In this document: positions 1 through 64,000 of the stretch, in pieces
Numbering within the stretch: position 1 is the first letter of the stretch
Layout of the letters: each line of letters starts with the position of its first letter
Source: a bacterium
GTDB taxonomy: Bacteria > Actinomycetota > Acidimicrobiia > Acidimicrobiales > Bin134
Length of the DNA stretch: 64,000 nt
Direction: 5' to 3'
NCBI GenBank assembly: GCA_026709025.1
Contig: JAPOTT010000008.1
Span: 4,848-68,847 of the forward strand
Notes under the pieces: model-generated
Databases searched by the model: none
What the model was told of the DNA's origin: nothing
The model's input: the letters and a program-made list of their open reading frames with translations, nothing else
Program-made: the position numbers and the translations under genes

Positions 1-21
1 TGCCTATTCCGCCACTCCGAC
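1..21 (-). tRNA. 5' end of a tRNA, probably tRNA-Leu (truncated by window edge)
   Basis: Reverse complement reads GTCGGAGTGGCGGAATAGGCA: 7-nt acceptor strand, TGG and a D-arm typical of tRNA-Leu. It lies just downstream of secG, a common arrangement. The anticodon is outside the window. Confidence 0.7.
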
Positions 22-100
22 GCAAAAACACATGTCCACATCTGAGCTTAGAGCTGTGATGAGTACCAATGTTCAGCCCCTACCCTAGCCGGTACGGGGG

Positions 101-334
101 CTAGCTTGCATCCAATAAAAGGGCCAAAGCCAGAGTGCAAAAGGCAAAGATGAGTGCGGTCACGATGGTAAGACGGTCTAAGTTCTTTTCGATCACGGTG
201 GATCCAGCAGCTTGGGTGCCCAAGCCACCGCCAAACATGTCCGACAATCCTCCGCCTCGACCGCTGTGTAACAACACCAAGAACAAGAGCCCGAGGGCAG
301 CAATCACATCTATCACCACTAATGCAACGGTCAC
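101..334 (-). CDS. secG: Preprotein translocase subunit SecG
   Basis: 77 aa, two TM helices, LLHSGRGGGLSDMFGGG...EKNLDRLT signature. Confidence 0.95.
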   Translation of the reverse strand: MTVALVVIDVIAALGLLFLVLLHSGRGGGLSDMFGGGLGTQAAGSTVIEKNLDRLTIVTALIFAFCTLALALLLDAS

Positions 335-425
335 GACACGAAAGGCTACCCGATACGAAACTGCTTTTGCTATACCTCAACACAGAACCCCAACACAGGT
401 GCGCCAGACGGCTACATTTCCACCT

Positions 426-1358
426 GTGAAGTTTTCCCGTGTGATGTTTTTGCTGTTTGTGGCTGGGCTTGGCCTGTTGCTGGCAGCTTGCTCGCAATCT
501 AACTCTACACAGAGCAACGCTGCTACCCCAGCTAGCTCTCAAACAGTCACAGAATCACCGGGCCCCAGCACTCCTAGCTCCACGCCCACAGTTACACCCA
601 CAGCTCAAGCCACAGCTAAACCCACAAACATACCCACCGCAATACCCGCCGCCACGCCCACAGTTACACCTGAAGGTGGCACGTCTGAAGCTGGCACATC
701 TGAAGGTGGCACACCTGAAGCTGCTGTGCTGGTGCTGAATGAAGAGCCTCTGGGCTATGCCGATGCGCTAGCAGTAGCTCGGTTACTAGCCCCAAACATG
801 GTGTTGCCCAGCGACTGTGACAACCCCCTACCCAGACCAGATCTGCTACCAAACGCTCCGCGGCCCTACCGATCTGGCATCCACCAAGGAGTGGACTTTA
901 TGTGCCCATCCTTAGGGCACTTTGCATCAGCAGTGCTGGATGGACGTGTGGTGCAAATGGTTAACAACTACATAGACCCAACCCCTACCCACAGACAACA
1001 AATGCTGGACATTGCCAAAGAGCTAGGAACTACTCCCCCCTTCACCTTGTTGTCGTTATATGGGAACTACGTGGTGATTGATCATGGAGTGTTGCCGGTG
1101 ATTGGCCATCTGGTGTCCGTCTATGCCCACCTACATGAGGTGGATCACGATCTGAGCGTTGGGCAGTCCATCAGCGCTGGCGACAGGGTGGGTGAGATCG
1201 GCAACAAAGGAACCTCTGCGGCTGCCCGCGGCGACTATTCCGAGGGCGCGCACCTTCACTGGGAAATACACCTCAACAACCAGTATTTGGGCGCGGGCCT
1301 ATCTACCACACAAACCCGCCGGGTGTACACAGAACTCTTTTCCGAGGCAATGGGCTAA
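426..1358 (+). CDS. M23 family metallopeptidase lipoprotein
   Basis: Lipobox LLAAC, P/T/S-rich linker, HQGVD, YAHL and HLHWE M23 zinc motifs. Start moved from 135 to GTG 426 to avoid overlapping secG. Confidence 0.85.
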   Translation: MKFSRVMFLLFVAGLGLLLAACSQSNSTQSNAATPASSQTVTESPGPSTPSSTPTVTPTAQATAKPTNIPTAIPAATPTVTPEGGTSEAGTSEGGTPEAAVLVLNEEPLGYADALAVARLLAPNMVLPSDCDNPLPRPDLLPNAPRPYRSGIHQGVDFMCPSLGHFASAVLDGRVVQMVNNYIDPTPTHRQQMLDIAKELGTTPPFTLLSLYGNYVVIDHGVLPVIGHLVSVYAHLHEVDHDLSVGQSISAGDRVGEIGNKGTSAAARGDYSEGAHLHWEIHLNNQYLGAGLSTTQTRRVYTELFSEAMG

Positions 1359-1469
1359 AATGCTTGCCTAATTTCCCCGATGGCTTATTTCCCCGATGGC
1401 TTTAGCTTTGCTGTTACATATAACTACATACAGCCTTGCTGTTACATACAGCTTTGCTGTAATGCAGTC

Positions 1470-2249
1470 TTACTGCAGACGGAAACGCACTATGCGCGCG
1501 AAGCTTTCGGCATCTAGGGATGCACCGCCCACTAAAGCACCGTCTATGTCCTGCTGAGCCATGAGTTCGGCGATGTTCACTGGCTTTACCGACCCTCCAT
1601 ACTGAATCCGCACTCCATCAGCCGCGGCGTCTCCCACAACCTCCCTAACCTGATTGCGAATAACCAAACAGCCAGCTTGTGCATCTTCTGGAGTAGCAGT
1701 TTGACCGGTGCCTATAGCCCAAACAGGTTCGTAGGCAATCACCATGGCCCCCACTAGTTCTGGTTGCATGCCCGCCAAGCCTGCTGCAACCTGCGCGGCG
1801 ATACGCTCAGCGGCCTGATCCTGCTCACGCTCTTCTAGGGTCTCCCCACAACACAAGATGGGGGTCATGCCCGCCGCGCTAATCGCCCTAACCCGCCGGT
1901 TCACATCTTGGTCTGTCTCGCCAAAAAGCTGCCGACGCTCAGAGTGGCCCGCAATCACATAGCTCACCGCTAACTTGGCCAGCATCGTTGGCGCAACCTC
2001 ACCGGTATAGGCCCCCTGTTCTTCCCAATGACAGTGCTGAGCGCCGAGCGCGATGGGTATCTTGTCGGCATCTAGCACCGTTTGCGCCGACCGCAGGTTG
2101 GTAAAGGGTGGATGAATGGACACATCCGCAGAGGCGTAGTCGCCAGAATCTAGGGCGTAGGACAGCTTCTGGATGAGCGAAATCGCCTCTAGATGGTTCA
2201 TCTGCATCTTCCAGTTGCCGCTAATTAGGGGCTTGCGTGTAGCTGCCAT
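1470..2249 (-). CDS. tpiA: Triosephosphate isomerase
   Basis: GNWKM, HSERR, AYEPVWAIGTG, YGGSV, LVGGASL; AGGAG RBS before ATG 2249. Confidence 0.98.
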   Translation of the reverse strand: MAATRKPLISGNWKMQMNHLEAISLIQKLSYALDSGDYASADVSIHPPFTNLRSAQTVLDADKIPIALGAQHCHWEEQGAYTGEVAPTMLAKLAVSYVIAGHSERRQLFGETDQDVNRRVRAISAAGMTPILCCGETLEEREQDQAAERIAAQVAAGLAGMQPELVGAMVIAYEPVWAIGTGQTATPEDAQAGCLVIRNQVREVVGDAAADGVRIQYGGSVKPVNIAELMAQQDIDGALVGGASLDAESFARIVRFRLQ

Positions 2250-2256
2250 GTTACTC

Positions 2257-3384
2257 CTAGCCATGTTGGCCTGCACCAGTGTGGGTGGACTCCCTCAACG
2301 CCTGAATGCCAACCAAGTCGCCATGTTGGAGCAGCTCAAGCGAAGCTCCTCCCCCGGTAGAAACATGATCCATGTCGGCCACCAACCCAAACTCTCGGGC
2401 CGCAGCAGCACTATCACCGCCACCCACCACAGTGTAGGCCCGACTTTTGGACAAAGCCTGTGCTACCACCTTTGTTCCCGCCGCAAAACGAGCATCCTCA
2501 AACAGCCCCATGGGGCCGTTCCACAACACAGTACGTGCCTGTGAGATGAGGTCGCCAAACTCCGCTGCTGTGCCGGGGCCGATGTCTAAGCCCCGCCAGT
2601 CGGGCTCAAGGTTCAACCCAGCCTGTATTACAGTTTCAGATGGCGTGAGGGCCACAATGTCTGAGGGCAGCCGAATGGGCGCACCTGCATCTAACAGCTT
2701 GGCACAGGCATCAATTTGATCTGCCTGTAGCAGCGATTCGCCTACGCTGTGTCCTTGTGCTGCCAAGAACGTAAAGCACATACCTCCGCCAATCAGTACC
2801 TCATCAGCTATCTCTACTAGCGCCTCAATCACCCCTAACTTGTCGCTCACCTTGGCCCCGCCCAACACCGCCACAAAAGGGCGCTTGGGCTGCTGACGCA
2901 ACGCAGATAGCACCTCAACCTCTTTGGCCAACAGCCGACCTGCAGCACTAGGCAGCAATGCTGGCGGGCCTACCACAGAGGCATGGGCACGATGCGATGC
3001 CCCAAAAGCATCGTTCACATAGCCATCGCACCCCTCAACTAGCCGCCCAACAAAATGCGCATCGTTGGCCACCTCGCCTGGGTCAAAGCGCAGGTTCTCC
3101 AGCAACTCCACACCTTCAGCTAGCTGTGTCAGCCGCTCACGCACTGCTGTCATGCTGTAGCGGTGATCTGCTTGGCCTTTGGGGCGACCCAAATGGCTGC
3201 AAGCCACCACGCTTGCAGATCGCCCGGTTAGCCACCTGATGGTTGGCAGGGCAGCGCGAATGCGAAAGTCGTCTGTGATTTGGCCGTTATCGTCTAAGGG
3301 CACGTTGAAGTCTGCACGCAGCAATATCCTGCGCCCCTCAAGGCCGCCAAGGGCCTCCTCTAGGGTTTCAAGGGTGGGAAGCAC
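2257..3384 (-). CDS. pgk: Phosphoglycerate kinase
   Basis: RADFNVP, SHLGRPKG, LGGAKVSDK, WNGPMG, HVSTGGGASL. Confidence 0.98.
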   Translation of the reverse strand: MLPTLETLEEALGGLEGRRILLRADFNVPLDDNGQITDDFRIRAALPTIRWLTGRSASVVACSHLGRPKGQADHRYSMTAVRERLTQLAEGVELLENLRFDPGEVANDAHFVGRLVEGCDGYVNDAFGASHRAHASVVGPPALLPSAAGRLLAKEVEVLSALRQQPKRPFVAVLGGAKVSDKLGVIEALVEIADEVLIGGGMCFTFLAAQGHSVGESLLQADQIDACAKLLDAGAPIRLPSDIVALTPSETVIQAGLNLEPDWRGLDIGPGTAAEFGDLISQARTVLWNGPMGLFEDARFAAGTKVVAQALSKSRAYTVVGGGDSAAAAREFGLVADMDHVSTGGGASLELLQHGDLVGIQALRESTHTGAGQHG

Positions 3385-3444
3385 TTTGTGGTTCAGCTAA
3401 CTAGAACTAATTGGTACTAATTGTCAGCTCAGCTAATCGCCAGC

Positions 3445-4458
3445 TCAGCTGCTAGCCGCAGCACCCATGATGCCCACTAGGTCTACCAAGCGGTTGGAAT
3501 ATCCCCACTCGTTGTCATACCAGCCCGACACCTTCACAAGGTTCCCCATTGCTAAGGTAAGCCCCGAATCAAACGTGCAAGAGGCCGCCGAACCGCAAAT
3601 GTCGGCAGACACCAGCGGAGCCTCGCTGTAATCCAACACACCAACCATCGGGCCAGCACTAGCAGCCTCGGCAAACGCTGCGTTGATTTCGGCCACTGTG
3701 GGCTCAGCGCGCAAAACAGCCGTGAAATCGGTAAGCGACCCCACAGGGATGGGCACTCTCAGAGCAATGCCGTCTAGGAGCCCGTTCATGGCTTGCAACA
3801 CCAAGCCAGTAGCACGAGCAGCCCCGGTGGAAGTAGGCACGATATTGATGCCAGCAGCCCTAGCCCTTCGTAAATCTGAGTGCGGTCCGTCTACCAGAGC
3901 CTGATCTCCAGTGTAAGCATGCACGGTGGTCATAAGCCCCCGCTCCACCCCAAAGGCATCATCTAACACCTTTACCATGGGCACAAAGCAGTTGGTGGTG
4001 CAAGAAGCATTGGATACAACCAAATGGTTCTTGGGGTCAAAATCATTGTCGTTCACGCCCACCACAAAGGTGGCATCGGCCCCCGAAGCTGGTGCAGAAA
4101 CAATCACGCGCGGCGCACCGGCATCTAGATGCGCGGCGGCTTTTTCCCTCGCAGTGAAAAACCCTGTGGATTCCACTACCACATCCACACCCAAATCGCC
4201 CCACGGCAGATTGGCAGGATCACGCTCCGACAGCACGCGTAACAAGCTGCCGCCCACCTCCAAGCCGTTCTCTGCCACCGCCACAGGTTCTTGGAACTGG
4301 CCCATTACCGAGTCGTATTGCAACAAATGAGCCATAGTTTCACGGCTCCCGAGGTCGTTCACGGCCACAAACTCCAAATCGGCACCAGCTTGGCGTGCCG
4401 CCCTGAAAAAATTGCGACCTATGCGGCCAAACCCATTAATTCCTACACGAATGCTCAT
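3445..4458 (-). CDS. gap: Glyceraldehyde-3-phosphate dehydrogenase, type I
   Basis: GINGFGRIGR, SNASCTTNC, WYDNEWGYS; start at MSIRVG. Confidence 0.98.
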   Translation of the reverse strand: MSIRVGINGFGRIGRNFFRAARQAGADLEFVAVNDLGSRETMAHLLQYDSVMGQFQEPVAVAENGLEVGGSLLRVLSERDPANLPWGDLGVDVVVESTGFFTAREKAAAHLDAGAPRVIVSAPASGADATFVVGVNDNDFDPKNHLVVSNASCTTNCFVPMVKVLDDAFGVERGLMTTVHAYTGDQALVDGPHSDLRRARAAGINIVPTSTGAARATGLVLQAMNGLLDGIALRVPIPVGSLTDFTAVLRAEPTVAEINAAFAEAASAGPMVGVLDYSEAPLVSADICGSAASCTFDSGLTLAMGNLVKVSGWYDNEWGYSNRLVDLVGIMGAAASS

Positions 4459-4533
4459 GTTCTTGAGGCTAAAGTGACTAGGTGGCCGAACCAACATCGG
4501 CCCGAGAATTGTTGACCTAAATTGTTGACCTAA

Positions 4534-6102
4534 ATGCGAATTATTGACCTGCTAGAGCGCAACGCATCCCTTTACGGAACAAAGAGCGCGGCGGTAATCA
4601 CCAGCGAAGATGGCACCGACTCCACAGAGGGCGGTGCGGTTAGTTTCGCCGAGTTGCGCCACAGGGTGCTCAGCTTGGCCGCTGGCTTGCGGGCCATGGG
4701 CGTAGAGCACGGTGACAGGCTGGCGCTATTGGCCGACAACGGTTTGGTTTACTTCGACATCTATCTAGCAGGCTGCTACCTCGGCGCGCCCATCGTACCC
4801 CTTAGCATTCACTGGACTTCCCTAGAGCTAGAATCGGTGCTAAATGATGCCGATCCCGCCCTCGTGATTGCCGATGAAACCTACATCGCTAACCTGCCAG
4901 CTCCAGATGGCCGCACCCCGGTAATCTCAACCCAAAGCAATGCCTACTTTGATTTGCTTGCGGGCGCGCCACCTCAGGATCCAAATAGCATCACCCAAGT
5001 TGCAGAAGATGCAGTTACAGAAGATGCAACCGCGCTAATCGTTTACACCAGCGGCACTACCGGTAATCCCAAAGGCGTGTGCCTATCGCAGCGAGCCTTA
5101 GCCTTTAGTGGCTTCACCACAGCACTGGTGCAGCGCTTTGTGCCAGAAGATGTGTTCCTGTCTACCACCCCGCTTTTTCACACCGCGGCTGGTACCAGAG
5201 TGTTATCCATGCTCGCCGATGGGCAGACCCATGTAGTGCTGCGCCGTTTTTCACCCGAAACCTTCTTTGCGGCGGTAGCTACCCACCGCCCAAGCGTGAC
5301 CATCTTGGTTCCCACACAGCTGCGCCGCATACTAGAACACCCAGCGCTGTCCCAAGCCGATCTGTCTAGCCTGCGGTTGATCGTGTACGGGGGTGAACCC
5401 GCCACAGCAGCTTTGATTCGCCAAGCTCACACACAACTGGGGTGCGATTTGTATCAGGCCTACGGCCTCACCGAGTGTGTGGGCAACGTAGCTGGCCTGT
5501 TGCCCCAAGACCACAACCAAGCACTGGCACAACACCCTGAGCGGCTTACATCGGCTGGGCGGGCGGTGCCCGGTGTTCGCATTGAGATTCGCAACCCCGA
5601 GGGTATAGCAGTTACCGCAGGCGAGGTTGGTGAAATATGGGTACGCACTGCCAAAGCCATGTCGGGGTACTGGAAGCGCCCACAACTCACCGCCCAAACT
5701 CTGGTAAACGGCTGGGTCTGTACAGGCGACCTCGGCCGCTTAGACGACCACGGCTATTTGTATCTTGTGGGACGAGCCACAGACATGCTGATCAGCGGTG
5801 GGGTGAACGTCTACCCCAGCCAGATTGAGGCCGTGCTGTGTGAACATCCCCACATAGCTGCTGTAGCGGTGGTGGGGCGCAGCGATAGCGACTGGGGGGA
5901 GCGTCCGGTGGCTTTCGTGGAGCTAGAGCCAACCCCAACCGCTCTCCATAACCCAACAGCAATACCCCAAGAGCTCTCTTTGTGGTGTGCCAGCCGTCTG
6001 TCCAAACCCCAAATACCAGACGAGTTCATTGTTGTCCCCAAGTTGGAGCGCACCAGCACAGGCAAGGTACGCAAAGCTGAACTCAAGAAGCGTTTAACCT
6101 AA
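4534..6102 (+). CDS. Acyl-CoA synthetase / long-chain fatty-acid-CoA ligase (ANL family)
   Basis: YTSGTTGNPKG, YGLTE, TGDLG, GKVRK. Confidence 0.9.
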   Translation: MRIIDLLERNASLYGTKSAAVITSEDGTDSTEGGAVSFAELRHRVLSLAAGLRAMGVEHGDRLALLADNGLVYFDIYLAGCYLGAPIVPLSIHWTSLELESVLNDADPALVIADETYIANLPAPDGRTPVISTQSNAYFDLLAGAPPQDPNSITQVAEDAVTEDATALIVYTSGTTGNPKGVCLSQRALAFSGFTTALVQRFVPEDVFLSTTPLFHTAAGTRVLSMLADGQTHVVLRRFSPETFFAAVATHRPSVTILVPTQLRRILEHPALSQADLSSLRLIVYGGEPATAALIRQAHTQLGCDLYQAYGLTECVGNVAGLLPQDHNQALAQHPERLTSAGRAVPGVRIEIRNPEGIAVTAGEVGEIWVRTAKAMSGYWKRPQLTAQTLVNGWVCTGDLGRLDDHGYLYLVGRATDMLISGGVNVYPSQIEAVLCEHPHIAAVAVVGRSDSDWGERPVAFVELEPTPTALHNPTAIPQELSLWCASRLSKPQIPDEFIVVPKLERTSTGKVRKAELKKRLT

Positions 6103-6109
6103 ACCTTGA

Positions 6110-6997
6110 CTAGCCTGAATCTTGGCCCAAATCCCGATGCGAGATGAACGGACGCGAACCTAACTCTTTGGCAGCAGCCAAACGACCGTGTATGTGCTCG
6201 GCCACGAACACCGACCGATGCCTACCTCCAGTGCAGCCAAAAGCAATGGTCAAATACGATTTGCCCTCTCGGGCATAGGCAGGCACAAGCGTGGTCAAAA
6301 GGTCTTCGGTTTGGGATAGGAAGGTTTGGGTCATGGGCTGGCCGTTCATCAAAAAGTCCTGCACTGCTGCGTCTTTGCCACACAAGCCTCGTAGCTCCTC
6401 TTCCCAATAAGGATTGGGCAAAAACCGACAGTCCAACACCAGATCCGCATCCAAAGGGATGCCGTACTTGAACCCAAACGACAACACCCTTGTGGTAACC
6501 GACTCAGGGCCAGCTTCCAGCCCAAACACCTCATCTAGCAGGTGGTGGAGTTGGTAGATGCTGTACTCGGAGGTGTCTATCACCACATCAGCCTCGCCCC
6601 GCAAAAACCCCAGGGCCTCCCGCTCAGCATCAATGGCATCTGACACCCCCATAGAGGCTGAGCCCACAAAGGGGTGACGCCGCTTGGTGCTCTCAAAACG
6701 CTTCACCAACACCGGCGTGGAAGCATCCAAAAACAAGATACGCACTGGCCCTGCCGCCGAAGCTCGCAGACGAGCCAAAGCAGGTGCCACCTCAGCGTGA
6801 AACAAGTTCAAGCCCAACACCAGCCCTACTTGGCAGATGTGACTGTTCGGGGCATCTGCAAACTCCCGCACTCTGGGCAGCAACGCAGGCGGCAGATTAT
6901 CCACCACATACCAGCCCTTGTCTTCAAAGTGGTTGGCAGCCTGACTGCGTCCCGCTCCAGACATGCCGGTGATTACCACGTATTCAGCCACCACCAC
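6110..6997 (-). CDS. rapZ: RNase adapter RapZ / YvcJ-family P-loop protein
   Basis: TGMSGAGRS, VDNLPP, SFGFKYG, GCTGGRHRSV; downstream of uvrC. Confidence 0.93.
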   Translation of the reverse strand: MVVAEYVVITGMSGAGRSQAANHFEDKGWYVVDNLPPALLPRVREFADAPNSHICQVGLVLGLNLFHAEVAPALARLRASAAGPVRILFLDASTPVLVKRFESTKRRHPFVGSASMGVSDAIDAEREALGFLRGEADVVIDTSEYSIYQLHHLLDEVFGLEAGPESVTTRVLSFGFKYGIPLDADLVLDCRFLPNPYWEEELRGLCGKDAAVQDFLMNGQPMTQTFLSQTEDLLTTLVPAYAREGKSYLTIAFGCTGGRHRSVFVAEHIHGRLAAAKELGSRPFISHRDLGQDSG

Positions 6998-7071
6998 ACA
7001 CTAACGGCTCGGCGCTACCCCAAAGGAGGTTTCGAATGCGCCACAGGAGATTGAGGCACCCCGGAGGTGGT

Positions 7072-8943
7072 TTAGGTGGGGCGATGGAGCTTGTCGAAAA
7101 CCGCTTGGGCCACCTTATCTGGTAACCAGCTAAGCGCTTGTAGGTCTTCTAAGCAGGCCCGCTGCACCGCCCGCACTCCCCCAAGTTCTTTGACCAAGCG
7201 GGCTCGGCGTGTGGGGCCGAGGCCCACAACATCATCCAAAAACGACCTGGTCATCGCTTTGTTGCGAAGGTTGCGGTGATAGTCGTTAGCAAAGCGGTGG
7301 CTCTCATCGCGGATGCGTTGCAAAAGATACAAGCTCTCTGAAGGCCGAGGGATTTCCACCGGTGCGGCCCGCCCAGACACGTAAACCTGTTCAAACTCCT
7401 TGGCCAAGCCCGCCACGAATATCTCGCCTTGTAGCCCCAGATTGTTTACTACCCGTTCAGCCACGCCAAGCTGGCCTTTGCCCCCATCCACCACCAAAAG
7501 CTGCGGCGGGTAAGCAAACCTGCCCTTTTGATCGGGCGGCAGCTCCCGTTCTTCCAGATAGTTACGCAGGCGGCGGGTAAGCACCTCTTCCATGGCTGCG
7601 TAATCGTCGTTACCATCCACCGAACGCACCTTGAACCTGCGGTATTCGGATTTGCGCGGCAACCCGTCCTCCATCACCACCATGGAACCCACGTAATCTG
7701 TACCCTGCAGGTGGCTCATGTCGTAGCACTCAATGCGAAGCGGTGCCTGCGCCATACCTAAGCAGGCTTGCAGGTGATTCAGCGCTTGAGCCCGGGTGTT
7801 GTGATCCGAAGCGCGCTTTAAGCGGTGCCTAGCCAACGCATCGGCTGCGTTGCGGGTAACCGTTTCTTGGAGCTTGCGCTTCGCACCGCGCTGAGGCACC
7901 AAAATAGCCACCTTTGAGCCACGCTGCTGACACAACCAATCCTCATACAGCTCTTGGTTGTCGGGTAGTTGAGGCACCAGAACCTGCTTAGGGCTGCCCA
8001 GAGGATTCTCCTCAAAATACAGGCGCTCCAAAACCCGGCTCACCAACTCGGCGCTTTGCAGGTCTGCGGCCTTGTCTACCGTGAAGCCACGACGGCCCAG
8101 CACCCTGCCCTTGCGCACATAGAACACCTGACAAGCGGCCTCTAGCTCATCTTCTACCAGCCCAACCACATCGTAATCTTCTGAACGAGTGCCCACCATC
8201 TGCTGCGATTCAATGGCACGATGCACGCTAGCTAGCCGATCTCTGTAGCGAGCCGCCTGCTCAAACTCCATCGCTGCAGATGCTTGGGCCATGTCTTTTT
8301 GCAGCTGTGCAACCACCTCGGCGGTGTCGCCCCCCAAAAAGCCCAGCAACTTTTCCAACATCTGTGCATAATCGGCAGCTGAAACCTCCCCCACACACGG
8401 CCCAGCACACTTCTCTATATGAAAAAGCAGGCAAGGTCTACCGAGACGCTCATGGTGCTTGAACTTGTTATCGCTACAAGTACGAATGGGAAATGTTCGC
8501 AGCAACAAATCCAAGGTGTCCCTAATGGCATAAGCATGACCAAAGGGGCCGAAATAGCGGTTGCCTTTGCGTTTACGCCCCCGCACAACCATCGCCCGAG
8601 GCCACTCATCCACCATCGTTACACACAAAAACGGGTAGCTCTTGTCGTCACGGTAGCGAACGTTGAAACGAGGTTGGTGACGCTGAATAAGGCTGTACTC
8701 CAGCATCAACGCCTCCACCTCGTTGGCTACCTGAATCCATTCCACAGATTCTGCCTCAGCCACCATCTGAGCAGTACGCAGCGGCAAATGCGCCGGGTTT
8801 TGAAAGTAGTTGCCTAAACGTGAGCGCAGGTTCTTGGCCTTGCCCACGTAAATAACCCGCCCGTGGCGATCTTTGAACTGATAGGAGCCAGCAGCTTCGG
8901 GGATGGTGCCGCTGGGAGGACGTTGCAACATCGTGGTGGACAT
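7072..8943 (-). CDS. uvrC: Excinuclease ABC subunit C
   Basis: GIY-YIG N-terminus (YVGKAKNLRSR), CLLFHIEKCAGPC, DGGKGQ, RDESHRFA, C-terminal HhH. Start uncertain (8988/8943/8931). Confidence 0.97.
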   Translation of the reverse strand: MSTTMLQRPPSGTIPEAAGSYQFKDRHGRVIYVGKAKNLRSRLGNYFQNPAHLPLRTAQMVAEAESVEWIQVANEVEALMLEYSLIQRHQPRFNVRYRDDKSYPFLCVTMVDEWPRAMVVRGRKRKGNRYFGPFGHAYAIRDTLDLLLRTFPIRTCSDNKFKHHERLGRPCLLFHIEKCAGPCVGEVSAADYAQMLEKLLGFLGGDTAEVVAQLQKDMAQASAAMEFEQAARYRDRLASVHRAIESQQMVGTRSEDYDVVGLVEDELEAACQVFYVRKGRVLGRRGFTVDKAADLQSAELVSRVLERLYFEENPLGSPKQVLVPQLPDNQELYEDWLCQQRGSKVAILVPQRGAKRKLQETVTRNAADALARHRLKRASDHNTRAQALNHLQACLGMAQAPLRIECYDMSHLQGTDYVGSMVVMEDGLPRKSEYRRFKVRSVDGNDDYAAMEEVLTRRLRNYLEERELPPDQKGRFAYPPQLLVVDGGKGQLGVAERVVNNLGLQGEIFVAGLAKEFEQVYVSGRAAPVEIPRPSESLYLLQRIRDESHRFANDYHRNLRNKAMTRSFLDDVVGLGPTRRARLVKELGGVRAVQRACLEDLQALSWLPDKVAQAVFDKLHRPT

Positions 8944-9015
8944 CTTATTGACACCCATCCCATAGGTACGCATATCAACAGCGCGCATGTCTGTTGGTTG
9001 ACGTTCTTTGGCAGC

Positions 9016-9062
9016 ATTATTTGTGTACTTGATTATTTGTGTACTTGATTATTTGTGTACTT
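9016..9062. repeat. 16-bp tandem repeat x3 (ATTATTTGTGTACTTG)
   Basis: Directly visible in the uvrC-nadA divergent intergenic region. Confidence 0.95.
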
Positions 9063-9143
9063 CGCATGTATACCGCTTTGAACGCTGAGCAGCGTGCGGG
9101 TAAAATACCAACGCTGGCCGGGTATCCAGCGACATATCGAACA

Positions 9144-9225
9144 CCGAGGCCGACAACCCCGTGGCGAGGCGACCCGGCTGTCCCCACCGGCTGCTAATCG
9201 GAGTTCCCGTACCTCACGGAGGTTC
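9144..9225 (+). ncRNA. Putative NAD+-I (nadA motif) riboswitch aptamer plus SD-sequestering hairpin
   Basis: GGCCG-ACAACCCC-GUGG...CCAC-CGGCU matches the P1/ACAACCCC bulge/P1a architecture I recall for NAD+-I aptamers. It sits in the nadA 5' UTR and is followed by ACCUC-ACG-GAGGU overlapping the GGAGG SD. Confidence 0.7.
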
Positions 9226-9233
9226 TTACAATC

Positions 9234-10328
9234 ATGTTGCGTGTTCAGCGACCGCTTCCAGAGCGGTACACTTCGGCTTCGCCTGAGCAACTCGCGCGTT
9301 TCATCGGCGATGCCAAAACAGCCCTGGGAGACAAGCTCTTCATTTTGGGGCACCACTACCAGCGCGATGAGGTTATGACGTGGGCCGATGCTAGGGGCGA
9401 CTCGTTTCGACTATCGGTGTTAGCTCAACAGCACCCTGAAGCTGCCTACATCGTGTTCTGCGGCGTACATTTCATGGCTGAATCTGCCGATATCTTAACC
9501 GGCGATCACCAACAGGTGCTGTTACCCGACCTCAATGCTGGTTGTTCTATGGCCGACATGGCCGACATTGAACAAGTAGAAGATGCCTGGGAGGAACTAG
9601 CCCGGGTTACCGATATTGAACAAGTTGTGCCCATTACCTACATGAACTCAGCCGCCAACCTGAAGGCTTTCACCGCACGACACGGTGGCGCGGTTTGCAC
9701 TTCTTCAAATGCCCAAGCTGTGCTCAGCTGGGCACTAAGCCGAGGCCAGCAGGTGCTGTTCTTCCCAGACCAACACCTCGGGCGCAACACCGGCTTTGCT
9801 ATGGGCTATGACGAAGAACAGATGGGGGTATGGAATCCCCGCTTAGAACTAGGTGGCATAAGCGAAGCACAATGCAAAGAATCGGTGCTGTTGTTGTGGA
9901 AGGGGCATTGCTCGGTGCATCAACGCTTTCAGCCTGAGCACCTAGCGGCGTTTCGGGCTAAGCATCCCAATGGCATCGTGCTGGTACACCCCGAATGCAG
10001 CCGCGCTGTGTGTGCTGCGGCCGATCAGGTGGGCTCAACCGACTACATAATCAGTGCTGTAGATGCTGCTCCAGCGGGTTCGGTGATCGGTGTTGGCACC
10101 GAGATCCATCTTGTAAACCGTCTCAACGCAGAAACCCCCGACAAAACGGTGGTTTCGCTTGACCCGCTGGTGTGCCCTTGCTCCACGATGTTTAGAATTG
10201 ACGCTGCTCACCTAGCTTGGGTGCTAGAAGGGCTGGTGCAGGGCGAGATACACAATCGCATCACTGTGGCACCTGAGGTTGCAGCCGAAGCCAAAGTAGC
10301 GCTAGATCGAATGCTGCAAATTACCTAA
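9234..10328 (+). CDS. nadA: Quinolinate synthase
   Basis: ILGHHYQ, FCGVHFMAE, AGCSMADM, CSVH, VHPEC, CPCSTM. Confidence 0.97.
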   Translation: MLRVQRPLPERYTSASPEQLARFIGDAKTALGDKLFILGHHYQRDEVMTWADARGDSFRLSVLAQQHPEAAYIVFCGVHFMAESADILTGDHQQVLLPDLNAGCSMADMADIEQVEDAWEELARVTDIEQVVPITYMNSAANLKAFTARHGGAVCTSSNAQAVLSWALSRGQQVLFFPDQHLGRNTGFAMGYDEEQMGVWNPRLELGGISEAQCKESVLLLWKGHCSVHQRFQPEHLAAFRAKHPNGIVLVHPECSRAVCAAADQVGSTDYIISAVDAAPAGSVIGVGTEIHLVNRLNAETPDKTVVSLDPLVCPCSTMFRIDAAHLAWVLEGLVQGEIHNRITVAPEVAAEAKVALDRMLQIT

Positions 10329-10387
10329 CGCTGAACTCATTCTTGTGGGTTGCTTGTTGTGTCTGGGGCTCACACAAGTGAGAATAG

Positions 10388-11254
10388 GTGCTGATGACTG
10401 CAATCAAGTTGGACGGTGAGATGCTGTCCGCCGAAATCAAAACTAGCCTGTCCACGAGGATTGCCGCTTTGATAGAGCGAGGGATAACCCCAACTTTGGG
10501 CACCTTGTTGGTGGGTGACGATGGGCCCTCAGCCAACTATGTTGCCATGAAGCACCGTGACAGCGCCGAACTACAGATGGGCTCGCGGGAGGTTCATCTG
10601 CCTGCTACCGCTACTCAAGCCGATGTGGATGCCGTGGTGGACGACTTCAACTCCGACCCCTCGGTGGATGCCTACATCATGCAGTACCCGTTTCCCGCTC
10701 ACCTGAACTATGAAGCAGCGCTGATGCGGGTGTTACCCGAAAAGGATGCCGACGGACTGCACCCGGTGAACCTCGGCAAGCTGGTACAAGGTGTTGATGC
10801 ACCCTTGGCATGCACCCCCAAAGGCATACAACTTCTGCTAGAACACTACGACGTTCCCATTGAGGGTCGCCATGTGGTAATCATCGGAAGAGGGCTCACC
10901 ATTGGTCGCCCCTTGGCCAACCTATTATCGCTCAAGCGTAAGGAGGCCAACGCTGCTGTTACGGTGGTGCATACTGGTGTTGGAGATATCTCTAAGTACA
11001 CCCGCAATGCCGACATCCTGATCGCAGCAGCAGGATCACCATCTATCGTCACACCTCAGATGGTTAAACCCAACGCAGCGGTGGTTGCTGCCGGGGTTAG
11101 CTTTGTAAACAACAAGTTGGTATCAGATGTAGACGCTACGGTAGCAGAAGTAGCAGGTTGGCTTTCACCTAGAATTGGCGGGGTTGGCCCCATGACCCGC
11201 GTTGTGCTTATGTCCAACACCGTGGCCGCAGCCGAACGCACCGCAGCGTTCTAG
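10388..11254 (+). CDS. folD: Bifunctional methylenetetrahydrofolate dehydrogenase/cyclohydrolase
   Basis: KDADGLHPVNLGKL, CTPKGI, GRGLTIGRP, GGVGPMT. Confidence 0.95.
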   Translation: MLMTAIKLDGEMLSAEIKTSLSTRIAALIERGITPTLGTLLVGDDGPSANYVAMKHRDSAELQMGSREVHLPATATQADVDAVVDDFNSDPSVDAYIMQYPFPAHLNYEAALMRVLPEKDADGLHPVNLGKLVQGVDAPLACTPKGIQLLLEHYDVPIEGRHVVIIGRGLTIGRPLANLLSLKRKEANAAVTVVHTGVGDISKYTRNADILIAAAGSPSIVTPQMVKPNAAVVAAGVSFVNNKLVSDVDATVAEVAGWLSPRIGGVGPMTRVVLMSNTVAAAERTAAF

Positions 11255-11264
11255 CCGCAGCGTT

Positions 11265-14246
11265 CTAGCCAAGCACCCGCACAAGCTGAATATGTCGCTC
11301 TGGATTGAGCAACAACGCTGCCAACTCTTGCACATCAGCTAAGGTCATCTCGGCTAACGCATCCACCAAACGCTGGTGCGTGATCGCACCTTCGCCGCCA
11401 AACAGAGCCCATGTGTTGAGCACATACAAGAGGTCATCGTTGGTAGCCACCTCTAGGTTGTCGCTCATCACAGACCTAGCTCTTTCGAACTCCTCAACAG
11501 CAATTTGCCCAGCGTGCAGTTCGCCCACAATGCGAACCATTTCAGCTTCAATGTTGTCCATCTGTTCAGGTGGACCGGTTACCAACACCGTGGCAGTAAT
11601 GTCGCCGTATGGATAGAGGCTCAAATCCACCCCAGCGGTTGCCACGTAGGTATCGCCCAAGAGCTCACGAACGTTCTCAACAAGCTTGGCATCCAAGATG
11701 GTGTTCAAGAGCCTGCCTGCAACTAGTTGGATCAAGGTGGGGTTAACGTCCAATTCGTAAATGTAGGTGGCTCGTGTGGAACTGTTGTCTGGCCCTAGCA
11801 CTATCTCTTCGCGTACCACACCTTCTGGTAGCGGGCCGCGGCGATCCACGTAGGTGTCGGCAGCTTTGGTTGGGAGGGTACCCACATAGGTTTGGGCTAG
11901 CCGTGCCACCTCTGCACGTTCCACATCTCCTATTACGATCACAGTAAAGTCATCTACACCGCCCAAACGCTGGCGGTAAATATCTAGCAACTCTTGGGCT
12001 GTAAGCGACTCTAAGCGCTCTGGGGATGGGATCGGGTTGTACCAGCCATAGGCATCCCCGTGACGTGCTTGACGTAGCGCCAAAATCTCCTGCACATCAG
12101 GATCAGAAGCTGCTAGAGCAATCAAAATGTTGCCGTAGTCTTGTGCCTCTCTAAATGCTTGCTCGTCCACCCGCGGCGCAGTGATGTACAAGTACATCAG
12201 CTCAAACAAGTTGGCCGTTCCAGCAGTGTCGGAGGCACCGCTCACCCCTTCAGAGGTCTCCCCCACATAAGCACTAGCCGTAACCACGCTCTCTGCCAAA
12301 GCAGCAGTCAGCTCGCTTCTGCTGTAGCTGCCAAGCCCGCTTGAGTTGATAGCCCTGTTGCCTAAAAGCTGAGCTATAGCAAGTTCGCCTTCTGGGAACA
12401 AAGACCAACCTCCTACCCCACTGGCCTCTAAGATCACCTCGTTTTCAGAGATGTCTGAGTAGGCATAAATTACGCGGGTGCCGTTTGCAAATGTCCACTG
12501 ATATGGATCATCTAGCTCATCTGCCAAAAACTCAATCGGCCCCTCACTAATTGGCTCAACCGGATCGGGAGACTCCAATGCAAACGCAACATTTGCTAGC
12601 TGGGTTGGAAGCTCACCGGGGGCGGCTGCATCTAGAGCAGCTTGCAGCTCATCTGAGCTGGGAAACTCTGCTGAATCTGAGCCCACCCCAACAATGATCG
12701 GTTCGCTAACTGCCAAAATCTCGCGATACCTAGCGCTGAGATCATCTACCGTTAGCTCATCTAACAACGATGCCACCCGGCTCAGCCTGTCTTGAGGAGT
12801 GGATATATCTTGGCCCTCCAAAAAGTGCGACACATAGTCATCAGCCAAATCAGCATCTTGGCGAGTAGCTGCCGCACCAACGCTGGACTGCAAGCTGGAC
12901 AGGATTGTTCTAACTGCGATCTGCCGGTCTACTTCGCTAAAGCCCTGTTCTGCAAGGCTCAACAGCAAAGACCAATAGTCGGTGAGGGCCACAGAAAAAT
13001 CTTCTGCCCGCAAGTTTGTTCCGCTAAAGCGCAACCCGCGGGTGTAAGGAAAAGATTCCCAAAATGCCCTGTCTATCTGCGACAACAGGCCCTGTTCGTA
13101 GGCATCACCTAGTCGGCTGTTAACGATGTTGGATACGACCCATTCAATCCAAAGCTGCCGGTTGCCTTCTACGGTGTTGCGATCCCAAGAGGGCAAGCGG
13201 ATGTCTAAAGAAAGGTAGGGGTAGGTTTGTTCTGCAGATGTGGCATTAGCAAACATAATCTCATGGTCTATTGCTGAGTAGCTGTCTACCTCACCAGGGG
13301 ACTCTCCAGCTGCAATGTCGGCAAAATGTTGCTCAACCAAACCCACCAGTTCTTCAACCGGCAGATCTCCCACCGCTACCACAGCCATGTTGGAGGGCAC
13401 ATACCATGTTTCGTAGAAATCTCTTAGGTCTTGTGCTGTCGTAGCCAAGATGCTCTCTACGGTACCAATGGGATTACGACCCTCATAGGGAGTGTTTTGG
13501 GTGTAGAGGTCGTTAAAGACATTAGAGATGATGCCGTCTCCGGTTTCCTCCCGCAGACGGTACTCGTCGCGGATTATGCCACGCTCTTGATCTACATCAT
13601 CTTCGGTGATGGTGGCTGCATGCGCCCACTCTGCTAGCACCTCAAAGGCCGTGCCAACCGAGTTCTCTTCTTCATCAATTATCAGATCCAGCATGTACAC
13701 GGTTTCATCAAAGGATGTGTAGGCGTTGATATCTGGGCCGAACTCCACACCTATTCTTTGCAAAGCCTCGGTGATCTCATTGCCCGGATACTTTTCGGTA
13801 CCGTTAAACAACATGTGTTCTAGGTAATGGGCATACCCTGCTCCTGCAAAGGGCTCGTTCAACGAGCCCGCATTCACAGCCAACCGCAACGATAGCGACC
13901 CACCCGGCGAACTGTTGGAACGCACATAGTAGGTTAGGCCGTTCTCTAAGGTGCCTATCTGAACCGCAGGATCAATGGGCAATAGGTCGCCTGTTGTAGG
14001 TGTTCGTTGGCCAGATACCCCGGTATCGTCAGGCATCTGTTGGCCGTTTTGGGTATCTGTTTGGGCATCGCCAACTTGGACTGTTTCGCCGCTGGCCTCT
14101 GCTATAAGGGCTGCGCCTGCGCCACCATCTGCAGCCATCGTGTTGTGTGGAGGTAGCTGGCCTGTTACCAACACATCCCCATCGCTGCTAGCGCAGGCGC
14201 TCAGACATAACGCAGCACACACCACCAGCGCAAGTGTTCTTTTCAT
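11265..14246 (-). CDS. M16 family zinc peptidase (PqqL-like), lipoprotein
   Basis: Lipobox CLSAC after MKRTLAL; GTLENGLTYY, HYLEH inverzincin motif, NAYTSFDET. Confidence 0.9.
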   Translation of the reverse strand: MKRTLALVVCAALCLSACASSDGDVLVTGQLPPHNTMAADGGAGAALIAEASGETVQVGDAQTDTQNGQQMPDDTGVSGQRTPTTGDLLPIDPAVQIGTLENGLTYYVRSNSSPGGSLSLRLAVNAGSLNEPFAGAGYAHYLEHMLFNGTEKYPGNEITEALQRIGVEFGPDINAYTSFDETVYMLDLIIDEEENSVGTAFEVLAEWAHAATITEDDVDQERGIIRDEYRLREETGDGIISNVFNDLYTQNTPYEGRNPIGTVESILATTAQDLRDFYETWYVPSNMAVVAVGDLPVEELVGLVEQHFADIAAGESPGEVDSYSAIDHEIMFANATSAEQTYPYLSLDIRLPSWDRNTVEGNRQLWIEWVVSNIVNSRLGDAYEQGLLSQIDRAFWESFPYTRGLRFSGTNLRAEDFSVALTDYWSLLLSLAEQGFSEVDRQIAVRTILSSLQSSVGAAATRQDADLADDYVSHFLEGQDISTPQDRLSRVASLLDELTVDDLSARYREILAVSEPIIVGVGSDSAEFPSSDELQAALDAAAPGELPTQLANVAFALESPDPVEPISEGPIEFLADELDDPYQWTFANGTRVIYAYSDISENEVILEASGVGGWSLFPEGELAIAQLLGNRAINSSGLGSYSRSELTAALAESVVTASAYVGETSEGVSGASDTAGTANLFELMYLYITAPRVDEQAFREAQDYGNILIALAASDPDVQEILALRQARHGDAYGWYNPIPSPERLESLTAQELLDIYRQRLGGVDDFTVIVIGDVERAEVARLAQTYVGTLPTKAADTYVDRRGPLPEGVVREEIVLGPDNSSTRATYIYELDVNPTLIQLVAGRLLNTILDAKLVENVRELLGDTYVATAGVDLSLYPYGDITATVLVTGPPEQMDNIEAEMVRIVGELHAGQIAVEEFERARSVMSDNLEVATNDDLLYVLNTWALFGGEGAITHQRLVDALAEMTLADVQELAALLLNPERHIQLVRVLG

Positions 14247-14343
14247 AATCCTGTACCTGTCATCTAGGCTCTTTTCGTTGCGCCAATAGTGCCACACAGC
14301 CTGTGACACATAGATAGTTGAGCTACCATCAACTCAGCCCACC

Positions 14344-17331
14344 ATGATAGCCATAGCGCAAGGTAGAGTTACAGATGTGTCATCTCAGATTACGTCTGCG
14401 TGTCCAAACACTCCTCTGGCCCAACTAGAAAACCCAACCGAGTTTCAAGCCCGACACATCGGCCCCTCCCCACAAGAACAAAAAGCGATGCTGTTGGAGT
14501 TGGGTTTCGACAGCCTCAATGAGCTCATAGATGCCATTGTGCCGTCCACAATTCGCTCTCAAGAACCGCTCAATCTCTCCCCACCCAAAACCGAAGCAGC
14601 CACCACCGCAGCGCTGCGGGAGCTAGCAAATCGCAACACCGTTGTAACCTCCCTCATTGGCATGGGTTACTACAACACCATTACCCCTGCTGTAATCCGG
14701 CGCAATGTGCTAGAGAACCCCGCCTGGTACACGGCCTACACTCCCTACCAACCAGAAATATCGCAAGGCCGCCTAGAAGCCTTGATCAACTTCCAAACCA
14801 TGGTTACAGACCTCACCGCAATGGGTATGGCCAACGCCTCGCTGTTAGATGAAGGCACAGCCGCTGCCGAAGCCATGACCTTGCTGCGTCGCCTCAACCG
14901 CAAGTGCCCCGAGAATCGCTTTGTGGTGGATGCCGATACCCACCCTCAAACCATTGATGTGATTCGCACCCGAGCCGCACCCTTAGGCATTGCAATAGAA
15001 GTGGCAGAGTTAGACGAAACCAACATCGCGCAACTAGCCCAAGATGCCTTTGGCCTGTTGGTGTCTTATCCTGCAAGCTCTGGGAGAATCTGCGATCTCA
15101 GCACCATCATCGCTGAAGCCCACAACGCCAACGCACTAGTAGCAGTGGCTAGCGATCTGCTAGCTCTGTGCCTTTTGACACCACCCGGCGAGTTAGGTGC
15201 CGATGCGGTAGTGGGGTCTTCGCAAAGGTTTGGGGTGCCGTTAGGCTTTGGAGGGCCGCACGCCGGTTTCATTGCCGTGCCTGAATCGGCCATGCGCTCT
15301 TTGCCCGGCAGGTTGGCTGGCGTATCGGTGGACGATACCGGCAAGGTGGCCTACCGGCTCACCCTACAAACCCGCGAACAACACATCCGCCGCGAGCGCG
15401 CTACTAGCAACATCTGCACAGCCCAAGTGCTGCTTGCAGTAATGGCCGCCATGTATGCCACCTATCATGGGCCCGAAGGACTCAAAAGAATCGCCCAACG
15501 TGTTCATCGTCTCACCGCTCTTGCCGCTGCGCGCCTGCGCTCAGCAGGCTACGAGCTAGCTGCAGATCATTTCTTCGATACCGTCACCGTCAAAACCCCT
15601 CAAATGGCCAGCCAGATCATGTCTGCGGCCCTAGATGAAGGGCTGAACCTACGTAAGGTAAACGAGCACGCGGTGGCCTTTTCGCTAGATGAAACAACCA
15701 CACAAAACACCTTGTTTGCTCTGTGGCGCGCATTTGGGATCGATGCAGACACCGCCAACACAGACACCACCAACGCAAAGATCATCTACCAACTAGATGC
15801 AAGCACACCCGACGCACTCTTAGACACGCAGCGCCGCACTAGCAGTTTTTTGACGCATCCAACCTTCAACCGATACCACAGCGAAACCGAGATGCTGCGT
15901 TATCTGCAGCAGCTGTCTGCTAAAGACCTAGCCCTAGATCGCACCATGATCCCGCTTGGGTCTTGCACCATGAAGCTCAACGCCACCACCCAAATGGAAC
16001 CGGTGAGCTGGCCTGAGTTCGCTCAAATCCACCCCTTTGCGCCTGATAGCCAAACTAACGGTTACCGTGCCCTGATCGCCGAGTTGGAACAAGCTCTGGT
16101 GTCCATCACCGGTTATGCAGCTGTCTCGCTCCAACCAAACGCTGGCGCGCAAGGGGAACTAGCAGGGCTTTTAGCCATTCGCGCATATCACGCAGCCCAA
16201 GGCCAACCCCAGCGCACGGTGTGTTTAATTCCCGCTTCAGCTCACGGTACCAACGCGGCCAGCGCAGTTATGGCTGGTATGCAGGTGGAGGTGGTTGCCT
16301 GCGACGAACACGGCAACGTAGACATGGCCGACCTGAAATCTAAGGTTGTACGCAACAACTCCAAGCTCAGCGCTTTGATGATTACCTACCCCTCAACCCA
16401 CGGTGTGTTTGAAGACCACATAACCGATGTGTGCCACCTGATTCACCTACATGGCGGCCAAGTGTACTTAGATGGGGCCAACCTCAACGCTCTGGTGGGC
16501 ATCGCTCAGCCAGGCAAATTTGGTGCTGATGTGTCTCACCTGAACTTACACAAAACCTTTTGCATTCCCCATGGTGGCGGTGGGCCGGGTGTGGGCCCTG
16601 TAGCAGTAGGGGCACATCTAGCCCCCTATCTGCCCAACCATCCGATTGTTGACGATGCTGGCCCTGTGAGCGGAGTGGGTGCAGTTTCATCTGCACCATG
16701 GGGCTCTGCGGGTATCCTGCCGATTTCTTGGGCCTACATTTATGCCATGGGTGCCCAAGGGCTCACCCACGCCACCGAGGTGGCCTTGCTCAGCGCTAAC
16801 TATCTAGCTGCCCGTCTCAAAGAGCTGTTTCCCCTGCTCTACACAGGTGCCAACGGGTTGGTGGCCCACGAGTGCATTATAGATCTACGCCCCCTACATG
16901 AGCGCACCGGTGTCACTGTGGACGATGTAGCCAAACGACTCATAGATTTCGGCTTCCACGCTCCCACCGTTTCGTTTCCTGTAGCTGGCACGCTCATGGT
17001 GGAACCAACAGAGTCGGAGTCTAAAGCTGAATTGGATCGCTTCGTGGCTGCCATGGCTGCTATTCGTGCCGAAATTGCACAAGTAGAATCGGGCGAAGTG
17101 GCTATAGAACAAAGTCCACTACGTCGGGCACCGCACACGGCCGCGGCCGTCACGGTGCAGAATTGGAATCGCCCCTACTCTCGCGAGCAAGCTATACATG
17201 GTCTGCAACAGCCCACAGATCGCAAGTATTGGCCACCGGTGGGGCGCATTGATGGCCCCCACGGTGACAAGAACGTGTTCTGTGCCTGTCCACCCATAGA
17301 TGATCTAATAGCTGACATAACTGGAGATTGA
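14344..17331 (+). CDS. gcvP: Glycine dehydrogenase (aminomethyl-transferring), glycine cleavage P protein
   Basis: [40 protein letters not shown]; start may be GTG 14377. Confidence 0.97.
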
Positions 17332-17335
17332 GCTG

Positions 17336-18568
17336 ATGTCTGAAGTCGCCAACACATCTGAAACGTCTACCCCATCTTTAGAAGATTTCCGATACAAGGT
17401 CCGGAGCTTTCTAAACACCCACGCTGTACCTACAAGCGAACCCGCTGTGGAGTGGTCTGAAGATGAAATGGTTGCTGGGTGTCGGCGCTTTTTCTCAGAC
17501 CTCAGCAAGGCTGGCTTAGGCGGCATTACCTACCCTGTGGAATATGGTGGTCAAAATCTAGACGACCGCTACCACGACGTGTTCAACGAAGAGTTGGCCA
17601 AGTATCAAGCTCCCCTAGTGCCCGCAGTGATCTCACACGGAATGTGCTTGCCGGTTATCAACAACTTTGGTACCACCGAACAACGCGAACGCTTTCAGGC
17701 CCGTAACATTCGCTGCGACGACCTCTGGTGCCAGATGTTCTCAGAACCCGGCGCTGGCTCCGATGTGGCATCTCTAGCTACCCGGGCAGTTCGAGATGGT
17801 GACGAGTGGGTGCTAAACGGTCAAAAGGTTTGGACTTCTGGCGCTCAATACTGTGATTACGGCCTCTGCATTGCCCGCACCGACCCATCACAACCTAAGC
17901 ACCGTGGCTTGTCCATGTTCATCATCGATTTGTCTTTGCCCGGCGTAGACGTACGTCCGCTTCGTCAGAACACCGGCGGTGCCCACTTCAACGAGATATA
18001 CCTTACCGATGTGCGTCTCAGCAGCGACTGCCTTGTTGGCGCAGAGGGCGACGGCTGGAACGTGGTGGTGGCCATGCTCATGTACGAGCGCAAAGAAATC
18101 GGGGCTAGCGGTAATCCAGTAATGTCGGCCCGCTCTTCTAGCGCGCAGCTCATTGCCCAAGCGCAACAACGCGGCTGCAACAACGATCCGGTGGTGCGGG
18201 ATTCGCTGGCCGACTTCTACATCCGCGAGCGCATTCAAGATTTCATTGGCATGCGAATACGCCAATCTATGGAAGCAGGCCAAACACCCGGCCCAGAGAG
18301 TTCTATTGCCAAGCTCAACACTGCCTTGTTGACGGTGCAATCTGCCGATATAGCCATCGCCATAGCTGGTGCTCAAGGCCAAGCATGGGATTCAGATGAT
18401 GATGCTGGCGGCGATTATTCCCGCTCTGTTGTGGGTGCGCCGGGCATGGGCATCGCTGGTGGCACCAACGAAGTACAGCGCAACGTAATCGGCGAGCGGG
18501 TGTTGGGGCTCCCCAAAGAACCAGACCCCTACAAGGGCAAGCCCTGGGAGTCGGTGCCCCGCTCCTAA
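17336..18568 (+). CDS. Acyl-CoA dehydrogenase family protein
   Basis: WCQMFSEPGAGSD, LNGQKVWTS, GGTNEVQRNVIGERVLGLP. Confidence 0.93.
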   Translation: MSEVANTSETSTPSLEDFRYKVRSFLNTHAVPTSEPAVEWSEDEMVAGCRRFFSDLSKAGLGGITYPVEYGGQNLDDRYHDVFNEELAKYQAPLVPAVISHGMCLPVINNFGTTEQRERFQARNIRCDDLWCQMFSEPGAGSDVASLATRAVRDGDEWVLNGQKVWTSGAQYCDYGLCIARTDPSQPKHRGLSMFIIDLSLPGVDVRPLRQNTGGAHFNEIYLTDVRLSSDCLVGAEGDGWNVVVAMLMYERKEIGASGNPVMSARSSSAQLIAQAQQRGCNNDPVVRDSLADFYIRERIQDFIGMRIRQSMEAGQTPGPESSIAKLNTALLTVQSADIAIAIAGAQGQAWDSDDDAGGDYSRSVVGAPGMGIAGGTNEVQRNVIGERVLGLPKEPDPYKGKPWESVPRS

Positions 18569-19182
18569 GCAGGCTTACCGGTGAGCTTTTCCCACACCCT
18601 GTCTACAGCCGCATTTAAATCTTGAGGCGTACCATCGTTGCTAATCAGATGATCTGCTAAGGCACGGCGCTGGGCGTTGCTGGCCTGTGCTGCCATGCGT
18701 GCTCGGGCTTGAGCCTCATCTAGGCCACGCTCGGCAAGCCTGGCAATCCGCAGATCTTCAGAGGCTTCCACTACCACCACTTGGGTGTAGCCCCGCCCCG
18801 ATTCAAGCTGCCCTAAACGGCTCTCGGTTAGCACCGCCATATCCAACACCACCATCTCAACTTCCATAGATCTCCCTAACGCCTCGAGCTGCTCATCTAG
18901 TTCGGCATTGATGGCAGGATGACTGATGGCCTCTAAAGCTTTGAGGCGTTCGGGTTGCCCAAACACCTCCGCTGCCAACTTGGCTCGGTGGATGTGGCCG
19001 TTTTCGTCCAATATTTGAGGCCCAAAAGCCTCCTGTACCTGTTGGGCTGCGCGGCCTTGGGGTTGAAGCACCTCCCGGCCTATGGCATCCACATCAATCA
19101 CCACAGCGCCCAACTCGCCAAAGCGCTTTGCGGCAGTGGACTTACCCACACCAATACCCCCTGTGAGGCCAACAACTAGCAC
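18565..19182 (-). CDS. coaE: Dephospho-CoA kinase
   Basis: GLTGGIGVGKST, IDVD, LEAISHP, ARARMAAQ. Confidence 0.93.
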   Translation of the reverse strand: MLVVGLTGGIGVGKSTAAKRFGELGAVVIDVDAIGREVLQPQGRAAQQVQEAFGPQILDENGHIHRAKLAAEVFGQPERLKALEAISHPAINAELDEQLEALGRSMEVEMVVLDMAVLTESRLGQLESGRGYTQVVVVEASEDLRIARLAERGLDEAQARARMAAQASNAQRRALADHLISNDGTPQDLNAAVDRVWEKLTGKPA

Positions 19183-19223
19183 GCTGTGAGACTACCCACC
19201 TCTAAGCGCTAGCGTCAGGTGCA

Positions 19224-20609
19224 ATGAAAGAACCGATACAAACCTTTGATTTGGTGGTGGTGGGTGCTGGCTCTGGCAACAGCGTGCTGACCGCCGACTT
19301 TTCTGACTGGAAAGTTGCCATCGTGGAACGAGATACCTTTGGTGGCACCTGCTTAAACAGAGGCTGCATCCCCTCCAAGATGCTGGTTTACGCAGCCGAT
19401 ATGGCACATCAAGCTGGCCGCACTGCTCATCTCGGCATAGACACCTCGCTAGACAACGTGCGCTGGGCCGACATCGTAGGTCGTGTCTTCGGACGCATAG
19501 ACCCCATCGCTCACAGCGGCGAAGACTACCGCCAAAGCTTGGACAACGTAACCGTCTTCAAAGCCAACGCGCGCTTTGTGGGTCACCAAACCCTAGAGCT
19601 TGTCAGCCCATCACACAACCAAAGCAATGTGCGTGAACAAATTACAGGACGACACATCGTGCTTGCCGCGGGTGCTCGCCCCTTTGTGCCCCCTATTGCT
19701 GGCTTGGACAGCGTTACCTACCACACCTCCGACTCCATCATGCGTATAGAAGATGTGCCCGAACGCCTTGTGATCATAGGCGGGGGCTACATTGCTAGCG
19801 AACTAGGACACGTGTTTGAAGCACTGGGCAGCCATGTGTGTATCGTGCATCGTTCAGATAGGTTGTTGCGGGCCGCAGATGCCGGTGTGTCCACAACCTT
19901 TACTGAGATCATGGCCGAACGGATGGACTGTGCGTTGGGCTCAGACATCTTGGGGGTGTCTCAGGCGGGATCTGAGATCACCGTTACCACCGAGGCCCGA
20001 ACAATTAGCGGCGATGCGCTGCTGGTTGCCACAGGTCGAGTACCTAACGGAGACCAACTAGAGCTAGCCCAAACCGGAGTGCAGCTAAACAGCCACGGCT
20101 ATGTGGTAACGGACGAGTTCCTGCAAACCCACACCGAGGGCATCTGGGCATTGGGCGATATATGCCACAGCGCTCAGCTTAAGCACACCGCCAATGAGGA
20201 CACCCGTGTGGTAGCCCACAACATCGCCAACCCGCAGCACCTTCGCAGCCCAAATTATTCACACATCCCTTATGCGGTGTTCGGTCACCCTCAAGTGGCT
20301 GCGGTTGGTGCTACAGAACAGCATCTTCAGGCCACCCGTACGCCTTTCGTGCGGGCCATACGCCGCTATGGCGACACTGCCTATGGCTGGGCAATGGAGG
20401 ATACCCGTAGCTTTGTGAAGCTGTTGGCCCACCCGCAAACACGGCTGCTGTTAGGGGCGCACATCCTCGGCCCACAAGCCCCAACGCTCATTCAACAGCT
20501 CATTCAGGGGATGCAGTTCGGGCTAACCGTAGATCAGATGGCTCACGGACAGCTCTACATTCACCCTGCCCTAACCGAGGTTGTAGAACAAGCCCTGCTA
20601 GAACTCTGA
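19224..20609 (+). CDS. mtr: Mycothione reductase
   Basis: GAGSGNS, GGTCLNRGCIPSKM, YGDTAYGWAMED, YIHPALTEVVEQALL. Confidence 0.88.
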   Translation: MKEPIQTFDLVVVGAGSGNSVLTADFSDWKVAIVERDTFGGTCLNRGCIPSKMLVYAADMAHQAGRTAHLGIDTSLDNVRWADIVGRVFGRIDPIAHSGEDYRQSLDNVTVFKANARFVGHQTLELVSPSHNQSNVREQITGRHIVLAAGARPFVPPIAGLDSVTYHTSDSIMRIEDVPERLVIIGGGYIASELGHVFEALGSHVCIVHRSDRLLRAADAGVSTTFTEIMAERMDCALGSDILGVSQAGSEITVTTEARTISGDALLVATGRVPNGDQLELAQTGVQLNSHGYVVTDEFLQTHTEGIWALGDICHSAQLKHTANEDTRVVAHNIANPQHLRSPNYSHIPYAVFGHPQVAAVGATEQHLQATRTPFVRAIRRYGDTAYGWAMEDTRSFVKLLAHPQTRLLLGAHILGPQAPTLIQQLIQGMQFGLTVDQMAHGQLYIHPALTEVVEQALLEL

Positions 20610-20617
20610 GCCCAACG

Positions 20618-22258
20618 CTAGTTGCTGCGGCCCAAAGCCTCGGTGGCAACTTGTTTGGCCCAAACGTAGTTGGGCTTGCCGTTAGCACCGCGTTGCACCG
20701 CAGGGGTGCGCACGATGGATTTGGGCAGCTTGTAGGAGGCCAAACGGCTACGAGCCATGGCAAGTATCTCCGCATCGGTAGCCTCTCCGCTCAACTCAAC
20801 CACTGCGGTCACAGCCTCTCCCCATTTGGGATCTGGTATGCCCACCACCAAGCAATCCGTCACACTCTGGTGAGCCTTGAGCGCCTCCTCCACCTCTTCG
20901 GGGTAGATCTTCTCCCCCGCACTGTTGATGCAAGCCGAACCGCGCCCCAACAAGGTGATGGTGCCATCTGCTTCCACGGTGGCCCAGTCCCCAGGAATCG
21001 ACCAACGCTGCCCTGAGATGATGCGAAAGGTAGCTTTAGTTTTCTCTGGATCGTTGTAGTAGCCAACGGGTATGGGACCTCCCACCGCCAACAAACCTTG
21101 TGTGCCAGAGCCTGGCTCTACTGGTTGGTCGTTTTCGTCAAACACAGCAGAGTGTCTGCCTAGCTGAAAGCGGCCCGTAGCCGAGCGGTTTTCACGGTCG
21201 CTCACCTTAATGGCCGTGCCAGTGCCCTCGCTAGAACCCAGCGTGTCCACCAACTTCATGTTCTTGTGAGCCAACAGCGCCTCTTTTACTGGCTGGCTCC
21301 AAATCACCCCCGAAGACATGATCATAAAAACCGAGGATATGTCATACGGCTTGTTCTGGGCTGCTGCGGCATCTAGAGCCTCGGCCATAGGCTTGGCAAA
21401 GGCATCTCCCACGATGGTGAGAACCGTTGCGCGATGCTGTTGCACACAACGCCACACTGCGTCAGCATCAAAGCTGCGCTGCGGCATGGTTATAAGAGCG
21501 CCGCCTTGAGCAAAAGTAGCCAAAGAGATGATGCTAGCGGTGCCATGCATAAGGGGCGATGCCGCTAGCTGCCGGGTGACACGGTTGGTGTCGCAGATTG
21601 TCTGCACGTTTGCTTGAACTTCTAGGAGGTTTCGTGGAGTGGGTAACCGCAACGCCCCAAATGTGGGCTCCATGGTGCCCATGAGCGAGCTGTGGGGCCA
21701 CATAACGCCTTTGGGATGCCCGGTTGTACCACCGGTGTAGAGTATCCACAGGTCATCGGGGCTGCGGCCAATAGGTGGGGCTGGAGCGCTGCGGGAGATG
21801 AGCGCCTCGTAATCCAGCGCCCAGTCGGGCACCTCATCTGTGGGATTTGTGGGATCTGTGGGCTCACCTACGCAGATACAAGCCCGCAAAAGCGGCAAGT
21901 CGGCTCGAGCCTGTTCCACCTGTGAGGCTAGTTCGGCAGAAAAAAACAGCACTTTGGCCTCAGCATCTTGAAGCAAGTAGCGCAGTTCCCCTGCGGTGTA
22001 GCGGTAGTTCACGTTGCAGGGAGCGGCCCTTGCCTTAAACGCTCCAAACGTGGCCTCGCTGTAAGCGTTGCCGTTGTACAAATACAAGCCCACATTGTCA
22101 CCAGCGCCAATGCCCAAGTTACCTAACACCGCAGCTAAACGAGCCGACCTGTCTTCAAACTCTCGCCATGTGCGCGTAACAGGCCCACAAACCAGCGCAT
22201 CTGCCTCAGGCACCACCTTAGCTACAGCTTCCCAAACATCAGCCAAATTCAAAGACAT
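20618..22258 (-). CDS. Acyl-CoA synthetase (FadD19-like)
   Basis: NVNYRY, YTGGTTGHPKGVMW, PGDWA, GEKIYPEEVEEALK; start MSLNLAD. Confidence 0.88.
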   Translation of the reverse strand: MSLNLADVWEAVAKVVPEADALVCGPVTRTWREFEDRSARLAAVLGNLGIGAGDNVGLYLYNGNAYSEATFGAFKARAAPCNVNYRYTAGELRYLLQDAEAKVLFFSAELASQVEQARADLPLLRACICVGEPTDPTNPTDEVPDWALDYEALISRSAPAPPIGRSPDDLWILYTGGTTGHPKGVMWPHSSLMGTMEPTFGALRLPTPRNLLEVQANVQTICDTNRVTRQLAASPLMHGTASIISLATFAQGGALITMPQRSFDADAVWRCVQQHRATVLTIVGDAFAKPMAEALDAAAAQNKPYDISSVFMIMSSGVIWSQPVKEALLAHKNMKLVDTLGSSEGTGTAIKVSDRENRSATGRFQLGRHSAVFDENDQPVEPGSGTQGLLAVGGPIPVGYYNDPEKTKATFRIISGQRWSIPGDWATVEADGTITLLGRGSACINSAGEKIYPEEVEEALKAHQSVTDCLVVGIPDPKWGEAVTAVVELSGEATDAEILAMARSRLASYKLPKSIVRTPAVQRGANGKPNYVWAKQVATEALGRSN

Positions 22259-22397
22259 ACCCCCGCACCCTACTACCCCCACCCCACACCCGTAAGCACT
22301 AGAGTCCACAGCAGCAACATTAAGCATTCAGAATGCGGGCATCTAAGGGTTGCGGGGATGATAGAACGCCGTAATACAGAAGAACCCTACCGCAAAC

Positions 22398-22419
22398 TGT
22401 CATACCCCCTTTGTAAGGT
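22398..22419 (+). promoter_or_regulatory. PafBC/RecA-NDp-type promoter, likely leaderless transcript
   Basis: TGTCAT-N10-TAAGGT, 6 nt upstream of the ATG of the SbcD-like gene; fits TGTCGG-N10-TAnnnT spacing. Confidence 0.6.
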
Positions 22420-22425
22420 GTAGGC

Positions 22426-23565
22426 ATGGTTAAATTCATTCATACCGCCGACTGGCAGTTAGGCATGACTCGGCATTTTCTAGCCGGTGAGGCCCAAGCC
22501 CGTTTTGACGGTTCCCGCATAGACGTAATCAAAACCATCGGCAAGCTAGCTACAGAGCAGGATTGCAGCTTCGTGGTGGTTTGCGGTGATGTGTTCGAGC
22601 ACAACCAGGTGTCTTGGGAAGTGGTGGGCCGGGCTCTCGATGCTATGGCAGCCACCCCGCAGGTTGTCTTCTACCTGCTAGCTGGCAATCACGACCCTCT
22701 TGATGCATCCTCTCTCTACACTTCGGGAACCTTTCTGGCACACAAACCAGACAATGTTGTTGTGCTAGATAGCTCTGTTCCCGTGGAGGTAACCCCTGGG
22801 GTTGAGTTGATAGCAGCCCCCTGGTACACCAAGCGCCCGCTAACAGATTTAGTTGCCGAAGCTTGCGCCCACCTGCAACCTAATGGCACGGTTCGCATCG
22901 CAGTGGGCCATGGCGCTGTCGACTCATTATCGCCCGATGACGCTAACCCGGCCCTTATCGGTCTTGGCCCCATAGAAGCAGCCATAGCTGATGAGCGCGT
23001 TCACTATGTAGCATTGGGCGACCGCCATTCCACAACTAATGCAGGAAACACTGGCCGGGTGTGGTACTCGGGCGCCCCTGAACCCACCGACTACCGCGAA
23101 ACCGACCCAGGCAAGGCCCTGGTGGTAACTCTGGACACACACGAATGTGCAGTTGAACAGCACTCAGTTGGCACATGGCGTTTTGTCAGCCACGATCAGG
23201 AGCTAACAAGCGCTGACGATGTAGACACTCTAGAGGGTTGGCTTAACAGTCTGGAGCGTAAGGATCGCACAATCGTGAAGCTCTCTTTGGTAGGACAGCT
23301 ATCCCTGTCCCAAAAAACCCGTCTAGAGGAGATGCTCAACCTACAAGGTCTGGTGCTTGCGTCTTTGAACACGTGGGAGCGTCATAGCCATCTTGTGGTG
23401 AAACCCACCGATGCTGATCTCGAAAACCTGTGTTTGTCGGGTGCCGCCCAACAAACGCTCCACACGCTGATGGACATGTCTAATTCTACGGGTACAGCAG
23501 CAGAAGATGCCCAAGAGGCCCTGGCGCTGTTGTACAGACTAACTCAACAAGGAGAACAACGATGA
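22426..23565 (+). CDS. SbcD/Mre11-like metallophosphoesterase DNA-repair nuclease (YhaO/Rv1277-like)
   Basis: HTADWQLG, CGDVF, GNHD, ALGDRH, YSGAPE. Confidence 0.88.
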   Translation: MVKFIHTADWQLGMTRHFLAGEAQARFDGSRIDVIKTIGKLATEQDCSFVVVCGDVFEHNQVSWEVVGRALDAMAATPQVVFYLLAGNHDPLDASSLYTSGTFLAHKPDNVVVLDSSVPVEVTPGVELIAAPWYTKRPLTDLVAEACAHLQPNGTVRIAVGHGAVDSLSPDDANPALIGLGPIEAAIADERVHYVALGDRHSTTNAGNTGRVWYSGAPEPTDYRETDPGKALVVTLDTHECAVEQHSVGTWRFVSHDQELTSADDVDTLEGWLNSLERKDRTIVKLSLVGQLSLSQKTRLEEMLNLQGLVLASLNTWERHSHLVVKPTDADLENLCLSGAAQQTLHTLMDMSNSTGTAAEDAQEALALLYRLTQQGEQR

Positions 23566-26222
23566 GGCTACACAAGATTCAACTCAAGAACTACCGAGGG
23601 GTTGCTGACTGCACGGTGGAGTTCCCCGAACACGGCGTAACCGTGATTGAGGGTGACAACGAGGTTGGTAAAACCTGTATCCCTGAGGCACTGAGCTTAA
23701 TCTTGAATTATCGGGACGACTCAGAGCACAGATCAATCAAGGCAATAAAGCCCGTGGGCCGCGATAGCAGTCCCGAGGTAACGGTGGAGTTTTCAAGTGG
23801 CAGCTATCGCCTCAAGTACTTCAAGCGTTGGCACCGCAAGAACGAGACAGCCTTAGAAGTCTTTGCACCGCAACGCCAACAACTGAGCGGCCGCCAAGCC
23901 CACGAGAAGGTGGAAGCCATCTTAGATAAAACCCTAGATAGAAACCTTTGGGATGCCCTCATCATTAAACAAGGCTCAGGTGTGGGGCTACCACAATTTG
24001 GTTGCTCAACTTTAGGTGCAGCCTTAGATCAAGCTGCGGGAGGTGAAGCTTTTGGCGGCGACGGCGAGGACGATCTGTGGCAGCGAGTTGAAGGTGAACG
24101 CGCCAAGTACTTCACACCTACAGGACAACCGAATAAAGACCGTAAAGACCAGTCCAAAGACTTAGCCGAACTCCAAGCCAACACAAGCAGCCTCTCCAAC
24201 AGTCTAAACCAAATACAGGCCAACGCAGACGAAGCCAACAGCCTGCAACTAGCAGAGGCCAAACTTGAAGAACGCTATAAGCAAGCTAGCCAAGATGTAA
24301 CTGATCTTTCCGAGCGTTGGCAGGCCACTGAGGAGCTTCGTAATCAAGCCAAGCACCTAAAATCAGATCATGGCACTGCTCAGGCCAAGCTCAAAATGGC
24401 TGAAGATGCCCACAGCCGTCGCCAAGAGCTTATTCAACAAGTGCAGTCCCATGAACAGAACCAAACCCAACTGCAAGCTGAAGCGCAAAGGTCGGCTCCT
24501 AAGCTAGCTAGAGTTATGCAACGCAATCAAGAAGCTAAGCAAGCTCTTGAAGCCACTCAAACTTCTCTAACCAAAGCACAGGATGCTTTGCGGGAAGCTA
24601 ACGAAGATCGGGATTACCTGCGGAACGTGATTGAATACCAGCAGCTTGCCGAACGACAAAACAAGCTGGTTACAGCCGAGCGCACTCTGGGCGAAGCCGA
24701 AGCCCTTTTGGATGCCTCACAAGTAGACGAAGAATGGCTAGAACAAGTTGAGCAGGCCAAGCTACAGGTGGTAAGCCACCAAGCGGGACTTCAAGCTTCG
24801 GCTGTAGCTGTTGAGGTTACCGCTTTAGCTGCCACCGCAGCCTTGCTAGATGGTAAGCAGGTTACCTTAGCAAGCGGAGAGGTTACCCAAACAGATGTTA
24901 CCGACACGTGGGATTTTCAGATTCCCGACACAGTACACATCAAAGTACAACCCGGTAACAGCTATCAAGAACTAGCTGCTGCGGTGCGTTCATCAGAAAA
25001 CGACTATGAACGTCTGTGCCAAATAGGCGAGGTGTCCACTGTTGAGCAGGCTCGCCGCAAGATAGCAGAACAACAGGAGGCAGAAATCCGCCGTAAAACC
25101 GCGCAAGCTGAAATCAAAGAAAGCCTACGAGATCTCACCCCAGAGGTCTTAGCCCAAAAAGCACAGAACTTGGAAAAACGGGTAACCGAGTACCCCTCTA
25201 GGCGATCTAGCCTCACGCCCCTGCCCGATGACTTTGAACAAGCCAAACAAATCGCAGCAGTTGCTGAAGAAGCCGAGAAGAAATGTCGGGTTGCGTTTGA
25301 AAGCGCCCAAGCATCAGCTAGCCAAGCTAACAATGAAATCATAGAAGCACAGATAACCGAAGCTACAGATGCCCAGAAGCTGAAATTGGCTGGCGATGCC
25401 CTCGAACTTGCTCAACAAAAGCTAAAAACAAAACGGGCATCACAGCCTGACGACGAACTCCAAGCTGCCCAAGATGCTGCTACCGTCAACTTGCAGGCTG
25501 CTACTAGCGCACTCCAACAGGTGAACACGGAGCTTCAAGCCCTAGACATAAGCACTCTTGAAGCCAAGCTAGAAAACGCCAACAACGTGCAAGCCAAAGC
25601 AGAAAAAGAGCTGCAAACTAATCAGAACCGCCAAGTAGAGTTGCGCGGTTGGTTGGAGGCACAAGGCGAGGCGGGACTACATTCCGAACTCAACCAAGCC
25701 GCAAGCAAACTTGAACACACTACCCGGCAACAAAACCAGACTGAGAAGCGAGCCCGGGCTGCTGCGTTGCTCTATCAGGTCTTTCACCAAGAGCGCCAAC
25801 AAGCCCGACAACGCTATTTGGCCCCCTTCAAAAGCCGTATCGATCAGCTAGGGCGCATTGTGTTTGGGCCCAGCTTTGAGGTGGAACTAAATGAGGATCT
25901 CAAACCAGTCAAAAGAACTTTAAACGGCACTACGCTTGATGTTGAACAGCTCAGCGTGGGTGCCCAAGAACAACTCAGCGTGATCTCTCGGTTGGCCTGT
26001 GCAGCTATCGTCAGCCCTTCGGGTGGCGGTGTGCCTGTAGTTATAGACGATGCCTTAGGCTGGAGCGATCCCTCTAGGCTTGCGGCAATGGGCACAGCCA
26101 TAGCTACCGCTAGCACGCAGTCGCAGGTGATATTGCTCACCTGCACACCAGATCGCTACAGCCATGTGGGTAACGCCAGCGTTGTACGTTTGCCTATTGC
26201 AGATAGTGTTAGCAACCCATGA
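23562..26222 (+). CDS. SbcC/Rad50-like SMC-family ATPase (YhaN/Rv1278-like)
   Basis: Walker A GDNEVGKT, long coiled coil, LSVGAQEQL signature, Walker B VVIDDALG; ATGA overlaps at both ends. Confidence 0.85.
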
Positions 26223-27316
26223 GCAGTTCTGTAGGACGATTGTTTCGAGTAACCACCTTTGGCGAATCACACGGTGGTGGCATTGGTGCTGTGGTGGATG
26301 GCTGCCCGCCCAGGCTGGCGTTGAGCACCGAGATGATTCAACAAGACCTAGACCGTCGCCGCCCCGGTCAAAGCAAGCTCACCACACAGCGTCAAGAAGC
26401 CGACCAGGTAGAGATCCTCTCTGGTGTGTTTGAGGGTCTAACCTTGGGCTCACCCATAGCGTTGTTGGTACGCAATAGCGATGCCCGCCCTAGTGCCTAT
26501 GACCACCTCAAAGATGTTTATCGACCCTCCCACGCCGACTACACCACCGATGCCAAATACGGCATTCGCAACTGGCAAGGTGGCGGACGCGCCAGTGCCC
26601 GCGAAACCATCGGCAGAGTAGGCGCTGGCGCCATTGCCCGTCAGTTGCTCATAGCCGTGGCCGACATAGAGGTTGTGGCGTGGGTGAGCCAGATTGGAGA
26701 TGTCTCTGCACACATAGACCCTGCGTTGGTCACGCTAGATGCAGTAGAAGCTCACCCCACGCGCTGCCCGTTACCAGAATCAGCAGAAGCTATGGCCCAA
26801 GCCATTGATGCCGCCCGCCGAGATGGAGACTCTTTGGGTGGAATAGTGGAGTGTGTAGCCCGAAACGTACCCGCCGGTTTGGGTGAACCGGTGTTTGACA
26901 AGCTTGAGGCCGATTTAGCCAAGGCCGCCCTGTCTTTGCCTGCCACCAAGGGCTTTGAGATCGGTTCGGGCTTTGCAGCCACAACGATGACCGGCAAAAG
27001 CCATAACGACCCTTTCATCGCTGGCTCTAGCGGAAAACCCCGTACCGCCTCCAACCGTTCTGGAGGCGTGCAGGGAGGGATTAGCAACGGTGAAGACATC
27101 CTGCTGAGGGTGGCCTTCAAACCAACCGCCACCATCGCTGCTGCTCAGCAAACGGTGGACACCAAAAATAATCCAGTTTCTCTGCAAGCCAAAGGCCGCC
27201 ACGACCCCTGTGTGCTGCCTCGGGCTGTGCCCATCGTAGAAGCGGGGGTGCTGTTGGTGCTAGCCGATCACTGGTTGCGCCAACAAGCCACCGATGTGCT
27301 CCACCAACCTCGCTGA
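26219..27316 (+). CDS. aroC: Chorismate synthase
   Basis: [34 protein letters not shown]. Confidence 0.97.
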
Positions 27317-27357
27317 TGCCCGGCGATTTCACGTGCTAACACACCGCCACACCCACC

Positions 27358-28095
27358 ATGTCCCTACACACTAAGCCAACCGAACGCTCAAAGCCGCTAG
27401 GTCGCTTCAAGCAGGCCCTGATAGCCAGCAACAAGCTGTCGATCATTGCCGAAGTCAAGCGTCGCTCGCCTTCTCGGGGCAACCTAAACACTGCTTTAGA
27501 CCCAGCTCAGCTAGCTGTGGCCTATCGCGACGGCGGGGCAGTTTGTTTGTCGGTGCTCACCAACCAAGCTATGTTTGGCGGCAACAGCAACGATCTACGC
27601 ACAGCAGCTACGGCTTCTGGGCTGCCGGTGCTAAGAAAAGACTTCATCACGACTACCCAAGATGTTTACGAATCCCAAGAGATGGGTGCCGATGCCATCT
27701 TGTTGATTGTGGCAGACCTTGCCAACCCCGCCCCCTCAGACCCAGACCTCAAAGAACTACACAGCCTCGCCTTGTCGTTGGGAATGGATGTATTGGTGGA
27801 AGTAAAATCGCCCGATGAGCTAGATCTAGCTCTGGCAGCTAATGCTGAGATCATAGGTGTAAACCAAAGGGCTAAGCCCAAAAGCCAGGCATACACGATG
27901 GACTTCCAACGGGCCCAACAAATGGCACCACTGCTACCCAACAATGTGGTGAAGGTGGCTGAGTCTGGTATCGGCGTTGCTGGCGGAACTACCATAGACG
28001 CGGTTCGCCAAGCTGGATACGATGCCGCGTTGATCGGCGAGGCTCTGGTAACTGCCGATAATCCAGTTCTGCTACTCCAAGAGTTCTTGGCATAG
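27358..28095 (+). CDS. trpC: Indole-3-glycerol phosphate synthase
   Basis: IIAEVKRRSPSRG, LSVLT, LRKDF, GVNQR, VAESGI, LIGEAL. Confidence 0.9.
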   Translation: MSLHTKPTERSKPLGRFKQALIASNKLSIIAEVKRRSPSRGNLNTALDPAQLAVAYRDGGAVCLSVLTNQAMFGGNSNDLRTAATASGLPVLRKDFITTTQDVYESQEMGADAILLIVADLANPAPSDPDLKELHSLALSLGMDVLVEVKSPDELDLALAANAEIIGVNQRAKPKSQAYTMDFQRAQQMAPLLPNNVVKVAESGIGVAGGTTIDAVRQAGYDAALIGEALVTADNPVLLLQEFLA

Positions 28096-28133
28096 ACTTT
28101 TGGCTTAGACTGGAAACGATGAGGTTGTCGCCC

Positions 28134-29114
28134 ATGAAACACCGCACCATCACCTCGCTGTTGGCTTGTGCGTTGATTATGGCCTTGATTGGTGCAGCCT
28201 GCGGCTCGGACAGCTCCAGCACCGCCAACGACTCTGCAACACCCGCTAGCCCTAGCGCAACGGGAGTACCCGCCACAGCCGCCAACACAGCAACTCCGAA
28301 CTCAACAAACCAGCCAAACCCATCCAATCCAACCGCTGCACCCGCATCTACCAATACCACAACAGCCCCAACGCAGGCCCCCGCTTCCCAACAAGAACAA
28401 TCGGCCAATCTCACAGCTACCCAAGCCCCTGCGGCTGCTTCCACCACCTCGCCCGCCCCGCAACAGCCCGCGCCCACTGCTACCCAACAACCTGCACAAA
28501 CAACCGCCCCCCAACCCAACCAAACCCAAGCCCCTCCACCACAAACACCTCAACCACAAGCAACAACTAGGCCAACCCAACAACCTGCACCAGCACCCAC
28601 CCGGCCACCCGCACCCACCTCTCCAGAACCCACAAGGGCACCAACACCCACCCAAACACCAGCACCCACCCGGCTACCAACTCCCCCGCCAACCCCCATT
28701 CCCGCATCCGATCTTCCTTCGGTGCAGGTGACCAACGTTGCCACCGGCAACACCGTCAACCTGGCCAGCTACGCCCCCAGCAAGAAACCCATCGTTTTAT
28801 GGGCTTGGGCACCACATTGATCAACCTGTCGCCGGGAAGCCCCCGGCATCGAGCAGTTGGCTCGAGAACACAGCGATAAGTTCACCATCATCGGGTTGGG
28901 CACCCAAGACAGCCTGTCCTACGCCGAGAACTTTGTAAGCTCCACCGGCACAACCTTTACCATGCTGTGGGACTCTTCAGGTGCATCGTGGCGAGCGCTA
29001 GGCATCTTCGGTCAGCCCAGCGTAATTGTGATGGATCGTTACGGCCGTGAAACCAACAGGCGCGGTAGGGTATCAGAAAGCTGGCTGCTAGACGCGGTGG
29101 CTGATATCAGCTAA
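28134..29114 (+). CDS. TlpA/ResA-like thioredoxin-fold lipoprotein, probable selenoprotein (UxxC, UGA 28818-28820)
   Basis: Reading through the TGA gives LWAWAPH-U-STC-RREAP and joins ORFs 28119..28820 and 28857..29114 in one frame. Lipobox GAAC, P/T/Q-rich stalk, cis-Pro-like GQP. Confidence 0.8.
28821..28860 (+). promoter_or_regulatory. SECIS-like hairpin
   Basis: GCCGGG-AAGCC-CCCGGC stem-loop with loop about 16 nt 3' of the UGA, plus a lower CAAC(C)UG/CAGUUG stem. Confidence 0.5.
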
Positions 29115-29170
29115 AGCCACACACAAAACTAGCGGCTAGCCAGCTACCGGCTCTTAGCAACACCCTCTAG

Positions 29171-30238
29171 CTAAAAGCTTACAAACGGCAGCTTCACTAC
29201 TGTTGCTGCCACCTCGCTGCTCCGCATCTGCACAGCCAACACATCGCCAACCTGAACATCGGGGGGCACAAAAGCAAGCGCTATGCCAGCTTCCAAACCA
29301 ACCGAGAAGTTGCCAGAGGTAATCTCTCCTACCGCTTGGCCGTCGCGCAAAACTGCTTGGCCCTGCCGAGGCGGACGCCGGCTTTGCAACACCAAGCCTC
29401 GCAAGCGGCGAGCCACACCGCGTTCTTTCTCAGCCAAAAGGGCCTCCCGGCCAACAAACGTTGCCTTATCCCAGCTCACAACCCAACCTAAACCTGCCTG
29501 CAAAGGCGTGATGCCTTGTCCTAGTTCATGGCCGTGCAGGGGAAACCCCGCCTCTAAACGCAAGGTGTCGCGCGCTCCCAACCCCGCCGGTGCAATATCT
29601 GCTGCAAGCAAAGCATTCCAAAACGCCACAGCAGCTTCAGCAGGTACTGCAATCTCCACACCGTCTTCGCCGGTGTAGCCGGTGCCAGCCACGGTTAGAT
29701 TGACCCCTTCCCAGCCAACTGTGGCTACGCAGTTGCGCTCCACGCTGGCCGCATCTGCGCTAACCTCCGCTAGGCGTTTCCTAGCATTAGGCCCTTGCAC
29801 AGCCAACAGCGCCCGAGTGTGGGTTACATCGGCAATCTCCACATCGACACCGCCTAAGGCATCGCTTACCCGCAAGGTGTTAGAAGCATTGGGCATCACC
29901 TCAAAGGCTTGGTCGTCTACCCACCACACGATGATGTCGTCTAGAACCGAAGCATCATCTGCCAACAAGTGAGTGTACTGAGTGCGCCTAGGCCCTATCT
30001 TGGTTAAATCGTTGGTTAGCGTCTCCTGCAAGCGCTCTAGGGCTTTGGGGCCACGCACTCGCAAAGTCCCCAGATGACTCACGTCAAACACCACAGCATC
30101 GCTGCGACAAGCCTTGTGTTCAGCAAGGGTGCCATGAGGATACGACAAGGGCATCTCCCAACCACCAAAGGGCACCATCTTGGCCTCAAGCGCGCGATGA
30201 CTACCATCTAGCAACGACTGCTGCAACGAATCTGTCAT
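29171..30238 (-). CDS. gcvT: Glycine cleavage system aminomethyltransferase T
   Basis: FGGWEMP, FDVSHLG, TGYTGEDG, GLGARDTLRLEAG. Confidence 0.96.
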   Translation of the reverse strand: MTDSLQQSLLDGSHRALEAKMVPFGGWEMPLSYPHGTLAEHKACRSDAVVFDVSHLGTLRVRGPKALERLQETLTNDLTKIGPRRTQYTHLLADDASVLDDIIVWWVDDQAFEVMPNASNTLRVSDALGGVDVEIADVTHTRALLAVQGPNARKRLAEVSADAASVERNCVATVGWEGVNLTVAGTGYTGEDGVEIAVPAEAAVAFWNALLAADIAPAGLGARDTLRLEAGFPLHGHELGQGITPLQAGLGWVVSWDKATFVGREALLAEKERGVARRLRGLVLQSRRPPRQGQAVLRDGQAVGEITSGNFSVGLEAGIALAFVPPDVQVGDVLAVQMRSSEVAATVVKLPFVSF

Positions 30239-30295
30239 CGCTGATCTCTCATTGGCAATCTTGCATCAACCTAGCTGCTCCCCACCCTAGTTACC

Positions 30296-30694
30296 CTAGT
30301 TGCGCCCGACTCTGGTCAAGTCGCCTTGAATGCCAGAGGTGTCTTCAAACCCATACTTTGTTAACAAACTGTTGTAGTCACGCTGGCACAGCACCACCAG
30401 ATCTACATCGGGATACACATCACGCAGCTGTCTTACCTTGGCGTTCTTGCGGGTTATGTACTTTTGGCGGACGGTGGTGATTTCCACATAGCGATTGAAT
30501 GCAGGCAGATAAAAGTCGGGCGTAAAAGCCTCGGTAATATCGCCTGCTTCATTGCGAGACAACACAAATGTTGTGGGCTCATAGCTCCACTCAATGCCGT
30601 AAAAATCTAACAAATCGGCAAACTGACGCTCAGAATGGTGAGCAAACACGCCAGAGACTTTTGCCGTGGCTGTTGCGGAGCTGATGGGGCTCAC
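30296..30694 (-). CDS. Conserved hypothetical protein, PD-(D/E)xK nuclease-like fold
   Basis: WSYEP, FTPDFYLP, YVEITT pattern. Confidence 0.55.
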   Translation of the reverse strand: MSPISSATATAKVSGVFAHHSERQFADLLDFYGIEWSYEPTTFVLSRNEAGDITEAFTPDFYLPAFNRYVEITTVRQKYITRKNAKVRQLRDVYPDVDLVVLCQRDYNSLLTKYGFEDTSGIQGDLTRVGRN

Positions 30695-30709
30695 CCAACC
30701 TGCGGTTGC

Positions 30710-31234
30710 TTAGCTGCCTGTCTGGCTGATTGGGTGTTCAACCACCGCCTCAGGCTGCTCTAGTGCCGGGCCCGCATACCTGCGTTGCTGCTGAGCATCG
30801 GTTTCAACAGGCAACTCGCGAACCGCCGCTTGTACCTGCTGCACCAGTTCGTCCATGGGCAGATAAAAAGCACCCTGACCTTGACGCAACGCATCCAAAA
30901 GCTGCTCTTCGGTGCGTACCAACAAAGATTTGTTGCCCTGAATCACCAAATCAGCGCTAGCTAGGTCTTCGCCAAGCTCATCTCGCACAAAGTTGAACAC
31001 CTTACGAATCTTCTGTAGCACGATGCCCTCATCCAAGAGCCGCTTGATCAGCTTGAGCTCTAGCAAGTCTCGATAGGAATAGCGGCGCCGACTACCACTG
31101 CCCGTTGCTTGCTGAGCAGTTGCTGTCACCAAACCCATTCTGGTCCAGTGGTCAAGCTGCCGATAGGTGATACCAACAATCTCTTTTGTTTGCTCTGAGC
31201 TGAAGTCGCTAGCGATTTGTCCTTGAACGGTCAT
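30710..31234 (-). CDS. MerR family transcriptional regulator
   Basis: GITYRQLDHW...GSGSRRRYSYRDL. Confidence 0.9.
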   Translation of the reverse strand: MTVQGQIASDFSSEQTKEIVGITYRQLDHWTRMGLVTATAQQATGSGSRRRYSYRDLLELKLIKRLLDEGIVLQKIRKVFNFVRDELGEDLASADLVIQGNKSLLVRTEEQLLDALRQGQGAFYLPMDELVQQVQAAVRELPVETDAQQQRRYAGPALEQPEAVVEHPISQTGS

Positions 31235-31305
31235 TTACACTCTCCGAAGCTAAGGCAAGCCCCCTAATGTTCTTGGCTACATCAAGGTAACTACGCCGAT
31301 GGACT

Positions 31306-31339
31306 TCCACAGGCTAAAGCCCAACCTGTGGATTGTCAA
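31306..31339 (-). promoter_or_regulatory. Sigma-A promoter with overlapping palindromic operator for the merR gene
   Basis: Minus strand TTGACA-17nt-TAGCCT overlapped by inverted repeat TCCACAGG-N11-CCTGTGGA. Confidence 0.7.
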
Positions 31340-31364
31340 GCCCAGATTTTCAAAAAGCTACCGC

Positions 31365-31865
31365 TCAACCGTTGAAGTCTTCAGGGTTGACCTGATCCAA
31401 GAACTCCCGAAACTCATCTAGCACCTCTTCGGGGGGTTTATCGTCCGACCCCGTGGTTTCCACATCTGGAGTGTGCCCTGCAGCAGCTAGCACTTCTTCA
31501 GAGGCAAAAATCGGTGCTCCCAACCGAACCGCCAACGCAAATGCATCAGAAGGACGACTAGATACACGCCGTTGCCCGTTGCGATCGGCAAACTCCAACT
31601 CAGCAAAAAAAGTGCTGTCCCGCAACTCGGTTACGATGATGCGCTCCAAACGTACTCCTAGCTGATCCAACACGTTTTTGAACAGATCGTGGGTCATGGG
31701 ACGAGGTGGTTCAACCTCGTCTAGAGCCAAGGCGATGGCTTGAGCTTCAGTGCCTCCGATGAAGATCGGCAACAATCGTTTGCCTCCGTTAGCCTCACGC
31801 AACAAAACAATCGGCGCGTTGGTTGGCATCTCCACACGCACCCCGATCAACTCCATCTCAATCAT
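31365..31865 (-). CDS. Bifunctional nuclease family protein (DUF151)
   Basis: LPIFIG, RPMTHDL, SRPSDA, EFREFLDQVNPEDF. Confidence 0.92.
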   Translation of the reverse strand: MIEMELIGVRVEMPTNAPIVLLREANGGKRLLPIFIGGTEAQAIALALDEVEPPRPMTHDLFKNVLDQLGVRLERIIVTELRDSTFFAELEFADRNGQRRVSSRPSDAFALAVRLGAPIFASEEVLAAAGHTPDVETTGSDDKPPEEVLDEFREFLDQVNPEDFNG

Positions 31866-31875
31866 CGCTATCAGG

Positions 31876-32433
31876 TTAGTAGAGCAGAGGCACAAAGGCA
31901 TCAGGTTCTAGCGTCAAACTCTTCGGATCACAGATGAAGAGGTCTTGCAGGTTCCGATAGCGGCCCGACCAATCCAACCCATAACCCAAGAAAAACTCGT
32001 CTGGTGCTTCAAAAGCCACATAGTCGGGCTTTATCGGCAGGATGCGACGCGCCCGGCGATCCAACAAGGTAGCAACCGACACTGAAGCGGCCGAGCGACG
32101 AAACATCTCCCCCATCAAGTAGTTCAAGCTTAAACCGGTGTCCACAATGCCCTCCACTAGCACCACATCTTTGTCTGCCACCTCATGTTCCAGATCCTTT
32201 AGAAGGCGCACCCGCCCCGAATCTGGCGCAAAACGACTCAATGCCAAAAAATCGATCTCCACATCAATGTCAAGGCACCTAACCAAATCAGCTACAAACA
32301 ACAAGCTGCCCTTCAGCACAGCCACCAAGACAGTACCATCTGCACGTTCCGCCGAAATCTGGCGCGCCACCCGCTGCACAGCATGGGCTATCTCGGCTCT
32401 ACCAGCGAAGCGCTCTAATGGCTTTGCAGGCAC
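31876..32433 (-). CDS. hpt: Hypoxanthine phosphoribosyltransferase-like protein
   Basis: VLKGS, VVLVEGIVDTGLSL PRT loop (ED changed to EG), GYGLD, RYRNL. Confidence 0.7.
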   Translation of the reverse strand: MPAKPLERFAGRAEIAHAVQRVARQISAERADGTVLVAVLKGSLLFVADLVRCLDIDVEIDFLALSRFAPDSGRVRLLKDLEHEVADKDVVLVEGIVDTGLSLNYLMGEMFRRSAASVSVATLLDRRARRILPIKPDYVAFEAPDEFFLGYGLDWSGRYRNLQDLFICDPKSLTLEPDAFVPLLY

Positions 32434-32440
32434 GAACTAA

Positions 32441-33214
32441 CTACGACCCTTGCAGGTGGTTAGCCAAAGCCATGCGTAACAACGCAAGTCGTAGCTCCGA
32501 GCCCAAATTCACCAACTCGCCCAGCGCATCTTGAGATGCTTGACGAGCCGACGGGGTGCGCTGCATCACCAACGGCATGATGCGTTGCTCCAACAAACCA
32601 ACCTCTCGCTCCACTGCCGACTTATACGCACGCAGGTGCCTGGGTTCAACCCCATGCCCCAAAAAACCCGCCGCTACAGTAGCCACCACCACCGCTTCAT
32701 GACTGTAGTGGGATTGGGTGCCATCAGCTACGCACTGGATGAGACCAAAGCGTTCCAAGTCGGCAATATGTGCAAAGCTCAAACCGCTCTTCTCTGCCAC
32801 CTCAGCAGCGGTCAGCGATCCTGAGTTGGTTTGTGCTTGCAGCAGGTTGTGCTGTTGCGAGCGCTGGTTGTTCCCCCCCGACAAGTTCTTTGCAGACGAC
32901 GGGCTCTTAGCGTCCTCGCTCTTGCCTGTTGTATCTGCTGTATCTGCTAGATCTGCTATTAGCTCTGCTACGTCTGCGGAATCTATGCGTTCTTTGATTA
33001 CCTTGAGCGGCAGAAAATGGTCGCGTTGTTGCTCTAGTATCCAGCGCAGTCGCTGCACATCTGCTTCGGTGAACTTGCGATAGCCAGATCGACTGCGCTC
33101 TGGGTCTATTAATCCCTGGCTCTCCAAAAACCGAATTTTGGAGATGGTGATATCGCTGAACTCATCCTTGAGCAAATCCAGCACCTGCCCAATGGAACGA
33201 TTGGTGCTGCTCAC
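32441..33214 (-). CDS. MerR family regulator (FtsR-like)
   Basis: SIGQVL, ISKIRFLESQGL, SGYRKF, HFLPLKVIK, VEPRHLR. Confidence 0.88.
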   Translation of the reverse strand: MSSTNRSIGQVLDLLKDEFSDITISKIRFLESQGLIDPERSRSGYRKFTEADVQRLRWILEQQRDHFLPLKVIKERIDSADVAELIADLADTADTTGKSEDAKSPSSAKNLSGGNNQRSQQHNLLQAQTNSGSLTAAEVAEKSGLSFAHIADLERFGLIQCVADGTQSHYSHEAVVVATVAAGFLGHGVEPRHLRAYKSAVEREVGLLEQRIMPLVMQRTPSARQASQDALGELVNLGSELRLALLRMALANHLQGS

Positions 33215-33702
33215 CTGCCGCTCCCATCGTGAAATACCAACTTGAAACGACCCACCTGTAGTACATCACCGTTTTTGAGGCCAGTATCTTCCACCCGCCT
33301 GCCGTTCAGGTAAGTGCCGTTTAGCGATCCCATATCCTTCACCCGCCACACCAAGCCGTCTCTGTAAAACTCGGCGTGACGACGCGACACGGTGATGTCA
33401 TCCAAGAAAACGTTGGAATCACCATGTCGGCCAGCCGTTACCAAATCCTGCGACAACTCAAAGCGGCTGCCCGCAGCTGAACCAGCCGTCACGATCAACA
33501 CTGCCGGATGACGGAACAAATCCACAGAAAGCTCAAGTTCTGTTGTGGGTTCCCCTGCGGCGGCTCGCAAGGCTTCATCTGAGCTGGCTTCCTTGAGGTT
33601 CGCGCCACACTCACTGCAAAAGTTGGCTCCCGGTTCATTCTGATAACCGCAAGCCGGGCAAACAACTTTGCTTGCCTCCCCTAGTGGCAAGTCGGATGTC
33701 AA
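33211..33702 (-). CDS. Zinc-ribbon + FHA domain protein (GarA/OdhI-like)
   Basis: CPACG...FCSECG; GRH...FLDDITVSRRHA...GSLNGTY FHA core. Confidence 0.88.
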   Translation of the reverse strand: MTSDLPLGEASKVVCPACGYQNEPGANFCSECGANLKEASSDEALRAAAGEPTTELELSVDLFRHPAVLIVTAGSAAGSRFELSQDLVTAGRHGDSNVFLDDITVSRRHAEFYRDGLVWRVKDMGSLNGTYLNGRRVEDTGLKNGDVLQVGRFKLVFHDGSGR

Positions 33703-34094
33703 TCCGCACTCTCCGTTAGCTGGGTGTACGCAACACCATCCATCAGCTGTTCTGCTTCAGCTAAGTCGCTAGCCTCAATCACACAGATCCAACCCTCACC
33801 ATAAGGATCCTCGTTGAGGCGCTCTGGGTGGTCGGCCAAATCGGCGTTAATCTCCGCTACCACTCCCGAAACCGGAGCGTATATCTCCGATACCGATTTG
33901 GTGGACTCCACCTCGCTAAAGGCCTCGCCCTGATTCACCGCTGAGCCCACTTCAGGCAGATCAACATAGACCACATCGCCGAGGGCATCTTGGGCGTAGT
34001 CGGTGATGCCTAGCAAAACACGATTGCCCTCAATCTTGGTCCATTCATGATCTTGCGAATAACGAAGCTGACCGGGAACATTGAACCTCTGCAT
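33699..34094 (-). CDS. gcvH: Glycine cleavage system H protein
   Basis: HEW, GITDYAQDALGDVV, VESTKSVSEIYAP lipoyl-Lys motif. Confidence 0.96.
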   Translation of the reverse strand: MQRFNVPGQLRYSQDHEWTKIEGNRVLLGITDYAQDALGDVVYVDLPEVGSAVNQGEAFSEVESTKSVSEIYAPVSGVVAEINADLADHPERLNEDPYGEGWICVIEASDLAEAEQLMDGVAYTQLTESAD

Positions 34095-34165
34095 GGTCTA
34101 CACAATACCGCCTACAGCTGGAAGTCTCAACCACAACTTGAGACATAATGTGCGGAATGCTAAGT

Positions 34166-34233
34166 GGGCTCGCTGCGTGGGCTTGCTGCGTGTGACTCAC
34201 TGCGTGAGGTCGCTGCGTGGACTCGCTGCGTGG
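34166..34233. repeat. About 13-bp imperfect tandem repeat x5 (CTCGCTGCGTG core)
   Basis: Visible between pgsA-like gene and gcvH. Confidence 0.85.
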
Positions 34234-34255
34234 CGATGATGCGAGGAGGAGCACC

Positions 34256-34858
34256 CTACGGGGTTGCGCGGTCTGCTCTTCCTGCGGCTAGAGCTTGGCG
34301 GGCTCTAGGGATGTACTCAACGGTGGCGTAATAGCTGAGTGCCAAAGATGGGATGCCGATACTCCAGCCCACCGCACGCAGCGCTGTACCACCACCTACG
34401 CTAGAGTCGCCCAACAACAACAGGGGCAATGCAAACATCAAGCCGAAGGTGGCTGTCTTACCTGTCCACGTAACGTCTATACGCCGAGCACCCATTGCAC
34501 CTAGAACTAGGACAGCAACAGACACTGCAGATTCTCGGGCCAACATGGCAATGCCAAAGCCAATGTGCAGCGAGCCGTCTACCATCATCGTTAGCACTGC
34601 GGCCAGAAACATCAGCCTGTCGGCCGTGGGATCCAATATCTTGCCCACCTCTGATACTTGGTTGTAGCGCCTAGCAATGTAGCCATCCACCCAATCTGTT
34701 GCCCCAAGCGTGCCCAACAAAATGGCAGCGCCCGCCCGATTGCCCATACCCAACAACATCACGCAAAACAGGGGCACACATCCCAACCGGAGCACCGATA
34801 TAAGGTTAGGCACCGTCCATATCTGCCCTCGCAATATCTGTCTTCGGCCATCGCTCAT
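34256..34858 (-). CDS. CDP-alcohol phosphatidyltransferase (PgsA2-like)
   Basis: WTVPNLIS, TDWVDGYIAR...GKILDPTADR. Confidence 0.9.
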   Translation of the reverse strand: MSDGRRQILRGQIWTVPNLISVLRLGCVPLFCVMLLGMGNRAGAAILLGTLGATDWVDGYIARRYNQVSEVGKILDPTADRLMFLAAVLTMMVDGSLHIGFGIAMLARESAVSVAVLVLGAMGARRIDVTWTGKTATFGLMFALPLLLLGDSSVGGGTALRAVGWSIGIPSLALSYYATVEYIPRARQALAAGRADRATP

Positions 34859-34983
34859 CTTTACAACCCTAGTGGCACCGCCCCCGCTAACACCGCCTCA
34901 TTGACACCTCTAGCGAGCCTGCGTGTGATCAACCTAAACTGGCTAAGGGCCAGATCACCTAAAAGCCAGATAACCTAAAATAA

Positions 34984-35379
34984 ATGTCAAGCGTCTTTAC
35001 CAAGATTATGAACGAAGAACTCCCAGGCCATTTCGTGTGGGAGGACGAAGATTGCATCGCCATCTTGAGCATCAACCCCATCCAAACAGGACACACCCTA
35101 GTAATCCCCCGAGAAGAGATCGACCACTGGCTAGATGTGCCCCCAGATCTAGCGGCACAGCTGTTTTTGGTAGCCCAAAACATCGGTCATGCACAAAAGG
35201 CGGTCTTCAACCCACCTCGGGTTGGGCTAATCATTGCTGGCGAAGAGGTGCCCCACACTCATCTACATGTAATCCCCATGTTCAGCATCGACGACCTAAA
35301 CTTTGCCAATGCTCAAGCCTCAGTTCCCCCCGAACAACTAGCCGCCACCGCCCAACAACTAAATACCGAACTGCTCTAG
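34984..35379 (+). CDS. HIT family protein
   Basis: SVFTKI, GHTLVIP, VPHTHLHVIP. Confidence 0.92.
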   Translation: MSSVFTKIMNEELPGHFVWEDEDCIAILSINPIQTGHTLVIPREEIDHWLDVPPDLAAQLFLVAQNIGHAQKAVFNPPRVGLIIAGEEVPHTHLHVIPMFSIDDLNFANAQASVPPEQLAATAQQLNTELL

Positions 35380-35387
35380 GGCCGCTG

Positions 35388-36080
35388 CTACTCCATCAAC
35401 TCGTTGCCAGCAAAGTGAGTGGCCTTGAACTTGTCTAAGGTTGTGGTTCCCTCACTCCATGCCAGAGCAAGGTTGCTCAGATCCTCAAAACCGCCTATCA
35501 GCCGACCTGAAGCAACATCCTCAATCAGAAAACCCTCGGTATAGGGGGCCAACACAGGCGCACCTGCTGGAATAGACGGGGCCTGCTCCACTACGGGGAA
35601 GGCTCTCAGACCTGCTGTGTAGTCATCTAGAAACAGCAAGAGTCTCTGGTTCTTGGGTATGGCATCTTGGAACGACTTAACCGAATGGGCTTTGGTTCGT
35701 GGGATCTCTACGTAGACACGCCCATCCCGCACAAGCGATTGATCACCCTCAACCACGCTCTCCACTTTCACCGTATATGTGAGGTTCAAAAATGCTGGCT
35801 CAGTTTTGCGCGATTCACCAACACCAAAAACCCTACCATCAGCCACATCTACAACAGTCCCAATCACAGTTATCGATGCGCTATTACCAAGGACGGCAGG
35901 CGAACTATGCGGCTGATAGTCAAAACCCTGCCCGATATCACGCATCAAAGAAATAAGTCCATCCGAATCAGCAGCAACAGGCGAATACACACCCACCGAT
36001 TCATCCTGCCCACCCCCACAAGCAGTAGTCGCCACAATTACAGCAATCATAAGGACAACACACTTCCAGAAATAGTACAT
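35388..36080 (-). CDS. Hypothetical lipoprotein
   Basis: Lipobox-like ATTAC-GGG after MYYFWK; begins 7 nt after the metzincin stop. Confidence 0.6.
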   Translation of the reverse strand: MYYFWKCVVLMIAVIVATTACGGGQDESVGVYSPVAADSDGLISLMRDIGQGFDYQPHSSPAVLGNSASITVIGTVVDVADGRVFGVGESRKTEPAFLNLTYTVKVESVVEGDQSLVRDGRVYVEIPRTKAHSVKSFQDAIPKNQRLLLFLDDYTAGLRAFPVVEQAPSIPAGAPVLAPYTEGFLIEDVASGRLIGGFEDLSNLALAWSEGTTTLDKFKATHFAGNELME

Positions 36081-36087
36081 AAAGCAT

Positions 36088-36693
36088 CTAGAACCAAGCA
36101 TCAATATGACCCTTGTGGTGACCAGAGTATCGTTCATATTGACTATGCAAACTAGGTCTTTCGCCTGAAATCATGCAGTCGTCTGCCCCTCCATCACCTC
36201 CACCCGGCCCATGGCTGAGACCTACGGTATGACCAAGTTCGTGGCAGATAGTCTTATCAGTGTCTGCATCATCATTAGGGCCAACATTAATTGCAGTAGG
36301 GTCTATAGTTACATAGAATTGGTCGCAGTGGCCATGGTCGTAGTCTTCACAGAATATTTGACCGCGAACTAACCCTGGAAGATCAGCATCCATCCAAACT
36401 ACATCGGTTTCACCTGAGCCAGAATACTTGCACTTGGATTTGAACTCAGCGGTTGCATCAGTTGGGGTATCAAGAGCATCCTCAAACATCTCGTCTACGT
36501 TGTCGCGCAGGTTTACATCAAATCCAGCACCCCAACAATAATTATGAGTAGAACCATCTGGATGTGCTCCAGTACTTGAACTTGCTGAGCCCCACACGTC
36601 AGCACCTACTGGCAAAGCAAGAAACGATATCACAATAACCCCTAACCCAAAGATACATGCACAATAGCAACAAACTGCAATCCCTGCTCGCAC
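36088..36693 (-). CDS. Secreted metzincin (matrixin-like) zinc metalloprotease
   Basis: Signal-like N-terminus, HELGHTVGLSH zinc motif, downstream DCM Met-turn. Confidence 0.78.
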   Translation of the reverse strand: MRAGIAVCCYCACIFGLGVIVISFLALPVGADVWGSASSSTGAHPDGSTHNYCWGAGFDVNLRDNVDEMFEDALDTPTDATAEFKSKCKYSGSGETDVVWMDADLPGLVRGQIFCEDYDHGHCDQFYVTIDPTAINVGPNDDADTDKTICHELGHTVGLSHGPGGGDGGADDCMISGERPSLHSQYERYSGHHKGHIDAWF

Positions 36694-36915
36694 CCTGTCA
36701 GAAGCAAATTTACAGTCATCTTATACAGGAATTGATTCGGGCGTTAGCTAAATAATCTCACACATCTGATCTCAACGCAAGCGAGATTCCTTGTTTGTGG
36801 AGACACCATGGGTTATATTGAGGAGGCAACAGATCATCAATGATGACGGAACGCATAGTGATAGTGTAAGGTGACATTCCCTACTAAAATATCACATCCA
36901 GGCTGAGGAGTAACC

Positions 36916-38456
36916 ATGAGCCGAGAGAGAGAGAGAGAGAGAACGGGATTCCCAACTGGGAAAACCGCACTCTGTTCCACGGTGACAACCTCAAGTTCTT
37001 GAGGGGAATGAACTCTGGCACCGTCCACCTAATCGCCACCGATCCGCCATTCAATAAAAATCGCGATTTCCATGCTACACCCGACAGCATCTCAAAGGGA
37101 GCCAAGTTCAAAGACAGGTGGAGATGGGAGGAGGACATCCACGAGGAGTGGGTAGACCAAATCCAAGACGACTGGCCTGCAACTTGGGCAGTGATAGAAG
37201 CATCTAAACAAGCATTCGGCAGTGACATGGCAGCGTTCTTGTGCTGGCTAGGTGTTCGCCTAATGGAGATGCACCGAGTACTCAGAGACGACGGCAGTAT
37301 CTACCTTCATATCGATCACACCGCCCACGCTTACGTCAAAACCTTAATGGACTCCATCTTCGGGCGCGAGAACTTTCGCAATGAGATTGTCTGGCACTAT
37401 GGAAAAATGAGCAACACAAGTCGCAACTTTCCTTCTAACCATGACACCATACTCCGATACACAAAATCAGATACATACACTTTTCATCCATTAAAGGGTG
37501 GCGAATCTGAATACAGAGAACGGTTCAAGCGGTACTTGAAAAATAATAAAATTCTATATGGTGCAGTTAAGAACTCTAGAGATAAACTTATTTTAGGACG
37601 AGCCAAAAAAGTGTCCAAGGAACTTGGCAGACAGCTAGTAGATTCAGATGTGTTATTCGATTTTGACAAAGAATACAAGATTCAGTCTGATGTCATCTAT
37701 GTATCAATTATTAAAGGAAACTCATCCGAAAACATGAACTACCCCACGCAAAAACCGGTGACACTGTACAATAAACTTGTTACCGCGTCTAGCAATCCAA
37801 GAGATATTGTCTTAGACCCTTTCTGTGGATGCGCTACCACTCCTGTCGTAGCTGAAACCTTAGGAAGACAATGGGTAGGTATGGATATTTGGGAAGGGGC
37901 ACACAAAATGGTCATGCAACGTCTGGTGCAAGAAGGATTAGCTACAAACGCAGTTGCATCTGATCGATTAATAACTTTTGGTGACGTTACATTACGTTCA
38001 GATATTCCGACCCGAACGGACGATAACGAAGTGGCCGCCCCTAAGTTTGAGTTGAGAACTCAGAGAGCTGCTGACCCTTGGCAGCGCTTAGCAAACAAAA
38101 CTATCAAGAATATTTTGGCAGAAGCTCAGAAAGCCCCTAATGGAAAGATATGGTGCGCTGGATGCGGTCGCAGTTTAGAGATTGAATTCATGCACCTCGA
38201 TCACATTCTCCCTAAATCTGATAGAGGTGATAATTTCATCACCAACCGCGTTTTGTTGTGCGGCCCCTGCAATATGAGGAAAGGTGATAAGCTTACAATG
38301 CGAGGACTACATGGCGACAATAAAAAGCAAAAATGGATGGCTAACGAAACGAGAGCAAAGGACGCTGGAAATAATGCGCGCGATCTAGCGTATAAAGTGA
38401 AAGATGAATGGGGTTCAATGGAGATTGAACTGCTAAAACATCGAGCTGTAGAGTAG
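36916..38456 (+). CDS. Site-specific DNA methyltransferase (beta-class order) fused to C-terminal HNH endonuclease; frameshifted at (GA)10, candidate phase-variable gene
   Basis: GAGGAG RBS + ATG 36916 are out of frame with NWENRTLFHGDNL...TDPPF...YPTQKP...LDPFCGCAT; C-terminal CAGC...HLDHILP...N...CGPCN. Confidence 0.8.
36923..36942 (+). repeat. (GA)10 simple sequence repeat
   Basis: Directly visible 4 nt after ATG 36916. Confidence 0.97.
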
Positions 38457-38490
38457 GGCTTTTGTGTTACTTGGTTGCTTAGGTGCAGCG

Positions 38491-38530
38491 CTATATTTCT
38501 AAGATTTTTGAAAAAATCTTAGAAATATAG
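38491..38530. repeat. AT-rich near-perfect palindrome, 19-bp arms
   Basis: CTATATTTCTAAGATTTTT-GA-AAAAATCTTAGAAATATAG. Confidence 0.95.
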
Positions 38531-38547
38531 TTGTTTTTGGGTGGATA

Positions 38548-38569
38548 TGTCACAGGGTGCTTGTATACT
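38548..38569 (+). promoter_or_regulatory. PafBC/RecA-NDp-type promoter of the DUF222-HNH gene
   Basis: TGTCAC-N10-TATACT, 7 nt before ATG 38577. Confidence 0.6.
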
Positions 38570-38576
38570 TACAAGC

Positions 38577-40001
38577 ATGGATTTTCGGGATAGTTCAACT
38601 GTTAAAACTGAGCCAACCACTACAGAGTGCTTGAACGATCAAACCCAAACATTTGCGGGTTTTGATTTTATTGATTTTGCTGGTTGTGGTGCTGGTGATC
38701 TTGTGATGTTGGCTGTGCGGGCTAATGCTTTTCGCCAGCAGGTTGAGAGTTATTTGAGTGCTGTGTTGGTGCGGTTGGGTGAGTTGGAGGGTGAAGACGC
38801 TGTGATTTCTGTGTGTAAGCAGTTTGATTTGCCTGCGTATAAGGCTCGTCGTCAAGCGCGTACTGCTAAAGGGCTTAGGGTGCTGCCTGATGTGATGCGG
38901 GCCGCTAAGGATGGTTGGATCACCATGGATCATGCCGAGTTGATGGCTGCGTCGCATGGTCGGGCTCCCATGAACACTGATGAGCAGTTAGACCTGCTAG
39001 CTATAGGTGTGCAACAAGGCCCTGATGTGTTCAAAGATACATTGGCTAAGTATGAGGTGAAACGCTTAGCAGATACAGGGCTGAACCCCACAGAACAACA
39101 ACGCGCCCGGCGTACCGCCAAAATATTCAACGGCGATAACGACATGGTTATCCTGCACGCTGAACTAGACCATGTTGCTGGTGAGCGGGTGAAAACCGCT
39201 ATGGACGCGTTAACCACGCGCATGCTCAAACGCGATTTCCAAACCGGTGTAGAACGCTCCTTTGAACAACGCAACGCCGACGCTTTAGTGCAACTCATCA
39301 CAACCCACACCACACCAGCGGAATACGGTTCTGGGATTGGCAAGGCAAGCAGCACCGATAGACGCAACACAGGTGACACCAACAACACAAGAAACAGCCA
39401 TGCTCACCGATCGCAACAAACCGCAAAACACCAAAACACCTCTGACAAAACCAACAGAGCATCAGACAGTGATCGCCCCAACCAAATTGCCGAAGACGAC
39501 AGACATGCAGGCAATAGTTGCTACGAAGGCTGTACCGACACAAACACCGGCTGCGAGCCAGCCCCAGAACCAACCCCGCAGGCAACCACCATCATCCTTA
39601 CGGCTGATTATGATACCATCACCGGTCAACTAACAGCCGCAGGGCTTATAGACGGCACACCCATCGGGATAGACGAAATCCGCCGCCTAGCCTGCGAAGC
39701 GGAGATAATACCGATGATCTTCAACAGCGAGGCCCAACCCCTCTACTTGGGTCGCACACGCCGCAAACACACCAAAGCCCAAAAACTCGCCCTCTACAAA
39801 CGAGACAAACGCTGCACCTCATGCGGAATACGCGCCAGCAGCTGCGACGTACACCACATCGTACCCTGGGAACACGGCGGCACAACCGACATCTCCAACC
39901 TCACCCTGCTATGCCCCACCTGCCACCGCCAAACCCACAAACACCCGTCACACTCCCCCCCCTCCCCCACAACCAAACAGACTCTAGAGCCCCATAGCTA
40001 A
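38577..40001 (+). CDS. DUF222 + HNH endonuclease (13E12/REP13E12-like)
   Basis: QRNADAL, RRLACEA, PLYLGR, RDKRCTSCG...DVHHIVPWEHGGTTDISNLTLLCPTCH. Confidence 0.85.
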   Translation: MDFRDSSTVKTEPTTTECLNDQTQTFAGFDFIDFAGCGAGDLVMLAVRANAFRQQVESYLSAVLVRLGELEGEDAVISVCKQFDLPAYKARRQARTAKGLRVLPDVMRAAKDGWITMDHAELMAASHGRAPMNTDEQLDLLAIGVQQGPDVFKDTLAKYEVKRLADTGLNPTEQQRARRTAKIFNGDNDMVILHAELDHVAGERVKTAMDALTTRMLKRDFQTGVERSFEQRNADALVQLITTHTTPAEYGSGIGKASSTDRRNTGDTNNTRNSHAHRSQQTAKHQNTSDKTNRASDSDRPNQIAEDDRHAGNSCYEGCTDTNTGCEPAPEPTPQATTIILTADYDTITGQLTAAGLIDGTPIGIDEIRRLACEAEIIPMIFNSEAQPLYLGRTRRKHTKAQKLALYKRDKRCTSCGIRASSCDVHHIVPWEHGGTTDISNLTLLCPTCHRQTHKHPSHSPPSPTTKQTLEPHS

Positions 40002-40123
40002 CTAAACACCACCCAACCCCTCCACGCTTATGGGGAACCTCAGCGAGTTCAAGAACAGCAGGTATACCAGCGCTCCAGACGTAACTGCTCTGCCTCAACG
40101 TATAACGTTATCGGCAATTATTG

Positions 40124-40621
40124 CTAGCGCTGGGTGAAGGCTGTGGCTAGCCAGCGCTCCTTGATGGCAAAGTTCACTAGTTGCGACATAGCATCCAACA
40201 AAAACAGCAGCACATCTTTTGGTTCTTGGCCTTCGGGCAGGTCGTACACAAGCCCTCGTTTGATGTGGTCTTGCTTGCGAACCCAGCCCTGCGGCTCAAC
40301 CACACCCCGTTCGGCTAACAATGCTGCGGCTTTACCCCCTGCCCCGTGCTGCAAACCCACCGAGGCAGCTTGCCACTTATCTCGTTTATGGTGAGCGGGC
40401 ACCCACGTCCCCAATGGCACAGCCGGGCCTTTAGCCGTGAACAGCTTGAAAAGAGGCGACTCCACAGGGCGATTTTCATCAGCCACCATCGGCTGTAGGT
40501 TCAGCCAACCCGACCCATCGCCACGAGCGGCAAGGGTCATCATTTTATGCACAACCTGATCCAATTCTGTGCGCTCAAACCGGATTTGGTTCTTATCTAA
40601 TGCCACTTTTACCCCCAACAA
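40124..40621 (-). CDS. Hypothetical protein
   Basis: 165-aa ORF with globular composition (GWLNLQP, GLQHGAG, QDHIKRGLV); start uncertain. Confidence 0.6.
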   Translation of the reverse strand: MLGVKVALDKNQIRFERTELDQVVHKMMTLAARGDGSGWLNLQPMVADENRPVESPLFKLFTAKGPAVPLGTWVPAHHKRDKWQAASVGLQHGAGGKAAALLAERGVVEPQGWVRKQDHIKRGLVYDLPEGQEPKDVLLFLLDAMSQLVNFAIKERWLATAFTQR

Positions 40622-40726
40622 ACCGCACGGCTCAACCGGTTATTTTAAGCGCCACCATGCTCATTGCTGTAATTGCCACACAGCCAACGCCAAATCTGTC
40701 TCACTTGGCCGGTAATGTCAACACTC

Positions 40727-42772
40727 ATGGTAAACCAACCAGAACTAGCCCCACAACCTGCCATTGCAGAACCCAGCAGTACAGAACCTGCCAATGTGAT
40801 CGCACCTGATCGGCCTCTGCGAGTAGCGGTGTTGGCCAAGCAGATCCCGGTGGTTGAGAACATGCAGTTAGGCCCCGACGGTCGCTTGGTGCGTGACGGC
40901 CTAGAGATGCACATGAACGACTACTGTCGCCGTGCTGTAGCCAAAGGCACTGAAATCGCCCATGCCAGCGGCGGCACGGTTACCATCTTCACCCTCGGCC
41001 CCCCGCTCGCTGAAAACGTGTGCCGCGAGGCAATCTTGTATGGGGTAAACAACGGCATTCATATTTGCGATCCTGCCTTCGCTGGTTCCGACACTTGGGC
41101 CACCGCCAAAGCCCTAGCCGCCGCCCTAAAGCGTTTCGGCCCTTACGACTTGGTGCTGATGGGCCGTAATTCGGTGGATGCCGATACCGGTCAGGTGCCG
41201 CCGCAGGTAGCGGAGATGCTGGACTTACCGTTTGCTACCGGTGTGCGCTACTTCTCACTGCAAGGCGACCAAGCCCAACTACGCCTCGAACATGACGATC
41301 AATGGGTGGATGTATCGGTGCAACTGCCAGCGGTGCTGTCTTGTGCCGAACGACTGTGCGACCCCTGCAAAATCAAAGACCCAACAGCTTGGGCCACCGT
41401 TGATACTGCTCTAATTCAAACCGTGAGCGCTGCCGAACTCGGCGATGGACCTTGGGGTCAAGCTGCTAGCCCCACCTCAGTTGGCCCGGTACACACCATA
41501 CAGGTGCAACGCCAGCGCCAAATGCTCACTGGCACCCTGGAAGAACAAGCAGACCAAGCAGTAACACTGTTAACTCAGATGGGTGCCTTAGATGACACTC
41601 CCACCCACACCGCTGACACTGTGGTGGATTCACGCAGGGTGGATACACACGGGAACGCAATTCCATCACAGCCAACAAACCCAACCCAACCAAACAGCAC
41701 CCTGAGCGGCCCAGCAGTTGGCCCAGCAGTTACGGTGCTAATAGAACCCGGGCGAGACCGCATCAACAAAGAGCTTTTGGGCACAGCCGCGGCACTAGCA
41801 GCCAAGATTGACGGATGGGTGGCGGCGATAGGCCCAAACCTAGATGAAACCAACTCAGATTTAGGCCAATGGGGTGCAGATCAACAAATCAGCATCAATG
41901 CAAGCGCAACTGGCAACATCACCGACACCGTCACTGCCAACGCACCTAGCAACATGGTTAACAAAAACCCAGCTACACAACCCACACCACAAGACATAGC
42001 CTCTGTAATTAGCACTTGGGCTAACAACACGCAGCCGTGGGCAGTGCTGGCAGCTGGTACTGCTTGGGGCCGAGAGGTGGCAGCGCGCATGTCTGCCACC
42101 CTCAACGCCGGGCTAACCGGCGATGCTGTAGAGCTAAAAACAAACACCGAGGGCAGGCTGATTGCTCTAAAACCCGCATTTGGAGGCCAGATGGTGGCCG
42201 AAATCCTGTGCTCCTCGCCCATTCAGATGGCCACGGTGCGCCCGGGAGTGCTGCCGCTGCTTGCCCCAAACCCAAACCGTCCCAAAACACACCGTGCCTC
42301 GCTAACCTCACCGCAAAACAGCCGACTCAAGGTGATTGCTACACATCAAGAAGACGACAGCAACGAGCTAGCCAACGCTGCGGTGGTGATCGGCGTGGGT
42401 CAAGGGGTTGACCCAAACGATTACCCCATCCTAGAAACACACCGAGTGGCTATCGGAGCTGCTATTTGTGCTACCCGCAAGGTAACCGATTACGGCTGGA
42501 TGCCTCGTGCCCGTCAAGTGGGCATTACCGGTCATAGCATCAGCCCGCAGCTATATTTGGCCATCGGCACCAGCGGCAAGTTCAACCACACCGTAGGGGT
42601 GCGTAATGCAGGAACTATCCTGGGTATCAACCCCGATCCCCAAGCCCCGTTGTGGGATGTTGCAGATATCGGCATTGTGGGCGACTGGGCCCAAGTGTTT
42701 GCTGTGTTGATACCTCGTTTAGCAAAAGCTCAATCCTCCAATACCCTCAATCCTCCAATACCACTGTCATAA
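40727..42772 (+). CDS. Fused electron transfer flavoprotein beta/alpha
   Basis: N-half KQIP, AGSDTWATA, GRNSVDADTGQV (beta); C-half KPAFGG, ATVRPG, QVGITG, GTSGKFNH (alpha). Start uncertain (40673/40715/40727). Confidence 0.88.
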   Translation: MVNQPELAPQPAIAEPSSTEPANVIAPDRPLRVAVLAKQIPVVENMQLGPDGRLVRDGLEMHMNDYCRRAVAKGTEIAHASGGTVTIFTLGPPLAENVCREAILYGVNNGIHICDPAFAGSDTWATAKALAAALKRFGPYDLVLMGRNSVDADTGQVPPQVAEMLDLPFATGVRYFSLQGDQAQLRLEHDDQWVDVSVQLPAVLSCAERLCDPCKIKDPTAWATVDTALIQTVSAAELGDGPWGQAASPTSVGPVHTIQVQRQRQMLTGTLEEQADQAVTLLTQMGALDDTPTHTADTVVDSRRVDTHGNAIPSQPTNPTQPNSTLSGPAVGPAVTVLIEPGRDRINKELLGTAAALAAKIDGWVAAIGPNLDETNSDLGQWGADQQISINASATGNITDTVTANAPSNMVNKNPATQPTPQDIASVISTWANNTQPWAVLAAGTAWGREVAARMSATLNAGLTGDAVELKTNTEGRLIALKPAFGGQMVAEILCSSPIQMATVRPGVLPLLAPNPNRPKTHRASLTSPQNSRLKVIATHQEDDSNELANAAVVIGVGQGVDPNDYPILETHRVAIGAAICATRKVTDYGWMPRARQVGITGHSISPQLYLAIGTSGKFNHTVGVRNAGTILGINPDPQAPLWDVADIGIVGDWAQVFAVLIPRLAKAQSSNTLNPPIPLS

Positions 42773-42776
42773 CCAA

Positions 42777-43550
42777 ATGACCACCACCGACACACCAGCC
42801 GATCAACCAGATCACCCGAATCAACCAGATCAACCAGATCAACCAGATCAAGCCAATCAAGCCGATCACCCAGATCAAGTAGCAGCATTGGTGCCCGCAG
42901 CCACTGTGGTGTTGTTGCGCGACGGCACTAACGGTTTGGAAACCCTTATGATGAGGCGCAACTCCAAGCTGAGCTTCGTGGGCGGTATGTGGGTGTTTCC
43001 AGGTGGTCGAGTAGACGATGCCGACTATCCCCCTAACAACCCCAGCGACGTATACACAGCTAGCCTCAACGCAGCAGTGCGTGAAGCAGCCGAAGAAGCC
43101 AACCTAACCATCCCCCCTGAACACCTAGTGCCCTACGCCCATTGGACACCACCTTTAGATTACCCCAAGCGCTTTGCCACTTGGTTCTTTTTGGCACCAG
43201 CACCACCGGGCGATGTCACCGTAGATGGAGGCGAGATACACGAACACGCTTGGTGGGCACCCAAAGAAACGCTAGCCCTTCATGCTGCTGGCGAAATTGA
43301 GATGTTGGCACCCACCTACATAACCCTTATGGAGCTTGCTCAACAACCCGACACAAAAACCGCCCTAGCTTCGGCTCGCAACCGGGCCGACAACATTCCC
43401 CACTACGCCACCCACACAGCACATGCCGCCGATCATCCCGTAGCGCTGTGGCAACAAGATGCGGGCTACGACTCTTACGATGCAGATGCTGTAGGGCCGC
43501 GACATCGCCTAGCCATGAAACCTGGTGGCTGGCGGTTTGAACAAACATGA
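42777..43550 (+). CDS. NUDIX hydrolase
   Basis: PAATVVLLRD, WVFPGGRVD, AAVREAAEEA, HWTPP...RFATWFF; N-terminal DQP repeats. Confidence 0.88.
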   Translation: MTTTDTPADQPDHPNQPDQPDQPDQANQADHPDQVAALVPAATVVLLRDGTNGLETLMMRRNSKLSFVGGMWVFPGGRVDDADYPPNNPSDVYTASLNAAVREAAEEANLTIPPEHLVPYAHWTPPLDYPKRFATWFFLAPAPPGDVTVDGGEIHEHAWWAPKETLALHAAGEIEMLAPTYITLMELAQQPDTKTALASARNRADNIPHYATHTAHAADHPVALWQQDAGYDSYDADAVGPRHRLAMKPGGWRFEQT

Positions 43551-43554
43551 GCAC

Positions 43555-44922
43555 ATGAACCGCCAACGGCTAGCTACTTTAGCCTTGCTGGTTATCCTCA
43601 GCACGACAGTTGTGGCTTGTGGGTCTGAATCCACCAGCGTTGCCCCACCAACCCGTATCACCAGCACAGCTGCGCCCGTCCCTGCGCCAACACTAAACCT
43701 AACCCCAACCTCAGCCCCACCGCTGCCTGCTAGCTCTAGTACGTTTGCATATCCAGTATTTCAGCCCACTGGAAACCGCCTGGCCCCAGGGTCGGGATTG
43801 GCAACGGGCTTCATAGAGGAGATCACCACCAAAGATATAGAACTAGGCGGCACCCCCACATGGATAACCGGTGCTAGCACCCCAGAAGGCGATGTGTGGG
43901 TTGTGGCTCTAGACGATGGCTCAACCAAAAGCTACCTGATACCAATCGGCGCTCAACCCATTCCCCTAGATATCCAAAGTGCTTACTTAAAACCAGACCA
44001 ACCTCCGGTGTTAGCCATTACGGGAAACACGGTTAGCTTGGCCACCACGCCCGCAAACGCATCGCCCAACAGCGTGCCGGTGCATCTAGCCGGACAGCGC
44101 ACCGCCTACATAGACAACCTACAGCGCCTCACCGTGCTAGAACCCGATGGCAGCTTATGGCAACCCGATGTGAAGGTGCTGCCCGACAGCAGACTAGTGC
44201 AGCTAAACGACAACCAAATTCTGGCGCTGGCTGACCCAAGCAGTCGACATCCCTACTCCACTCTAGGCGATGAGCTAGAAGCCACAACCGTGGTGGTGCT
44301 AACCGTTGGGGTGAACGAGGTAAGCACCATCTACAACTCCGATGAAGCCGTAATTGAATCTATTGCCCCATTGCTAGCCGACGTTGATGGCGATCAGACA
44401 ACCGATGTGGCTCTCACCATAAGCAACGATACGCACACTTGGTCGGTGGTTGTGTCTACCTCTGGCCAAGGAGTATTAGCGCAAAGCGAACCAACAGATC
44501 GATTGCTGGGCTGGCGCCAAATCATCGCAGTAGGGCCCCTCGGCCCCAACAATGAAACCCAACTCGCAGAGGTACTGCATCCCGACGGACAAGGCTCGTT
44601 GTTGTTCATGCAACAACAAGACAACCAACTGCGCGTGGCGGCATCGCTAGAGGGGTACCGTTCCCACGAGTTTGGCTCTCGCAACCTTGAACAAGCTGTA
44701 GCTGCCGATATAGACAGAGATGGTCACACCGAGGTGATACTACCCACCTTAGATCGCCAAAACATTGCCGGGGTGCGCCACAGCCCCCAAGGTGCGGTTG
44801 AGGTATGGAGGCGCTCGATGGGTGGAACCTTGGCCACCAACATCGCTGTGCTGCAACGCCCCGACGGCACCTTATCTTTAGCAGCAGCCAACAAACAGGG
44901 CTCGCTTAGGATATGGCAGTGA
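43555..44922 (+). CDS. Lipoprotein with FG-GAP/DxDxDG-like repeats
   Basis: Lipobox VVAC; LADVDGDQTTDV and AADIDRDGHTEV motifs. Confidence 0.65.
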   Translation: MNRQRLATLALLVILSTTVVACGSESTSVAPPTRITSTAAPVPAPTLNLTPTSAPPLPASSSTFAYPVFQPTGNRLAPGSGLATGFIEEITTKDIELGGTPTWITGASTPEGDVWVVALDDGSTKSYLIPIGAQPIPLDIQSAYLKPDQPPVLAITGNTVSLATTPANASPNSVPVHLAGQRTAYIDNLQRLTVLEPDGSLWQPDVKVLPDSRLVQLNDNQILALADPSSRHPYSTLGDELEATTVVVLTVGVNEVSTIYNSDEAVIESIAPLLADVDGDQTTDVALTISNDTHTWSVVVSTSGQGVLAQSEPTDRLLGWRQIIAVGPLGPNNETQLAEVLHPDGQGSLLFMQQQDNQLRVAASLEGYRSHEFGSRNLEQAVAADIDRDGHTEVILPTLDRQNIAGVRHSPQGAVEVWRRSMGGTLATNIAVLQRPDGTLSLAAANKQGSLRIWQ

Positions 44923-47312
44923 CCACGAATAGCCCTGACAACCCTACAAGCCTCGACCCACATCAGGGTCTCACGCAACAACAGGTGGCCGAACGACAAG
45001 CTAGCGGTCAAACCAACCAAGTACCCGATGCCCCAGTTCGTAGCCTGTCGCAGATACTGCGAGCCAACGTATTTTCCCCAGTAAACGGCATCATGTTGGT
45101 TTTGTTTGCCGCCATCTTAATTGCAGGCCACCCCCGAGACAGCCTCTTTGTGGGGGTTGTGCTATCCAACGCCATTATTGGAGTAGCTCAAGAAATAAGA
45201 GCGAAACGAGAACTAGATCGTTTGGCTGTGCTGAGTGCTCCTAAGGCGAAGGTGGTGCGAGATGGCAAAGTCTTAGAACTCAACATAAGCGAGGTGGTGG
45301 CCGATGAGGTGCTAGAGCTTGCCCCCGGAGATCAGGTAGTGGTGGATGGCCGTGTGCTCATATCATCAGGCTTGGAGGCCGACGAATCGCTGCTCACCGG
45401 TGAGGCCGACCCCATCGATAAACTACCGGGCGATGAGGTGCTTTCTGGCAGCTTCGTGGCCGCAGGCAGTGGCCGTTTCCAAGCAACCCGTATAGGAACA
45501 GCTTCCTACGCTACCTCGCTTGCAGAAGAAGCCCGACGCTTCACTCTGGTGAACAGCGAACTGCGTCGCGGCATCAACACCGTGCTGCGTTGGCTCATCA
45601 TAATAATTCCGCCTGCTTCGGCATTGTTGATCTTGGTTTTGCTAGATATAGAAGACCGTTGGCAAGAGGCACTGCAAGGCACCGTAGCTGCGGCGGTGGC
45701 CATGGTGCCAGATGGCTTGGTGCTGCTCACCAGCTTGTCTTTTGTAGCAGGTGTGGTGGCTCTGGCCCGCCGCAAAGCCCTAGCCAAAGAACTAGCCACC
45801 GTAGAACTATTGGCCCGAACCGATGTGCTGTGTCTAGACAAAACAGGCACCATCACCACCGGACAAATCAGCTTTGGATCTCTAGAGGTTCTAGGTTCAA
45901 CAGACACAGACATAACCACAGACGCAGGCACCGCTTCTTTCGCCTTATCTGCTATGGCTCACGCCGACCAAGCCCCCAACGCCACAATGCTGGCTGTGCG
46001 CGATGCCTACCCCGCCCCTGAGTTGCTGCCCGCATCTAGCGAGCAATGGCAGGCAACCAACGCCGTTGCTTTTTCTAGTGCTCGCAAATGGTCTGCTATG
46101 GAGTTTGCAGAGCACGGCACCTATTACTTCGGCGCACCAGATGTGCTGGCCCAAAACCAGCCTGCGGTTATGCAAAGCGTGGCCGAACATGCATCTTTGG
46201 GTCGGCGAACCTTGCTGTTGGCCCACAGCACCGAGCCCCTCACAGATGAAAAGCTATCTCCGCGCTGTGAACCCATTGCCCTTGTATGCCTAGAAGACAC
46301 CATCCGCCACGATGCTCCCGAGATACTGTCTTACTTTGAGCGCCAAGGTGTGAGCCTCAAGGTAATCTCAGGCGACCACACAGAAACAGTGGCCGCGGTA
46401 GCCCAACGTGCTGGCATCCCCAACGCACAAGCCAGCATGGATGCACGAGAACTCCCAGAAGACCTCACACAGATGGCCGATGCTTTGGCTGCACACTCAG
46501 TATTTGGCAGGGTCACCCCCCGTCAAAAGCAATCTATGGTGAAAGCGCTGCAATCTAAGGGTCACACCGTTGCTATGACCGGCGATGGTGTGAACGATGT
46601 GCTTGCCCTCAAAAATGCCGACATGGGCATCGCTATGGGCAGCGGCTCAGCTTCCACGCGGGCGGTGGCACAGCTTGTGCTGCTAGACAACTCCTTTGCC
46701 ACCTTGCCCGAGGTGCTAGCTCAGGGTCGCAAGGTGATCAACAACGTGGAACGGGTGGCAAACCTGTTTGTTACCAAAGCCTGCTATGCGGTGCTGCTTA
46801 GCATCATGGTGGGCCTTTTCACGGTGGAGTATCCCTTCTTGCCACGTCATTTAACCTTGGTGGGAACTTTCTCCATCGGCCTGCCTGGGCTGTTCTTGGC
46901 GCTTGCACCTAGCACCGAGCTAATCCGTGCAGGGTTCTTGCGGCGGGTGCTTCAGTTCTCGGTTCCTGCGGGTATGTTGGCCGCATCAGCAGCCTTTTTT
47001 GCCTACGAGATAGCCCGTCGTCACCAAGAGGTCACCTTGGCCGAGGCTCGTACTGTGGCAACGCTCACCTTGTTGAGTGTGGGGCTGGTAATTCTGGTGG
47101 TTGTGAGCCGACCGTTGCGCCCGTGGAAAATCGGCTTGGCTACAGGCATGGCTGGCTCCTACTTGTTGGTGATGGTGTGGCCGTTTGCCCGCAACTTCTT
47201 TGAACTTGACGCTCCCCCAGCGTGGATGTGGGGCCCAACCGCAGCTGTGGTTGCCATAGCCGCTGCCGGGGTGATCACAATTCCTCGGGCTCTACGGCGT
47301 TACCAAACATAA
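44913..47312 (+). CDS. Cation-transporting P-type ATPase (CtpE-like)
   Basis: LTGEAD, MVPDGL, DKTGT, ISGD, GDGVND. Confidence 0.9.
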   Translation: MAVTTNSPDNPTSLDPHQGLTQQQVAERQASGQTNQVPDAPVRSLSQILRANVFSPVNGIMLVLFAAILIAGHPRDSLFVGVVLSNAIIGVAQEIRAKRELDRLAVLSAPKAKVVRDGKVLELNISEVVADEVLELAPGDQVVVDGRVLISSGLEADESLLTGEADPIDKLPGDEVLSGSFVAAGSGRFQATRIGTASYATSLAEEARRFTLVNSELRRGINTVLRWLIIIIPPASALLILVLLDIEDRWQEALQGTVAAAVAMVPDGLVLLTSLSFVAGVVALARRKALAKELATVELLARTDVLCLDKTGTITTGQISFGSLEVLGSTDTDITTDAGTASFALSAMAHADQAPNATMLAVRDAYPAPELLPASSEQWQATNAVAFSSARKWSAMEFAEHGTYYFGAPDVLAQNQPAVMQSVAEHASLGRRTLLLAHSTEPLTDEKLSPRCEPIALVCLEDTIRHDAPEILSYFERQGVSLKVISGDHTETVAAVAQRAGIPNAQASMDARELPEDLTQMADALAAHSVFGRVTPRQKQSMVKALQSKGHTVAMTGDGVNDVLALKNADMGIAMGSGSASTRAVAQLVLLDNSFATLPEVLAQGRKVINNVERVANLFVTKACYAVLLSIMVGLFTVEYPFLPRHLTLVGTFSIGLPGLFLALAPSTELIRAGFLRRVLQFSVPAGMLAASAAFFAYEIARRHQEVTLAEARTVATLTLLSVGLVILVVVSRPLRPWKIGLATGMAGSYLLVMVWPFARNFFELDAPPAWMWGPTAAVVAIAAAGVITIPRALRRYQT

Positions 47313-47383
47313 GCTCCCCAAGCCACACACGTTCAGCCACACACGTTCAGCTAACCACTGTGCCAGCCACTACAGTACAAAGC

Positions 47384-48325
47384 ATGAAAGCAGTAGGCGT
47401 AAACAACTTTGGCGGCCCGGAAGCCCTAGAGGTAGTGGAATTGCCCACCCCAACACCTGGGCCCGGTGAGCTGCTAATGAGGGTACACGCTGCGGCGGTC
47501 AACCCTGCCGATACCCACTTGCGTTCGGGTTCCAACACAAGAAGGCGAACACAAGATAGCTCGCCGCCTTACGTACCTGGCATGGATGCGGCTGGAGTGG
47601 TAAACCAAATCGGCGAGAACACCCAAACCGATTTGCAGGTTGGAGATCAGGTGATGGCTATCGTGGTTCCCCTAAACCAACACGGGGCCTACTCTGAGTA
47701 CCTCGCCTTACCTGCAGAGTCGGTCACCAAGATACCTCAAGGTGTCTCTTTCGCAGAGGCCAGCACCCTGCCAATGAACGGGCTAACCGCTAGGTTAAGT
47801 TTGGATCAGCTAGCGCTAGAGCCCGGCCAAACACTAGCTGTTACTGGTGCAGCAGGCTGCTACGGGGGTTACGTGGTGGAGCTAGCCAAAGCCGAAGGTT
47901 TGCAAGTAATTGCCGATGCTTCGGAGGCCGACGAGGGTTTGGTGGCCTCTTTTGGTGCCGATGTGATTGTGCGCCGTGGCCCCGATGTGGCCGAGCGAAT
48001 CCGCCAACACGCCCCAGATGGGGTAGACGGCTTAGCCGACGGGTCGGTGCAAATGGAACCCCTTGTTGCGGCGGTAAGAGACGGCGGAGGTTTTGCTTCG
48101 GTGCGTGGCTGGAAAGGCAACGCAGAGCGCAACATCGTATTCCATGAAACTTGGGTGGCTCAGTACCAAAAAGAACAAGCCAAGCTAGACCGGCTGCGTC
48201 AACAAGCCGAAGACGGGCAAATAACCCTGCGAGTGGCAGGCATAGTGCCAAAAGAAAACGCAGCCGAAGCCCACGCCCGCCTAGAAGCAGGCGGCACCCG
48301 CGGCCGCTGGATAATCCAACTCTAA
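47384..48325 (+). CDS. NADP-dependent oxidoreductase (MDR/quinone oxidoreductase)
   Basis: MKAV...FGGPEAL, AAAVNPAD, PGMDAAG, TGAAG. Confidence 0.88.
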   Translation: MKAVGVNNFGGPEALEVVELPTPTPGPGELLMRVHAAAVNPADTHLRSGSNTRRRTQDSSPPYVPGMDAAGVVNQIGENTQTDLQVGDQVMAIVVPLNQHGAYSEYLALPAESVTKIPQGVSFAEASTLPMNGLTARLSLDQLALEPGQTLAVTGAAGCYGGYVVELAKAEGLQVIADASEADEGLVASFGADVIVRRGPDVAERIRQHAPDGVDGLADGSVQMEPLVAAVRDGGGFASVRGWKGNAERNIVFHETWVAQYQKEQAKLDRLRQQAEDGQITLRVAGIVPKENAAEAHARLEAGGTRGRWIIQL

Positions 48326-48358
48326 CCCCCAGCACTCCCCTGCTAGAACTGCTAGAGA

Positions 48359-49522
48359 TCAAGAAGCCAGCTGCCATCGGTTTCTGCGGCTGCGGGGATT
48401 CGACTCTGTGGCACGCACTAAGCCGCTGTCAGACATAATCCGTAACCATCGCAATACAGCTTGCTGAGAAATGCCCATACCCAAAGCCAGTTCGCTGGAA
48501 CGATGCGGGCCATCCGTTAGAAACTGAAGTATTTGTTGCTCGCGCTCAGATAAATCATCAGACACCGAAACCGAAGTAGTACCAGCCCTACGCGATGCTG
48601 TGGCCTGCTCGTTGTCCAGTAGATCACCGCGGTTCATAACAACACGCATCTCCGAAATGTTGTCGAACACTTCCAAAGCAGGCATGTTTGCTTGACGCAA
48701 AGCTGCTACTGCGGCGCGTAGACCAGACCCCCTGTTCTCACATACCGGGCGACCAGAGCCGGGGATTACAACATCTTCTAGCAGCTTCGCAAGTCGAGTA
48801 TTGCGCGTCGCTGTGACACCTCGCCTAATAAGTTCATCTACGTCGATCTGCCCAGCGTTCGGGCCATGTAAACCACCGATATTGGCAACCTCTAGTCGAT
48901 CTGGATAGAGGGTAATACGAACATGGCTACCATGAGCTGTCGGATGATAGTCACGATGAGTTAAGGCGTTAGCCACAATCTCCCGAACCGCTTCTGTTGG
49001 ATAATCCCAAATATCAGACCGTCCTGCCCCAATGATAATGGAACGTCTTCGCATATTATGGCGCAGGGCATCAAGCGCACCCGACACTATGGCAGGAATC
49101 GGCCCGTCCAAAGGCCGATTGTCAAGAAACCGTGTTCCATCTGCGGTTGGCTCTCCGCTAATGGTGGGCAACGCCACAAAAGAAGCACTTAGTTGAGGGA
49201 AGAACTGCTGAGGGTAACGCCCAAGACCAAGCAAGCCAGCCAACGTAACCGGAGCATCATCCTTCGGCGCAGTCAACACTCCAAGCATGTGAAGAACCTC
49301 GCTGTCTGTAGCATGCTGAAAGACAGGGCCACGGCGCTCCCGCAGCCTGTGGAGCAATGCCGCTGTCAACTCTGAGTTGAGGTCGCCGAGACGAGCATCC
49401 TCTACTGTAGCCATATCGTCCTCGGGCTGTCCTCTGCCCGACACCATGATCCGCAAACGCGCCACAGTAGAATCCAGAACCTCTTGCAATGGGCAGGCAG
49501 CCAACGCTGATGTCTTTTCCAT
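48359..49522 (-). CDS. RecG-C-terminal/HATPase-like + HTH protein, apparently lacking the N-terminal AlbA_2 (Schlafen-like) domain
   Basis: YPQQFFP, DYPTEAVREIVANALTHRDY, RN..LAKLL, ENRGSG, C-terminal wHTH. Confidence 0.7.
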   Translation of the reverse strand: MEKTSALAACPLQEVLDSTVARLRIMVSGRGQPEDDMATVEDARLGDLNSELTAALLHRLRERRGPVFQHATDSEVLHMLGVLTAPKDDAPVTLAGLLGLGRYPQQFFPQLSASFVALPTISGEPTADGTRFLDNRPLDGPIPAIVSGALDALRHNMRRRSIIIGAGRSDIWDYPTEAVREIVANALTHRDYHPTAHGSHVRITLYPDRLEVANIGGLHGPNAGQIDVDELIRRGVTATRNTRLAKLLEDVVIPGSGRPVCENRGSGLRAAVAALRQANMPALEVFDNISEMRVVMNRGDLLDNEQATASRRAGTTSVSVSDDLSEREQQILQFLTDGPHRSSELALGMGISQQAVLRWLRIMSDSGLVRATESNPRSRRNRWQLAS

Positions 49523-49561
49523 AAGACAAATGCTACAACTTACTTACAACTTTGCTGCAAC

Positions 49562-49753
49562 CTACTTGCACTCTAAGAACTCCACCGCCACAGGAAAACG
49601 CCCACTCACGATTACCTCTAGGTAGTCATTGCGAGCCCACGAAGACTGTCCAAACTTTGTCTCGGTGAGATTGAACATCACATCAACAGGGTTATACCGC
49701 TCGTTGTGCTCCATCTCTGCTCTGGTCAAACCGTGCATCCAAACTCGAATCAA
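49562..49753 (-). pseudogene. Probable C-terminal gene fragment, unknown family
   Basis: 63-aa protein-like ORF with no RBS in an accessory patch. Confidence 0.3.
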
Positions 49754-49825
49754 GCGCCCTGTACCTGGCCAAGTAGCTGCCTGTTGAGCCGCCCGAACCG
49801 ACCCTGTGACGATAAACCGCCCAGG

Positions 49826-49917
49826 TAAATCCTATATCTGCCGGCTTCTTAATCCCATGATTACGGGAGTTTTATTCCTGAAATTGACGTGGGTTTAATC
49901 CCATAATTGCCGAGCTG
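49826..49917. repeat. Four degenerate direct repeats with exact 23-bp period
   Basis: TAAATCCTATATCTGCCG, TTAATCCCATGATTACGG, TTATTCCTGAAATTGACG and TTAATCCCATAATTGCCG starting at 49826, 49849, 49872 and 49895. Confidence 0.65.
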
Positions 49918-49950
49918 TGTGTCGAGGGGTAATCGCCCTACAGCAGGCTG

Positions 49951-51321
49951 CTAGACGGTGGCGAGGGTGGGCACTTGGGATAAGGCCGCGGCCAAAGCCT
50001 CCTCGCTGAGGTCTAGATCCACCATTGCACCTGAGAGGTAGCTCTCATAAGCGGCTAAATCTAGGTGGCCATGACCGCACATAGCGGTGAGGATCACCTT
50101 GGATTCGCCAGATTCCTTACAGGCCAGAGCTTCCCGCACCGCGGCGGCGATGGCGTGGGTGGGTTCTGGTGCAGGCACAATACCCTCGGTGCGAGCAAAC
50201 TGAAGACCCGCCGCAAAGCACTCCGACTGCGAGATGGACACCGCCTCCACCAAACCCAAATCGTAGATGTGCGACACCAACGGCGACATGCCGTGATAGC
50301 GCAAACCACCAGCATGAATGGGGTCGGGAATGAAGCTGTGACCTAAGGTGTGCATCTTCAACAAGGGGGTCATCTGAGCAGTGTCGCCAAAATCGTAGCG
50401 GTACTCACCCTTTGTCAACGTGGGACAAGCTGCCGGTTCCACGCAACGAACCGTTGGGTTCATGCGCCCCGCTAGCTTCTCCCGCAAAAAGGGAAACGAC
50501 AGCCCCCCAAAGTTAGAACCACCACCGGTACATCCCACCAACACATCAGGGGTTTCACCTACCAAAGCTAGCTGCTTGAGGGCCTCTTCGCCGATGATGG
50601 TTTGGTGCAACAACACGTGGTTCAAAACGCTGCCTAAGGCATAGCGCGTGTTGGGGTCTGCGCCAGCAACAGCCACCGCCTCGCTAATAGCAATGCCCAG
50701 CGAACCATCGTGATCTGGGTTCTCGGCACGCAGCTTACGCCCGTAATCTGTTACATCCGACGGGCTGGAATGCACCTTAGCGCCCCATATCTCCATCATG
50801 GTTTTACGGTAAGGCTTTTGACGATAAGACGCTGCCACCTGCCACACCTCACAAGCCATGTTGTACTGAGCACAGGCAAACGCCAGAGCACTCCCCCACT
50901 GTCCGGCTCCAGTTTCAGTGGTAAGGCGAGATACCCCCTCTTGGTGGTTGTAGTAAGCCTGAGGCACCGCTGTGTTGGGCTTGTGAGACCCTGCGGGGCT
51001 GACACCTTCATACTTGTAGAAGATCTTGGCTGGGGTGTCTAAGGCTTTTTCTAACCTTCTAGCCCGAAATAATGGGCTGGGTCTCCACAAACGCAGCACA
51101 TCCAACACGCCACCGGGAATATCCACATAAGACTCACCGGTAACCTCCTGCATGATTAGCTCCATCGGGAACAACGGAGCCAGATCGTCTGGCCCGGCAG
51201 GCTCTAGGGTTCCCGGATGTAGCGGCGGAGGGGGCGGCGATGGCAGGTCGGGAATGATGTTGTACCACTGCGTGGGCAACTCAGAATCTGCCAAACTCAC
51301 CCGATAATAATCTTCAGCCAT
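49951..51321 (-). CDS. trpB2: TrpB-like PLP-dependent enzyme (TrpB2)
   Basis: [42 protein letters not shown]; AAGGAG RBS. Confidence 0.93.
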
Positions 51322-51337
51322 GCGCTTTCTCCTTACA

Positions 51338-51395
51338 AGATATGGTCAGAACAGATATGGTCAGAACAGTTATGTTCAGAACAAATTGTGGTCAG
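51338..51395. repeat. 15-bp tandem repeat about x4 (AGATATGGTCAGAAC)
   Basis: Fills the Rdx-trpB2 intergenic gap. Confidence 0.9.
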
Positions 51396-51398
51396 AGC

Positions 51399-51671
51399 TT
51401 ACGTGCCATAAGGGGAGACTCCTTGAGCGTACTTGGCCCCAAAGAGTTCTAGCACCTCGCCTGGATGGGCATGCCTGCCGGTGACACCTTTGGAATAGAG
51501 CAAATCCCCGTTTACCGTCACATCAAAGATGCCCGAACCACCCGTTGTGAGGATTAGGGATTCAATGATGTGCTGATAGGTTTTCAACAAATCCGTAGCA
51601 GCGCTCACGGCGTGCTCTGAATAGTCTCAAGGGACACAGTAGGTTATAGAGATAGTGTGTTTTTGAGTCAT
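51399..51671 (-). CDS. Rdx family (SelW/SelT/SelH-like) probable selenoprotein, CxxU (UGA 51627-51629)
   Basis: MTQKHTISITY-CVP-U-DYSEHAVSA...GGSGIFDVTVNG...YSK; start overlaps the esterase stop (ATGA). Confidence 0.88.
51597..51616 (-). promoter_or_regulatory. SECIS-like hairpin
   Basis: AGCA-CGC-CGUGA-GCG-C-UGCU; loop starts 17 nt after the UGA and has GU at its 5' side. Confidence 0.55.
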
Positions 51672-52627
51672 GACAGCAGCGTAGCGCCAAGTCGTTCAAA
51701 TTGACGACGCAGCCAGTCTTTCTGATCGGCGTTGTAGCGTTTGGCAGCGTCTAGATGGCTAAACAGGTTCATACCATGTGGCACCCCAGAGTACACATGC
51801 AACTCGGTTGGCACGCCTGCGCCATAAAGCCGCATGGCGTACTCGGTAGCCTCGTCACGAAACCCATCTGCACCCCCCACACACACATAAGCCTCTGGCA
51901 ACCCACTCAAATCTTCGGCCCTAGCTACAGCCGCAGTACCAGCGATGTTGTCGGTGCCATACAGATCGCCTAAGTAGTATTTCCACCCAAAGGTGTTAGA
52001 GGTTTTGGGCCAGATAAGCAGATCGTCTAGTTGGCTAGACGGGGTAATCTGACGGTCGTCCAGCATTGGGCTGTCTAGTAGCTGAAACTGCACTGACACC
52101 TCGCCCCTATCGCGTGCCAACAACGCTAGGGCCGCACACAAACCACCTCCTGCGCTCACTCCAGTTATGCCAATTTTGTTTGGGTCGATGCCTAACTCCA
52201 CAGCGTTGTCGTAAGTCCACTTCAAACCGGCATAGCAGTCTTCCAGCGCACCGGGATACGGGGTTTCTGGGGCGAGACGGTATTCCACAGATACCGCTGC
52301 TATCTGAAACCGCGCACACCACCTTTCCAACTTGAGGTTGTCCATATCGCAACTTCCCAACACATAGCCACCACCATGTATGGAGTACACACATGCCAAC
52401 CCCTCAGACTCCAGCGTCGAGCCCACCGGGCGATGCACCCTAACGAACACGCCGTTGGCCTCATCCACCGTGTAATCCGTGCGTTCCACCGCATCGCTGA
52501 GCGCTGGTTGCTGCACTGAAATCAAGTTGCGTAGCTTGGGTAGAGCTTCAACGCTGAGCGGGAGCAAGGGGGCAGTGTGCTTGAGCGCTTCAATTTCGGG
52601 AAGCAAACCTACCGTTGCCATATCCAC
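51668..52627 (-). CDS. Alpha/beta hydrolase (HSL-family esterase)
   Basis: HGGG oxyanion, YRLAPE, GVSAGG nucleophile, D and HG of the triad. Confidence 0.92.
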   Translation of the reverse strand: MDMATVGLLPEIEALKHTAPLLPLSVEALPKLRNLISVQQPALSDAVERTDYTVDEANGVFVRVHRPVGSTLESEGLACVYSIHGGGYVLGSCDMDNLKLERWCARFQIAAVSVEYRLAPETPYPGALEDCYAGLKWTYDNAVELGIDPNKIGITGVSAGGGLCAALALLARDRGEVSVQFQLLDSPMLDDRQITPSSQLDDLLIWPKTSNTFGWKYYLGDLYGTDNIAGTAAVARAEDLSGLPEAYVCVGGADGFRDEATEYAMRLYGAGVPTELHVYSGVPHGMNLFSHLDAAKRYNADQKDWLRRQFERLGATLLS

Positions 52628-52691
52628 TCCTGTACAACAAATCCGCTACAACCAGCGCACACCAAACATAGCGCAGCAGTGTAATTGAGCT

Positions 52692-54296
52692 TTAGTTGAC
52701 GCTAAGCCCGGCCACATTTAGGCCCAAGGTGGCCGATTCTGTTAGCTCAACCAAATTATCTGACTCACAATCCATGGTGCCAGCGGTGGCAGGGTGACGG
52801 CGGATCCAACCGCTTGTGGTGGGCGTAACCAACATAAAACAAGACGAAGGCAAACCCTCTGCGGGGTTGGTAAGGCCGTGAAGCCCCTGCCCATCCCACT
52901 CGGTAATGGTGTTAGCAGCCTCAATCACCAACTCTCGGGTTAAACCTCCGCCGCTAAGGAACCTGGCGCGGTTCACCGCCTCTTCAAACAAAAGCGCTGA
53001 AGCCCAACTAGACAGGCCCACCAAGTTCAACTCGGCATCTGGGTTTGCTAACTCCCGTAGCGACAGCACATAGCGAACCAACTCCACATTGTGGCCCGCT
53101 TCTTCAAACGGCAACATGTTGATGCTCACCCAAACATCTTCGCTTAGCTGCCCGGCTGGTTCGGCCCAATCTTGGGAATAACAGTCGGCACCGCACTGAA
53201 ACAACACACCCGAGTTACCTGGCTCATTCTGCCTATCATCATCACCGGTAGCATCACCTGTAGAATCACCGGTAGCATCACCTGCAGCGCCCGCACTGCT
53301 AGAACCTGCATCAACAGAGCCTGCATCAACAGAGCCTGCATCATCTGCAACACCATTGTTCAAAACACTGTCCACAACATTGTCTAGGCGCACCCAAGCA
53401 TCCAAAAGCTGCAACATCCGCTGGCCGTCTGCAGTCCAAGACACGGCCTGCGCGCCGCTGCTTTGCAACTCTAGGGCAAGGTCGTCGTAATCTTGATCCA
53501 CCACATCGGCGGTAGCCTGATGTACATAGACGTAACCAGCGCTAGTGGCTGCTTCAATCTCACGCTGAGCCTGATAGAAGGCCACCGGCAAATCCAATAT
53601 CACCGTTGCCACGGCGTTTGTGGCTTGCCCAAATCGCTGTTGCAGGTACTGGGCAGGTCCGGCATTCCAGATCAGGTTGGAGGTGGGGTTAGACACGAAG
53701 GTCACCTCTGATTCCCGCCGGTCGGGACTAAGGGCTGCTGCTGGAAAATCCGGCAGACGACAAGACGGAGCGTTCAACAAATCCACCCCGTTGCCGTCTC
53801 CCAACGCGTAAGAACCTACCAAAGCAAAAATATCGCTCGCACAAGCCTCACGCACAGCGCCCCGGTGGTCAAACACGTTGGCATCAAACAACACCACCTC
53901 CACATTGCGCCCGGCTAGTCCACCCCGCTCGTTTACCGACACCTCCCAAGCCTTCATGGCTAACCAAGCAGCCTCGCTACCGCTCGTAACGGCGTTGTCT
54001 TCGTTGAGACCAGCAATGTCAGCCACAACACCTAAACGAATCAACTCATCGCTAAGCCCAGGGGTGGTTGGTTCTAAAGAACCACCACCCAACCCGTTTA
54101 CACCATCGGCCGACAAAGGCGTGGGAGTAGGCACCGCAGGCGCAGACACTACCGGGCCCTCCAAATTGGGTTTGTCACAAGCAACGGCCAACAGCGCCAA
54201 CGCCACAAATAACGCCAGCGCTCGCTGCCCCGACTGCCCCAGCCATCCAGGCTGCCCCGACTGCCTCAAACGCCACAGCCGATCACCTGCCGACAT
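52692..54296 (-). CDS. ABC transporter substrate-binding lipoprotein (branched-chain amino acid/PBP1 type)
   Basis: Lipobox AVAC, VNERGGLAGRNVEV, FALVGS; no permease genes nearby. Confidence 0.75.
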   Translation of the reverse strand: MSAGDRLWRLRQSGQPGWLGQSGQRALALFVALALLAVACDKPNLEGPVVSAPAVPTPTPLSADGVNGLGGGSLEPTTPGLSDELIRLGVVADIAGLNEDNAVTSGSEAAWLAMKAWEVSVNERGGLAGRNVEVVLFDANVFDHRGAVREACASDIFALVGSYALGDGNGVDLLNAPSCRLPDFPAAALSPDRRESEVTFVSNPTSNLIWNAGPAQYLQQRFGQATNAVATVILDLPVAFYQAQREIEAATSAGYVYVHQATADVVDQDYDDLALELQSSGAQAVSWTADGQRMLQLLDAWVRLDNVVDSVLNNGVADDAGSVDAGSVDAGSSSAGAAGDATGDSTGDATGDDDRQNEPGNSGVLFQCGADCYSQDWAEPAGQLSEDVWVSINMLPFEEAGHNVELVRYVLSLRELANPDAELNLVGLSSWASALLFEEAVNRARFLSGGGLTRELVIEAANTITEWDGQGLHGLTNPAEGLPSSCFMLVTPTTSGWIRRHPATAGTMDCESDNLVELTESATLGLNVAGLSVN

Positions 54297-54347
54297 CTAA
54301 AGGCCCAGTAGGTACAAACTTATGAGTGCAAAGTTACGGGTGCAGGG

Positions 54348-55661
54348 TTAAGCCTTAGCTGCGGCGAAACCCAACTCTAAGTCGGCGATGATATCGTCTA
54401 GCGTTTCCAACCCAACCGACAGCCGCACAAGGCCAGGGTAAACCCCGGTACTGCTCTGTTCTTGTTCGGTAAGCTGCGAGTGCGTGGTAGAAGCGGGATG
54501 AATCACCAAGCTTCGCACATCACCAATGTTGGCAACGTGGCTGTGCAAGCTCAGCGCGTTCACAAACTTCTCGCCAGCCTCACGCCCACCAGAGATATGG
54601 AATGCTGGCACCGAACCGTAACCCTTATTAGCGGTGTAATGGCTCATGCGCTCATGCCACGGGCTGCTAGCAAGACCACCATACTGTACCGCCTCCACCT
54701 GATCGTGGGCATCTAGGTACTCGGCCACTGCTTGAGCGTTAGCGCAGTGCCGCTCCATGCGCATGCTCAGCGTTTCCACTCCTTGCAGGAAATAGAACGC
54801 ATTTTGCGGAGATATGGCTGCGCCAATATCTCGCAAAAGCTGCACCCGAGCCTTGATTATGTAAGAGCCGTGGCCCAACGCAGGCCAATAGCTCAAGCCG
54901 TGGTAGCTAGGGTCGGGTTCTGTGAAGTTAGCGAAACGACCGCTAGCCCCAAAGTCAAAGCTTCCACCGTCCACAATCACCCCGCCGATGGAGTTGCCGT
55001 GACCTCCGATGAACTTGGTCATGGAATGCACCACAATGTCAGCCCCATAAGCAAGCGGTTGAATCAAGTACGGCGAAGGCACTGTGTTATCCACCATCAA
55101 GGGAATGCCCTCGGCGTGAGCCACTTCAGCCACCCCTGCGATATCTAAGCAATCGTTTTTGGGATTGCCGATGGTCTCAGAATAGAACACCTTGGTATTG
55201 GCACGAACCGCGTTTTTCCAAGCATCCAAATCGTCGGGATCTTCAATGAACGACACCTCAATACCCATCTTTGGCAAGGTGTAATGGAACAGGTTATAGG
55301 TTCCCCCATACAACGAGGCAGACGACACCACGTGATCGCCAGATTCTGCCAAGTTCAAGATGGCTGTCATCTCGGCTGCTTGCCCAGATGCCAGCGCCAA
55401 AGCCCCCGGAATGCCGATAGCCGTTGCGGTGCCGCCTTCTAGGGCAGCAATGCGAGCCTCCAGCACCATTTGAGTGGGGTTCATAATGCGGGTGTAGATG
55501 TTGCCCACCTCAGTTAGCCCGAACAACGCTGCAGCATGCTCAGTGTCGCGGAACACATAAGAGGTTGTCTGATGAATGGGCACCGCGCGCGACCCTGTAG
55601 TGGGATCGGGTTCTTGCCCTGCATGGATTTGCTTGGTTTCAAATCCCCAGTTTTCGCTCAC
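54348..55661 (-). CDS. metY: O-acetylhomoserine aminocarboxypropyltransferase/cysteine synthase
   Basis: FETKQIHAG, YTRIMNPT, HSMTKFIGGHG, ANIGDVRSLVIHPASTTH. Confidence 0.92.
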   Translation of the reverse strand: MSENWGFETKQIHAGQEPDPTTGSRAVPIHQTTSYVFRDTEHAAALFGLTEVGNIYTRIMNPTQMVLEARIAALEGGTATAIGIPGALALASGQAAEMTAILNLAESGDHVVSSASLYGGTYNLFHYTLPKMGIEVSFIEDPDDLDAWKNAVRANTKVFYSETIGNPKNDCLDIAGVAEVAHAEGIPLMVDNTVPSPYLIQPLAYGADIVVHSMTKFIGGHGNSIGGVIVDGGSFDFGASGRFANFTEPDPSYHGLSYWPALGHGSYIIKARVQLLRDIGAAISPQNAFYFLQGVETLSMRMERHCANAQAVAEYLDAHDQVEAVQYGGLASSPWHERMSHYTANKGYGSVPAFHISGGREAGEKFVNALSLHSHVANIGDVRSLVIHPASTTHSQLTEQEQSSTGVYPGLVRLSVGLETLDDIIADLELGFAAAKA

Positions 55662-55713
55662 TTGCGCTACCTACTTTCAATAATCAAGCTGTGAACAATG
55701 CAGTCGGGTTAGT

Positions 55714-56745
55714 CTACCCCTGTCCACCAGATGTTGCCTGTACGCTCTGGCGACCTTGCGATATCCACGGCATCATAGAACGCAACTCAGCGCCCACCTT
55801 TTCGATGGGATGGTTTTGCCCGTCGGCTTCCATCGCCAAGAACCTGCCTCGGCCACTGCGACTCTCTGCCATCCACTCTGAGGCAAACGCCCCACTTTGA
55901 ATCTCGGCCAGAATATTTTTCATCTCAGCGCGGGTATCTGCGTTGATGATGCGATCCCCACGGCTCAAATCGCCGTATTCGGCAGTGTCGGAGATGGAAT
56001 AGCGCATGCCACCAATACCCTCTTCATACATAAGGTCTACTATCAGCTTGAGTTCGTGCAGGCACTCAAAATAGGCCACTTCGGGCTGGTACCCCGCCTC
56101 GCACAGCGTTTCAAACCCGGCTGTTACCAGCGAGGTAAGCCCTCCACAGAGCACAACTTGTTCGCCAAACAGGTCTGTTTCGGTCTCCTCGGCAAAGGTG
56201 GTTTGGATAACCCCCGCACGAGCCCCACCGATGGCATCGGCATAAGCCAGTGCCAAATCCCCCGCATGGCCTGTTGCATCTTGACCCACAGCTATCAAAC
56301 ACGGCACCCCGCCACCTTCAACATACGTACGCCGCACTAGGTGGCCGGGGCCTTTAGGGGCCACCATTGCCACATCTACCTCTGCTGGAGCCGAGATCAA
56401 GTTGAAGCGGACGTTGAAACCGTGTGCAAAAAACAGCGCATCGCCAGCTTGCAGATGTGGTGCCACATAAGCCGCATAAACGTCTGCCTGTTCAGTGTCG
56501 GGCAACAACATCATGATCAGATCTGCTTCAGCACAAGCATCGCCCAAAGACAGCACCCTCAGGCCAGCTTCTGTTGCTTTGGTGGCTGAGGAGGAGCCCT
56601 CGCGCAAGCCCACCCGCACATCAATGCCCGACTCTTTAAGGTTCAGCGCATGGGCATGACCCTGCGAACCGTACCCCAAGATTGCCACCTTGCGGTTAGC
56701 TATCTGAGCGCGATCGGCATCTTTTTCATATAAAACAGTTGCCAC
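55714..56745 (-). CDS. ilvC: Ketol-acid reductoisomerase
   Basis: [36 protein letters not shown]. Confidence 0.97.
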
Positions 56746-56775
56746 CTGTTCTCCTTTTTAGTTCTGGGTGTTTTT

Positions 56776-57315
56776 TTAATTGCTGATAAGCGGATCGGGG
56801 GTTGTCTTAGACAACTTGGGTAACGCCACCTTGCCAGTGCGCTGCACATCTACGATGCCGTACGGTCTCAAAAGGTCTTCAAAGTCATCCACACGATTCA
56901 GCGAACCGGTTAAAGACACCATTATCTCGTCTTGGCCCACGTTCAACACGGTGGCTTGAAATATCCGCACCAAATCCAAGATTTGGCCCCTAATCTCAGG
57001 CTCAGCGCGCACCGTGGCCATCATCAACTCCCGCTCGATACTAGATGCAGGGTTCAACTCTTGAATCTCCACTACGTTCACCAGCTTGTCTAGCTGCTTA
57101 ACCACCTGCTCCATAGGCGCAGAGCTAACCCCCACCACGATGGTTAAGCGACTAAAGCGCTCATCGTCTGTGGGAGCTACAGCCAAAGATTCAATGTTGA
57201 ACCCCCGCCGGGCAAACAACCCGGCCACACGGGCCAACACCCCTGCTTTGTTCTCCACATGCACCACCAGCGTGGTGGTATCGGCACCCCTATGTCTGCT
57301 CACCCGACTGCTCAT
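56776..57315 (-). CDS. ilvN: Acetolactate synthase small subunit
   Basis: VENKAGVLARVAGLFARRGFNIESL, QLDKL, RTG. Confidence 0.96.
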   Translation of the reverse strand: MSSRVSRHRGADTTTLVVHVENKAGVLARVAGLFARRGFNIESLAVAPTDDERFSRLTIVVGVSSAPMEQVVKQLDKLVNVVEIQELNPASSIERELMMATVRAEPEIRGQILDLVRIFQATVLNVGQDEIMVSLTGSLNRVDDFEDLLRPYGIVDVQRTGKVALPKLSKTTPDPLISN

Positions 57316-59051
57316 CTGGGCCGATCCTGTTGGGAAGGATCTACCACAACCTCGCTGTTTGTCTTACCCGAAGGCACCATAGGAAACACGTTCTCTTCAG
57401 CCTCACATCGGAACTCCACAACAACCGGCCTGTCGTCCACCTCGTTGGCTTTATCGATGGCAGGCTGCACCTCCTCAGGCGATTCCACTCGGATGCCAAC
57501 GCAGCCCAGCGCTTCAGCCCACTTCTTGTAGTCTGGCACATCTCTATCCAGATAAACCTCTGAGTAGCGCTCCTCATAAAACATCTCTTGCCACTGGCGC
57601 ACCATGCCCAAATAGGCATTGTTCATAAGCGCCACCTTGATGGGAAAGCCCTCGGTAGTAGCTGTGACGAGTTCCTGAGCGGTCATCTGGAAGCAGCCAT
57701 CGCCATCTACGGCCCACACCATGCGATCTGGTCGACCAGCTTTGGCCCCGATAGCAGCAGGAATGGCAAAACCCATGGTGCCTAACCCACCAGAGTTCAC
57801 CCAAGTGTAAGGGTGGTTGAACTTCCAGTACTGGCTAGTCCACATCTGATGCTGACCCACACCCGATGCCACGATGGTGTCATCTGGAGTGGAATCTCGC
57901 AACTGCTCTAACACATACTGCATCTTGAGCAACTCATCGGGCTTAGATTGTTTGTATGTAAGCGGGAAACGTTCTTGCCACCCGCTAATGCGCGTGCGCC
58001 ACTGCGAGCGATCTGGCTGAGTATCTACGCCACCGTCAGCCCGCAGCACCTGTAGGAGATCTTCTATTACCAAACGACAGTCTCCTTGGATGGCCACATC
58101 TGGGCGACGCACCTTACCCAACTCGGCGCTGTCAATGTCTACGTGGATCACCTTTGCCTGTGGGGCAAAGCCGTCCACCTTGCCGGTTACCCGATCGTCA
58201 AAGCGAGCACCTAGGGCAATCAGCAAATCGGCTTCTTGCATGGCAGTAACAGCAGTGTAGTTGCCGTGCATGCCGGGCATTCCCAAACACAACGGGTGCT
58301 CATCGGGAAAGCCACCACGATTCATAAGGGTTGTAACCACAAAGATGCCTGTGAGTTCGGCTAGTTCCCGCAGTGCTTCTGCGGCACGGGCCTTCAAAAT
58401 ACCACCACCGGTGTAGAGCACCGGGCGCTCAGCCGCACATATCAGCTTGGCTGCTTGGCGTATCTGCTCTGGGTCTCCACTCAAGTTGGGGTTGTAGCCC
58501 GGCAAATCGTGGCCTTGTGGCGTGTACCAATCTAAGGCTGAACGGGGGTTGTTTGGATCTACAATGTCTTTGGGGATGTCCACTAATACGGGGCCCGGCC
58601 TTCCGGTGGTGGCTATGTGAAAGGCATCGTGAATCACCTGGGGGATGTCTGCGGCCTCCGAAACCAGGTAGTTGTGCTTGGTCACCGCCATGGTGATACC
58701 CGTGGTGTCGCACTCTTGAAATGCATCGGTGCCGATAGCGGCATAGGGCACCTGTCCTGTCACCACCACCATCGGAATGGAATCCATGTAAGCATCACAA
58801 AGAGGAGTAACGATGTTTGTGGCCGCCGGGCCCGAGGTAACCATGGCCACCCCAGGTTGTCCGGTGGCGTGAGCATAACCTTCGGCCATGTGACCTGCGC
58901 CCTGTTCATGGCGCACCAGCACATGGCGGATGGAGGAGTCCAGCAATGGGTCGTACACCGGCAATATGGCACCACCGGGTAGCCCAAACAAGATGTCTAC
59001 CCCTTCATTTTCAAGGGCCTTCATCAGGGCCTGCCCGCCGTTCATCTTCAT
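57312..59051 (-). CDS. ilvB: Acetolactate synthase large subunit
   Basis: FGLPGGA, RHEQGAGH, SGGLGTMG, GDGCFQM...NN TPP motif. Confidence 0.96.
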   Translation of the reverse strand: MKMNGGQALMKALENEGVDILFGLPGGAILPVYDPLLDSSIRHVLVRHEQGAGHMAEGYAHATGQPGVAMVTSGPAATNIVTPLCDAYMDSIPMVVVTGQVPYAAIGTDAFQECDTTGITMAVTKHNYLVSEAADIPQVIHDAFHIATTGRPGPVLVDIPKDIVDPNNPRSALDWYTPQGHDLPGYNPNLSGDPEQIRQAAKLICAAERPVLYTGGGILKARAAEALRELAELTGIFVVTTLMNRGGFPDEHPLCLGMPGMHGNYTAVTAMQEADLLIALGARFDDRVTGKVDGFAPQAKVIHVDIDSAELGKVRRPDVAIQGDCRLVIEDLLQVLRADGGVDTQPDRSQWRTRISGWQERFPLTYKQSKPDELLKMQYVLEQLRDSTPDDTIVASGVGQHQMWTSQYWKFNHPYTWVNSGGLGTMGFAIPAAIGAKAGRPDRMVWAVDGDGCFQMTAQELVTATTEGFPIKVALMNNAYLGMVRQWQEMFYEERYSEVYLDRDVPDYKKWAEALGCVGIRVESPEEVQPAIDKANEVDDRPVVVEFRCEAEENVFPMVPSGKTNSEVVVDPSQQDRPR

Positions 59052-59067
59052 GTTGAATCGACCTTCA

Positions 59068-60744
59068 CTAAGCCTCGGTTACGGCACCCTTATCGGCACC
59101 TTGAGCTAATCGAGCGTACTTGGCCAACACGCCCTTGGTATAACGGGGCAAAGGTGGCTTCCAGTTGGCTCGGCGTTTAGCTAACTCAGCCTCGTCTACC
59201 AGCAAGTCTATGGAGTGATCTCTTACGTCAATACGGATGCTGTCACCCTCAGCCACCAACGCTATAGGGCCACCATCGGTAGCTTCGGGAGCAACGTGGC
59301 CAATGCAAAAACCGTGCGTACCGCCCGAAAAGCGCCCGTCTGTGATGAGCGCAGCGTCTCCACCCCGACCAGCACCCTTCATAGCACCGGTAATGGCCAG
59401 CATCTCCCGCATGCCCGGGCCACCTTTGGGCCCCTCGTAACGAATTACCACCACATCTCCCGCAGCAATTCGGCCTGCTAACACTGCCTCCATAGCATCT
59501 GCCTCATCGTCAAACACCCGAGCCGTGCCCTCAAAGTGCTCAAAATCTAACCCTGCCACCTTCACCACTGCTCCGTTAGGTGCCAACGACCCGGTGAGCA
59601 CAGCAATTCCGCCGATGTCGCAAATAGGACTGTTGATCTGGTGGACAACCTCGCCATCTGGGGCTGGCGGATCCAGCAAAGCCAAGTTTTCGGCCATGGT
59701 CTTACCAGTAACGGTTACCTCATCACCATGCAATAACCCCTCATCTAGCAAGGTCTGGAGCACAACGGGCACCCCGCCGACGCGATCTATGTCTGCCATG
59801 TGATACTTGCCATGGGGTTTGGTGTCGGCTAGGTGGGGAACCCGTGCGGCCACCTTGTTGAAATCGTCTAGTGCTAGTTCCACTTCGGCTTCATAAGCAA
59901 TGGCCAACAGGTGAAGCACCGCATTGGTGGAGCCGCCTAGAGCCATGGTTACAGCAATGGCGTTCTCAAAGGCCGCCTTCGTCATGATGGTGCGAGGGCA
60001 GATGTTATTGCGTAGCAAGTTGATCACAGCGGTTCCGCTGGCGTAGCTGTAGTCGTCACGCCGTCTGTCTACTGCCGCAGCCGATGCACTGCCCGGAAGT
60101 GACATCCCGAGCGCTTCACCAATGGATGCCATGGTGTTGGCTGTGAACATGCCAGCACAAGAACCCTCAGTGGGACAGGCATTGCGCTCAATGGCATCTA
60201 GGGCTGCGTCGTCTATATCGCCCACCGCATGGGCACCAACGGCTTCAAACACGCTGACGATATCTAGCACCTCGCCGTTGTGGCGCCCTGGCAAGATAGA
60301 CCCGCCGTACACAAACACCGATGGTAGGTTGACACGGGCTGCTGCCATGAGCATCCCCGGCAGAGACTTGTCGCAGCCTGCAAAGCTTACAAAGGCATCC
60401 AAACGCTCGGCGTGCATCACCGCTTCTACTGAGTCGGCGATCACCTCACGGCTCACCAACGATGCCCGCATACCCTCATGCCCCATGGAGATGCCATCGG
60501 ATACGGCGATGGTGTTGAACTCAATGGGGAAACCACCCGCATCCCTTATTCCTTGCTTAGCGCGTTTGGCCAGCCTGTCTAGGGGCAGATTACACGGGGT
60601 TACCTCGTTCCAAGACGAGGCTACGCCCACTTGTGGCTTATCCCAGTCGTCATCGGTCATGCCCACAGCCCGCAACATGGCACGCGCTGGAGCCCGAGCA
60701 GCACCAGAGGTTACCTCGTGCGAGCGCAGCTTCATATCTGCCAT
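59068..60744 (-). CDS. ilvD: Dihydroxy-acid dehydratase
   Basis: [37 protein letters not shown]. Confidence 0.97.
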
Positions 60745-60790
60745 CCCATTAGGCTACCTGCGCGCCCAAAACGAAGCTTAGAAATGGTGC

Positions 60791-61627
60791 TTAGAAGCGG
60801 CGCTCCACCTCGGCTTTGAGTTCTTGGTTGAACTGGGCGTACGCGCCGCTCAAAAGGTCGGCAAGCGTAGAAGCTGGAAATACTGTGCTGTCGCCGGTGA
60901 ACTGATCGGTTTGCACAAACAGCGTTGCCGATCCGTCTGTGCGGTCTACGGTAAAGTGATGGTCGTCTACAATGCCGGGCGCAAAGGCGAGCGGATCAGA
61001 CCAGCTAAACGAACGACCCTCCTCCCAAGACAACACGTGCGGGAACTCCTGTGGAGCACCCTCATTAAGGTAAATGGCCGTGGCTTGGCCACCGTCGCTC
61101 ACATCTCCGGTGATCCCTTGAAACGAACTGCTCCAATCAGGCATTGATTCGAAATCCGTAAGCACCTCCCACACCTGTGCAGGCGTGGCCTCAATAACGA
61201 TGTCGGTGTAAACAAGCAGCGACCCGTCTTCTTGCGTACGAACTTCGGAGGTGGCCCTGCTGCGATCTAGGCAGCCATCGGGAACCAACTCGGTGTCAAC
61301 AGCGAAGCGGCAGCGGAAAGAGTTCAACAAAGCCTCGTGGCTTTGTACTTGCGCATCAAGGCTCTCGATATCTTGCGCAGTGGGGCTCTCTGGAGCAGCC
61401 TCAGCCGTAATCACCTCAGGCGATTCGCAGCCTCCCGCAACCTCGTCTGTGTCCACCGCAAACAAACACCGATAAGCGTTCAACAGGTTTTCCTGAGCGG
61501 CGATGAGCTGATTTCTCTCAGCCACATCGCTTGAGGTCTGCGCCAACGAAGGCGTAGCAAACAGTGCCCCTGCAATGGCAAACACCGCCAGAGCCGCACA
61601 CAATCGTAAACTTAAAATTTTCTGCAT
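60791..61627 (-). CDS. Secreted protein: duplicated Cys-containing N-terminal module + SRPBCC/polyketide-cyclase domain
   Basis: Signal peptide ending SLA-Q; two LLN.(Y/F)RC.FAVDT..V..GC repeats; IEATPAQVWEVLTDF...FNQELKAEVE. Confidence 0.78.
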   Translation of the reverse strand: MQKILSLRLCAALAVFAIAGALFATPSLAQTSSDVAERNQLIAAQENLLNAYRCLFAVDTDEVAGGCESPEVITAEAAPESPTAQDIESLDAQVQSHEALLNSFRCRFAVDTELVPDGCLDRSRATSEVRTQEDGSLLVYTDIVIEATPAQVWEVLTDFESMPDWSSSFQGITGDVSDGGQATAIYLNEGAPQEFPHVLSWEEGRSFSWSDPLAFAPGIVDDHHFTVDRTDGSATLFVQTDQFTGDSTVFPASTLADLLSGAYAQFNQELKAEVERRF

Positions 61628-61911
61628 AAAAGGTACCCTACCACCACTGCCACCTGATTACCTAGTGCCTGCTGGCAGCTTCTGACAAACTCAAGCGGGC
61701 GGTTGTGTGTGGAATCCGGCTATACAGCAGACTTTGCATTTGATACTAGAGCAGGGGATTGCAGCGGCCCTTTGACGCTCACAGTTCATCATAAATGGCG
61801 GTCACCGTTCTTAACACCCCATTCATCTGTAAATTGGACTGTTATTTTTGAGCGTGTCCATCGCTTCAAAGACTAGATTGGGAATTATATACAGAACTAG
61901 ACAACCCGCAG

Positions 61912-62760
61912 TCATGCCGGGTTGAACAGGGTGTCGGCAGACAGCTTTGACTCGATCACCCTGGTTACTGCCTCCATCTCGACATTGGCCTCAGCTTGAA
62001 GTCCCAGGCACTCCGCTATACCGCTGACATCTGTGCTCAAGCGGGTTCCCAGCGCCAAGCGGCTGCCCTCCTTCCCGCGAGCGAGCCGATAGGCGTGGAA
62101 GTGCATGGGGTCTCCCGTGTTGGCCTCGTTCATGTGGTCAAACGCGAACTCCCCGCTCATATAGTCCAGCAGCCTGTCTTGGAGGACTAGAACGAGGTGG
62201 CGGTTCAAATGGTCGAACGTTCCAATCTTGTGGTGCATCTGAATAAGGGTCGTCTTGGCGGTGTGCTTCCAGTTCATGCCATAGGGCTTTGCCGACAACA
62301 CGTCAGCGTCGTCCACGTCGATGCCAATGGAGCGGAGCAACCTCTGCCGCTCCGGCCACACCGTCCCGGTAGTGTCCATCGTCTGGAGTTCGATTCCGAC
62401 GAAGTCCACCACCCGCCCGTCTCGGACAGACGCTAGAAAGTAGTCCACACTTCCCCCAGGAATGGCGACTTCGGCCACCGTGTGGAGTTCATTGCCAGGC
62501 AAGTGCGAGCGCAGCAGGTGGAGGCAGTCCACGAATATCTGTCGGCGCTCAAGCAGACGGGACGGACATATCATTATCGGGTCGCCGGAACGCCCATACT
62601 CCACCGTGCATGTGCCGATGGACACTTCGGGGCTCGATTTGCGGACCTTGTAGCACTTCCTCTCGATAAACGGGCAATGCTGCTCATCGACCAGGCCTCG
62701 CCAGTCCACCCCTGCCCCGGCAGCGACATCCACGCCGAAGAAGTCGACGATCCGGCTCAC
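61912..62760 (-). CDS. NotI-family type II restriction endonuclease
   Basis: CPF...KCYK...GTC...ICPSR Cys4 cluster, VDYFL, IELQTMDTTG, GMNWK; GTG start overlaps the MTase TGA. Confidence 0.75.
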   Translation of the reverse strand: MSRIVDFFGVDVAAGAGVDWRGLVDEQHCPFIERKCYKVRKSSPEVSIGTCTVEYGRSGDPIMICPSRLLERRQIFVDCLHLLRSHLPGNELHTVAEVAIPGGSVDYFLASVRDGRVVDFVGIELQTMDTTGTVWPERQRLLRSIGIDVDDADVLSAKPYGMNWKHTAKTTLIQMHHKIGTFDHLNRHLVLVLQDRLLDYMSGEFAFDHMNEANTGDPMHFHAYRLARGKEGSRLALGTRLSTDVSGIAECLGLQAEANVEMEAVTRVIESKLSADTLFNPA

Positions 62761-63854
62761 GGCAAAAGGCCGAGGCGTTCCTCGGACATGGCGACGTAAT
62801 CGGGGGAAATGTCGATTCCCACAGCCCGCCTGCCGAGGCTGCGGGCCACGGCCAGAGCGGTCCCTGTGCCGCAGAACGGATCGAGGACCACACCCCCAGG
62901 GGGACAGGTGGCCAGGATCGGCACACGGCAGAGATCTTCTGGGAACGGGGCGAAATGAGAACTCCTGCCCTGGGTGTCCTCCGGGATGATGTCCCACACG
63001 TCCGATGGTTTCGGGCCTCTGGGGTGGAACTTGAGGAAGTAGAACCCCTTGTCCCTGATCTCCTTGGCCCTGCCGGACACGCTCTCGCTGTCCGAGTGTG
63101 TGACCCGCTGCTGGCCGCGGATAATCATGCGGAAATCGGAGTGCTTGCCAAGCGCCATATCCTGGAGGACTTGGTCCAGCGCCGCCAGTGCAGCGCTCTT
63201 CTCTTGGTCTGTGAGGCTGGTGGACAACTCGATCTGCCTCCTGTAGCGAACCCCGGACACGCCGGTTGCCGACACGACAGCGCCGTTGCGAACCTGTGCG
63301 GAACGCGGCTTGGATCGGATGGCGTCCATGTCGTAATAGCAGCGCTTCTCCTTCACAAAGTGGAACACATCCTCGTAGACGTGCCGGAGCTTGTCCTTGG
63401 AACTGTCCGGTGACCCCTTCACCTTGTGCCAAATGACATCGTTCCGAAGTATCCACCCCTGCTCGTCCATCAGCTTGATGGCAACACGCCACGGAATCCC
63501 CATCAGAGACTTACCCCTGTACACATCCCCTATGTTCAACCACAGTGACCCCTGAGGGGTGAGAACTCGCTTAATCTCAAGCAGAATCTCACACAGGGCG
63601 TCGATGTACGCCTCTAGCCTTGTCTCCGAGCCCAATCCGCCACTGGCATACTCTCTCTGTTTCCAGTACGGAGGGGATGTGACACAACAGTGTACTGAAG
63701 TCGGTGGTAGCCTTCTGAGGACATCCATGGCATCCCCACACAGCACCTCTGAGCGATCTGCTCTGGCCCCAGATGCGAACACGGACAATCCGCTGTCGGT
63801 GAACAGCGTCCCTGTGGCAAAATCCACCTCCGCCCCTGTCTCCAGCACAGTCAT
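62757..63854 (-). CDS. Site-specific DNA methyltransferase (beta class, likely N4-cytosine)
   Basis: TSPPY motif IV, LWLNIGD, HFAPFP, LDPFCGTGT motif I. Confidence 0.9.
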   Translation of the reverse strand: MTVLETGAEVDFATGTLFTDSGLSVFASGARADRSEVLCGDAMDVLRRLPPTSVHCCVTSPPYWKQREYASGGLGSETRLEAYIDALCEILLEIKRVLTPQGSLWLNIGDVYRGKSLMGIPWRVAIKLMDEQGWILRNDVIWHKVKGSPDSSKDKLRHVYEDVFHFVKEKRCYYDMDAIRSKPRSAQVRNGAVVSATGVSGVRYRRQIELSTSLTDQEKSAALAALDQVLQDMALGKHSDFRMIIRGQQRVTHSDSESVSGRAKEIRDKGFYFLKFHPRGPKPSDVWDIIPEDTQGRSSHFAPFPEDLCRVPILATCPPGGVVLDPFCGTGTALAVARSLGRRAVGIDISPDYVAMSEERLGLLP

Positions 63855-64000
63855 TGCCCGTCGTCCAATTCCAGATCGCAGGCATCTATGGCATCGGGGG
63901 GCAGGCTAAGCAGCCAATCGACCGCTCGCTCGAAGTCCTCCCACGCCACCACGGGCTCCTCGGGGGTCACGACGCGGCCTCCAGTCTCTTGTGCTGGTGC

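Follow-up and report, generated by a model that had tools for sequence, protein, structure and literature searches.

NAD+ is a ubiquitous cofactor. In the parts of the literature covered by our search, two classes of NAD+ riboswitch are described. The NAD+-I class, or nadA motif, was found in Acidobacteria by Malkowski et al. (2019), and the available text of that paper reports that a relaxed search for variants of domain 1 yielded only the ubiB motif (PMC6859854). As described there and in the structural work, NAD+-I is built of two domains in tandem, both carrying an ACANCCCC bulge, and the length of its helix P1a is fixed at 7 bp (PMC6859854, PMC7297122). According to the structural account, a conserved pair C6-G47 lies one step before the bulge (A8-C15) of domain 1, G16-C45 opens P1a, and bulge residues C13 and C14 are paired with the guanines of a GYG loop in the 3′ strand. 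Only the ADP moiety of the ligand is described as recognized: its adenosine sits against C6-G47, with A8 as stacking partner, and its diphosphate is held at the bulge neck by two metal ions (PMC7297122). ADP and ATP are reported to be bound by domain 1 as well as NAD+ (PMC6859854, PMC10702441). The class is still puzzling: the ADP half alone has been seen bound, the role of the second domain is obscure, and the full-length RNAs are reported to accept ATP and not to discriminate against it (PMC10702441).

The ubiB motif is described as a variant of nadA domain 1 in Nocardia, with nine representatives (PMC6859854, PMC7297122). The other class, NAD+-II or the pnuC motif, is described as standing before pnuC in Streptococcus, with a pseudoknot that takes in the ribosome binding site; it binds the nicotinamide side (NMN, NR).

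Here we describe the leader of a nadA gene from the Acidimicrobiales, in a stretch of 64,000 nucleotides (the window, to which all coordinates refer unless a locus is named). Upstream of the gene is uvrC (7072-8988), transcribed divergently from the minus strand; downstream of nadA is folD.

A conserved element in the nadA leader

The conserved RNA element occupies positions 9112-9205 (about 94 nt) and is followed by the SD hairpin at 9211-9223 and the nadA start at 9234 (Table 1). The aligned leaders show a long stem, P1-P2-P3-P4, which is broken by the 8-nt ACANCCCC bulge and has its apical loop docked to a 5′ hairpin, P0, by a pseudoknot. An earlier note on this DNA had assigned the element to 9144-9233, an interval that proved too short, as the element starts at 9112 and the most distinctive part of it, P0 with the pseudoknot, was missed. 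The pairings read in that note, GGCCG/CGGCU, GUGG/CCAC, CCGA/UCGG and ACCUC-ACG-GAGGU, and the unopposed 9153-9160 were all found where it had placed them. Its extension of the base by CCGA/UCGG (9144-9147 with 9198-9201) does pair, although the helix concerned, P1, is 8 bp long and not 4.

Table 1. Features of the nadA leader and their positions in the window
Feature	Position and composition	Strand	Evidence
Promoter-like site	-35 TTGAAC 9078-9083, 17-nt spacer, -10 TAAAAT 9101-9106	+	Consensus scan
P0, 5′ hairpin	9112-9117 with 9126-9131, 6 bp; loop CCGGGUAU 9118-9125	+	5/5 pairs changed on both sides, 98.2% of cells paired
Pseudoknot, six pairs	P0 loop CCGGGU 9118-9123 with P4 loop 9172-9177	+	Covariation outside the model
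Linker	9132-9139; CAUAUC at 9133-9138 conserved and left single-stranded by the model	+	C 80, A 89, U 63, A 84, U 73, C 72 of about 100
P1	9140-9147 with 9198-9205, 8 bp; 3′ strand UCGGAGUU	+	8/8 pairs changed on both sides
P2	GGCCG 9148-9152 with CGGCU 9188-9192, 5 bp	+	99.4% of cells paired; 4/5 pairs changed on both sides
8-nt bulge	ACAACCCC (consensus ACANCCCC) 9153-9160, unopposed	+	A95 C100 A100 N C92 C96 C100 C100 of 100
P3	GUGG 9161-9164 with CCAC 9184-9187, 4 bp	+	Columns 85-115: CG 53, UA 43, AU 4
5′-side bulge, P3/P4 junction	CGA 9165-9167	+	Sequence variable, 2-4 nt in alignments
P4	GGCG 9168-9171 with UGUC 9179-9182; two conserved G-U pairs	+	99.7% paired, nearly invariant
P4 loop, 7 nt	ACCCGGC 9172-9178; bases 1-6 supply the 3′ pseudoknot strand	+	
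3′-side internal loop between P2 and P1	GCUAA 9193-9197	+	Sequence and length variable
SD-sequestering hairpin	ACCUC 9211-9215, loop ACG, GAGGU 9219-9223; SD GGAGG 9219-9223	+	Local minimum-energy fold
nadA (quinolinate synthase A)	9234-10328	+	Pfam PF02445, E 3.7e-94

In the window genome P1 has a single A-A mismatch (9143/9202), and the P2 pairs are, in order, G-U, G-C, C-G, C-G and G-C. The next-to-last pair before the bulge, C9151:G9189, is C:G in 100 of 100 aligned sequences (columns 74-118), and the first pair after it, G9161:C9187, is G:C in all 100. Within the bulge, positions 5 and 6 are A now and then.

Conservation and covariation in the nadA leaders of relatives, which the earlier note had proposed to look for, were both found: the bulge is near-invariant, and the helices covary when tested against shuffles. 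The alignment of 100 sequences used for this purpose spans the class and was freed of one probably false copy (L064), one copy lacking the bulge (L066) and 16 near-duplicates chosen by eye. Because it had been fitted to the nested helices, the alignment favours these in the following figures, and the pseudoknot lies outside the model: 96.2% of cells were paired compared with 84.5% in shuffles, 27 of 32 pairs were changed on both sides, and the covariation score was 0.379 versus 0.150, a score reached by none of 500 shuffles. Sliding the partners by 1-3 columns left a score of at most 0.078. In an alignment of 81 sequences, 95.0% of cells were paired (83.1% shuffled), with 27 of 34 pairs changed on both sides.

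At the central pair of the pseudoknot (columns 9-100) the counts were UA 67, CG 15, GC 11, AU 3 and unpaired 3, so that this one position shows each of the four Watson-Crick pair types. In a model-free ranking by mutual information the model pairs came out on top, with the pseudoknot pair second. The same scan, together with RNAalifold, supplied the sixth pair of P0 (columns 1-38). RNAalifold run on the 100 sequences predicted P0, P1, P2 and P3 unaided and did not predict P4. P4, whose pairs are also nearly invariant (0 to 3 changes on both sides in each), is therefore the helix held with least certainty; one relative (L213) has CCCC/GGGG instead. Covariation backs every helix, P4 weakly, and P4 may have a tertiary role. 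The leader combines the features by which riboswitches are recognized: a covarying fold in a 5′ UTR, invariant unpaired nucleotides, a single metabolic gene and an expression platform.

A weak mutual-information signal connects 9137, a U of the linker, with 9197, the last base of the internal loop between P2 and P1 (columns 52 and 127 of alignment A6; U-A in 57 of about 85 sequences). It could be a tertiary pair or phylogenetic noise.

Taken singly, the leader is unremarkable, and the case rests on comparison. For the octamer ACANCCCC, the window contains 20 copies where 12.8 would be expected (a single one of them between 9000 and 9240), and the folding energy of the leader is no better than that of shuffles (z = +0.90). 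Both results are what a chance octamer with chance stems in a GC-rich leader would give. Conservation and covariation over more than 100 genomes, with model matches upstream of nadA, speak against this explanation, to which we assign next to no probability and which we count as refuted. Four ACANCCCC octamers were also noticed within 160 nt at 58488-58648 on the minus strand; as RNA motifs they were rejected, for they lie within an ORF of 579 aa (57312-59051, minus strand) and are coding sequence.

Distribution and association with nadA

Among the upstream regions of nadA from 30 relatives, the whole leader was kept in 28, beginning well upstream of 9144. A covariance model, R1, was made from 22 leaders and searched over whole genomes. 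Of 151 Acidimicrobiales genomes, 88, from 69 of 122 genera, each gave one full-length match; this tally takes in two unpublished genomes (G066 and G089), on which no other result rests. In the window's own genome there was one model match even at E<=10. The model was then rebuilt on 79 aligned matches (R2). In a sample of the class, 46 of 151 genomes were positive, including 34 of the 115 from other Acidimicrobiia orders. In a phylum-wide sample, four of 151 genomes were positive, and all four belong to the Acidimicrobiia; R2 matched none of the 140 genomes sampled from other Actinomycetota classes.

The closest named NadA loci are from Acidimicrobiales metagenome-assembled genomes, the nearest of which (85% identity) is labelled Candidatus Poriferisocius. 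Members of the Acidimicrobiales with a distant type of NadA had no motif. Two loci, L031 and L032 (genomes G039 and G032), encode a NadA 64-67% identical to that of the window and have neither the leader nor a model match. In these loci nadA follows an upstream ORF by a few bases and is apparently operonic, which accounts for the absence of a leader.

The motif is closely tied to a single gene. In 117 of the 118 motif copies fetched, nadA lies directly downstream, and this, with the same fold in one copy per genome, bears out the earlier note's view that this actinobacterium has a structured, conserved leader before nadA. The copies from Acidimicrobiales numbered 81 (13 of the 28 relatives' leaders, 28 of the 30 returned loci and 40 lower-scoring matches), and nadA directly follows 80 of them. 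The exception, L064, is the weakest match (33.8 bits), has neither P4 nor the pseudoknot and is probably a false copy. The class search contributed 37 copies, 31 of which belong to other orders, and all 37 have nadA directly downstream. The reverse approach gave a similar picture: among 80 loci picked by NadA similarity alone, 72 bear the motif in the right place and on the right strand, and two of the eight loci lacking it have no upstream DNA. In the 113 leaders with a recognizable start codon, nadA begins a median of 24 nt past the aptamer, and at most 35 nt past it in 97.

Several copies before nadA depart from the common layout. The copy in L066 (genome G124; 1301-1389, minus strand) has P0, P1-P4 and the pseudoknot intact and has lost the whole 8-nt bulge; it is perhaps a natural 'pocket deletion', a decayed or ligand-independent leader. 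Weak-scoring copies from another order were found in L210 (1301-1384, genome G191) and L211 (151-234, genome G195), which come from one family, and in L212. P1, P2, the ACAUCCCC bulge and P3 are present in all three, no convincing P0 or pseudoknot is seen, the apical loop differs, and the platform before nadA is about 80 nt long. As the bulged stem persists in them without the pseudoknot, it appears to be the core of the element, with the pseudoknot an accessory open to loss.

The bulge and its scaffold compared with described NAD+ riboswitches

Like domain 1 of NAD+-I, the Acidimicrobiia element has an unopposed 8-nt ACANCCCC bulge on the 5′ strand and, by the published description of that domain, the same C:G next to last before the bulge and the same G:C first after it. 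Both RNAs also sit only upstream of nadA with the SD occluded in a helix and with OFF logic expected. Judged from the aligned sequences and the structural description, the nucleotides of the NAD+-I ADP pocket are all present in the Acidimicrobiia element. This match of bulge, C:G and G:C is the main reason why a ligand bearing ADP is expected, by analogy with a solved relative; the pocket is no proof of specificity for NAD+, since NAD+-I domain 1 binds ADP and ATP too. The explanation we favour, and hold to be probable though well short of certain, is that the nadA 5′ UTR is a candidate NAD+/ADP-sensing translational OFF riboswitch. We provisionally call it unreported: full-text literature, which included few subscription papers and was searched as main text without supplements, yielded no nadA riboswitch from Actinomycetota or Acidimicrobiia and no third NAD+ class or 'NAD+-III'.

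The ligand might instead be another compound of the pathway or of energy metabolism (NaMN, NaAD, quinolinate, NADP(H), ADP-ribose or ATP/ADP). The association with nadA alone indicates a pathway and not one compound, the NAD+-I pocket is described as reading the ADP moiety only (PMC7297122), full-length NAD+-I is reported not to tell ATP apart (PMC10702441), and the pseudoknot and CAUAUC linker, which differ from NAD+-I, could read a different second half of a ligand. We nevertheless consider such a ligand unlikely, as the simplest logic, and that used by the closest known RNA, is for the end product NAD+ to govern the first committed step of de novo synthesis, and the motif is linked to no further gene that would hint at a different ligand.

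The earlier note had called the leader NAD+-I-like, and the bulge, its flanking C:G and G:C pairs and the gene agree with that description. The search with the Rfam nadA model that it had proposed did not: RF03013 had no match on the window at its gathering score (37.5 bits), none at E<=10 on 8950-9300 and none at E<=10 on 20 divergent leaders. From the E-value scale of the own genome, the leader is estimated to score below about 12 bits against the gathering score. The best RF03013 match in that genome (20 bits, E 0.057; contig C3 of G000, 73295-73379, which is L001 1501-1585, minus strand) is a chance match, since the opposite strand carries a 630-aa ORF that contains it, and the leader was not among the matches in this genome. 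Scans of the leader against Rfam 15 matched no family of any kind.

The architecture differs as well. Where NAD+-I has its 7-bp P1a, the Acidimicrobiia element has a 4-bp P3 followed by a 5′-side bulge of 2-4 nt and a helix of 4-5 bp; where NAD+-I has the (A)GYG internal loop on the 3′ strand, it has at most one unpaired base. Counting P3, an A-C or G-C layer and two P4 pairs gives 7 layers up to the invariant U9179-G9180. The model places these two bases in pairs, and they show no variation; they may or may not make a contact equivalent to that of GYG. The GYG loop holds the C-stack of the NAD+-I bulge, and its absence means that the pocket may not form alike here. In place of a tandem second domain with the ribosome binding site in its 3′ shoulder, there is a single domain and a plain SD hairpin. 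This layout had been proposed in the earlier note and is upheld by the single model match per genome and by an SD hairpin in 88 of 113 leaders. The Acidimicrobiia element further differs from NAD+-I in the 5′ hairpin, which a 6-bp pseudoknot ties to the apical loop, the conserved CAUAUC linker, a basal helix split by an internal loop, and its host, Acidimicrobiia (Actinomycetota) versus Acidobacteria.

With no RF03013 match, no 7-bp P1a, no GYG loop and no second domain, the element was not filed as a member of NAD+-I. That it works like NAD+-I is plausible; membership fails several tests. An ordinary but diverged NAD+-I RNA would share the gene, the SD-occlusion logic and, as far as the published consensus goes, a bulge with identical flanking pairs. 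It would not be expected to score so low with RF03013, to carry the P3 and 5′-side bulge in place of P1a and GYG, to lack the second bulged domain, to have a P0 and pseudoknot of which the published NAD+-I descriptions, in the text available, contain nothing (PMC6859854, PMC7297122), or to occur in a different phylum. We regard this origin as improbable.

The ubiB motif, which by its description is closer to NAD+-I than the Acidimicrobiia element is, shares with the latter an actinobacterial host and a single domain of the ACANCCCC type, followed by a plain SD hairpin and no bulged domain 2. As described, it keeps the 7-bp spacing and the NAD+-I internal loop, precedes ubiB/aarF and is not presented as having a pseudoknot. 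The Acidimicrobiia element, with neither that spacing nor that loop and with nadA as its downstream gene, is set apart from it by description. NAD+-II, going by the available text, resembles the element in being related to NAD+, pseudoknotted and translational in its control, and differs in the gene, host and pseudoknot given above. The idea that NAD+-II carries ACANCCCC too was dropped, as PMC7749635 has 0 occurrences of it.

What appears to be new here, on comparative evidence, is a known ligand-pocket module in a pseudoknotted single-domain scaffold, widespread in one bacterial class. With the nucleotides of the ADP pocket kept, the scaffold swapped for a pseudoknot and the second domain dropped, it would offer a ready-made comparison for what NAD+ recognition and switching need. 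If the riboswitch reading is right, RNA control of NAD+ synthesis would be extended to a second phylum, a regulatory element would be annotated in most Acidimicrobiia, and an RNA family missing from Rfam 15 would be added. Acidimicrobiia are abundant in soil, water and sponge microbiomes.

Stacked on each other, P0 and the pseudoknot would amount to about 11-12 pairs that lead from the apical loop back down the stem, roughly the length of P4 and P3 combined, so on geometric grounds the 3′ end of P0 and the CAUAUC linker should adjoin the bulge. A further proposal, which we put forward tentatively and think has a minority chance of being right, is that NAD+ is sensed here by an architecture of a third kind, complete in itself ('NAD+-III'), with an ancient ADP-binding bulge placed in a new scaffold. 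The docked P0 and the CAUAUC linker would then replace both the GYG clamp and the second domain and may supply recognition of the nicotinamide side, which NAD+-I is not known to show.

Proposed switching and the surroundings of the leader

The SD, GGAGG, lies 10 nt before the ATG at 9234, and the hairpin that sequesters it begins 5 nt past P1. Among the 113 leaders, the SD is paired in a local hairpin (plain, 4-6 bp) in 88, and a clear SD hairpin is missing from 25. The 5′ arm of the hairpin begins at most 6 nt past P1 in 79 of the 88 leaders that have it (median 2 nt).

According to the favoured explanation, the bulge and the invariant flanking C:G and G:C would form a pocket of the NAD+-I domain 1 type that receives the ADP half of NAD+. 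P1 and P2 would then be stabilized when NAD+, or a closely related compound bearing ADP, is abundant; the folded P1 would stack on the SD hairpin 0-6 nt beyond it and keep the SD closed, or alternatively the closed P1 would remove a single-stranded landing site for the ribosome. Translation of nadA would fall at high NAD+, as in an OFF switch. The coupling of P1 to the SD hairpin is the weakest part of this explanation.

Thermodynamic modelling of four states in 94 leaders gave no alternative helix that would free the SD. The mean SD accessibility was 0.34 for the platform alone, 0.34 with the 3′ strand of P1 added, 0.31 for the full leader and 0.35 with the aptamer enforced. The 3′ strand of P1 is SD-like (GGAG) and was considered as an anti-anti-SD; freeing it raised SD accessibility in 11 and lowered it in 12 of the 94 leaders, and the idea was rejected. 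As there was no consistent change in accessibility, no switching helix is named. Pairing of GAGG at 9146-9149 or 9167-9170 with the anti-SD CCUC, seen by eye in this genus, was likewise discarded as a common mechanism, because other families do not maintain the complementarity.

The SD hairpin appears constitutive in silico, and this, with no SD-freeing helix that could be modelled and ligand binding so far drawn from analogy, would suit a structured leader that serves protein recognition, mRNA stability or Rho termination without sensing a small molecule. Such a leader would hardly need near-invariant unpaired nucleotides gathered in a bulge identical with that of a ligand pocket of known structure. 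A compact pseudoknotted fold associated with a single gene is typical of riboswitches, and beside nadA in the window, where uvrC and folD are its neighbours, no conserved partner gene came to light. We give this possibility a low probability and retain the NAD+/ADP-sensing riboswitch as the favoured explanation.

The promoter-like site upstream of the leader is one of 4 sites found by a consensus scan of the region, where 0.4 were expected, and a hexamer resembling the -10 box was read by eye at the matching place in relatives of the genus. From this site, transcription would be predicted to begin near 9112-9114, where P0 opens. A terminator scan flagged 9112-9131 on the minus strand (the complement of P0, followed by a T-run); this was set aside as an artefact, since the T-run is the nadA -10 box read on the opposite strand, at a place where no gene terminates.

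Between uvrC and the nadA promoter-like site, positions 9016-9062 form a perfect tandem repeat of the 16-nt unit ATTATTTGTGTACTTG (2.9 copies), which overlaps promoter-like hexamers on both strands and is missing upstream of nadA in the 23 genus relatives compared. The repeat could be a recent expansion or an array of binding sites.

Follow-up and report, generated by a model that had tools for sequence, protein, structure and literature searches.

A (GA)10 tract places a methylase-HNH gene of a sponge-associated actinobacterium out of frame: a probable phase-variable switch, OFF as assembled

Switching of DNA methylases by unstable repeats is textbook knowledge in host-adapted pathogens, and predictions of it exist for systems of Type I and Type III. 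In the phase-variable Type IIG enzymes of Campylobacter and Helicobacter, nuclease and methylase are joined in one repeat-gated polypeptide, which is composed of an N-terminal PD-(D/E)XK nuclease and a gamma-class methylase and is mostly associated with poly-G tracts. The enzyme considered here is likewise a single repeat-gated chain, but it is composed of a beta-class methylase followed by an HNH domain. The available passages of a survey of Type III mod genes report repeats in 662 of 3805 of them, including GA[n] tracts and some environmental species; in these phasevarions, as proposed here, a repeat in the coding region of a beta-class N6-adenine methyltransferase turns expression ON and OFF by slippage (PMC5909438). 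An earlier note on this DNA described methylase switches as known mostly from host-adapted pathogens. That slippage switches methylase genes stands, but the emphasis on pathogens has to be corrected: environmental bacteria, one Corynebacterium among them, are already catalogued for Type III mod in the same passages (PMC5909438).

The locus is found in a window (the whole 64-kb stretch of DNA that was analysed) of an uncultured sponge-associated actinobacterium, a host unlike those of the Type III mod phasevarions. EcoP15I Mod aligns with part of the window protein. Unlike Type III mod, however, the gene has no adjoining Res, an HNH domain is fused to the methylase, and the tract is located two codons past the start. 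A second described system is M.MmyCI of Mycoplasma mycoides subsp. capri, for which the accessible part of the report gives termination just past a tract of 12 AG/GA units, with loss of activity, and an active 10-unit clone whose tract is in frame (PMC3498834). The logic is shared, (AG)12 and (AG)10 there, (GA)10 versus (GA)9 or (GA)12 here. M.MmyCI is however, according to the same part, a Type III enzyme with a separate Res in a mollicute pathogen, and its switching was shown experimentally (PMC3498834), whereas switching of the present locus is predicted from its sequence. The best matches for residues 1-330 are the solitary methylases M.MboIIA, M.RsrI, M.BceJIV and CcrM, which also have a DPPF/Y motif, placed as here in the order IV...I, and which, unlike the window protein, are devoid of an HNH domain.

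The methylase-HNH gene and the anatomy of its 5' end

The features of the locus are as follows.

36905..36910, + strand: Shine-Dalgarno-like GAGGAG, read directly, 5 nt 5' of ATG 36916
36916..37002, + strand: frame opened by this ATG as assembled, MSRERERERTGFPTGKTALCSTVTTSSS, 28 codons ending at TGA 37000-37002
36923..36942, + strand: simple sequence repeat (GA)10, proposed to switch the gene by slippage; 9 or 12 units would be in frame
36945..38456, + strand: methylase-HNH reading frame, 503 codons and a stop, open upstream to 36888
37023..37913, + strand: beta-class N6/N4 DNA methyltransferase domain (Pfam PF01555 N6_N4_Mtase, E 1.7e-40)
38154..38291, + strand: HNH nuclease domain, CxxC...DH...N...CxxC (Pfam PF01844, E 2.2e-08)
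38490..38531, + strand: terminator-like hairpin 3' of the gene, 19-pair stem and T run, from a consensus scan only

As read from its domains, the gene is a single-chain N6-adenine or N4-cytosine methyltransferase fused to a C-terminal HNH nuclease. PF01555 matches residues 46-342 of P0001 with 139.8 bits (cut-off 26.7), and PF01844 residues 423-468 with 34.5 bits (cut-off 21.4). The methyltransferase has a DPPF motif IV near the N-terminus and a DPFCGCATT motif I, in the order IV...I. Residues D33, P34, P35 and F36, D291, P292, F293 and G295, as well as the HNH set C404, C407, D419, H420, N434, C439 and C442, are invariant in the family and present in the window protein. Beta-class enzymes (MboIIA, RsrI, CcrM, M.BceJIV and EcoP15I Mod) are its best solved relatives, in sequence as well as in fold, and the HNH part resembles Cas9/IscB-type HNH domains in the PDB comparison; among the PDB matches listed, none spans both methylase and HNH. 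PADLOC assigned only Type II and Type III methylase models to the gene, and NCBIfam gave nothing beyond sub-threshold methylase and Cas9/IscB-HNH matches.

With 7446 of 8000 scored candidates matching at E<=1e-30, this is a large family. In phage and plasmid collections only the methylase part is matched, with at most 67% cover and 35% identity: full-length relatives (at least 80% cover) were found among none of the 171 phage-collection matches and none of the at least 5000 plasmid-collection matches, and the NWENRTLFHGDN degenerate pattern had no match in viral contigs. The gene is surrounded by two ORFs without assigned function on the other strand and by a DUF222-HNH gene at 38541-40001, which is a multicopy element. 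A ResIII or helicase domain, as would be expected of a Type III Mod and Res pair, was found by Pfam in none of 13 flanking proteins. The G+C content of the gene region is 0.45-0.50, compared to about 0.55.

Results concerning the 5' end agree with the description in the earlier note, which had reported the ribosome-binding site, the ATG, the tract and the 28-residue frame. The ATG (36916-36918) is followed by two codons, the perfect (GA)10 and then the conserved methylase N-terminus. The methylase frame is open from 36888, just after TAA 36885-36887, and reads ...PRERERENGIPNWENRTLFHGDNLKFL... / ...PRERERENGIPNWENRTLFHGDNLKFLRGMNSGTVHLIATDPPFN...; no start codon for it is present between this TAA and the tract. 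Its first ATG, GTG or TTG is TTG 36999 (ORF 36999..38456), so that the ORF listing bears out the claim of a methylase frame lacking a start in between. Counted by hand, 29 nt separate ATG 36916 from the first methylase-frame codon after the tract, at 36945; one GA fewer or two more therefore restores the frame. By this arithmetic the ATG is joined to the 503-codon frame at 9 and 12 units, as had been proposed, but not at 10 or 11. Two properties expected of a contingency locus are present: the repeat is perfect, with a unit length not divisible by three, and lies inside a reading frame, and a change in its number of units moves the gene between a full-length and a truncated frame.

Such tracts are rare. 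The (GA)10 is the sole period-2 array among the 55 tandem-repeat rows given by Tandem Repeats Finder for the window. The 2.195-Mb assembly of 56 contigs contains 11 dinucleotide repeats of at least 5 units and only 4 of at least 9, and simple arithmetic gives, for a given perfect 20-nt dinucleotide run, an expectation of about 1e-4 occurrences or less per such genome. In two homologous loci (L002 and L031), a TAA is located directly 5' of the tract in the methylase frame, and both frames other than that of the ATG have stop codons immediately ahead of the tract. A non-canonical start at ATT 36948, 3' of the tract, was discarded, since L002, L004 and L029 do not conserve it. A promoter scan gave 5 promoter-like sites against 3.9 expected, none of them usefully placed upstream of ATG 36916.

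Tract lengths in the genus, in other phyla and in other samples

The distribution of the tract was analyzed in a set of 40 species genomes of the genus, with a homologue threshold of E<=1e-40. Homologues are present in 7 of the 40 genomes, as 15 gene copies by our own count. A repeat is found at the 5' end of 9 copies and is absent from 5, the N-terminus of the remaining one being not assessable. Seven of these repeats are dinucleotide tracts, distributed in four species as follows: (GA)10 in the present genome (G000); (GA)15, (GA)14, (GA)9 and (TC)8 in G007; (GA)14 in G012; and (GA)13 in G025. The two others are poly-G tracts, G14 in G062 and G8 in G012. Each dinucleotide tract is located 0-4 codons after an ATG, which is itself preceded by a purine-rich ribosome-binding stretch. 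The tract-bearing copies are only 43-89% identical in protein, yet the tract occupies the same position behind Shine-Dalgarno and ATG, with lengths ranging from 8 to 15 units. The tract thus keeps its position but varies in length, as is characteristic of a contingency repeat. The tract is also pure in every lineage, despite synonymous sites that are saturated between copies. The earlier note had suggested checking whether homologues begin with tracts of variable length, and those with a dinucleotide tract do so across four species and their paralogues.

None of the seven dinucleotide alleles is in frame as assembled. Six of them need exactly one unit fewer, and a truncated G012 copy needs one more. 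This tract-bearing G012 copy matches residues 11-177 only, and one G007 copy has an internal stop, so some copies are decaying.

The same 5' placement is observed outside the genus. The 80 best loci of the genome collection come nearly all from metagenome-assembled genomes, under the names Dehalococcoidia, Phototrophicaceae, Aggregatilineales and Chloroflexota, with some Acidimicrobiales and Alpha- and Gammaproteobacteria. Frameshift-capable repeats accumulate at the 5' end: 12 lie in a zone of 155 nt where the match begins, compared to 19 in the other 331,885 nt, a 17-fold enrichment (binomial p 4e-10, the loci being not independent). In 7 cases out of 12, the repeat is present between the start codon and the conserved N-terminus (C8, G12, G9, C8, G10, an 8-mer repeated five times, and C8). 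In the 5 other cases it is located upstream of an in-frame start: four Phototrophicaceae loci have a poly-C of 9-17 nt with conserved flanks, and one locus has (CA)30. A search of metagenome contigs with the NWENRTLFHGDN degenerate pattern gave one locus (L151), a repeat-free homologue starting MGRKTENARPNWENR, which served as a comparator only.

Four such genomes contain 5, 5, 4 and 21 copies of the gene each (E<=1e-30). In the 21-copy genome (G067), 13 copies have (GACAGTCC)n, with n=5 in seven cases, n=4 in three, n=3 in one and n=2 in two. The other eight are composed of two single-unit copies, three with (CAGTC)18-22, one with (CACCTCTC)7, one with (GACAGCC)4 and one that is repeat-free. 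Octamer copies with n=5 are in one wrong frame and those with n=4 in the second. Of the 16 copies of this genome with a determined leader frame, L191 (n=3) is the only one in frame. As for the homopolymer alleles, L185 (C11) is clearly in frame; L024, L045 and L068 are clearly out, and five are ambiguous. Altogether, in-frame alleles represent 2 of 27 clear cases, L191 with its three octamer units and L185, against 9 expected under random phase (binomial about 0.002 by hand, the paralogues being not independent).

Other samples of the same locus were compared at the level of contigs rather than raw reads. The sequencing runs holding DNA of this gene are sponge metagenomes from three studies. 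Contigs of run X1, which may derive from the same data, are identical over 2.2 kb (depth 18.9). In run X2, which belongs to a different study, a 562-letter contig aligns to 560 letters of the window (36745-37304) with 0 substitutions and 2 gap letters, and no substitution separates X1 from X2 over the 2.2 kb compared. Positions 36916-36951 were masked as repeat in this comparison, and the place of the indel within 36745-37304 was not printed; we infer that the two extra letters of X2 probably sit in the tract, which would give (GA)11. The two lengths of this species, 10 and probably 11, are both OFF. Contigs of run X4 end at 36914 and resume at 36952. Run X6 has fragmentary, partly divergent contigs, with one joint that has other letters between; this run, and the gaps in depth of X4 and X6, were left out of the evidence.

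Explanations of the out-of-frame alleles

We consider it quite likely that the gene is a slipped-strand phase-variable single-chain methylase-nuclease that is currently OFF. Translation would begin at ATG 36916 with its own Shine-Dalgarno and pass through (GA)n, read as Glu-Arg repeats, into NWENRTLFHGDN. Slipped-strand mispairing at replication would add or remove 2-nt units, since the repeat is a dinucleotide; one length in three (9, 12, ...) would give the full protein, and the others would stop after about 28 codons. The assembled (GA)10 would be an OFF allele, and slippage would presumably switch expression. The population would then carry a heritable, reversible and stochastic ON/OFF switch for methylation and nuclease activity, whose most plausible role would be self-contained restriction-modification defence. 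In the ON state the domains suggest site-specific methylation with HNH cleavage or nicking of unmodified DNA. The enzyme would thus both methylate and cut DNA; its role would be in defence more plausibly than in gene regulation, and no companion gene points to either. The earlier note had also proposed a phase-variable switch, OFF as assembled, and this proposal is favoured by the variation in tract length, by an intact frame under purifying selection, and by the probable length variant of X2.

Selection against ON in the bulk population would be the simplest account of the few in-frame alleles, which could also signal another mechanism. One such mechanism is recoding: the out-of-frame state would be the normal one, a little full-length enzyme being made constitutively by RNA polymerase slippage or by a one-unit ribosomal hop. 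This would hold a potentially self-toxic nuclease at a low level, and some insertion sequences keep their transposase low by such recoding. The rarity of in-frame alleles is consistent with it, as is the frame itself: in 6 of the 7 dinucleotide alleles the methylase is in the same frame, -1 relative to the ATG, which is shared by the poly-G and poly-C alleles L024, L045 and L068. A GA repeat encodes Glu-Arg in each of its three frames, and perfect re-pairing of a tRNA after a 2-nt shift would therefore be possible, which also counts for recoding. However, the frame relation is broken by L003, by the probable (GA)11 of the same species, which is in the other wrong frame, and by the octamers of the 21-copy genome, for which it is implausible that an RNA-DNA hybrid slips by 8 nt. 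No X XXY YYZ heptamer, as sought for a programmed frameshift, is present in 36916-37002, and L191 and L185 are in frame with the same leaders. Recoding is judged improbable because both wrong frames occur among the octamer copies and probably also in the present species.

Alternatively, the gene may be a dispensable one, acquired horizontally, which expansion of the microsatellite has inactivated; the link with defence would then only reflect genes whose loss is costless. The uniformly out-of-frame dinucleotide alleles of the genus, the truncated copy and the one with an internal stop, the lower G+C and the adjoining multicopy DUF222-HNH element are all compatible with decay, and accumulation of pseudogenes is reported in the accessible passages on sponge-associated Acidimicrobiia (PMC12008989). 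On the other hand, the frame has 503 codons without a stop. In the family alignment of the window protein and 46 relatives (47 sequences), the window protein lacks none of the invariant columns, which include DPPF, DPFxGCATT and the HNH set. Compared to the closest copy, in G012, dN is 0.063 and dS 1.885, hence a dN/dS of 0.03; for nearly all other pairs the ratio is not computable because synonymous sites are saturated, with protein identity still 40-89%. By these measures the downstream frame is intact and under purifying selection, and the gene is not dead. The tract moreover keeps its codon position behind a preserved Shine-Dalgarno and ATG in the divergent copies of the genus, and the 5' placement recurs in other phyla with unrelated repeat types. 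We therefore give decay of this gene little credence.

Less probable still is internal initiation at TTG 36999 or ATG 37008, which would give a working, N-terminally shorter enzyme and make the tract irrelevant. Gene callers do place starts there, the product called in the window itself being P0002 (482 aa, MNSGTV...), and similarly shortened N-termini are called in 9 of the 120 best relatives. Most of these 120 nevertheless begin with M-x-x-P-N-F-x-N-R-T-L-Y-H-G-D-N, so that their start precedes the conserved motif by a few residues, and tract-free homologues start 4-12 residues ahead of NWENRT. ATG 37008 corresponds to Met22, which is an internal conserved residue, replaced by Ile in some copies. 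A start there removes the invariant N4, R8, D14 and N15, together with eight residues conserved at 90% or more (N7, T9, L10, H12, L16, L19, R20 and G21). It also removes a strand (9-12) and a helix (15-21) predicted by the AlphaFold model with a pLDDT of about 87-89 (mean pLDDT 80). The N-truncated product that the earlier note had envisaged from these starts is unlikely to be active, because invariant residues, one strand and one helix would be lost. Homologues do not start at the equivalent of 37008 behind an invariant tract either, their starts being ahead of NWENRT and the tract varying.

Finally, an assembly or sequencing error hiding an in-frame tract is hardly credible: the 56-contig assembly has obvious poly-G artefacts beside scaffold gaps, but the 20-nt repeat is far below read length, the independent contig set of X1 (possibly from the same data) is identical over its 2.2 kb, and single-contig genomes of three other species have the same out-of-frame design.

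Putative repeat-gated defence genes in sponge bacteria

A phase-variable switch at this gene is consistent with the location of other repeats in the genome. The four dinucleotide repeats of at least 9 units, the (GA)10 included, are all in defence-type genes. (CT)17 divides a large ORF that lies downstream of two genes, for a class-V aminotransferase and a DUF4007 protein, an arrangement known from Ssp-type phosphorothioation systems. (TG)15 is inside an Eco57I-family methylase with an adjoining PLD/SNF2 helicase, and (CT)9 inside an EcoRI-methylase-like gene that has a GmrSD-HNH gene as its neighbour. Twelve isolated homopolymers of at least 12 nt were examined: three concern methylase genes (at the 5' end of an N6_Mtase gene, within an HsdM gene, and at a DUF1156 gene) and three more touch fn3, RTX and Calx-beta proteins. 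Poly-G/C clusters of up to 50 nt are located beside runs of N and were treated as artefacts, not as candidate switches.

The tendency extends to the genus, in which 23 of the 40 genomes have a (GA)9 or longer tract. With one locus per genome examined, a restriction-modification Pfam domain is present at the tract ORF in 13 of these 23 (Type_ISP_C, ResIII, Mrr_cat_2, N6_Mtase, Eco57I, EcoRI_methylase and methylase-HNH), and the 10 others have no Pfam match. The genome, which is 95.7% complete, contains NucS, and no MutS was found in it. Repair of the NucS type is not known to correct small indels; such repeats would therefore be left unstable.

The mechanism itself is known. What is new, as far as full-text searches show, is the enzyme family, the host and its habitat, and the recurrence in multiple copies and multiple phyla. 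The device known elsewhere would here gate a different enzyme, a fused methylase-HNH, in an uncultured symbiont of sponges, which are animals filtering very many viruses, and the pattern is met again, with repeats of unrelated types, in other species, paralogues and phyla. The accessible passages on sponge-associated Acidimicrobiia report enrichment in restriction-modification genes, and in pseudogenes as well; the words "phase", "tandem repeat" and "frameshift" are absent from the passages matched (PMC12008989). The full-text search found no paper tying phase variation to sponge symbionts or to metagenome-assembled genomes.

Tentatively, and with rather less than even confidence, a broader reading can be proposed. 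Sponge bacteria of at least three phyla (Actinomycetota, Chloroflexota and Pseudomonadota) may keep libraries of as many as 21 single-chain methylase-HNH genes per genome. A hypermutable repeat would precede each of these genes, and nearly all of them would be silent in the genotype of the majority. The restriction specificities expressed by the population would then be shifting and combinatorial, a distributed immune repertoire built by slippage. If so, ON would be kept rare because the fused nuclease is costly in an unmethylated cell, and the leaders shared by divergent paralogues would represent a repeat-bearing 5' cassette that is maintained, or copied between genes. If repeat-driven switching is confirmed, hypermutable repeats would allow sponge symbiont populations to bet-hedge their phage defence. 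Many genes of such genomes that look like pseudogenes would be contingency genes in the OFF state, and the methylation motifs used for metagenome binning could vary within one strain.

Long dinucleotide repeats elsewhere in the genome

The long dinucleotide repeats of the genome that contains the window (G000) were considered together with the genes they interrupt. Besides the (GA)10 tract of the methylase-HNH gene, three were found, all located outside the window, and all three interrupt defence-type genes and are out of frame as assembled:

C24:42935-42968, splits a large ORF that follows genes for an aminotransferase and a DUF4007 protein
C3:71301-71330, splits an Eco57I-type methylase gene adjoining a PLD/SNF2 helicase
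C56:1814-1831, splits an EcoRI-methylase-like gene adjoining GmrSD-HNH

The assembly also contains clusters of poly-G/C runs of great length, up to 50 nt, beside runs of N (C4:92082-92135; C16:22914-23073; C18:151175-151241; C44:21614-21802). These clusters most likely arose as artefacts of sequencing or scaffolding, and are not to be counted among switches.

Genes and repeats surrounding the methylase-HNH gene

Three different DNA methylase genes of G000 each have a gene of the DUF222+HNH family directly downstream:

Window 38541-40001, plus strand, DUF222+HNH gene
Contig C27 (L164:2410-3651), DUF222+HNH gene
Contig C56 (L150:2341-3720), DUF222+HNH gene

The family has 20 matches at about 16 places in this 2.2 Mb genome, and looks like a multicopy selfish element which either lands next to methylase genes or moves along with them. 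Three other features of the window were recorded:

34164-34233, 13/27-nt repeats, 5' of a CDP-alcohol phosphatidyltransferase gene
40673-42772, plus strand, single ORF of 699 residues with an ETF domain (two matched stretches) and an ETF-alpha FAD-binding domain
42797-42879, 9/27-nt in-frame repeats, at the beginning of a NUDIX gene

Given its domains, the 699-residue ORF may encode an electron transfer flavoprotein with fused beta and alpha subunits.

A GA site in Type ISP-like restriction genes

In four species, Type ISP-like restriction genes contain a (GA)n tract at a single internal position that is conserved (...EMLP-(GA)n...). The allele with 21 units seems to be in frame, and those of L121 and L137 seem to be out of frame.

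GA tracts of Type ISP-like restriction genes (tract at about 1501)
L121 (genome G033), (GA)20
L128 (genome G061), (GA)21
L137 (genome G031), (GA)13
L138 (genome G017), (GA)9

Repeats at methylase-HNH paralogues and homologues

In G007, a genome of another species of the same genus, a tetranucleotide repeat, (AGTC)9, lies about 500 nt past the 3' end of a methylase-HNH paralogue (L029:967-1002). One homologue, in genome G066 (L185), carries two poly-C tracts on the coding strand: C12 (382-393), about 35 nt 5' of the start, and C11 (428-438), immediately 3' of the Shine-Dalgarno sequence and ATG, and in frame. The pair may form a double gate, acting on transcription as well as translation.

A single genome (G067, the genome of L101), whose record title names Alphaproteobacteria, contains 21 methylase-HNH paralogues, of which 20 are preceded by leaders of one common type that contain repeats of an 8-mer, 7-mer or 5-mer. 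This leader is much more conserved than the enzyme bodies, which share 40-61% identity with the window protein, and the difference suggests that the 5' cassette of these paralogues has been copied or is constrained.
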